DNA of 63,786 nucleotides, counting the filler, from Hausera hauseri (Eukaryota), in assembly GCA_046269625.1 (NCBI GenBank). It is 12 parts of 12 records of this genome, joined end to end, with 100 filler letters (N's around TTAATTAATTAA, not from the genome) between each part and the next. Parts side by side here need not be neighbours in the genome. Positions count along the whole stretch, not along the records: positions 7,436 to 13,502 come from JBJURY010145869.1; positions 13,603 to 19,417 come from JBJURY010184194.1; 10 more parts are not named here. One strand, written 5' to 3'. How positions within the stretch are numbered: the first letter of the stretch is position 1; the number at the start of each line of letters is the position of its first letter. The notes under the pieces were generated by a model. That model saw only the letters and a program-made list of their open reading frames with translations. It did no database searches and was not told the origin of the DNA. Position numbers and translations under genes: made by a program. This document shows, one piece after another, positions 1-63,786 of the stretch.

Positions 1-3000
1 AAAAAACGAATAAAACAGAAATATTACTGGCCTACAATGGAACAAGATGTAAAGGATTGGGTAGACGAATGCAAAATATGCGCAACCATGAAAAATAAAG
101 GCAAACGTTATAAACCTGAGTTAAAATCATTACCAGAACCAAGCAGTCCAATGGAACTATGTGCTATGGATTTTTCTGGACCATTCCCAACAACTTCAAG
201 AGGGAATAAATATATCTTGTTATGTACGGACTATCTAACTAGCTATCCTATCTTAATTCCAACAAAGGATTTACTAGCTTCTACAGTAGCAAAGAAATTC
301 ATAAACAGAATAGTTTGCCAATTTGGCGCACCACGACATTTATTAACTGATAGAGCACCAAATTTCCGAAGTGAATTATTAAAGGAAATAACCGACATTT
401 GTCAAACCAGCAGATTATTAACAACGGCATATCATCCCCAATGCAACGGTAAAGTTGAAAGATTAAATTATACAGTGCAATGTATACTATCTGCAATGAT
501 AGACAAAACCCAAAAGGATTGGGATATTCATTTAAAAGTCGTGCAATTCGCAATAGCAACCACACCAACAAGCTCGTCAGGTTTTACACCTTTCGAATTA
601 ATGTATGGTAGAAAACCACTTCTACCTATGGATATTCAGTTATTACCAGAAAAGGAAATTCCTGAAAATCAATCGGATGAAGATATACACGAAAGTGTTG
701 TTAATAGCTTAGCAAATTATTGGAAAAGGGCTAAACAAGCCATAAAACAATACAAACAAGAGTATCAAGAATATTATAATAAAAAAGCCAATCCTCATAA
801 GTTTCAACCAGGTGATAAAGTAATGGTACATTATCCGGTAACCAAACCAGGAAAATCACTAAAATTAACTCGAACTGGCAAAGGACCGTTTGTAGTAGTC
901 AAAACTACACCTGAAAATATTTTTATCGAAAAGGGAACTGGTAAAAAGACCAGAATTGAATGTATCTCAGCCCAACGAGTAACCAAAGGACCAAAAGAAC
1001 CCAAACCAACAGAAGAACCAAAATACTCTCTGAGATCAGTTAAACAACCAGTTCTAAAATCAGCTTGTAGCTTAGAACAATTATTCTTTATAATTATGAT
1101 TTTTGGTCTAATATTATCTACTACGGCACAAACCTTAATAACAGATCCTATGATTACAAACTTAGAACTACGAGTGAAAATTAACTGGCAGAATTCAGTA
1201 GATCCAGTAGATGCATTATTCGTAGGAGAATCGAAATACAAAGAAACCACACAATTAATCTTATCATCAGAAATTAATGAAGCAATTTGGTTATCAACCA
1301 AACGTTGCTCGACTCCAGTATTAAATGAGATTTGTCTCATAGACCTCTATTTTTTAACAACCGAGATTTTACTAAAACCAAAACAAAAAATCCTGCCTAT
1401 AGCAAGACAGGTATACGTAGAGAAAATTGGCTCTACCTTCTTTTTTACACAAGAAAAAGACCATGAACCTAAATTGATAGATAAAGTCACAATAAAAAGA
1501 CCCACCTTAACTAGGGATGTCGACCTACAAATAACATATTATTTCCCTAGATTGTTTAAACATAAGTCCGGCGAAAAGGCCTTAAATTTCCATATCCACA
1601 TGACAACACCACAGTTTTTTAAGGTTGAAAAACGAATACTAATACCGTCCACAATAACACTAAAAATAGATATAACTAAACCAACCCCTATACCATACTT
1701 CAGTAAAATACCAGAAATTGATCTAACCACAACAGACTTGTACATTGAATTTAAAGCCATGCAGCTAGTAAAAAGTCCAATCACCATAACATGCATAGGA
1801 AAATATCATGTTATATACGCCACCATAAAGCAAAAAGAAAAAATGACAAGATGTAGTGATCTTCAACCCGATGAAGAATATTTAGTCATGTTTTCCCAAG
1901 ATCATGCAGCAGTAAAATATAAGACAGTCAGAACACCAACACGAAAACATTTAATTCCATTAGAAATACAACCATATACCTTAAAAGTAACCACAATAGT
2001 ACCAGATATTCATATCACTACATTAAAAACTATAATCTCATTCACAGTAATAACTGTATTCCTAATAACAATATCTATGCCATTTATGATTATCGAATTA
2101 AAAAAATGGATTACAGAAAGGAATCAAATTCAAAAACAATTAAAAACTTTACAAAATTTCGAAAATGAAAATATAGTTAATAGAAATCTGTTAATAACAA
2201 CGGCTTTATTATTTGCTCCAATTGTGGATGGAGATGTGGAGTGGAAGGCCAACCTTAAGAGTTTCGAAACATTGATATACACACAAAAACTAAAAAGAAC
2301 ATGCACACAAAAAATCAGAAATGCACACAAGCAAAAAACAACCATTCACAAATCAATAAAAATCAATCAATGCAAGGTAACCACCTACCTTGCAAACGGG
2401 CCATTAAATACGACCCGCTATCACTACTTTCTTCTTTTTAGTAAAATTATGGAATTCCTGAACACTCCAGTTTACGAGCCAGAAGGCGAAATGAATGAAA
2501 CAAATTTCAATCAAGATCCCCTAGAATCAGAAACCAACATCGACCTTGATCAAACTACTTCCGAATCAGACTCCGATAATTCAATCAAATCGGTGGTCCC
2601 TAACCCTAAACGAAGGGTTATACCACCACCAAAACAATTTAATTCTTCTTTTACCTTCCAAAATCCAACCCAAGGATTTGGATTGACCAGAGGAATATTG
2701 AGTATGCCACCAATACCAAAAGTTTCAAATAATGTCAAAATTCAATCAACAATTGAAATACGAAGAAAAGGTATTGCAATTAACGATCTTCCAGAAACCA
2801 AACGACTAAAAGTTCAATCGCAAGTATTAGATAACCTGCAAGAAAATGAGGAATATCGAATAAAAAACCGGTCCTGGGATGATCTATATGGAAAATTCAT
2901 TTTGATATATGATGCTTCAACAAATTTATATTCATCGAAATTTTACAATCAAATGGCAAATTTAATGGAAACGTCAGAAGATATTCTATATACAGATAGT

Positions 3001-4578
3001 AAATATATAGATAATAGCCTCAAAACTTCAATAATCAACGATAGAACATTCCGGATTATGAAAATAAATGAACCTCACTACAACATCAATTTAAAAGAAT
3101 TTCTACACCTACAATTACCATTTGAAAAAATCTTGATTCACGTAGCTCGTGGAAAATTACAATTCCGAGCACATTCAGATCTTTATGATAGCGTGAATCC
3201 GCACAAAACGATCATCGCATCGAAAAATTCAATAAGGATCAAAGAAACTGCATTTAAGACTGACATCTATTTCAGAGTATTACTACATCCAGTGGTACTG
3301 GGAATAGAGGTCTGTCAGGAAATAGATGATAAAATAGGTCTAAAAGATCCAATTTTTTATCAAACTCCACCAAAAGAGGTGAATAATTATCAATTAACTA
3401 ACAATACTAATTATAGATACGTGGCAGTTTCCCTATCCTATGCTTCTAACGGAGATCCACTACCAGTAGAAGTCATAATTACAGATCAAAATAGACTGAT
3501 TGTCTATCAAGCCTATATAAATCCCAGAAGAAGGATCGCAAACACTAATGAACACGTCCACGGATTATCATTGGAAATAATCCAGCAAGCAGAGGATGAA
3601 GAAGCAGTTCGTATGGAATTAATTAAGTACTTATACGGTTACAAAGTTATAAGTGCTAACACCAAGATCATCCTCAAAGCACTCAGAGTTCCAGAGAATT
3701 TTGTATTTGGAATCTTAGATCTACTATCCGTAGCAAATACAAAACAAAGATTCAAGGAAGAAAACTTGAAAATCAACTTGACGCAATTACCCAAAGTTTA
3801 CGGATATAATTATGACTTCCCAAAGACAGCAGAAAGCATCATACAAACGTTAATGGACATCCATAATAAAATAGAAAATGGTTGTACTAACGAAAAATGG
3901 GAACAGGATTGGGATCCTCCAGAAAATAATATCATAGACTATGGAAGTCTAATGGAAATACCAAAAAGATATCACGAAAACTATCCGTTTGAACAAGCAA
4001 AAGAAGAACCAATAATAAAAAGAAAATCTAAACGTTCAAACAGTGATAACATTCTACAAAAGATATCTCCGTCCCAAAATACAAATACTCAAATATTAAA
4101 AAATTCGTTTCTAAAAAAAGAAACTATGGGAGTTAAACTATCCATTTTATTGTACGGAGACACCAACAAAGCAATAAATGTTTCATTTATTCATGAGCCA
4201 AAATCGACTCAGAACCAATTTAATCAACTGAAGCTCTATCCAGATTTCGGTAAATTAATTGGAATCGTGTATAAACACCTCCAAAATAATACTCTACATC
4301 TAGCCATGATAGGGAGTCATCTAGACACTATCATGAAAATTGAAAACAATCCAATATTGGTACAACAACCAATAGCAATTCAATTGGATAGAAAACCCAT
4401 TCCCAAACCAAGGGGTGGAATAATAATAAAAATAAAAGGATCAAACAAAGAAAAGGTCCGAATGCTTTTATTCGCCACACATGACAAATTGGTTCTCGAA
4501 AACCTATACAGAATTACGAAGACGATGACGACGGATGAAGATACCATGAAGGCAACCCAATATACAATCCAGTTATGA
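1..4578 (+). CDS. pol: Ty3/Gypsy Pol C-terminus (integrase) fused in frame to an env-like membrane module and a large accessory region; 5'-truncated at the window edge
   Basis: The frame is open from base 1 (KKRIKQKYYWPTMEQDVKDWVDECKIC, integrase Zn-binding end). DDE triad AMDFSGP / LLTDRAPNF / GKVERLN; GPY/F motif GKGPFVV. No stop until 4576-4578. Hydrophobic segments at 1081-1128, 2032-2094 and 2188-2232. Confidence 0.93.
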   Translation, partial: KKRIKQKYYWPTMEQDVKDWVDECKICATMKNKGKRYKPELKSLPEPSSPMELCAMDFSGPFPTTSRGNKYILLCTDYLTSYPILIPTKDLLASTVAKKFINRIVCQFGAPRHLLTDRAPNFRSELLKEITDICQTSRLLTTAYHPQCNGKVERLNYTVQCILSAMIDKTQKDWDIHLKVVQFAIATTPTSSSGFTPFELMYGRKPLLPMDIQLLPEKEIPENQSDEDIHESVVNSLANYWKRAKQAIKQYKQEYQEYYNKKANPHKFQPGDKVMVHYPVTKPGKSLKLTRTGKGPFVVVKTTPENIFIEKGTGKKTRIECISAQRVTKGPKEPKPTEEPKYSLRSVKQPVLKSACSLEQLFFIIMIFGLILSTTAQTLITDPMITNLELRVKINWQNSVDPVDALFVGESKYKETTQLILSSEINEAIWLSTKRCSTPVLNEICLIDLYFLTTEILLKPKQKILPIARQVYVEKIGSTFFFTQEKDHEPKLIDKVTIKRPTLTRDVDLQITYYFPRLFKHKSGEKALNFHIHMTTPQFFKVEKRILIPSTITLKIDITKPTPIPYFSKIPEIDLTTTDLYIEFKAMQLVKSPITITCIGKYHVIYATIKQKEKMTRCSDLQPDEEYLVMFSQDHAAVKYKTVRTPTRKHLIPLEIQPYTLKVTTIVPDIHITTLKTIISFTVITVFLITISMPFMIIELKKWITERNQIQKQLKTLQNFENENIVNRNLLITTALLFAPIVDGDVEWKANLKSFETLIYTQKLKRTCTQKIRNAHKQKTTIHKSIKINQCKVTTYLANGPLNTTRYHYFLLFSKIMEFLNTPVYEPEGEMNETNFNQDPLESETNIDLDQTTSESDSDNSIKSVVPNPKRRVIPPPKQFNSSFTFQNPTQGFGLTRGILSMPPIPKVSNNVKIQSTIEIRRKGIAINDLPETKRLKVQSQVLDNLQENEEYRIKNRSWDDLYGKFILIYDASTNLYSSKFYNQMANLMETSEDILYTDSKYIDNSLKTSIINDRTFRIMKINEPHYNINLKEFLHLQLPFEKILIHVARGKLQFRAHSDLYDSVNPHKTIIASKNSIRIKETAFKTDIYFRVLLHPVVLGIEVCQEIDDKIGLKDPIFYQTPPKEVNNYQLTNNTNYRYVAVSLSYASNGDPLPVEVIITDQNRLIVYQAYINPRRRIANTNEHVHGLSLEIIQQAEDEEAVRMELIKYLYGYKVISANTKIILKALRVPENFVFGILDLLSVANTKQRFKEENLKINLTQLPKVYGYNYDFPKTAESIIQTLMDIHNKIENGCTNEKWEQDWDPPENNIIDYGSLMEIPKRYHENYPFEQAKEEPIIKRKSKRSNSDNILQKISPSQNTNTQILKNSFLKKETMGVKLSILLYGDTNKAINVSFIHEPKSTQNQFNQLKLYPDFGKLIGIVYKHLQNNTLHLAMIGSHLDTIMKIENNPILVQQPIAIQLDRKPIPKPRGGIIIKIKGSNKEKVRMLLFATHDKLVLENLYRITKTMTTDEDTMKATQYTIQL
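1081..2232 (+). other. env-like module within the polyprotein: signal peptide, ~300-aa ectodomain, TM helix, short tail, second signal-like segment
   Basis: LFFIIMIFGLILSTTA|QT signal-like sequence right after integrase; 21-residue TM IISFTVITVFLITISMPFMII followed by basic ELKK; then LLITTALLFAPIVDG|DV. Confidence 0.65.
3412..3873 (+). other. DEDDh (REX4/ISG20/DnaQ-like) exonuclease-fold domain with catalytic residues lost
   Basis: YVAVSLSY..VEVIITDQNRLIVYQAYINP...TNEHVHGLSLEIIQQA...AVRMELIKYLYGYKVISAN..IILKAL...INLTQLPKVYG...AESIIQTLMDIH follows the REX4-family pattern YVAIDCEM..RVSIVD..G.VLYD.YVKP....T.VSGIT...L..A.....V..LL.G.ILVGH....DL.AL...SLK.LA...H.S.EDA.ATM.LY. Confidence 0.7.
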
Positions 4579-4817
4579 CATTTGACACTTGTGATTAACA
4601 ATTTATCTTTAACATTTATGACGAACAGTTCATCTTTCCTTTGTATATTCTATTATCCTTTTTAACTTTTATCAATTACTTATTTGTATAATCCATTGTG
4701 TTATCTCACTTTTTGTATCTATCATTATTGTATACCTTTATTTTTGACTTTGTATTTACACATGTAAGAGTAATTGTCTCGTTGCAGAACTATTAATTTT
4801 CTAAGGAAAATTTCGTA

Positions 4818-4832
4818 ATAGGGGGGGGGAGA
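4818..4832 (+). promoter_or_regulatory. polypurine tract (PPT) of the Gypsy element
   Basis: ATAGGGGGGGGGAGA immediately before TGTTAGGG. Confidence 0.9.
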
Positions 4833-5616
4833 TGTTAGGGAAGAAAATAATAAGTTTAATTGAATTAAATAAAAATACGTGGTTAATTAAAACATTAATT
4901 AACAAAAAATAAAAAGAAAAATAGTTAAAACACCCCCAGAATGTTAAACTCAGAAAAAGAAGTGGCTAATGAAAGCCAAATGAAAATTTAAAAACACCCC
5001 CTGTTTTTAGACAAAATTTGACAGTTTAGGGTCTAAAACACCCCCAGAACTTAATTGTTCTGAATGAAAAATACGGTGCTAAAAAATAAAACACCTTCAG
5101 AATTTAGTAAAAACCGATTGATAACCAAACTAACCTAAAACACCCCCAGTTCAAATTTAGGGTATAAATACAGTAAGCATAACACCAGTTAGACACGAAA
5201 AAATTATAAAGCAGTTAAGAACACAATAAAATTTTGTGCTTTCAAGGATTCAAAAATTTATCCGCGAAAATTTATCCAAAGATATTTTTCTGGAATTAGG
5301 TAAAACATAACCCAATTCTTATTCATCTGCAACAGGACAATTGCCCGATAAATTGCACATTTCTTTTGTGTCATTTATTCAGTTGTGGTACCGTTCCATT
5401 TCGTTTGGAACTTTTTATTGGATCACCTGTAAATCAGATTCTTTGGAAATAAAGAAAATCCGATATTTGGGTAAATCTTAAAACAATATTTTTGTTGTTA
5501 TTTATTGTTCTTTGTTTTTAAATAAAATAAATTTATTCCCACTAACTAAATCGCGCTCGCAGCCGAACCACAAGTAGGCTACGCGAAATACACAAAAGTA
5601 AAGCTAACTTTCAACA
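4833..5616 (+). mobile_element. 3' LTR (~780 bp) of the env-like Gypsy element
   Basis: Starts TGTT after the PPT; candidate end AACA at 5613-5616 (no second LTR available to confirm it). TATAAATA at 5163-5170, AATAAA at 5225-5230, five AAAACACCCCCAG-type repeats in U3. Confidence 0.75.
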
Positions 5617-5934
5617 GTAAGAAATTAATTCTTTCTTATTTTTAATAATTGTTCATATAAGACTGGAACATTTAAAAAACTTAACAAAAAGAATAAGGAA
5701 TATCTTCCAAGTAAAAATAGTAGAAGTTAAATTAGATTACTTCTACGGAGTTTGGAAAGCAGACATTTTCGAAGAATTTCGAAAAATACATAACGAGGAA
5801 GAAGACAAACAACTTCTTCTCTTTTGCAAAACAAAATACATATTCAAAACAAAACTTAAATTTAACCCAAACTGTCCACAAATATTGGATAAGTACATAC
5901 AAGAACAGAAATCCATAAATTTAACTAAAAAGTG

Positions 5935-7335
5935 AAATTGATTGGATCAGCGAACCAACACTTATAATAATTTAAGTGAAGCCGAACGTGAAAACTGGAA
6001 TACAATAAGCATAGCAATAATAGATAGATTTTTACCGACCATGAGCCCTCAGCAGCAGTTAATAATTTTTTAAAATAGGTTCCAAAAAATGAACCAGTCA
6101 CTCAATTTGTATACTCTTTAAGACAATTAATTTATAATTATGTTAAAGCCATTAAATTGTCCAAAATGAGACAAAATGGTAATAATGATGTCGAAGAGAT
6201 CATTATTGATACTGATATTTTGTTGCCTACACAGTTCATGCGAGGTTTAGTACCAGATTTAAGATATAAGGTTTTGGCCGGAAGTCCAAATACATTTGCT
6301 GATGTTTTGAAAATGGCACAGAATTTTGAGGCTTTTAGACCTCTTAAGACGAATAAAGAAAATAATCAAGCATCTAGTGCTAATTCATTGCAAAATGCGT
6401 CACAATAAGAAAGTAGATAAAATCCGTCAAGCAGTCAAAATGAAAATCAAAACGGTAACCAAAATAGAAATCAATATGTTAATGAGTCACCTTATAAAGG
6501 AAATAGCTACCAAAATGATGGAAGAGAAGATATAAATAGAGCTGGTAAAGTTATAAAATGTTATAGATGTCAGCGTAATGGACATACCGCTAGTAATTGC
6601 AGAACTCCAAGTGATAAATTACCAATAAAAAATGAACCTACAACGAAATCTGCAGCCTTTAATGAAAAAAATATTGGACCTTCTATTGAATATTACTTTG
6701 AGGATTGGCATATGTCAAATCGAGATTCGAAAAAATTTGCAAAACTGCAGAATTCTATTTGTGGTACGGACGATGAAGAGCTAAGAGAATCTAAATTAAC
6801 AATTATTTCTGCCCATAAAGATGAAGTACGAAAATATTTTTCCGGAAATAAACTAACAGAATTGGAACAAATGGCTTTTGATGCATTGCCAGTACCAGTA
6901 GCAGCTGTTGATAAAGATGGAAACAAGATAATAAAAAATATATCTCCTGGCTATACTAATAATAAATCAAAAAGTGTTTCAGAGAATACCCCTGAAGAGA
7001 CACTAACAAAATTAAGAAAACGTAGAAAAAGATCAAAGTCACCTACAAGAAAACTTGCTGAAAACTTTATAAAAGATGATCAAGAAATTTCTGAAGAAAC
7101 TAAAGAAAAAGTTATAAACCTTATGATTAAATATTTGGATCAAATGGCACGAGGTCAAATACCTTTCGGATTAGAAAAGTTTGAATCAATTAACGCATAT
7201 TTGCAGCCTACTAGTTCATCAAAAGATAATTATAATAAAGTTATGAAAAAAGTTTACGATGTTCCAAAAGCAGAAATTCAAGAAGAACAACGAACAAAAT
7301 TGACAAAGTAATCGAAGAAGTATTAAACAAAGAAA
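5935..7335 (+). pseudogene. gag: degenerate Gypsy gag with CCHC zinc knuckle
   Basis: CYRCQRNGHTASNC at 6559-6600; capsid-like ..DRFLPT..QQQ..EPVTQFVYSLRQL; in-frame TAA at 6406 and 6418; homologous to the gag at 45500. Confidence 0.8.
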
Positions 7336-7435
7336 NNNNNNNNNNNNNNNNNNNNNNNNNNNNNNNNNNNNNNNNNNNNTTAATTAATTAANNNNNNNNN
7401 NNNNNNNNNNNNNNNNNNNNNNNNNNNNNNNNNNN
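7336..7435. other. artificial contig linker (44N-TTAATTAATTAA-44N). Identical linkers at 13503-13602, 19418-19517, 26038-26137, 30080-30179, 35048-35147, 39197-39296, 43279-43378, 48269-48368, 54158-54257, 59622-59721
   Basis: Same 100-bp spacer with six-frame stops occurs 11 times. Confidence 0.99.
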
Positions 7436-7649
7436 TTGAATCAACATATTTTTCCTTTAAAATGTTACATTTACTCAGATTAAACTTTTGATCTGTCATC
7501 TATGTTCTATTACGAATAAAATATTGACATTTGCCATCTCCACATCATTGCATTCAGTTTTTATTCACAATTTGTTTAGTGTCCCAACTTTTTTGGAATC
7601 CGGTTTGTATTTCAGGACTGTTCTCAATTCTGAGTGGCTCAAGAAGACT

Positions 7650-10130
7650 CACAGATGTTGCTCAAAAACTTTGACCAACATCTGATCTTGACTTTCAAAA
7701 TAAATCACCTCCAAAGTGTAACATAGTTCATTGTAATATTCAACAGTTGCTGACCTTATTACTTACTTGATGTTGACGTGATATAGAAGATACTAAATGC
7801 TGATAATAACTCTTTATTATTGCTACTGGGAAATTGTATGAAATTTAAATTATTTACATGTTAAAATAATAGAAAAACCACTAGAATCAGAATAATGTAT
7901 GCAAAAAAATTTTTTTCAAAATGAAGGTCCACAAATCAGCAAAAATATCAAAACTAATTTATTTTACTGTGATAAGAACAGATACATTTCTCTAAAAACT
8001 GATATTGGCTTTCAAGTACAGACAGTTCCAGTCAGTTTCTCTGGCTTGTTACAGGATTTCTTCACTCAAATCTATCTCCATACAATTTACCAGAAAAATA
8101 GCCAGTGAAGGTGCAAAAACGAATTTAATTACAACGGTCAATAAAAATAGAAATACTTTTCTTAGTTACTGTGATAAAAACAGTTCCATTATTCAAGCAG
8201 AATGGTAGCAAGGCTCGCAGCATTGGAGCACTGAACTTGGGTTTCAAGAACACAACAGACAGTTCCAGGTGTTTCCTCTTGCTTGTTCCAGGACTTCTTC
8301 ACTGAAGCCTAGGCACTGCTCGTGGAACCATAGCTCACATGAGTCACACTGGATCTGCAGAACGAGTTAGAAAACTCATTGATTCAAGTTCAAAAGAATG
8401 TGTGTCTGTTCCCATTTTACCATTACATTCTCTCATTATTTGATCAAGGAATTCATTATCTTTTAGAAAACCATGTGAAACAAGTAATTGTCAGTAAATG
8501 TCTAACTTTGAAACTTTGGTGTGGAAGTAGTTGAGATTCATCTAAACACATGCACTTTGGGTGTTGTACCAGGGACCTTCAGTACAAACTTTCATTCCAC
8601 CTCATGTACCACGTGATGCGTTTGACAATAACGATACTTGAACCGTAAAACCTTATCCACAGCATGCTATCAGATCCAGCAGAATCACATGAAATCATTT
8701 ACATATGTTGTGATACTACAATAAAAAACATACATCACCAAACAAATGTCCTCACCCAGTTTGTCACTGGAGGCCCTGCACCACGTGGTTTTGCCAAAGA
8801 ACTCATGGAGCAGTTGTTGCCCGAATCAAACCCTGTAAATCAAGGAAAACAAGTTACACCATAAAATAATAAGTGAACTATTTATGTGAGGAGTAGAAGT
8901 AGACTGCTTTGAGTTGACCTCCAGCACCAAACTCTCATCTTGAGCAAGCATGAAGGAAATAGTAAATGGAGTGTACTTCTATAGCACCTTTCTATCTTCT
9001 CAAGATACTCACTGACATGAGGTTTCAGTGGAAAGAAAAACTCCCTCATGACGAGGAAACCTTTACCTTACCCTAACCTTACCATAACCGTTACCTTTAC
9101 ATGCTAAGAAAGAAATTGTATCAAATGAAGACTAGTAATAAAACTTGAAACAATCTTGTGTTCTTACCCAGGTTTTGATGATTTAAACAGTATTTCTTGA
9201 ATTAAAACTGATGAAAGCCATCTAAGGAGGGCAAAAGACTGAAAAATATAGTCCTAAGATGCTCAGGTCCAAAAACTAACACGCTCAGTCTTGTCTGAGT
9301 TTAAAAGCAGAACATTTAGGGTAATCCAGGGTTTCTGTCTTTAAGACATGCTTGTAGTCTAAGTAGCTGATTGGATTCATTGATGATAGATGAGAATTTT
9401 TACAAATTGTTTTTATCTACCTTTCACTTATATGCAGTACCAACTGTACTTTTTTTTAGTCTTGGTTCATCTTTTGTCTTATCTTTCTGATTGTTATAGT
9501 CTTCTGAGTAAACTGTGTTTGTGCACAATCTTATTTCCCAATGATGCATATTTTTATAATTAGTTACAAAATCAAGATATTTTGCCAAACAAACCTGATG
9601 CAGTGAAGATTTGCTGAGCCATTGCTTTTCTTTCTTTGACCATTGCTGCTTTTGAAGAGTTCAAATGTTTGGCTGAGTGTCAGGAAAAGTCTTCATCACT
9701 TCTCTGGCAATCTAAATACGTGTAAAAGATGTAAACCATCATAAATGGTAATTCAATCAAATGAGACACAAACAAAACCAAACAAAAAAGAATTATTAAA
9801 CCAAGTATTTCTACTGAAGTTTATTGTCACTGTTCCTTCTCCTTCCTTGAATATTACAATGATCTATGTTCAATTTTGGAGGTGATTTATTTTGAAAGTC
9901 AACATTTGCAATTGTTTTCTCCCATCTATCAGTTTTTTAGCAATAAATTCTGTAACATATGGAAAATAATAAGCAAAATGTGAACATTTTTCAGAGGTGA
10001 TTTATTTTGAAAGTCAAGAGTTCTAATCTCAGCAACATATGAATAATAAAATGCAAAATGTGCAACTTTGAAAGGCATTCATTTGGAAACTCAACATCAG
10101 ATATTGGTGAAACTTGATGAGCAACTTCTG
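7650..10130. mobile_element. probable decayed DNA transposon bounded by inverted repeats
   Basis: TTGACTTTCAAAATAAATCACCTCC (7688-7712) recurs inverted at 9878-9902 and ~9994-10017; 7651-7685 recurs inverted at ~10099-10130. Confidence 0.45.
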
Positions 10131-10477
10131 GGCTGGGGGGTCTTTTAGGGAAGTGAGAGTGGTTTCTGCAAAGTAACATAGCAGTTTTTGTTTTTGGAAG
10201 CTTTTGGGAACAATATTTGACATTCTCACATCATGAACACACAAATAACCAGAGATAAGAGTGAAACTGAAATGGCTCAACACTCACAGGCTTTAAAAGT
10301 AGTTCTTGAAAGTATAACAGCAAGAATGACAACTCACAGAAAGACATAGACATAATCAACAGCTTTTATTGATTTATTTTCAGCTAGTAACAACGTTTAT
10401 TTTCAGCTTTTATTTTGAAAAGCAACACGCAGCGTGTCGCCGCGGCATTACCGTAGTACATGTTGTGAACGTGCACA

Positions 10478-10711
10478 ATGACGCCAGTGAGGGCTGCCGG
10501 AGCCGAGTGGAGGCTGGTATGTTGTTCTGTTGATGCAGACACAGAGGCAGCCAAAGCCTTCAGGTCCTCCATCACGAGTCTGGCTGTTAGTTCAACATCA
10601 GCTGTAATACCAGCAGCTTGTTCATGCACTGCAGGGCAACACGGCTCTTTTTGCAGCCACGTTGCTGCAATACTGTGGAAGAAATGCTCATCATTGGTTT
10701 CTTTGTATTAA
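10478..10711 (+). pseudogene. SWIM zinc-finger fragment of a DNA-transposon accessory ORF (ISL2EU/YqaJ-associated type)
   Basis: CSCTAGQHGSFCSHVAAIL fits the CxC..CxH SWIM motif. Confidence 0.6.
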
Positions 10712-10970
10712 TGACTTGACATGCATTTGTAATGATAGTGTGCACCTACTGTTTTTAGTTTGGAGCAAGCCTGGATGGATATTTGTACTCAGCGCAGCTC
10801 CTACGGATTAAATGTCCTCTAAATAGCTTCATTTCATTTTCAGACTTTCTATCGGCCACATTGTGACATCAGATGCTTAGAAGATGAGAAGTACCTCATT
10901 CTTCCCAATGGGCAAAGTGGATTCTACCTCCAGGTGAGTAAATGCTGTAAGTTACAATATATGAATTATT

Positions 10971-11209
10971 GGGGGAGGTTAGAGAAGGTGGGCCTGTGAT
11001 TGGAAAGGCTCAGGTTCAACTCCCGGTACGGTCAACATCAAAATGTGGGTGGAAAAGGTGAAACACCCACACCTGCCTCCACCCTCATTCACCCCACTCT
11101 GGGCCCCTGAGCAAGGCCCTTAACCTCCACCATCTGCTCCCTAAACAGGTCTCTGTTGAAAATGAGTTCTCGTGACTCAATGACACTACCTGCATAAATA
11201 AAGGGTCAA
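10971..11209 (+). mobile_element. teleost-type tRNA-derived SINE with LINE-derived tail
   Basis: B box GGTTCAACTCC at 11013-11023; core GGGCCCCTGAGCAAGGCCCTTAACC; tail ..AATGAGTTCTC..CTACCTGCATAAATAAAGG resembling fish Rex/HpaI-type 3' ends. Confidence 0.7.
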
Positions 11210-11732
11210 TGCAGGGGCGTTTTTAGGGTCTTGAAACATTGGGGGCTTTAGCTAAGACCCCTTATTCATCCTCTTCCCTATTTAAAAAGTGCCCCTCAAG
11301 TCTTTATCAATTTTTCAGACTATTATTGTTATATTTTGTTTATTTATCATACACAGTCACAATTAATTTCTGTCAGCAGTGGAAAATAACATTTATAAAA
11401 ACCATATACTGCTGCTGCTATATTTACTTTTTAAAGTGAACTAAACATTCTTTAAGAGTATTTGCTTATTTTATTTAACAAGAGCTGATTTAAAAGTGTG
11501 AGCCAGACTCCTTCGTTTTCTGCTACGGACAACTCTGACCTTCACTAATGGAACCAGTGTTGCCAGGTGAGAAATGTAGGATTATCGTACTAGACACATG
11601 AAATTATCGTATTTTGAGGGAAATTATCGTACACCCGTCATAACCAATATAACAAGTCTATTAATGCGCTATAGTCACTCTATTGTTAAATAGCGTCTAA
11701 CGGGCACTCACAGCTTTGTGGTGTCAATACGG

Positions 11733-11776
11733 GTGGGAACCAGACATTAATACGTATTAATGTCTGTGGTGGGAAC
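11733..11776. repeat. 26-bp perfect palindrome flanked by 8-bp direct repeats (miniature element or footprint)
   Basis: GTGGGAAC-CAGACATTAATACGTATTAATGTCTG-TG-GTGGGAAC. Confidence 0.75.
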
Positions 11777-11823
11777 TAATGAGGCCCCCCTTATTCTTCT
11801 TGTTTTGTTTTATGGCGGTTGGC

Positions 11824-12004
11824 TATGGAAGCCCATTTCCGCCACTCTATTAAAAAAAAATAGCAGAAATTATCTCAAAATAATTAGATAGTTTCTCATT
11901 ATAATGAGATAGTATCTCTCATTATAATGAATGAGATACTATCTCATTATTTTGAGATCATTTTTTTTTTTTTTTTTATAGAGTGGTGGAAATGGGCTTA
12001 CATA
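11824..12004. mobile_element. palindromic MITE with TA ends
   Basis: 27-bp TIRs TATGGAAGCCCATTTCCGCCACTCTAT with 2 mismatches; internal TCTCATTATAATGAGA palindromic repeats. Confidence 0.85.
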
Positions 12005-13776
12005 TTTGGCAGACCAACTGTAAGGTGCATTACGACCATTGAGCTGGAGTGTGGACAGGAGACAAACAGAAAAGAAAAGAAAAAACTAATTCTGTAAAAT
12101 TAATTTAATAACTCAACTAAATTCTCTCTATTAAGTTTGTATTTTTAAAGAAAATAATAACTTGATCTTTAACTTTACTGATATCACTACTAAAAACATC
12201 CCTAATTGTAAATTTAAAGGCTGTGTGACATGTGTAAGGAGTAATGGGGGTCTCCCATAAACCTTAATTAATTATTCTGAGACTAATTCAAGTCCAAATA
12301 ATATTAATTGATTATTTAAACACGGATTCTTTTCATTTTTCAGGATTAAACAAACATTCTGTGTTCTTTGAATAAGTGGTGACATGAGACGTCATTTATA
12401 TTTGACCCATCAACAAATGCGGTCATTTATTAATGAAATCATATAAAACAACATCACATATGTACACTTTGATTAGCTGATTTAATTTCCTATAAATTAA
12501 CTTCAACAGATAAACATTATGCTTCCATAATTTTCAACTGTGAACATTTATAGAGCAACAGACATAGTCATTAGATGGTAAATAACTTATATCTGAAGGC
12601 ATAATAAGCTTATTCTATTGGCGAGGAGAGTTTTAAGAAGAAAGTTTTGAGAGGAGGAGGAAATAAAGATGGATGGATGGGTGTCGTTATTTTGAAATGT
12701 GTTTAACCAGAAGTGACACGGCGTTCTCAGTCTCTACTCAGCTAAACTCAGCTACGCTTCGTAACATCGCCGACTCGTTACCTGGGAGTTGAAGGGTCTC
12801 TCAGGAAGAGCAGAAGTCCAGCTCGGAGTTCAACAGGTCCTTGGGCCGTCGACCAGCTGGTCAGAAGTTACGTTCAGCGTCCCCGCTGGTTCGCCGAGAA
12901 CAAAACAAGAGTAACGTCTATTTCTGGTTGCTTTTCAAAATAAAATGATTCCTTAGAAGGAATCATTGTTAAAAATCTTTAGAGCTTTTGCTCTGGTGAA
13001 CGGTTTCACAGTAGGCATTCTGTGAAAACCAGCTGGCTGAACAGGTCGTTGGCACTTGACCAAAATTCAGCAGCTCAAGGAGAAAGTTCTCTCTGCTCCA
13101 GAACTCTCAAAACTCTGACTCTGTCGTCCATCCGAGAGTCAAACTCAAACTGAACTGTTTTCAGTAAGTTTTAAGATAGTGTTGACGTGAAGTCAAGGTG
13201 ACAGATTATTTAAGAAAAGATAGAGAAAGTTATAGTAGCATTGTTTAGAAAAAAGACAGACAGAAGTCGCCAAATTCTTGATTAACTATAATAACATTTC
13301 TTAAACAAACTGAAAGGGGTCAACTTGACTGCTCTTGACCTGTGACCAATTTAAACGTTATTCATTTGCACACTCTTGAAATGTAAGATCAAAATTACTT
13401 TTGAAATAAAACATTTAAACGTATGATGAAGTCTAATGAGGTTTAAAAATCATTAATACTGTTTCACAGTTGATTTAAAATGATTATTTCAACATTGGAA
13501 ATNNNNNNNNNNNNNNNNNNNNNNNNNNNNNNNNNNNNNNNNNNNNTTAATTAATTAANNNNNNNNNNNNNNNNNNNNNNNNNNNNNNNNNNNNNNNNNN
13601 NNTCTCACTCTTATGGACCTATTTATGGAATTATTAGTAGTAGATCTACACTGGTGTCAAACACCGTCTTCAGATGTCGAAAAGCTCAATCGTCAAACTT
13701 CAGTTACTTCGCTGGAACGTCTATCAAAACGATTAATCTAAATAATGAAAATTGCGTTGAAATTCCATTTTGTTGG

Positions 13777-13956
13777 AAAATTGTCAAGCCATGTTTGAAA
13801 CCACCATTCGAGTCATGTTTGAAAGAATTGAGAAGTTGCAGTTGTACCGATGAAACTAGTCTCGGACTTCTCTGTGATTAAATATTCAATAAGGCCATCA
13901 AAAAACCGGGATTAGCTAAATTCTATTCGAGATTCTGCAGTCGAATTTTCGATTTG
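13777..13956 (+). pseudogene. MIF4G (eIF4G-like) fragment
   Basis: FESCLKEL...DETSLGLLCD*IFNKAIKKPGLAKFYSRFCSRI resembles eIF4G [30 protein letters not shown]. Confidence 0.5.
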
Positions 13957-15270
13957 AAGTGTTACAGACAACGATTGCCCTTTATGACCAAAATACTCAA
14001 AGAGCAAGGAAAATACAGTCCGGCAAAGTTGAGTACCATTGAAAAGCCATGGGAATTTAGTTTTAGTGAAGACAAGATTGATGAAATGTGGATGACAAAA
14101 CTTTGTGGTAATGTTCATCCGTTAGTCTGGGTACGATTACACAATTATCTTGTTTGGCCCGGAAAACTTATTGCACTCAATGAAGAAAGTGCTCTTGTTT
14201 TCCTTTTTGGTGACTATGATCTCAATATCGTTCCTCTCGGTTCCATGTGTATACATACCCAATCAAATCAGAAAAGGCTTACATCAAATATACTGAACTT
14301 AAACAGTCGTCGACCATCTGGAGCAGCTACTTCCCAAAACTGTGTAACAAAAGAATATCAACTTGCACTTGAACTACTCAACGTCCATTTGGAAACCATA
14401 ATGAAAAAATATCCAAATTTCTCCATTCCACCAAAGAAAATTGAATACAACGTTCAGAAAGGGGTCGAATATTATGAAAAGCTGTGTGGCAAACCGAAGT
14501 ACGACGCCGATGTTGTTGTTTTTGGATATGGTGACGATTTAATCTCAAGAAATGACAGTATTACTCAATATTCCGATAAATGCGATATGAAGTCAGATCA
14601 GGACAAATCAGATAAATATGAAGCAAACAGTGTTGCGTCATTTGCATCGTTCAATCCAAATTCAGTTGGTGTTCGAGATCAAGGAATTGCATTAACATCC
14701 ATTGACAAATTCCAAACCGGTGTACTTCAACTCCTTGATCAACTGAAAAGGGATACGATGAAAAATTCTTTTGGATCAAAAGCTTCAACATATTATCAAG
14801 ATGATGTTCCATCAAATTATTCTGATTTTACCTTTCAACCCAACCGAGAGAATGTGAAACATGTACCAACGAATAACGCTGCTGTACAGTTTTCCACTAA
14901 AGAGTTTCAAAAGGAAGAAGATCTCAGAAAATATATCACTTATCTTGAACGTTGCTTAGCTGCGTCAGATATTGAAATTCGACGTCAGGAAATACTATCA
15001 ACTATACGGCATGAAGAATACATATTAGAGTTTACAAAACAGCAGAAAGAATTAAGGAAGATTTATGAAACAGATATATTATATATTATTAAAAGTCTTC
15101 GATCAGAGGTTGAAGAGAAATCTTTGCGAACTATCCGAAAATTGAAAGCGAACGAATAGTGTGCATACTGTGGGAAATTGGCTCGATTTTATTGCTGTTG
15201 GAACACATGTTATTGTAATCACGAATGCAAGTCCAAACATTGGGATACACACAAATCAGTTTGTATTCAA
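13954..15270 (+). pseudogene. ZMYND8/ZMYND11-like PWWP, coiled-coil and MYND segment; intronless, with a nonsense codon
   Basis: PWWP WMTKLC..HPLVWVRLHNYLVWPGKL...VFLFGDYD (14089-14250). MYND CAYCGKLARFYCCWNTCYCNHECKSKHWDTHKSVC (15160-15264). The conserved Trp before the first Cys is TAG (15157-15159). Confidence 0.85.
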
Positions 15271-15507
15271 GTCAACAAACAATCCACCAATCGAACTAAC
15301 ATTTCCAGTACGCCAATTGTTCAAAATTCTCCCATTGTTCAAAATTTCTCGATTGTTCAAAATCCGCCAAATGTCATCCAACATCTTCTTTCTCGAGGAA
15401 CAGATTCGGCTAACATAAACATGGCAATCAATGGAGCGAATGTCGTCGATTACATTCTCAATTATTCAAGCGCGGCTATGGAACAAAAACCTCAATCGTT
15501 CAGTCCA

Positions 15508-15600
15508 CGAAATACTAGCACAATAAGTCAAGAACAAGAAAAACATCTACGGGAATTCTTTGTAAATAATCCATATTCCACTAAATCTCATCAAGAGTGG
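15508..15600 (+). pseudogene. homeodomain helix 1-2 fragment
   Basis: RNTSTISQEQEKHLREFFVNNPYSTKSHQEW; recognition helix 3 is absent. Confidence 0.55.
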
Positions 15601-16260
15601 GTTGCTGCAAATAATGTTGTTTGTATTAACAAAGATCAGAACATATTAGATAGTCGGAAGAAAATCAAAGTAGCCATGAACGATGTCTGTCTACAAAAGC
15701 TGATTTCTAAGCAACGCGAAGCTATTTACGAGAACAATTTGCTCTTTCTCTATTACAGTAATCAAGGGGATGCTGTTGAAAACATTGCTTCGGAGTTGTT
15801 CGTCCAGAGTTCGGATTGTACCCGAGCGGTATTAACGAAGTCAGCCCAATTGTTCAAAGAAAAGCAGACATCGCAAATTTCTTGAGGAGTATCTTGATTC
15901 AATCGAAAAGAACTCCATGGGCGATAAAAGTCTCATTAAGGTCCATTTAAGTCTAGAACAATTGTATTTGACACAAGGCAGTGTATCGAGATGAACTGTG
16001 ATTCTGTGCGCATTGCCGATTGAATTCCGATACCGGTTTGGTATTTTGGCAGCCAGAGCTAGTTTCTATCTCATGTTGGAAGATAAACAGTCGGTTGTTG
16101 ACACCTTTGATACGTCTCTCGAATGGTACCGATCACAAATCGGGGTTTTGAAACGTAAAGAAAAGGACATTAGTCCTGAACGATATCAATCATTGCTGCA
16201 AATTGCAGCTGCATTCTGTCTCCGTTATCGTATGCCAGAACAGGCAGCGACACCACTTAC
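15601..16260 (+). pseudogene. SRP72: SRP72 internal fragment
   Basis: ANNVVCINKDQNILDSRKKIK...KLISKQREAI...AQLFKEKQ and, after a frameshift, LYLTQG...EDKQSVVDTFDTSLEWY...SLLQIAAAFCLRY match the SRP72 TPR region. Confidence 0.85.
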
Positions 16261-17032
16261 AAATTCTGGTGTATTTTCTCTTAATAAAAATAACAAAATC
16301 TTCATATTTGTCTTCCCAATCACATGATGATTTTCACAATGACGTAAAGTGGTTTTCCAACTCTGCTACCCCAACAACAATCAAACTGAAAACAACCCAA
16401 ACACCATCAACACCTTTTCAGAAACAGGTTTTACAGCTTAAAAGGCTGCTTCAACAGAGTCAGAGGCCTCCATTGTCAACAATCCGCTTTGCTTCTGCGT
16501 CATCACTTAGTTCAGATAAACCTTCATTTAATATCGATTCTTTCAATATTTCTTCGACATCACAGACAATTTTTGACATAAATTCATCTATTCATGATTC
16601 CCTTCAAAGTAGTTCAAATTCCGATTTTAATCTCGCTGATAAAAACAGTCTCACTACCGTTAACAAAGGTGCAATCTTTCAACATGTTATACTGAATGAA
16701 ATGCGTAAAAACAATAACGCCAACGACGTACTTACCAACACTATCACTTCTTTCTTTCATGTCTGCCATCTTGCCCACAACTGCAACAATAAACACGTTT
16801 TTCTGTCGCAAATTATCATCTGGAATTCATTCCAAAGATAAACATTGATGATGGTGATAGTATATCCATTCGGAAATCAGGTAAAATTGTTGGGAAAGCT
16901 AGCTGCAATGTTAACAATCTGGAAGCCGTTGAGGAAATGGAAAATCAGGAAACCAATGATCCCGACTACAAATCCAATCTCGAACTTGAGAATTGTTTAG
17001 TTCCGCCGTATAACAAACAAGTGTCAGTTCTG

Positions 17033-17242
17033 AACGGACATTTAGAAGTTGTGAAATTCTTGTTAGATTCCGGTTCTGAAATCGAGGCTATGGTGGAATG
17101 AACAAAAGAAACCGCATTGACATTGACTTGTGCCAACGGCAAATTGGAAATAGTTGAAGAACTCGTCAACAAAAATGCCATGATCGAACACCGCAATATA
17201 TCCGATTACACTCCATTAAGTTTGGTAGCATCCGGCGGTTAC
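17033..17242 (+). pseudogene. Mask/ANKHD1/ANKRD17 ankyrin-repeat fragment
   Basis: GHLEVVKFLLDSGSEIEAMVE*TKETALTLTCANG...EHRNISDYTPLSLVASGGY; TGA at 17099 replaces a conserved Arg. Confidence 0.85.
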
Positions 17243-18039
17243 TTTACTGTCAGTATTCTCCATTTCTTGAAGAGCGAGAATCAGTCGACGAGCTTAAAAT
17301 TCGTTACAATTCTTCAAAATATCCTCCTAAAGTCTCCCAGAAACAATCTATTTACCAAAAGAAAGAACTAACATTCAAGAAGTGTCGACGAGACCGGCAT
17401 CTACTTGATCAACAAGGATGATCCACTGGGGAAAACACTACAGATGTGGCCAAATTCGACACCCAGGACTCAGATATTCAAACACAGGTGGGTGAGGTTC
17501 TTTTTACTGATTTATGCCCACCGGTGCGGTCATGTTCTTCGCATTTACAAATTCTTCATAGCTCCCACCATTTTCCACTTTAAAAGGTTTTTCAGCTTAA
17601 TATCTTTGGACACTCCTTTACTCCAATCATCACTTGCCACCGCTATCCCGACTGCACGCCCATATCTTTTGTTAACACGGAAGCAAACCGCACAAGCTCC
17701 TTTTGCAATTTACCATTTTCCTGGAATTGCTTCGCTGCAACTGTCCTTTATCTTTAGTAACAATCAGCACATAACGACAATTAAGGCTCCACTCAGTTTC
17801 ACGGCGCAGCTACTATACACCACTCTATCCTCCTCACTTGACACTGCCAATTTCTATTTCACACATCGAGGTATCACTGTACATACCGTCGACTCACTCT
17901 TGTCTTTTGTATGCCACGAACGTCCAGTCATCCACCTTATGCTCTATTTTCGCCTCCGGGGTAGATCGGATCCAAATCCATCCTGCTCGGATGACAAATA
18001 CACAAACTCGGGCAACATCTATAGTTTGCAACACTCCCC

Positions 18040-19417
18040 ACAGGCTCGAGTTTCGCTAAATTTGCCTTGTGTGGAGTTTTTTCTTGGTAAAAACAACTCC
18101 AGCACACCATGGCTCCAATTTCACCAACAGTGGCTTAAATCCAACAACATCACAGATTTTTTTGTGCGAGCCAATAGCCTTTTAATTCTGCGTGCCAACG
18201 TCAAGCAGCAGATTAATAAAATCTCCGAGCTGTTACAATCCTCGACACCTTACGAGACACTTTGTGAAGCTGTACTGCATGTCACGGATCCTTCGATTGA
18301 CAAAATAATACAAAATTATTTTAATGACCACGCAATAGGAAACCAAAAGCCATCCGACTTTTTCCAAACGGTCATTCTGCAGCTTAGCGCGCTAGGAGTG
18401 ACCCCTACGAATAACGCGGATTTAATTTGCCGTTATTTCTAATCGTCTTTGCCCACCTCAATTACAGGCTTACTAATCGTTGTTGACGAATCCGCTGCTA
18501 TCGAAAAACTGGCAATAATGGCTGACAAATCCTTTGAGATTCTTCATACTAACAATTCTCTCCCTGTTGCTTCTGCAACCACATGTGCTCCAACTACAAA
18601 TACAACACTCTTTACTCAACAATTGCAAATGATGCAGCAACAGTTTGACATGTTACAACAATCGATTTTGGCCATTACTACCCAACTAAATAATCTTAAT
18701 GGGCCTCGACGAAGTGAAACCAGACAATCACGGGAGCGAAGCACTTCAGTGCACTCTTCTCGGCCCATTTCACCTGGCGGACGTATGACTTGTTTCCACC
18801 ACACGCGTTTTCGAAAGGAAGCAAGGAAATGTTTCTCGGGCTGTCGACTTTTTAATGAGCGATACGCTGTAAATAACCCTATTTGTATATACCACAATTA
18901 ATATCAGTCACAGGCCAAATTATGTGTGCCTGCTTGTTGACATTACAACAAAAAATCTTCTAGCTTTTCTTCCTCTTCTTCCTTTCCTCCAAATTCTCCA
19001 AAAAACTCATAATGACGCCAGAATGTACGGCACCTTCTGGCGCAGGCAACATCGCTCAATCTTCTGGCAGTTTCAACACTGCCTCTGCAGTTTTTCTGTT
19101 GAAGGCTGCACTTTTATGTAGTGATACTTCACATATTGACTTCCTTATAGACTCAGGAGCTGCCTTTTCACTCCTTCCGTTGTCTTTCACCTTACATCCA
19201 CCACAACGTCCTGTCCTCCACTTTTCACTGCCAGTGGACAACCGTTGCACGTTGCAGGTACCACAGAATTGACTTTTGCATTCGCCAACTTGCCAGATAA
19301 GATTGTCTGGATGTTCCATGTGACCAACATTAAATCGCCCATAATAGGCTCAGATTTTCTTGCCGCACATGATCTATTGGTAGATTGCAAATACAGCTGT
19401 CTTCTCAGCAGAAACTC
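18040..19417 (+). mobile_element. CsRn1/Kabuki-like Gypsy gag-protease, degenerate
   Basis: GNQKPSDF gag motif, two CHCC motifs, AAAAAAC slip site at 19000, protease FLIDSGA. Confidence 0.85.
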
Positions 19418-19952
19418 NNNNNNNNNNNNNNNNNNNNNNNNNNNNNNNNNNNNNNNNNNNNTTAATTAATTAANNNNNNNNNNNNNNNNNNNNNNNNNNN
19501 NNNNNNNNNNNNNNNNNACGGTTTTCGTTACTTTACGAACAGTTTCGAAATCTTTTCTATACATAACAGTTTTGTCGATTTCTGTTGTGACCCAAGATAC
19601 ACAAAGCTATACACTACCGCCACTGGCAGAATAATACAAAGCTACACGCGTACGAATAACGCATGTCCGCTTTATGCGAAAACAGTAATAAAGACATTCA
19701 AAGGGTCCCTCCTGCAAAAGGCAAAGACGAAAACAATTTATCAACTCTTACATTCGGCACAGTTGTCCAAAACGAATTCTGCAGCCGACAGTCAACAATA
19801 CCAATCAACAATTTCTCATACCTTGGTTCTTTTTACATTGCCAGCAAATATGAAGGTCGACAGATATGGGTTTCGAGACGACTTTTTGTCCGACGTAACC
19901 CTGATCCACAGCAATTGTATGATACAATGATTAAAATAATGGGCTGACACTC

Positions 19953-21188
19953 GTGACACGTAAGATGGTTGATGTCGTTATACAGCATATCGCGGAATAT
20001 GAAACAACACTAAATTTTCTTGAAACAAATTTGAAGATGCACGACGACTATGCGTCCGATAGTCAAATGGCTGACTCCAGCTGTTTGACTGATCATTTGC
20101 CCCACATTGGCAAAGAGCACGATTTAATTTCTCACGATTTCCCTCAGGATCAAGTTGAGTTATCCGTTGACAACTTTGAGCCTATTGAGCTTTCGCCTAC
20201 AGGACGAAAATTATCAAGGTCATTTGATGAAGACAAACCTGGTTCAAGATCGACTTATGCATCTACTGATGCAAACAGGGAACGAATTATGGCGGATTTG
20301 CACCTGACAGATAGTGAAGATGAAGATAATCATGATATAATAACGTGTGACGTATTTGTCGTCAAAACTAAATCGTACGTTTCTGTTGACCAAGTTATTG
20401 GTATTTTACTGGAAGTAGGTATACTACCCTCCATTCCAGGGTCAAGTGTGGTTGTTTTTATACCGAAATACTTCGTTATACACGTTGGCCATATGGGATC
20501 CAGTCACCTTCCAACGATATCCGACATTACACACTTTTCGGGTATTGCCTACGATTCACTCCTTTGGCACAAACTCAATTCCGTAAGATTTCAATCAACA
20601 CGTGTTCCACTTATACTCGATGATTCGTGGTTTGAACAGGTGGACGGACTATATTCAACAGATCTGCGTCAAATTACATTGAATACGATACTATCTCTTT
20701 TGTTGACATGTATTAAATATAATATAGTCTATTATGGTTATCCGTCTTTCTTCGATACCTCAGAATTACTTTTGTCAAATGTACTTTTCCATATCGAGTG
20801 TGCCAGTTCTCGATGCCGATTCACAGTTTTCTTTTGTGGTTTTTTATTTGTTGCCGATGAAAACAAAGTAGACATACATGTCTTTTATCCTAATTCCAAT
20901 AATTCTAATCATTCGAATACCGTTACAAATGCAGATACTTTTAGAGTGTTAAATACAATAGTTGCAATCGAAATCGCCCGTCGGTTTCAGAATACGACCG
21001 ATTTCGACAAATTTATTATGTCTGACAATGCAGAAATGTGCCTTGTTATAAATTTCGATGAGCTGGAATGGATGAACATATTTTGTAAACCTTTCAAAAT
21101 TTTACTTCGCGCACAGTCACATTTCAACCAATTACGCAGTTTATTTAATTTTAATTATAACGGCAACTATTATCGACGGTATTTTTAA
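19953..21188 (+). CDS. hypothetical 411-aa ORF (possibly continuous with 19663-19947 via a frameshift)
   Basis: Long open frame in AT-rich DNA; acidic N-half; no recognised motif. Confidence 0.4.
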   Translation: MTRKMVDVVIQHIAEYETTLNFLETNLKMHDDYASDSQMADSSCLTDHLPHIGKEHDLISHDFPQDQVELSVDNFEPIELSPTGRKLSRSFDEDKPGSRSTYASTDANRERIMADLHLTDSEDEDNHDIITCDVFVVKTKSYVSVDQVIGILLEVGILPSIPGSSVVVFIPKYFVIHVGHMGSSHLPTISDITHFSGIAYDSLLWHKLNSVRFQSTRVPLILDDSWFEQVDGLYSTDLRQITLNTILSLLLTCIKYNIVYYGYPSFFDTSELLLSNVLFHIECASSRCRFTVFFCGFLFVADENKVDIHVFYPNSNNSNHSNTVTNADTFRVLNTIVAIEIARRFQNTTDFDKFIMSDNAEMCLVINFDELEWMNIFCKPFKILLRAQSHFNQLRSLFNFNYNGNYYRRYF

Positions 21189-22149
21189 CCATACTTTTCG
21201 AAAGGTATAAATTATATGTTTAAAATTAAAAACTCGCATTCAACGTTGACGTCTTTCCAACTTTTGCACCCTGAAGGCAATAAAACGGATACAAAGAAGT
21301 GCCATAGCTTGGAATAGACTTATAGCCACTCATAATTGGATCAATGGAACCATTGATAATTTCTCAGGAATTACTTTAATAAACGGTGTGATGTCATTTT
21401 CGTATTTTAATCATCGGAAATATGCAACTTATGTCCTCAGTATATTCAGTGATCTATAATTACATCAAAACTTTCGATCAATGCGGCAAACTATAGTGCC
21501 GAACATAAGCGTTTCTTCTTCCTCAATGGATTTTATTTTCTATCTTAATTCCACCCAGCCCGTTTATCAATATATTGCAAGAATACAAATGTCTGCGTAG
21601 GGTAATAGATTCTGGTGCCATCACTTCTATCCCTCACGTAGCACCTTCGGTTGGACTCTACGACAGACATCACACTATGACTCCAATGTTTCGACGCAGT
21701 TGTGGTGGAACCGCGCCTCCAACTGTCAACCCAACGGCTGTGGGACACGGAGAGCGATATGAATGGATACCGTACTGTCCAACCGGCTATCTATTACCAT
21801 CAATTTTCATTTTTTGTTTTTTAAAAAATAAATTGGCACATATTCTATATCTAATACAACATATAGATATTACACATTTACACGACCATATTCGTACAAT
21901 AACTCATCCTCGATTTTTATCTGACTCACAATGGCTTCGTCCTTGATAGTCTTCAAGACATTACCTTTTTGTCTTGCTACCGCTGTTTCACATCATTCCT
22001 CGAGTCCGTGGTGGAATGCAATCCTCTTCCACAAACGACAACGCGGACGATCCTGCTAAACCTAAATCGATCATTTACCTCAACAAACAGTCTAACCTTA
22101 AACCGTCAATACCTCCACAAAACCCTTATAAGACCTCTCTGCTTAAGTA

Positions 22150-36083: not shown

Positions 36084-37229
36084 TAATGCAGTTACCTTTT
36101 CAAATTAAACTATCATTTTAAAGTGTTCTTCAACTTTTTTCTTGCAAATGTTATTGTATCGTACGTGCTCTGAATCTCATCTAGCTGTAAACGCGTATTC
36201 TTTACAGCAGATGCAGTCTTAATCAGCTGTACAATCACAAATTTGAGATAAAGAGGTTATAGTGCATTTTATGAATGCCGTCCCTAGTAGATTCAAACCC
36301 CGCAGTCAAGGAGACCGATTGCTGTAAGACGCTGATACCTGCAACGTTCTGTGTTATAATTCAGTCCTAAACACGGAAATGGTAATTCACTATTACAAAT
36401 CAGCCATTACCCAAAACAATCAGCCACCAAAACAGTCACAGTGTAAACACCTTAACGGCAGATGAAGTTTAATACTCGCTGAAGAATGACTTCCGACCAG
36501 TGCAAATTCATGTGTTCAGTTCTCCATGGAAACAAGCAAAGCAACACAATTTTTTTAAAGGACGAATAATTGAACGTAGATCCTTCTTGCATTCTGCACC
36601 GAATGTCTCTCGCCTTTCAGGCATCCATTATTGTACTGTACACAATTAATTATAGTGGAATTACACATCTGTTCACTCACACAATGTAATCTGCGCAAAT
36701 CCCTATTTATTACTTGCCATATGTGTAAACTCACTTAGAATAATACTACATTAGCGTTGCATAACGGACACGTGAGAATCGCGTCGAAATTAACTTCCCA
36801 ATCTGAATAATATCATATTCATATATACATTTCGCCGATAACACATAAATGTACACTGTTCGACATGATACGTAAGAAGCAACATTCACAACGGCTGACT
36901 CTTTGGTTTTGTCCTAGGTGTACCCCAAGTCATAGCTGACAGCACTCTTGTTTCAGTGCCCACTAGTGTTTGCTTAGTTCATCCGGTCTAACCCGACGGG
37001 GGTTCATCTTAATGCTTTCTGTAGCATCGAGTGCTTTTTCTTCCTAATCACATGTCCTATCTAACTATACTACTACTGCTTTTACAACTACTTTTACTAC
37101 TGCTACTACTACTAATTCATGCTCATAAGGCCGCCGCTGCCACTTGTATCTTGGGCACTAAAAGTACACAGAGAATGCCGTCCCCTTCTATTACTGTAGC
37201 ACTGGTCGATCAACGTGACAATCGCATCA

Positions 37230-37738
37230 GCTGAAAAACAGCATTCCCGAAAATGAAAAGCATACTGTGTACGACACATCAGCCATTACCATTGAGAAAG
37301 AGGGTCCTGCAATTTTATATCGAACCTATACTAATGTATGGCTGCGAATCTTGGATATTGAGTAAAAAATTGGAAAATTCTTTAAAAGCAACGGAGATGT
37401 GGTTTCTCAGAAGAATGTTGAAAATCCCTTGGACAACAAAGAGAACAAATGAATATGATTTACAAGAAGCAGACACAGAAAGAACATTTATCAGTAAGAT
37501 CAGAAAGAGACAAACATCTATGAATGGCCATATTTTAAGAAGAGAAGGTCTGTAGAACTTGGTCACCACAGGCAAAATACCGGGAAATAGAAGCAGTGGT
37601 CGACAGAGAATGAAGTGTCTGGATGGTTTGCGTGAATGGATCGGAAGTAACTCAATATCAGAGATGACTGGGGACACCAGGAATCGTGAGATGCATGACG
37701 ACCCACGCTTCACAGCTTGTCACTTGATGATGATGATC
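37230..37738 (+). mobile_element. RTE-clade LINE 3' fragment
   Basis: PILMYGCESW, EMWFLRRMLKIPWT, GHILRREGL, GKIPG.R..GRQR; (GAT)n tail. Confidence 0.85.
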
Positions 37739-38369
37739 ATTATCTTTGTAAGTGTATTATTAACTCCAGTCTGTACGTTCGTCAATGTATGTGTGTGTAT
37801 TTCTCTATTTTAATATGCTTCTACCTTTCAGTTATCTAGCGTGATATCTTTTAATTAAGACGAGGTCAATTCTTTGTCCTTACATCAACCAGAATATTTT
37901 TCTTTTCCATTTCTTGTATTTTTCTATAAAAGATAGAGGTACACCAGTGTTTCTCAAGTTTCTTGAGGCTGCGGCTTATTAAGCAATATATTAATTGTTC
38001 TTGTTAAATATCTAACAATTATGTGTGTTTGACGGGTTCTGTAACATATTAAAATGACAGAGCTTCCGGCAATAAGTTTGGTTATGCGTTGCACGACCAT
38101 TTAATATCTCCAACACCATGGACGCCTGTAGGGAGAACGACTATAGGTGATGACTTCACGCTGCAAACACCTTAACCAATCATGTTATGTCAATCACGTG
38201 ACGTGGCTTCCGGCATCGTTTTTAAATTATTGGTTTCGCTATAGTTCAACAGTTGAAGATAATAAACCCAGGCTGCATGTTCGTGAAGCTGGCGAAGGGG
38301 TTTCTAATACAAATTTATCTATTAACTAGATAACACTTTCGTGAATAATTTAATTGTCCTATCCTTTAA

Positions 38370-38580
38370 GACGCGGTGGCCGAGTGGTTAGTGAAAACAT
38401 CTGCTCAGTCTAGTGGCGCGGGTTCAATTCCTGCCGCCGGATATCAGGCTTACCCAGCCTGAAATGGGTACCATGATAAAAACCTTGGAAATAAATGCGG
38501 CCAGAAAGGCGGTGGCGTCCCTACTCACAAAGCCAAAGCCTAGAAAAATGAAGCACTAACACTTCATTCCCCTACATCAT
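38370..38580 (+). mobile_element. tRNA-derived SINE (Deu/Nin-like core)
   Basis: A box TGGCCGAGTGG at 38377, B box GGTTCAATTCC at 38421, core ACCCAGCCTGAAATGGGTACC. Confidence 0.7.
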
Positions 38581-39420
38581 TCAGACTAAGTTTCAAGGCA
38601 AAAACGTCATGAAATGTGGAATAATGTTTAAAACACACATACGATGTTCGTCTTCTTTTTCTGCGAAGACCGGTCATGGATACAGCTCTGCTTGAAACAG
38701 GAATGAGTCAGTCCTTCCCAGGTCTGTAGACTATATCTGTCGGCTGAGTTCTATTAGGTCAGGATAGAATGGAGTAGAGTCTGGGCATTAGTGTTGGCAA
38801 TGCCTAGGCGATGTATATTTTGTTATAACCCGCAATGGCCATTTCTGAGCCTAAAAATTGCTCTTTGATCCTTTATTTCCAGGTAACGCATTGCATCATT
38901 TTTTTAAACCTGTATGAGCACGTTTCTCCCTCCATTTGCATCTGAATTTTGATTTTACAAGTGTTTTCACATCACTGAAGTTCATTTTACTGCTTTGAAA
39001 GACAAAAACTTGCTCTAATTGGGAAGAATTATAATACGATTTCGAAGACTTATTTTGCTTTGAAAGGCAAAAACATGTTTTAATGGGGAAGAATTATAAT
39101 ACCTTCTGTTTGTATTTACTGATTCACCTTTAATCTATCTAACGTGTTGTTGTAGCTTTTGTTGCTGAGTTGTATGTCAAAGGAAAAAATGTGAATNNNN
39201 NNNNNNNNNNNNNNNNNNNNNNNNNNNNNNNNNNNNNNNNTTAATTAATTAANNNNNNNNNNNNNNNNNNNNNNNNNNNNNNNNNNNNNNNNNNNNTGCA
39301 CCGTGCACTGTGTGTTTTTTGAAACCTACGTCACCGAATCTATCCATCCGTGCGGGTGTGCGCATCAAGCACGCATCGGATTGGCTGCATGGGGGGGCGG
39401 GGAGTGATCCAGAACCCGCA

Positions 39421-42400
39421 TTTTTATACTACTCATGTTGTAACTATAAAACTAACAATAACTACTCCAATGATAAACGCTCCAGTTTCTCTAAAAGTAA
39501 CCGCCCTAAGTCACCAATCCAAAAAAATCTTATTTCGCCGCCAGCACTCACGGCGGAGTCTGGCAAAGGCAACTGCTCAAATACTACCTGCCGACACGCT
39601 GCTTTTGCAGTCTTTACACTAAAGGCTTCGATAACCACACCAACAACTCAATCCATAGACTTCCTTATCGAAACTGGCGCTGCGGTTTCTTTGCTAAGAC
39701 TCACTTTTCCTGTACAAAATTCACAATTTAAAGCTAAATCGTTATTTACAGCTTCAGGACAACCGCTTGACATTTCAGGTACATCTACATTGTCGCTCAC
39801 TTTACCAAAATTTTATTCCAAGTTTCATTGGACGTTTACAGTTGCTAACGTCCGCACAGCAATCCTAGGTTCAGATTTCTTATCGCACTATAATCTTTTA
39901 GTTGATTGCAAACAGCAATGTCTGAAACGTAACACTACTGGATATCTTACAGAGCAAATAAATGGTATATCCGCTAAGGCAGAAACGATCTATCTGCGGA
40001 AGCCTATACTTAAAAATCCTGCAAATAATCCATATTTCTTCAACAAGCATTCTTCATTTCGTAAATTCTTTAATGATAACGTCGATATTCAGTCGAGATT
40101 TGGTTTTGACAACTACTATTGTGTTGGTTCAGTACATTCATTAGACAAAATTACCTCTTCCAACACTATTTTTAATAGTACTGTTTTACACCTAATTACT
40201 CTTGATTTAAATAACTCGCAAACTACACTCGTCAGAGCACACATTTACTCAACACCACCACCTTCACCAAATCTTTCGCAATTGTCTGCAAGTCTACGGC
40301 AATACATACTTCATGCCCCCGCTTATTCCAAAAGGACCGAACCTCCACACCTACGGACAGGACTTTTCATCACATCATAACGCATTATCAAAGACCTATT
40401 TGTCAAAAAGTACGTCCATTGTCACCTCGGCGTAGACAAGCTGTTGAAGCGGAATTTCTAGATCTTGAACGCTCCGGCATTATACGCAGATCTAAATCAC
40501 CGTGATCTTCACCTTTACACGTTGTCCAAAAAAGGATGGATCTTTCCGACCATGCGGTGATTACCGTCAAATAAACACTTTCACTGTTATGGACGCATAT
40601 CCGTTAACACTAATTAAGGATATCCTGCACCGGCTCAATTCCACTACAGTATATTCAACCATAGACTTAGCCAAAACATAACAACAAATTCCTGTAGCAC
40701 CTGAGGACATCGAGAAAACTGCCGTTACGTCACCTTTCGGTCTGTACAAATACATTTATATGCCTTTTGGTTTAAGCAACGCTGCACAGACTTTCCAACG
40801 TCATATCGATTCCATACTCTCGGATTTAACTTTCGCGCACCCATATATCGACGATATTTTGATTACTTCGTCTTCAACCAAACAGCATGAGGAACATCTT
40901 CGTTCTATTTTTCAACGGCTTAACCACCATAATTTACAAATCAATTTTACGAAGTGTCACTTCTTCCAAAAGCGTATTAACTTTCTCGGAAACATCATTT
41001 CAGCAAATGGTCATTCTCCTCAGTCCGAAGGTGTTTAAGCCCTCAAATGTGTACAACAACACCAAACAACATCAGAAATGAGGAGCTTTTTGGGAACCTT
41101 GCACTTCATTCACAAATACGTGCCGTACTGCTCTGAACTTACCGCACTATTCGCCCACTTAAGCGGTGGAAAAAAACATCAGCCAATCTAGTGGACACCT
41201 GGCCTGGTCGCGAAGTTTGACAAGCTTCGTGAAGGAATTAAGACCGTATACATTCTCGATTTCCCTAAGCATGACGCGAAACTTATTTTTATCTCAGACG
41301 CTTCAACCACTGCGGTAGGTGCTGTGCTTCATCAAATATACAAAGGAGAAAATTAACCACAAGAATTTTTCTCTCGTAAGCTGGTATCCCCTGAAACTCG
41401 ATATTCAAAGTTCGATCGAGAATATTGGTCATCGTACTCGTTTTGAAGCACTTCTCCAACCAACTTCTATCTCGCCGTTTTACCATACAGACCGATCACA
41501 AGCCCTTGCTAAACATCATGACTATGAAACATCCTTCCACACACCAAGAACGACAAATATCATATTTGTCGGCATTCAACTTCGACATAAGACATATTAA
41601 CGACGTCAATAATTTGGTTACCGACTTCCTATCAAGGACGGTTGGTTCGATTAATTTTTTAGCCATCTTCACTCAAGCACAACTCCAACAGAACCATCCA
41701 CCTCAAGACATGCTTAAATCCTTTGACGGCGTGGCTTTAGACACTTCCAAACCGGGTCATTCTATAATGATTCTCACACTATCTTTACAACGGCAAGGGT
41801 TTAACAGTGTACATTCACTGCACCATCCTGGAGCTAAGGCGACTTTTCGCTTACACCATCGGCAAGTAATATGGCCGACTATGCGTTCTGATGTGCAAGC
41901 GTGGGTTAATAAGTGCGTGGCTTGCCAGAAATTTAAAATCACCAAACATTTGAAGCCACCATTATATCATTTCCCTTGCACATCACGTTTCGAGTCTGTT
42001 CATGTCGATCTCGTTGGCCTTTTTCCTCCTGACAACTGTTATCAGTTCATTTTGACCATAATGCATCGTTCGTCACGTTGGCCAGAAGCCGTCCCACTAC
42101 GGAGCACCAATACCGACAAGATAGCCGATGTTTTTATACGCACGTGGATCAGCAGATTTGGATCCCTTAGATTCATTATTACAGACCAAGGTACTCAGTT
42201 TGAGTCTAATTTGTTTAAATCTCTCGTTAACCCATTAGGAATTAGCTATATCCACACATCACCGTATCACCATCAATCGAATGGTCTCCTAGAGAGATTC
42301 CACAGAACACTAAAAACGTCATTGAGAATCCTAGCAGAATCAAATAGCAGTGGGACTACTATTTTTCCGCTAGTTCTTCTGGGTTGGCGTAACACCCCTT

Positions 42401-43278
42401 CTACTTTTACAGGTTGTTCACCTACAGAAGCCCTTTTCAGAACACCTGTACGTTCATTGTTTGAACTAACGGCCTTGGAAGATACGCCGACAGACGAAGC
42501 TATCCGATCAGCACAAGACCATTTTGTTGCCGTAAGCAAAGATTCCTTCTGTAGGTTCTTGAATAACAATAAAGCATACTTACCGGGGGATCTATATTCG
42601 TCAAAATTCTTCTGGTTGAGAAACCAGACACCGTGCGGTTTCCAACCACAGTATTTGCGACCTTCCAAACTCGTTCACTTGAACTCCCATAATGCCATTA
42701 TTTTTAAAGACAGCAAGGAATTAGCAGTGCACATCAACAACGTAAATCCCGCTTTTTTCGTCGATGATATACCTCAAATTGAACCTTCTACACCTTTTCT
42801 GACGCCACCGCCTTTTCCTATTTCTATTCCTTCACACTCTACACCTATCCCGTTACTACAACCTACTCCTAAAACCTCTTCCACTAATCTCACCACTTTT
42901 CTTCTAGTTTCTCCTACATTTTTCCCTCCAGCTCATTCCTCGTTTCTGAACGATATACCACCTTCTACGACGACGTCCGACATAATTTTATCTCCATCAA
43001 CTTGTCAATCAGATTCAACGACACTAAAAAATTCAAATCGGTCACCTTCAGTACCTACAGTAGATTGCTAAATACTGATGGAATACGTCTTTTACATGCG
43101 AAGACCACATAGTGAGTCCACACTGTTCCGTTCTACGTTCGTTTAGTATTTCCTTTTATCTTCACAGTTCACACCTTGCCACGGGGGGTAATGTAGTGCC
43201 TATTAAAGTTTCTAGGTTTGGGAAGTGGATTAAATAAATAAACAATACCACCACCACATTCGATTCTGTTGACAAAAT
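39421..43278 (+). mobile_element. CsRn1-like Gypsy pro-RT-RNaseH-IN with PPT and start of 3' LTR, degenerate
   Basis: FLIETGA, YIDD, integrase VHVDLVG/TDQGTQFES/NGLLERFHR; PPT ACGGGGGGTAA at 43181, then TGTAG at 43192. Confidence 0.92.
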
Positions 43279-44089
43279 NNNNNNNNNNNNNNNNNNNNNN
43301 NNNNNNNNNNNNNNNNNNNNNNTTAATTAATTAANNNNNNNNNNNNNNNNNNNNNNNNNNNNNNNNNNNNNNNNNNNNGTAGTAAAATAAAACATACGTA
43401 AGGAAATAATTTTAATGGTGGGGTAAATTCAAAAATGAATATTGTATATCAGTATATAAAGTGCATTTGTTTTAATGCATCAAATGCATAAACTTGTCAC
43501 ATAATTATACCATTTCTTGTCAACATCATGCGTTTGTTTTAATGCATCAAATGATTTAAAATATCGCGCGCGCCATTTTCGAATGGGTTTTCGTATATGC
43601 CGAATCGACTGGCGCTATCACATTCTTCGAATAATGCACGCTTCACCGAATATTCGAGTCCGAATCGATATTTCTTTGAGTTCGAATAATGTTTTCGATC
43701 ATCTAATTTCATATTCCGATTCCCCACATACACTTTCTTATCCAGCCCCGCTATTACATTTATCGATTTCCGCTTCACTGCACTTTAAATGCACATTTTG
43801 CTTAATTAGAAATATTGGTTTTGTATCCATATAGTACATTTTCAGGATATAGTTTTTATGTACATGGCGTTTCTTGAATACGAGAAATTGATTTCCGCCG
43901 TTAGATTTTTGGAGTAGTTTGAACTTCAATTTTTGAGTTCGAAAATATTCGAATTTCGAACTTTCGATTGATATTCGAGTTCGGCATACTCGACTGAAAC
44001 AAGAGGTCATGTTCCACTAAGACACAGGATTCCTTGGTGCAATTTTACCTCTTGTCACGTTATTACCGGGTGTTCTCATCGGTACTGCA

Positions 44090-44297
44090 TCAGCATAGTA
44101 TAAAGAATGATGGTAAGTATATGGTGATTTGCGACATGTGTACATGGTTTTCATCTTTCTGTCCCAGTTTACCCAATCTTTCACTTACGTTTCGTTCAAA
44201 CTGTTGTAATGCAAGCAAAACCGACACCATCGACAACAACGATGGGTGACGTGTGGTTCGATCCGCGTCATCCCTTCGGGCATACTAGCGTCGACTA
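44090..44297 (+). mobile_element. Polinton fragment (integrase 5' region)
   Basis: Clearly homologous to the reverse complement of ~61030-61232. Confidence 0.8.
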
Positions 44298-44299
44298 AA

Positions 44300-45498
44300 A
44301 GTAATTATTTGCTAATGTATATGGGTAAATATTATACAGTTTGTTTTAACTAACAACCTTTTGCTTTTGTCACTTTAGCATTTATTTCAAAACGTCTGTG
44401 GAGAGAGTACAATATAGCAGTGTCCTTCGTTTGCTATTTAAGAAAGGTAAGAGTAGGGAAAAGTCAATGCGGAGTTGATTGATGTGTACTTCTAGGGCAA
44501 CAATGTATCGTTCGTAAAATTGCTTTCAGAGTAGAACCTCCGTTATTGATTATGAAAAGCCAGGGAGGACTTGTGAAATTGATCAAAAAATAAAGGAAGA
44601 ATTGAGAAAAATTGTTCAGAAAGAGAGAAAAATTAGAATCAAAGAATTGATAAGGCGTCTTAATGTGAGTAAAGAAACTATTAGCACTTTGCTCATTAAA
44701 ACTGGCATCAGAAAATTATGTTCGAGCTCCTTTCCACGATTTTCAACTGGTAAAATGCAAAATCGCCGACTGCAATTTTGCAGATAGAATCTTTAGATTT
44801 TAGATGGTGTTGGAGAGCGTTTCGTGGATAATATCATTACCATGGATGAGACACCGCTATCACTGTATGTCCCAGAGTCTAAACGGGAATCTTTAGAGTG
44901 GAAACTCCCTGGAGAGGTCAGTTGTAAGAAAATAAGGTCTTCAACAAGTAACCGAAATGTTCTCATGTTGATTGCTCTTGGGATGCTAATGGCATTATCC
45001 TGGCTGATTTTGCCGAAAATGGTATTCGAATCAACAGCTCATGCCAGTTCAATCTCGTACAACAAACAAGAAAACTCCGAAGAAAAAGCAGTGTGTGAAC
45101 TTTGTTACTTACACTACAACGCCCCTATTCACACAAGCGAAGTTTCATTTGGCACAATTGAGGGTTGTGGATTAAAACTGCTTCCACATCCTCAATACAG
45201 TCCGGATTTAGCCCCATCGGACTTCTACTTGTTTAATCATCTTTAAAAACTCTGCGAGGTCGGAAATTTGCCTCAAAAGATTTGAAAGATACAGTGACGC
45301 ACTTTTTTACCGAAAAGTCTCCGATTTTTTCAGAATCGCCTTTGAAAACCTAATCACACGCTGGAAAAAGTGTGTTGATAAAAATGGAGATTATTTTGAG
45401 AAATAAGCCCTACATGACTTCCTTGTAAATACAAAATATATTTGGCTTTACTTATTTCTTTCTATAAGAGTTTCACTAATTATTGGGCGCACCACGTA
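44300..45498 (+). mobile_element. mariner (D,D34D) transposon, degenerate
   Basis: IITMDET..YVPESK, HYNAPIH, HPQYSPDLAPSDFYLF; right end ..TATTGGGCGCACCACGTA. Confidence 0.88.
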
Positions 45499-45499
45499 A

Positions 45500-48100
45500 T
45501 GATTAAACGTCTGTCATTATATTTGAAAAATTTGACCGCTTATGCCTATAGTAAACTCACTGACGACGAGAAGAAATCTTTGTCCTCCCTGGCAGGAGCT
45601 TTAAATCGAAAATTATTACCGACGGTAACTTCGCAGCAAAAACTTATGGCTTTTCAGAACATGATGCAACAGAAGGGTGAATCTGTAACTCAGTTTGTAT
45701 TTGCGTTGAAGAAACTTGCGAATAGTTAGGTGAATACTTTATGAATAACTAACGTAGCTAAGGCTAAAAATGTGGCAGAACGCGAAGCCACAGAAAAGCC
45801 AAGCCCTCCAGATTTACATGTCATGATGACGACACAATTAATAAATGGTATCTGGCCTATAGACGTAGTGAAATAGTTGATCTTAGCTTGACCAGAAAGT
45901 TTTGATAAAATCATGCAGTTAGCCCAGGACTTAGAAATGACACTGGATAGATATGCTAGACAAAGCGATAGAAACGATAGAAATAATGGTCGCAATGATA
46001 GAAACCGGAACGATAATCGCTGTAGAGATAATAAGCGATTTAACAATAGAAATTATGAAAATAGAAATCAGAATAGTAATAATGGCTATAGAAGTAATCG
46101 GTATGGTAACAGAAATTGTGGCAATGACAGAAATAATTCATACCACAAACCAAGCTATTGTACAGATAGAAATTCAGACAGTCATAGAAGTTTTAATAAT
46201 GGAAACAGGTATAATGATAATCGAAGTAATGATAATCGCCGAAATGGGGATAGTGGACAAGTTCCGACTAACCAAATTATAGCAGAAATTCGAGTAGATC
46301 GAAATCACCAGTTAACGAAGATGGTCGACAAAGAGTCTGCAGAAATGGTAATCTAATTTGTTACACATGTGGACAAGAAGGAATAAAGCGAGGCCGTGTC
46401 CAAACCCACGAAGTGTTTCGTTTGTTGAACCTAGTAAAATTAGTGTAATTAAAAATGAAAATTTAGAAGCAATCTACGGTATCCGTAGAGATACAAGTAT
46501 GATTATTGAAGTACAAGATTTTCGACGGTTTTTAAAAGGTCAAACTGATACTAATGACCCAAAAGTTTTGATGGCTAGAAATGAATATGAGCACAAATTG
46601 TGACTGCTAGAAGTTTATCGTTGTCTACGTGAACCAGAAACTGAATATGAGTGCTCTATAGTTCCGCCGAAACTCACTGACATGGCACGGAAAAAGAATG
46701 TAAAAGTGGCAGATAAACGGGATAAACCGAAAACGTCAAACGAAGTAGACTTAGATGCAGAACCTGAATATACGGTCGAGAAGGTGAATAAAACTATAGA
46801 AGTTGATGATGAAAAAGAATTTATGGAGCCGTTCATACTTAAAAGTACGAAAAGTAGAGGCCTTAGCCCATCGCTAAAGCGAAAACGTAAAGATCGTTCG
46901 TGATCTCTGATGACTGAAGAAAAACTGGACAAAACAAGAGACTGAAATTGCTGTAGAAAGCGACGTAGCACTCAGTCTAAATACACCAGAAATGGGTTCA
47001 ACTATACCTGCTGGAGTAGAAGAATTAGAAGAATCAGCAAATGAAATAAATGACATATTTTCATTATCTACTAGTAAAAAAGAGACAGAACAAATCGAGA
47101 ACTTAGATAAGAAAGTGGAAAATTAGACGATCGTAGAAAAATGCTGATGAATTGGAGAAAATGAGAATTAATTGCCAAGATCCAAAAGTATTGAAGCAAA
47201 ATTTAGAAAAATTTAAGCAAATGGATGAACAAATAGACATCTCTGGTAAAGAACAACATTTTGTAGAAAGATTGTATAAGAGTTTGAAATTATGTAGTGA
47301 AGGAAAACTCAGTGAAGTAGTCGATTTAGAGCAACCTGAAGAAATACCGCCAGAAACATTCGCAAAATGGAAACAAGAGTTAGAATCATGGATAAAAAGT
47401 GGAATCAAAATTTCAGAAATATGGAGTTAAAACGAAGATGATGTTGGGGTAAGAGTGGCTAAAGTCCAGACATTATTGACTACGTTAGAAGCAAATCCCA
47501 AATTACGCGTAGTTTAGAGCGCGTAATGGATGGGATTAGATTTGAAATGGTTACTCGACTTGGAGAGAAACAGGTTAACGAACGGAATGAAATCGAATTA
47601 GAAATATTGGGCATAGACCCAGTAGATATCCCTCCATTAATGGCGATGATAACAATCGCTTCTACTTCACCTAAACAATATAGAAATTTAGAGAATCGTA
47701 TTATGACGGAGAATGAGAAACGGTCAAAATTTACAGTTTGAGAAACAGAATTATGTTTGTGAATAACGAAGAAACATAAAATATAATAAAGGTTTCTATC
47801 CTGGAATTTGATGAGTATAAGGATGAATTTAAGTATGCCAATCAGGTCATGAGTTTTATAAAAGGTCCCGATGATGAATCGAAAGATGCTTACAAAATGC
47901 TAGACAGCAATACTGAAGAAACCTATAATAGCTAACCAACTAAAAGAATGGTCCGAATTAATATTGAGACTGAGTCAAGTAACGAAGAATCGTATAAAAG
48001 AATTTCCAGAAGATGAGCTAATAGTGAAGCAAAAACTGAGAGAAATTTCATGAAACTTGGACACTATAAAAGTAGAAACCGATATGTGAACGCATTTCAA
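45500..48100 (+). pseudogene. gag: degenerate Gypsy gag-like region with N/R/D-rich low-complexity tract
   Basis: LLPTVTSQQKL..QQKGESVTQFVFALKKLA, homologous to the gag at 5935-7335. Confidence 0.65.
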
Positions 48101-49660
48101 TGAACTGAGACAGTTACAATTCATGAATAAAACTGGAAGTAGGTAGAAGGGAGGACATGGTGCCAACACCAACCCCCCCCCACACGGAGGAAAAATTGAT
48201 GTGGTTCACGGATAAGTAATGGGTAGAAAACACGATACACGCACACACGTTTAATAGGGCGGAAATGGNNNNNNNNNNNNNNNNNNNNNNNNNNNNNNNN
48301 NNNNNNNNNNNNTTAATTAATTAANNNNNNNNNNNNNNNNNNNNNNNNNNNNNNNNNNNNNNNNNNNNTACCGCCACTACTAGACTTGGACGGTGGAACT
48401 GGGGAAGGCAGGCAAGAAGAAAACAAAATAAAACAAAAAAAACAAACTATATTTGACTAAACAAACCTGTCGACTTCAAAAATAAAATAACCTTACTGTA
48501 TATGCTGGCAGATTTATCCTCCAAAAGCCCAGATAATGCAAATTTCTGATGTTTTTCTTCACTTAATGACTTAAAAAGATGATCTCTTTGTCTGCTGTAT
48601 TTGACAGGAGAAACAAGCCAAGCTCATCCCACTATTGCTCATTGAATCTGTTGAGACAGTGAGTGCTCTCTTTAACCTCTTTCATGCCTGCCTGGAGTTT
48701 TTGAGCGAAATTGTCAACGAAGTTAGCACTCTCATTATCCTGGCCAGTTGTGTTTGCTGTGAGGGTAACTTCTCTGGCTCGCCGTTTTATTGCAGCTTGA
48801 CCGAGTCTAATCTACTTATATAGTTGGCTAGTCGATCCTTGATACTTTCACATTCAAGTTAAAATTTCTAAAATGGAATTCAGATATAACCTTCATTTTT
48901 CCCTGCCTTTAAGACCTTAAATATATTCTTCATATCAAAATCTATCTATTCATGTAGATGAACTTTCAGTTAAAAAAAAATATTAATAATAATAATTTCC
49001 ACACTATCTAAATAGTTTATAGATATAATGTAGGTCTATAATTGTCTTATCCGAAATTTCGTCACAGCATTCGTTAATTTCGGATTAGTAATTTGATTGT
49101 TCTGCTGTTGAAAAAAGCAATTCGTTTTCAAAATAAAATATTTACGAGGAATACTAAACTCTTTGACTAGGAAATGTGTTACCATACTTTACAATCATGA
49201 TGGGTTTTATTAGACAGCACATTGTCGGTATTGCCAGGATGGGCAAAACTGCGGTTTATAAAAATAACTTGTTGAAATAATCAATAAAATTTCCGTGGTA
49301 TGCCCATTCGGGTAGTTATGGCGACGGTGGTCCTGTTGATGAATAATTCATGAATATTACACATGAACGACCTGATTTAACAGCTATTTTAGATTGTTTC
49401 GTGAGTCCGCATCGGTGTTTACAGGCATATGGTGTTTAATCATCCGATTCAAAACGATCAGAGGTATCGGCTCCATGAATTTGTCTAGTTGTTTGAGTAG
49501 TATTTGACAATTAATTTTAACATATAATATCTAAATTCGTTTCAACTCAACTTGGTTATACGCTATCGATTTTGAACTTTCCATTTTTTTTTCTTTGATT
49601 AATTAACCAGCATTTTTATTCATCTTCGTCCAACAATTTGTTAACCTCATTTCCATTTAG

Positions 49661-63786: not shown

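Follow-up and report, generated by a model that had tools for sequence, protein, structure and literature searches.

A remote REX4/ISG20-like exonuclease domain, very unlikely to be catalytic, in a Ty3/gypsy-type LTR retroelement of Hausera hauseri

In the window analysed here (63,786 nucleotides of the Hausera hauseri assembly GCA_046269625.1, in joined parts), positions 3412-3873 on the + strand were assigned to a remote DEDDh (REX4/ISG20-like) exonuclease-fold domain, and the element that carries it is a Ty3/gypsy-type LTR retroelement. Catalysis by the domain is very unlikely; it is likely kept as a binding module, which possibly escorts or shields the element's own RNA. An additional exonuclease of the DEDD class has already been described in LTR elements of rotifers (PMC5408684), and a dead REX4-type version in an LTR element was not found in our literature searches. 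New here are also a distant protein (P0004) with the same loss at ExoI and ExoII, a predicted splice acceptor for a 709-aa protein, and the replacement of the ISG20L2-type side chains for the RNA 3' end.

Results

Element and open frame

The domain forms residues 1138-1291 of a single open frame (1..4578, + strand; 1,525 codons) that is truncated at its 5' end by the contig edge and encodes, in order, an integrase, a predicted membrane protein, a spacer and an accessory region. This frame has 0 stops, whereas the alternative frames of its long blocks contain 24-59. Across 3412-3873 the + strand frame is open (154 aa), the other two + frames contain 12 stops each, and the - strand frame is interrupted by stops. 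The sequence-only reading had placed the domain inside an LTR retroelement, and this placement holds: the domain shares its frame with a Ty3/gypsy integrase and lies after the predicted membrane protein and ahead of a polypurine tract and LTR.

The integrase (1..990, + strand) has an H2C2 end, the triad D57-D117-E153 and a GPF motif, and was matched by the Pfam families Integrase_H2C2 (E value, 1e-8) and rve (E value, 4e-6, under the curated cut-off of rve). Several features of Ty3/gypsy elements (Metaviridae) were found, namely a pol that closes with an integrase of the gypsy type bearing the DDE triad and the GPY/F module, a polypurine tract followed by an LTR starting with TG (4820-4834), and a gag with a CCHC knuckle. 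Long homologs of the whole frame numbered 171; the 120 listed all bear an integrase and are 28-43% identical. The exonuclease fold was absent from all of these 120 (best E value, 0.27), as was the ectodomain of the predicted membrane protein (best E value, 0.54). In a tree of the integrases (121 rows, quick method), that of the window stands on a long branch at an open fork and is placed in no clade. Scanning of metagenome contigs with the integrase gave 8 related loci, none of which (0/8) has the dead exonuclease domain; scans of viral and prokaryote contigs with the integrase gave no loci.

Downstream of the frame, a polypurine tract (4820..4832, + strand) is directly followed by a likely LTR (4833..5656, + strand), which starts with TG and has a TATA-like sequence at 5163, AATAAA at 5521, four internal repeats of about 20 nt and a 3' end at 5616 or 5656; a candidate splice donor (GTAAG) lies at 5617, near this end. 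The LTR start at 4833 is also the start of one contig from sequencing run X1. The element was present in 2 sequencing runs, in both as contigs, and no RNA run was among those listed. After the LTR, an interrupted gag in split frames (6079..7311, + strand) shows a weak match to Ty3_capsid of Pfam (E value, 0.019) and a zinc knuckle of the CCHC type (zf-CCHC; E value, 2.7e-4); its position reflects either a second copy in tandem or a contig assembled across the LTR. The contig piece 1-7335 contains a single LTR and no RT. Searches of this piece gave no long direct repeat or second LTR, no clear tRNA primer site was seen in it, and no tRNA genes were found in the window.

The predicted membrane protein starts with a hydrophobic stretch (1072..1134, + strand; ATG at 1096), which in a Kyte-Doolittle scan appears as a likely internal signal peptide, followed by a predicted ectodomain of about 296 aa with 4 Cys (1135..2022, + strand; env-like by position only) and a transmembrane helix predicted by the hydropathy scan (2023..2103, + strand). 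No N-glycosylation sites were found in the predicted ectodomain, and no family match was obtained with Pfam, NCBIfam, PHROGs or Atlas (best Atlas score, 0.81, to an unnamed cluster). In comparison with errantivirus-like env proteins, signal, ectodomain and transmembrane helix are all predicted, and no match links the ectodomain to an F- or gB-type fusogen family of viruses.

Kinship of the domain

The DEDDh kinship claimed by the sequence-only reading was borne out by several libraries. The top ESM Atlas match was 'RNA exonuclease 4-like' (0.93; 179/256 features), with ISG20 at 0.90 and an arenavirus nucleoprotein at 0.89 (a lead only), and the best ten family-bearing matches (10/10) fell within one family or clan. 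With profile libraries, NCBIfam dnaQ (TIGR01406) was matched with an E value of 8.6e-5 (22 bits, far under its cut-off of 222.7) and an exonuclease subunit of PHROGs with an E value of 0.012. Against 1.84 billion proteins, phmmer returned 3 matches at E of at most 0.001, namely P0004 (4.5e-5), the REX4-type protein P0005 (7.1e-4) and P0003; the last was discarded as an artefact arising from bacterial Ig-like repeats. The alignment of the two dead domains (window and P0004) with the four domains of P0005 by hhalign had a probability of 64-72% (E value, 9e-6; 155 columns). On the REX4 profile the window domain scored 24.9 bits, a score inflated because P0005 had been chosen by its match to this domain, and P0004 alone scored 3.5 bits, which is inside the range of shuffles (maximum, 8.9). 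Identity to the intact REX4 domain is about 19% (29/151). The best PDB sequence match was the PolC exonuclease, at an E value of only 1, and no Pfam family, including RNase_T (PF00929), matched the domain at E of at most 1. A word-indexed homolog search with the domain (proteins of 271-2000 aa) gave 0 of 443 candidates, and scans of viral and metagenome contigs with it gave no locus.

The predicted order of strands and helices is consistent with the DEDDh fold. AlphaFold models of the domain had mean pLDDT values of 40 and 44.5, too low for them to establish the fold. When the latter model was submitted to Foldseek, as proposed with the sequence-only reading, the top 6 rows were all DEDDh nucleases with ISG20 first, but at an E value of 8e-3 and a TM score of 0.29 (rmsd, about 14.6; no match at E of at most 0.001), from a model whose input alignment included a REX4 row. 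With VIA-align, neither of the low-pLDDT models gave a match with Z of at least 8; the top 50 were helical matches and included no DEDDh structure, which says little given the quality of the models.

Active-site and pocket residues

Motifs were read against domain 2 of P0005, which is intact and matches ISG20L2 with an E value of 4e-30, and two registers, those of hhalign and MAFFT, were compared. The ExoI D-x-E position (3430..3438, + strand) reads Ser-Leu-Ser, and Q-Q-A in P0004. The ExoII region (3655..3672, + strand) has no acidic residue in the alignments; its Asp is replaced by Ile at 3667 or 3670, depending on the register, and is Ile in P0004, too. In the ExoIII region (3799..3828, + strand), which has no His, the His of the His-x4-Asp motif is replaced by Tyr in both registers, and the last catalytic Asp is Thr (3826) by hhalign or a true Asp (3814) by MAFFT. 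Thus, the earlier claim of lost catalysis is supported, whereas the claim that both residues of ExoIII are absent stands for the His and depends on the register for the Asp. At most one of the five catalytic residues may be left in the window domain.

Arg226 and His262 of ISG20L2 grip the RNA 3' end (PMC10899777). In the ungapped register their equivalents are Asn and Ala in the window domain and Ile and Pro in P0004, and the charge of the window domain is about neutral (18 K+R, 17 D+E). The proposal that the domain binds RNA through the usual pocket has therefore found no support so far, and the replacement of these side chains also weakens the idea of a substrate trap.

Homologs

P0004 is an unannotated free-standing protein of 365 aa that matches the middle part of the accessory region. 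It is only 25% identical to the window domain and lacks the same ExoI and ExoII acids; 40 of 163 aligned columns are identical (z, 19 against shuffles), at 28 of which the intact REX4 domain has a different residue. P0004 was the sole return among 3768 in a search with the alignment of the two proteins (200-643 aa). It is the one dead homolog found, and was recognised from protein sequence alone. P0005 is a host-type protein with four REX4 domains, three of which lack the catalytic residues. The absence of the same acids from P0004 argues for an old, maintained loss, and with the open frame it makes a maintained state likelier than fresh decay.

Spacer, splice acceptor and accessory protein

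Between the membrane protein and the accessory region lies a spacer (2221..2448, + strand) that is stop-free in frame and has no codon-position bias (chi-square, 3.6, vs 12-53 in 9 other blocks). The chance of its staying stop-free is about 0.005, so that its openness fits a continuous polyprotein. A candidate splice acceptor with a pyrimidine tract and TAG (2424..2441, + strand) ends 7 nt before the ATG at 2449. This is the best YAG site within 1..4830 (pyrimidines, 14/15), with a modest score, as 14 pyrimidines were reached anywhere in 9 of 500 codon shuffles. The position of the acceptor suggests a separate accessory protein of 709 aa (2449..4578, + strand), which the lack of codon bias in the spacer and the free-standing P0004 also make likely. 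The 709 codons are stop-free (chance by composition, about 4e-24) and their codon bias equals in strength that of the remaining frame; both speak for a maintained sequence, as does the presence of the integrase triad.

The accessory region consists of an acidic/basic N-terminal stretch, a further domain (2830..3411, + strand), the dead exonuclease domain, a linker and a C-terminal domain of about 150 aa with no family match (4126..4575, + strand). The further domain is weakly common to P0004 (local alignment z, 3.3, with 5 of 500 shuffles as high; phmmer E value, 0.08 among 125 proteins). Within the whole open frame, residues 730-742 are also hydrophobic and may act as a further signal. From its five basic clusters, the predicted 709-aa protein is probably nuclear. 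Basic clusters are commonplace in lysine-rich sequence such as this region.

Discussion

Comparison with known systems

Juno and Vesta, LTR elements of bdelloid rotifers, carry as ORF3 an extra DEDDy exonuclease with an intact catalytic DEED (PMC5408684). The present element is similar in that a gene of the DEDD 3'-5' exonuclease fold lies 3' of pol. However, the ORF3 of Juno and Vesta, judged by its description, is RNase D-like, intact and a replacement of env, whereas the window domain is on the DEDDh/REX4 side (its matches are to DEDDh families), lacks the DEDDy catalytic residues and lies behind a predicted membrane protein, between two further domains. The capture was likely independent of Juno and Vesta. 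Between strand 1 and the last helix, the domain has the spacing and the hydrophobic pattern of REX4, ISG20 and ISG20L2; it differs from these enzymes (PF00929) in the lost catalytic acids and His, the replaced 3'-nucleotide pocket, and an identity below Pfam detection. Maelstrom and EXD1, two RNA-binding factors derived from DEDD nucleases, have likewise lost the active site and kept the fold (PMC5408684; PMC7968707), but both belong to the host, where they serve the piRNA pathway in transposon repression, whereas the window domain is borne by an element.

CERV of the Caenorhabditis elegans element Cer1 is made from a spliced mRNA, is required for export of the genomic RNA and has a likely enzyme-dead G-like domain (PMC10309623). 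The 709-aa protein would likewise be an LTR element's accessory protein that is large, has several domains and includes a captured one that is likely inactive as an enzyme, its splicing being predicted; CERV has different folds and an experimentally shown function, and the likeness of our protein, read from sequence alone, is one of description. Metazoan envelope-carrying Ty3/gypsy elements (PMC13524379) also have a signal-ectodomain-transmembrane protein downstream of the integrase, but here no envelope of the F or gB type was detected and the ectodomain has no Pfam family. The word 'exonuclease' is absent from the text of PMC13524379. It occurs 0 times in PMC12440569, so that the idea of such a domain in Troyka elements found no support. 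A dominant-negative effect of dead ISG20 was absent from the one review checked and carries no weight here. Nematode Cer elements reportedly have an exonuclease-like gene. No statement of this was found in our literature searches, Malik et al. 2000 lying outside their reach.

Proposed role and alternatives

Our preferred reading, held tentatively (probability, roughly 0.45), is that the dead REX4/ISG20-like domain would be the non-cutting binding module of a separate, probably nuclear accessory protein that escorts or shields the element RNA. From the sequence kinship, an ancestor of the element would have captured a host REX4-type domain; its metal-binding acids would have been lost long ago with the fold pattern kept, as the two proteins of 25% identity suggest. 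The 709-aa protein would be made from the ATG at 2449 via a spliced RNA using the predicted acceptor at 2441. A splicing element also has to get its unspliced genomic RNA out of the nucleus and keep it safe, and by analogy with CERV and Cer1 the 709-aa protein may be the adaptor, the dead domain offering a surface for binding of protein or non-canonical RNA.

A decoy or silencing suppressor, as the sequence-only reading suggested, in which the dead domain mimics a host DEDDh nuclease, competes for its partners or substrates and blunts small-RNA or surveillance pathways, is possible but doubtful. The nearest kin are host REX4/ISG20-type enzymes by Atlas, phmmer and Foldseek, the arenavirus nucleoprotein DEDDh domain suppresses innate immunity (PMC7968707), and weak silencing suppression is known for element-borne helicases (PMC6338049). 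A mimic would be expected to look like a maintained dead fold, but the replaced Arg226 and His262 equivalents make a substrate trap unlikely, and the identity to one intact REX4 domain, that of P0005 rather than of the host's own enzyme, is low for a mimic. The arenavirus domain, moreover, is an active enzyme. A captured host domain that was perhaps dead beforehand and is now decaying or a folded spacer, with P0004 either belonging to a host or left over from a separate event, is decidedly unlikely. It would agree with the three dead domains of P0005, which show that dead copies occur in ordinary genes, with the absence of the domain from the 120 listed integrase-bearing relatives and the 8 related loci, and with the finding of Rodriguez et al. 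(PMC5408684) that the ORF3s of env and GDSL type which they sequenced vary almost neutrally; nevertheless, an open frame of 709 codons with coding bias, and residues common to P0004 but not to intact REX4 over 75% divergence, are hard to explain without selection.

The region could also be the tail of a polyprotein (pol, membrane protein, tail), cut free by a protease to work at membranes or in assembling particles instead of as a spliced nuclear factor. All codons of the frame are open, spacer included, relatives include in-frame pol-env proteins such as P0022 (with a rhabdovirus glycoprotein match), and the second hydrophobic stretch could serve as a signal; with a spacer devoid of codon bias, the best acceptor just upstream of the ATG, and P0004 free-standing, we regard this arrangement as highly improbable. 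That the DEDDh resemblance is due to chance, or to an alpha/beta pattern shared with another fold, is hardly credible: the individual matches are weak, with none to Pfam RNase_T and only helical ones from VIA-align, but four libraries agree (Atlas, NCBIfam dnaQ, PHROGs, and the REX4-type protein among 1.84 billion) and the predicted strand and helix order fits.

For few LTR elements is it known how their unspliced RNA evades the host's quality control and its silencing by small RNAs, and a captured small nuclease fold that has lost its active site is a concrete candidate for a factor of this kind. Were the domain a passenger, it would merely be another captured domain. If the preferred reading is true, DEDD capture by LTR elements would have occurred repeatedly, with REX4/ISG20 as a second host family, and selection would be able to keep a fold rather than its chemistry. 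It is also conceivable, though unlikely, that a gypsy lineage took up a REX4/ISG20-type nuclease from a host, lost its activity and retained the domain over deep divergence as the core of a spliced accessory protein directed against host RNA surveillance or silencing by small RNAs, beside a membrane protein outside the known fusogen families; if so, an invertebrate element, from an undescribed gypsy lineage, would have a gene set resembling that of complex retroviruses.

The retroelement carrying the domain

The window was assembled from 12 pieces with 11 joins (each N44, 12 bases and N44), and neighbours across the joins are not genomic neighbours. The domain under study (3412-3873, plus strand) sits in piece 1 (1-7335), within a single open frame of 1525 codons (1..4578, plus strand). 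The first 330 residues of this frame form a Ty3/gypsy-type integrase with the DDE triad and the GPF motif; on the same strand, a polypurine tract (4820-4832) lies 3' of the stop, directly followed by a likely LTR beginning with TG at 4833 and then by an interrupted gag, also in piece 1. The integrase upstream and the tract and likely LTR downstream thus confirmed that the domain is carried by an LTR retroelement, as had been proposed in the sequence-only reading. The order of pol, extra genes, tract, LTR and gag indicates either a tandem copy or an assembly running through the LTR; under either reading the domain is inside the element. From the sequencing run X1, which may stem from the source sample, 6491 contigs map on piece 1, of which 5034 are less than 95% alike, consistent with a large multi-copy family. 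Four repeats of about 20 nt (core TAAAACACCCCCAG) at 4926-5155, where the U3 of the LTR probably lies, are possible enhancer sites.

Relationship to DEDDh exonucleases

The 154-aa domain peptide gave no match to Pfam. A single family emerged from four other libraries: ESM Atlas (REX4-like at 0.93, sharing 179 features, and ISG20 at 0.90), NCBIfam (dnaQ, E = 8.6e-5), PHROGs (polymerase exonuclease subunit, E = 0.012) and phmmer, which returned three matches (P0005, P0004 and P0003) from 1.84 billion proteins. P0005 (phmmer E = 7.1e-4) is a REX4-type protein of four domains, the second of which matches ISG20L2 with E = 4e-30; P0004 is an unannotated homolog of the domain; P0003 was ruled out as a homolog, being a repeat artefact. 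P0005 has 733 aa, and its REX4/ISG20-like domains are in tandem, with the DEDDh motif intact in the second only. On a profile of these four domains the window peptide scored 24.9 bits vs. 11.0 or less for the shuffles (952 scored of 1000), P0005 having been picked because it matched the peptide; P0004 scored only 3.5 bits. With hhalign, both dead domains (those of the window and P0004) aligned to P0005 with a probability of 64-72%. The REX4/ISG20-like kinship proposed earlier was therefore upheld by the Atlas, dnaQ and phmmer matches.

Two structure models of the domain had pLDDT values of 40 and 44.5; in the second, three strands precede two helices, and a short strand leads to a long final helix, an order that fits DEDDh. 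With this model, the top six Foldseek rows were DEDDh nucleases (ISG20, E = 8e-3), but the TM score was 0.29 and the input alignment included a REX4 row. VIA-align on the low-pLDDT models gave helical matches only. Taken together, DEDDh ancestry is highly probable.

Loss of catalytic and pocket residues

According to the available text of a study of ISG20L2 (PMC10899777), catalysis involves four acids, two metals and a His; Arg226 and His262 hold the RNA 3' end, and Met186 makes contact via its main chain. In the window domain, the ExoI position (3430-3438) is S-L-S, and Ile occupies the ExoII Asp position in both registers (hhalign and MAFFT alignments to the intact domain 2 of P0005), both as previously read. 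Of the ExoIII H..D, previously called absent, the His is indeed missing, but the Asp aligns to Thr with hhalign and is retained as Asp 3814 with MAFFT. Since at least four of the five catalytic residues are gone, nuclease activity is, judged from the sequence, very unlikely. In both dead proteins, the residues corresponding to Arg226 and His262 are substituted, and the net charge of the domain is about 0; canonical RNA-end binding is thus not supported, and the RNA binding suggested earlier has so far gained no support in this mode. The equivalent of Met186 is changed to Tyr, which is hardly informative because this residue binds via its main chain.

P0004 (365 aa, from one 1964-base Logan contig) aligns across the entire domain (40/163 identical, z 19) and is likewise missing the acids of ExoI and ExoII, the ExoIII His being retained in one register. 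Among the residues common to the two, 28 differ from the intact REX4 domain, which argues that they form a dead subfamily of their own. The domain upstream of the exonuclease fold matched P0004 weakly as well (5 of 500 shuffles). The accessory frame (2449..4578) has 709 codons, no stops and a coding bias. Retention is likely and favoured over decay, with P0004 as the one dead homolog. Because three of the four domains are dead in P0005, a host-type protein, the domain may already have been dead when captured. It was found in none of the 120 integrase-bearing relatives listed and in none of eight loci, which points to lineage restriction.

Expression and possible function

In frame 3' of the integrase lies a predicted type I membrane protein (1072-2103, plus strand) with a likely signal peptide, an ectodomain and a TM helix. 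The ectodomain matched none of the families searched; a stretch near residues 620-629 resembles by eye a fibronectin type III motif, with no Pfam match. The protein may represent a novel env type, or else a receptor-like protein. The spacer that follows (2221-2448) lacks codon bias (chi-square 3.6 vs. 12-53), the best candidate splice acceptor of 1..4830 ends it, 7 nt before ATG 2449 (9 of 500 shuffles reach this score anywhere), and a donor-like GTAAG is located at 5617 (plus strand) near the LTR end. Together, these predict a separate 709-aa accessory protein with five basic clusters.

Starting from the observed location, motif loss, dead homolog and open frame, we tentatively prefer (probability about 0.45) that the domain is a non-catalytic adaptor. 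By the predicted splicing, a spliced RNA would give the separate accessory protein with the dead domain, and this protein, predicted to be nuclear, would escort or shield the unspliced RNA of the element; the function is proposed by analogy with CERV of Cer1, as described in the available text of PMC10309623. A decoy or silencing suppressor is rather unlikely, and a passenger domain less likely still; these two can overlap. That the domain is the tail of a polyprotein is improbable, although the spacer has no stop in frame (chance about 0.005), which agrees with a polyprotein and counts against a separate protein. A chance resemblance to DEDDh, set against the convergence of the four libraries, is very improbable.

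Other features of the window

A gene of the ZMYND8/11 type with a weak PWWP and a MYND zinc finger (13882-15885) has an in-frame TAG (15157-15159) just before the MYND and is a pseudogene or an error. A stretch of the splicing factor SF3B1 (49661-52012) is uninterrupted over 783 codons (top PDB SF3B1 chains, 1449 bits; yeast HSH155, 910 bits), which indicates a eukaryotic host, probably an animal. Three decayed copies (23040-26037, 39445-42671 and 55807-59619; 64-78% alike) represent a second gypsy-type family and show matches to RT, RNase H and integrase. A DNA polymerase B fragment (27207-27908, minus strand; DNA_pol_B_2, E = 0.003) and, in a different piece, an rve integrase that differs from the gypsy integrases (60422-61210, minus strand) are possibly Polinton-like.

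Comparison with known systems

A review counts a DnaQ-like exonuclease as one of the accessory domains well known from LTR elements (PMC6338049). The available text of PMC5408684 describes an intact, RNase D-like DEDDy ORF3 in the bdelloid Juno and Vesta elements and notes Maelstrom and EXD1 as dead DEDD derivatives; the rotifer cases are the only ones mentioned in the available parts of two reviews (PMC6431247, PMC5718144). Unlike that ORF3 group, of which it is not a member, our domain lacks the catalytic motifs and, by sequence, would fall outside the DEDDh enzymes. Outside the window, a gypsy pol frame at locus L001 (3241-5157) has a C-terminal extension with a Macro domain (E = 3e-32), which is another captured accessory domain. 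Full-text searches of the main text of mostly non-subscription papers turned up no LTR element with a dead REX4/ISG20-type domain; elements of this kind might appear in the tables accompanying PMC13524379. Exonuclease domains of LTR elements are already known, and the dead REX4/ISG20-type variant appears new in the literature searched. The domain is a real feature and would behave like a pseudo-nuclease accessory module.

What the first reader, a model, noticed from the sequence alone, without database searches (positions are those of the whole stretch)
13603..17400. Intronless same-strand mosaic of fragments from at least five unrelated host genes
Seen: MIF4G-like (13777), ZMYND8/11 PWWP+MYND (14089-15264), half homeodomain (15508), SRP72 (15601-16260) and Mask ankyrins (17033) lie in tandem, all sense, with no evident introns. 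Frame +1 runs 13654-15885 across four donors with only two internal stops. The homeobox/SRP72 junction (QEW|VAANN) is seamless. Known: Helitrons, Pack-MULEs and LTR template switching capture gene fragments. Inference: serial capture of mRNA pieces with frame-preserving junctions, i.e. a once-translated chimeric gene or a source of regulatory small RNAs against the parent genes.
Basis: partly seen in the sequence, partly recalled or inferred. Interest (0 to 1): 0.8.

Follow-up and report, generated by a model that had tools for sequence, protein, structure and literature searches.

The report
Chained host-gene retrocopies beside a retrotransposon
In a flatworm genome, decayed intron-free pieces of at least three host genes (a ZMYND8-like chromatin reader, SRP72 and an ankyrin-repeat gene) lie head to tail on one strand next to a broken LTR retrotransposon, probably stitched together by reverse transcriptase; this kind of chimera is already known in other animals and plants.

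Summary
The core observation holds, but with fewer donors than claimed. Three host fragments are confirmed, all on the + strand and each uninterrupted:
- A ZMYND8/PRKCBP1-like copy at about 13957-15480, with PWWP, coiled coil and MYND, and two in-frame stops.
- SRP72 codons about 260-480 at 15601-16275, with one frameshift and one stop.
- Two ankyrin repeats at 17021-17250.

They abut a degenerate LTR-retrotransposon leader, gag and protease at 17251-19417. MIF4G and the half homeodomain found no support in any test. The stretch 16276-17020 looks coding-derived but has no relatives.

SRP72 homology starts abruptly at 15601. An independent contig of a public run ends at 15630, and summed contig depth rises about tenfold from there. 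So 15601 onward looks like a repeat with several copies, while the ZMYND8 part looks single-copy.

The closest proteins are flatworm proteins.

The best reading is reverse-transcriptase template switching among retrotransposon RNA and host mRNAs (LTR-mediated retroposition, Tan et al. 2016), followed by re-amplification and decay.

Not tested: parent loci, introns, junction microhomology, the 5' flank, and expression.

The locus shows no sign of function. It is a new member of a known kind and of modest interest.

The parts
13603..13956 (+). Coding-derived stretch of unassigned origin, in frame 1 and cut by the piece's edge. It holds the TAA stop at 13879-13881.
   Evidence: It has 1 stop in frame against 8.2 expected. 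There is no MIF4G hit in Pfam or PDB. A profile of the flatworm ZMYND8 bromodomain scores -1.0, the same as shuffles. A 10%-diverged second contig in run X1 reads A where the window has the T of the stop at 13879.
13957..15480 (+). Uninterrupted ZMYND8/PRKCBP1-like copy in frame 1. It holds the zinc-finger remnant, the PWWP (about 14089-14260), the coiled coil (about 14920-15156), a TAG stop at 15160-15162, the MYND finger (15163-15270) and a C-terminal tail with an 18-nt triple repeat (15316-15363).
   Evidence: PDB ZMYND8 9e-6. Pfam MYND_ZMYND11_ZMYD8 3.8e-9. BLASTP to Dicrocoelium 6e-26 and Opisthorchis 1e-22, colinear. tblastn map. Ortholog names. Tandem repeat.
15481..15600 (+). Unassigned in-frame stretch, either the ZMYND8 tail or unknown sequence.
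   Evidence: There is no homeodomain hit in Pfam or PDB at E up to 10. The region 15271-15600 has 0 stops in frame against 6.6 expected.
15601..16275 (+). SRP72 fragment, codons about 260-480. It reads in frame 1 to 15882, then shifts to frame 2, with a TGA stop at 15992-15994. The left edge at 15601 is both the start of homology and the start of the multi-contig zone.
   Evidence: PDB SRP72 1.3e-12. Colinear weak continuation. About 90 of 95 tblastn alignments start at 15601, and frame-2 alignments run to 16258. The X1 contig ends at 15630 and summed depth rises from 9.5 to 74-150.
16276..17020 (+). Unassigned coding-derived stretch: a frame-3 ORF at 16203-16841, then frame 2 from 16844. It is G-poor like the retrotransposon. 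AATAAA plus an A-rich run sits at 16283.
   Evidence: The ORF has 1 stop against 12.1 expected. Composition and AATAAA. No Pfam, word-search or Atlas relatives.
17021..17250 (+). Two ankyrin repeats in frame 2, with a TGA stop at 17099-17101. The 7-mer TGTCAGT lies at both edges (17022 and 17247).
   Evidence: Pfam Ank/Ank_2. PDB ankyrin and DARPin hits at 8e-15. Junction contexts.
17251..18442 (+). LTR-retrotransposon leader and the N-terminal part of gag, in frame 2, open from 17372 with a stop at 18440-18442. No 5' LTR is recognisable between the ankyrin piece and this ORF.
   Evidence: 17372-18058 has 0 stops against 10 expected, and its composition equals that of gag-protease. It is 70% identical to the gag fragment P0181 over the last 56 residues, and that relative is open where the window has the stop. 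Summed depth is 300-5000.
18449..18940 (+). C-terminal part of gag with two C..H..C..C zinc knuckles (about 18791-18844 and 18884-18940). It is broken by stops.
   Evidence: Translation. Same layout as P0181.
19012..19417 (+). Start of the aspartic protease, in frame 1 (-1 relative to gag), with DSGA at 19150-19161. It is cut by the piece's edge.
   Evidence: Translation. Summed depth reaches 9800.

Best explanation
This is a dead chimeric retrocopy made by reverse-transcriptase template switching.

Proposed mechanism (inferred): inside a virus-like particle, minus-strand synthesis on the RNA of a high-copy LTR retrotransposon ran back through protease and gag into the leader, to about 17251. 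It then jumped to co-packaged host mRNAs. This left partial, same-sense, intron-free pieces of an ankyrin-repeat gene, an unidentified coding RNA and SRP72.

The resulting non-autonomous element appears to have been copied several times. In this copy a further switch, or a later join, at 15600|15601 added a nearly 2-kb ZMYND8/PRKCBP1-like mRNA copy in frame. Everything has since decayed through stops and one frameshift.

Shown: the identities of the fragments, their strand, their uninterrupted colinearity, the abrupt junction at 15601, the rise in contig number and depth, and a retrotransposon part that lacks its 5' LTR.

Inferred: loss of introns, template switching itself, and the order of events.
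For: - The fragments are partial and internal. SRP72 covers only codons about 260-480. ZMYND8 lacks an evident stop codon, 3' UTR and poly(A).
- All fragments and gag-protease lie on the + strand.
- No interruption occurs over about 1.5 kb of ZMYND8 homology or 0.66 kb of SRP72 homology.
- The retrotransposon side is discontinuous. A coding-like pre-gag with the transposon's base composition begins about 17251-17372, directly after the ankyrin piece, and no LTR is visible.
- SRP72 homology and the multi-contig zone both start at 15601. The unique X1 contig covers 14107-15630.
- Six or more distinct contigs cover 15601-17100. This fits re-amplification.
- ZMYND8 has fewer defects per kb than SRP72, which fits later capture.
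- Precedent: LTR-mediated retroposition gives partial mRNAs, chimeras of up to four genes, and further rounds of copying (PMC5131818).
Against: - No LTR, primer-binding site or target-site duplication was seen, because the 5' flank lies beyond the piece's edge.
- Parent genes of this organism could not be read, so intron loss and junction microhomology are untested.
- The ZMYND8 part looks single-copy while 15601 onward looks multi-copy. One switching event cannot explain all of it.
- Summed contig depth is not a true copy number, as itself cautions.
- A depth step near 17995 and the TGTCA...TGACA ends at 17248/17991 could mark a 748-nt LTR. In that case the transposon would be a later, separate insertion.
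Confidence: 0.5

Rival explanations
1. Separate events piled up in repeat-rich DNA. First, a processed ZMYND8 pseudogene arose. It was then truncated at 15600 by insertion of, or recombination with, an unrelated low-copy repeat that happens to carry SRP72 and ankyrin pieces. Later a complete high-copy LTR element inserted at about 17248. The shared orientation and the in-frame junction would be coincidence.
For: Summed depth falls into three classes: 9.5, 74-150, and 300-9800. Possible LTR ends TGTCA/TGACA lie at 17248 and 17991, with a depth step near 17995. The in-frame join has a one-in-three chance.
Against: The stretch 17372-18058 is open in the gag frame, with 0 stops against 10 expected. 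That does not suit an LTR. All identified pieces share one strand. This account still needs a mechanism that put SRP72 and ankyrin pieces into one repeat.
Confidence: 0.3
2. DNA-level capture of gene fragments by a Helitron or a Pack-type TIR transposon.
For: Such elements chain fragments of unrelated genes, often on one strand. The stretch 15601-17100 appears to exist in several copies.
Against: The fragments are uninterrupted coding sequence over 1.5 kb and 0.66 kb, whereas DNA capture keeps introns. No long inverted repeats occur in the piece. The neighbouring mobile sequence is a retroelement.
Confidence: 0.06
3. Assembly or library chimera, for example cDNA contamination or collapsed repeats joined wrongly.
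For: The piece is a short contig of 5.8 kb ending in a very high-copy repeat. Only one public run holds it, possibly the source sample. No record spans the whole stretch.
Against: A Logan contig of run X1 covers 14107-15630 with 4 differences. It carries the ZMYND8|SRP72 junction with 30 letters beyond it, which is one short of the tool's bridging rule. All 30 depth bins are covered. Stops and a frameshift argue against fresh cDNA.
Confidence: 0.07
4. A functional or recently functional chimeric gene, or a small-RNA source aimed at the parent genes.
For: The ZMYND8 part keeps its MYND cysteines and PWWP core. It reads in frame into SRP72 for 761 codons with only two stops.
Against: There are in-frame stops at 13879 and 15160, a frameshift near 15885, and stops in every later segment. 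No RNA run holds the stretch. Run X1 shows a structural variant at 14107 inside the ZMYND8 part.
Confidence: 0.05

Closest known systems
LTR-mediated retroposition chimeras (Tan et al. 2016, Genome Res, PMC5131818; maize Bs1; yeast Ty1-mediated pseudogenes)
   Same: Partial mRNA copies from several unlinked genes are joined in one orientation to a discontinuous LTR retrotransposon. There are signs of further rounds of copying. Multi-gene cases are known, such as the mouse 'Super' retrocopy with four genes.
   Different: Only the 3' retrotransposon flank is visible here. Microsimilarity at the switch points and the enclosing LTRs could not be checked. One part (ZMYND8) seems single-copy while the rest is multi-copy. 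The host is a flatworm, and the papers read here do not describe this process in flatworms.
LINE-mediated processed pseudogenes and L1 chimeric retrogenes (template switching at the 5' end of the LINE RNA)
   Same: Intron-free, same-sense copies of mRNAs are joined head to tail by a reverse transcriptase.
   Different: The fragments lack their own 3' ends and poly(A). No LINE sequence is present. The only AATAAA plus A-rich run (16283) follows an internal SRP72 break.
Helitron and Pack-MULE gene-fragment capture
   Same: A mosaic of fragments of unrelated genes that may be amplified.
   Different: Those elements capture genomic DNA with its introns and have defined termini. Here the pieces are uninterrupted coding sequence, and no termini or inverted repeats were found.
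Flatworm PRKCBP1/ZMYND8 and SRP72 genes (Fasciola, Dicrocoelium, Opisthorchis, Schistosoma, Paragonimus, Spirometra)
   Same: Domain order and sequence match, including the flatworm-type motif VAANNxVCIN in SRP72.
   Different: The window's copies are truncated and carry stops and a frameshift. The ZMYND8 copy is only 26-30% identical to any listed ortholog, against 36-40% between cestode and trematode.

Membership tests
LTR-mediated chimeric retrocopy | Intron-free, often partial copies of host mRNAs | tested here: inconclusive
   The fragments are partial and colinear with orthologous proteins without interruption.
LTR-mediated chimeric retrocopy | Flanked on both sides by discontinuous sequence of one LTR retrotransposon | tested here: inconclusive
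   On the 3' side, leader, gag and protease without a 5' LTR abut the ankyrin piece. The 5' side lies beyond the piece's edge at 13603.
LTR-mediated chimeric retrocopy | Host pieces in the same orientation as the retrotransposon | tested here: met
   All identified pieces and gag-protease are on the + strand.
LTR-mediated chimeric retrocopy | Microsimilarity at the switch points | not testable with these tools
   This needs the parent mRNAs and the canonical element. The only observation is the 7-mer TGTCAGT at both ankyrin edges.
LINE-type processed pseudogene | Complete 3' end with a poly(A) tail and target-site duplication | tested here: not met
   ZMYND8 ends at 15600 without a stop codon, UTR or A-run. 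SRP72 is internal, covering codons about 260-480.
Helitron / Pack-TIR capture | Element termini (TC...CTRR hairpin, or terminal inverted repeats) and retained introns | tested here: not met
   The longest inverted repeat is 30 nt at 73%. The fragments are uninterrupted. Termini could still lie outside the piece.
ZMYND8/ZMYND11 family | A PWWP followed by a C-terminal MYND finger of the ZMYND11/8 type | tested here: met
   PF24324 scores 36.7 bits against a cutoff of 27. The PWWP region matches ZMYND8 structures at 9e-6. A profile of flatworm orthologs gives 6.5e-27.
SRP72 | Sequence match to the SRP72 TPR region | tested here: met
   1.3e-12 to human SRP72 residues 265-355. 48-51% identity to Schistosoma and Paragonimus SRP72.
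MIF4G domain | Match to the MIF4G profile or to MIF4G structures | tested here: not met
   No hit to the pieces on either side of the stop at 13879. The joined read-through with X has no reference and was not sent to any tool.
Homeodomain | Match to a homeodomain profile or structure | tested here: not met
   No hit for 15403-15600 or 15271-15600 at E up to 10.
Mask/ANKHD1 | Specific match beyond generic ankyrin repeats | not tested
   Only generic ankyrin hits were obtained. The resemblance of HRNISDYTPLSLVASGGY to ANKHD1 is from recall.

The most novel reading that the evidence does not exclude
The segment from 15601 onward (SRP72, unknown stretch, ankyrin, then leader and gag) is a still-mobile non-autonomous LTR element of a flatworm. 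It carries host exons and keeps picking up further mRNAs, ZMYND8 being the latest. If so it acts as a running exon-shuffling engine, and its ankyrin piece is read in frame with gag as an N-terminal extension.
Probability: 0.12. Interest if true: 0.55.

Novelty: new member of a known kind. Interest (0 to 1): 0.3.

Why it matters
If the reading is right, this is an example of LTR-retrotransposon-mediated multi-gene retroposition in a flatworm. The mechanism is documented in yeast, plants, insects and vertebrates (PMC5131818) as a route to gene-fragment shuffling. It would show that the very abundant gag-pol element of this genome can move host coding sequence. The locus itself looks dead, so its value is as a mechanistic footprint and as a warning for gene annotation. 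An automatic pipeline could call a false ZMYND8-SRP72 fusion protein here.

Tried and rejected
**Tested and found nothing**
- MIF4G: Pfam and PDB searches on both pieces around the stop.
- My alternative that 13603-13950 is the ZMYND8 bromodomain: a profile of seven orthologs scores no better than shuffles. The stretch stays unassigned.
- Homeodomain: nothing.
- SRP72 extending upstream of 15601: a few alignments extend, but residue-by-residue comparison with flatworm SRP72 shows 1 identity in 17. Rejected.
- SRP72 fragment starting at an exon boundary: partial predicted proteins suggest a conserved exon start 8-10 codons further upstream (RPSD...), not at 15601. Schistosoma isoforms gave no boundaries in this span.
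- Word search with the 425-aa ZMYND8 ORF and the 212-aa unknown ORF: no hits. Atlas: no lead.
- Rfam and tRNA scans, looking for an snRNA head or a primer-binding-site partner: nothing.
- Two metagenome scans for gag relatives, to find a canonical element: nothing.

- The look-up of encoding contigs, so ortholog and parent intron maps could not be made.
- The search of earlier findings.

**Not attempted**
- Read-through of stops was done only in local scripts, with X at each stop. It was not sent to the public tools.
Full report
**What is there**

The piece 13603-19417 is AT-rich eukaryotic DNA of 33-47% G+C. Frame 1 is open from the piece's edge to 15885 except for TAA at 13879 and TAG at 15160. 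For 13603-15600 that is 2 stops against 46.7 expected from shuffles.

Every later segment also has one strongly stop-depleted + frame:

| Segment | Stops observed | Stops expected |
|---|---|---|
| 15887-16327 | 2 | 9.2 |
| 16203-16841 | 1 | 12.1 |
| 16844-17368 | 1 | 11.9 |
| 17372-18058 | 0 | 10 |

So the whole piece is a chain of coding-derived sequence on one strand.

**Identities of the segments**

*ZMYND8-like copy*
- 13882-15156 matches the zinc-finger/PWWP part of human ZMYND8 structures (E 9e-6).
- 15163-15270 is a MYND finger of the ZMYND11/ZMYND8 type (PF24324, 3.8e-9, above cutoff; PDB 2e-7).
- The full-library search and name look-ups show that the nearest proteins are flatworm 'protein kinase C-binding protein 1' (ZMYND8) orthologs. 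These come from Fasciola, Dicrocoelium, Opisthorchis, Paragonimus, Calicophoron, Schistosoma, Heterobilharzia and Spirometra.
- The window is colinear with them from about 13957 to about 15480: CY..R..LP zinc-finger remnant, PWWP, coiled coil, MYND and tail.
- Identity is 26-30% over 490 aligned columns. Cestode against trematode gives 36-40%, and non-flatworms give 20-24%. So the host is a flatworm, and the copy is either from a distant lineage or decayed.

*SRP72 fragment*
- 15601-15873 matches human SRP72 residues 265-355 (1.3e-12) and Schistosoma and Paragonimus SRP72 at 48-51% identity.
- After a frameshift near 15885, the match goes on colinearly in frame 2 to about 16260-16275, residues about 355-480. 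There is a TGA stop at 15992-15994.

*Ankyrin repeats*
- 17021-17250 encodes two ankyrin repeats in frame 2 with a TGA stop at 17099.

*LTR retrotransposon*
- 18060-18940 is gag. It is 70% identical to an ENA gag fragment, P0181, which is open where the window has a stop at 18440, and it has two C..H..C..C knuckles.
- 19012 onward is an aspartic protease (DSGA at 19150) in the -1 frame.

**What is not there**

- MIF4G gets no Pfam or PDB support on either side of the stop at 13879.
- My own alternative, that 13603-13950 is the ZMYND8 bromodomain remnant, also fails. A profile of seven orthologs scores -1.0, and shuffles reach 5.5. That stretch is coding-derived but unassigned.
- The 'half homeodomain' at 15508 has no Pfam or PDB support even at E 10.
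- The stretch 16276-17020 has no relatives.
- The specific naming of the ankyrin donor as Mask/ANKHD1 rests on recall only.

So three host donors are confirmed, not five or more, plus two or three unassigned coding-like stretches.

**The junction at 15600|15601**

- About 90 of 95 tblastn alignments of SRP72 proteins start exactly at 15601, the V of VAANN.
- The 17 residues upstream share 1 identity with flatworm SRP72.
- Logan's contigs of the one public run that holds the stretch (X1) include a 1622-nt contig that covers 14107-15630 with 4 differences. It carries the junction and stops 30 letters after it. That is one short of the tool's bridging rule, and it is what a 31-mer graph does where a repeat begins at 15601.
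- Summed contig depth is 9.5 for 13991-15542, 74-150 for 15543-17094, 300-1400 for 17095-17870 and 2900-9900 beyond. Six or more distinct contigs cover the SRP72 part.
- The tool warns that summed depth is not a copy number. The pattern nevertheless says that the ZMYND8 part is low-copy, 15601-17100 exists in several diverged copies, and gag-protease belongs to a very abundant family.
- The junction is not at the conserved exon start that partial gene predictions suggest 8-10 codons upstream. That fits a break inside an exon.

**The retrotransposon side**

- From about 17251 the base composition (C 0.28, G 0.16) equals that of gag-protease and differs from the host pieces.
- 17372-18058 is open in the gag frame, so it is an N-terminal part of gag or a coding leader, not an LTR.
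- No LTR, primer-binding site or tRNA match lies between the ankyrin piece and this ORF. The retrotransposon therefore abuts host sequence without its 5' LTR.
- One caveat remains. The ends TGTCA (17248) and TGACA (17991), with a depth step near 17995, could mark a 748-nt LTR. The open frame argues against that.

**Mechanism**

The features seen are:
- partial internal mRNA pieces without their own 3' ends;
- a single orientation shared with the retroelement;
- uninterrupted coding colinearity;
- direct abutment to a discontinuous LTR element;
- several copies of part of the chain.

These are the features listed for LTR-mediated retroposition by template switching in virus-like particles. That process gives multi-gene chimeras, including a mouse retrocopy with four genes, and pseudo-elements that are copied again (PMC5131818).

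The lower defect density of the ZMYND8 part and its single-copy look suggest it was added last. I put this reading at 0.5.

The main rival, at 0.3, is a pile-up of separate events in repeat-rich DNA. DNA-level capture, misassembly and a functional fusion gene are each below 0.1.

**Limits**

- The organism's own parent genes, the other copies and the flanks could not be read.
- Only contigs, not reads, were available for the single run.
- No RNA run holds the stretch.
- Intron loss, microhomology, enclosing LTRs and expression are therefore untested.

**Verdict**

This is a real but dead mosaic, smaller in donor number than claimed, and most likely a product of a known process in a host group where the papers read here do not describe it.

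Noticed in passing
window 15316-15363: An 18-nt unit is repeated 2.7 times in the ZMYND8-like tail. It encodes IVQNSP / IVQNFS / IVQNPP.
   Followed up: no
window 14107 (run X1): The 1622-nt X1 contig matches from 14107 on, but its first 98 letters do not lie on the window. A second, thinner contig (depth 5.3) has the window's arrangement across 14107. This may be a structural variant inside the ZMYND8-like copy.
   Followed up: no
window 13861-13921 (run X1): A second contig about 10% diverged from the window covers this stretch. It reads A where the window has the T of the TAA stop at 13879. So a paralogous or parental copy without that stop exists.
   Followed up: partly
window 17022-17028 and 17247-17253: The 7-mer TGTCAGT lies at both edges of the ankyrin fragment. 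It could be microhomology, a duplication or chance, and it was found post hoc.
   Followed up: partly
window 16283-16298: AATAAA followed by an A-rich run sits right after the point where SRP72 homology ends, preceded by CTG|GTGTAT, which resembles a splice donor. This could mark a prematurely polyadenylated, intron-retaining SRP72 transcript as the template.
   Followed up: no
window 16390-16515 (run X1): Three indels among the copies of the unassigned stretch are each 3 nt long: AAC, CAG and ATA.
   Followed up: no
window 16844-18442: Frame 2 runs from the unassigned stretch through the ankyrin repeats into gag with only two internal stops (17099 and 17369). The ankyrin piece is therefore in frame with gag.
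   Followed up: partly
protein P0001 (ENA contig, 1756 aa): The top hit of the full-library search is an unnamed protein with at least nine tandem MYND-like stretches at a 75-residue spacing. It is unrelated to the finding.
   Followed up: no
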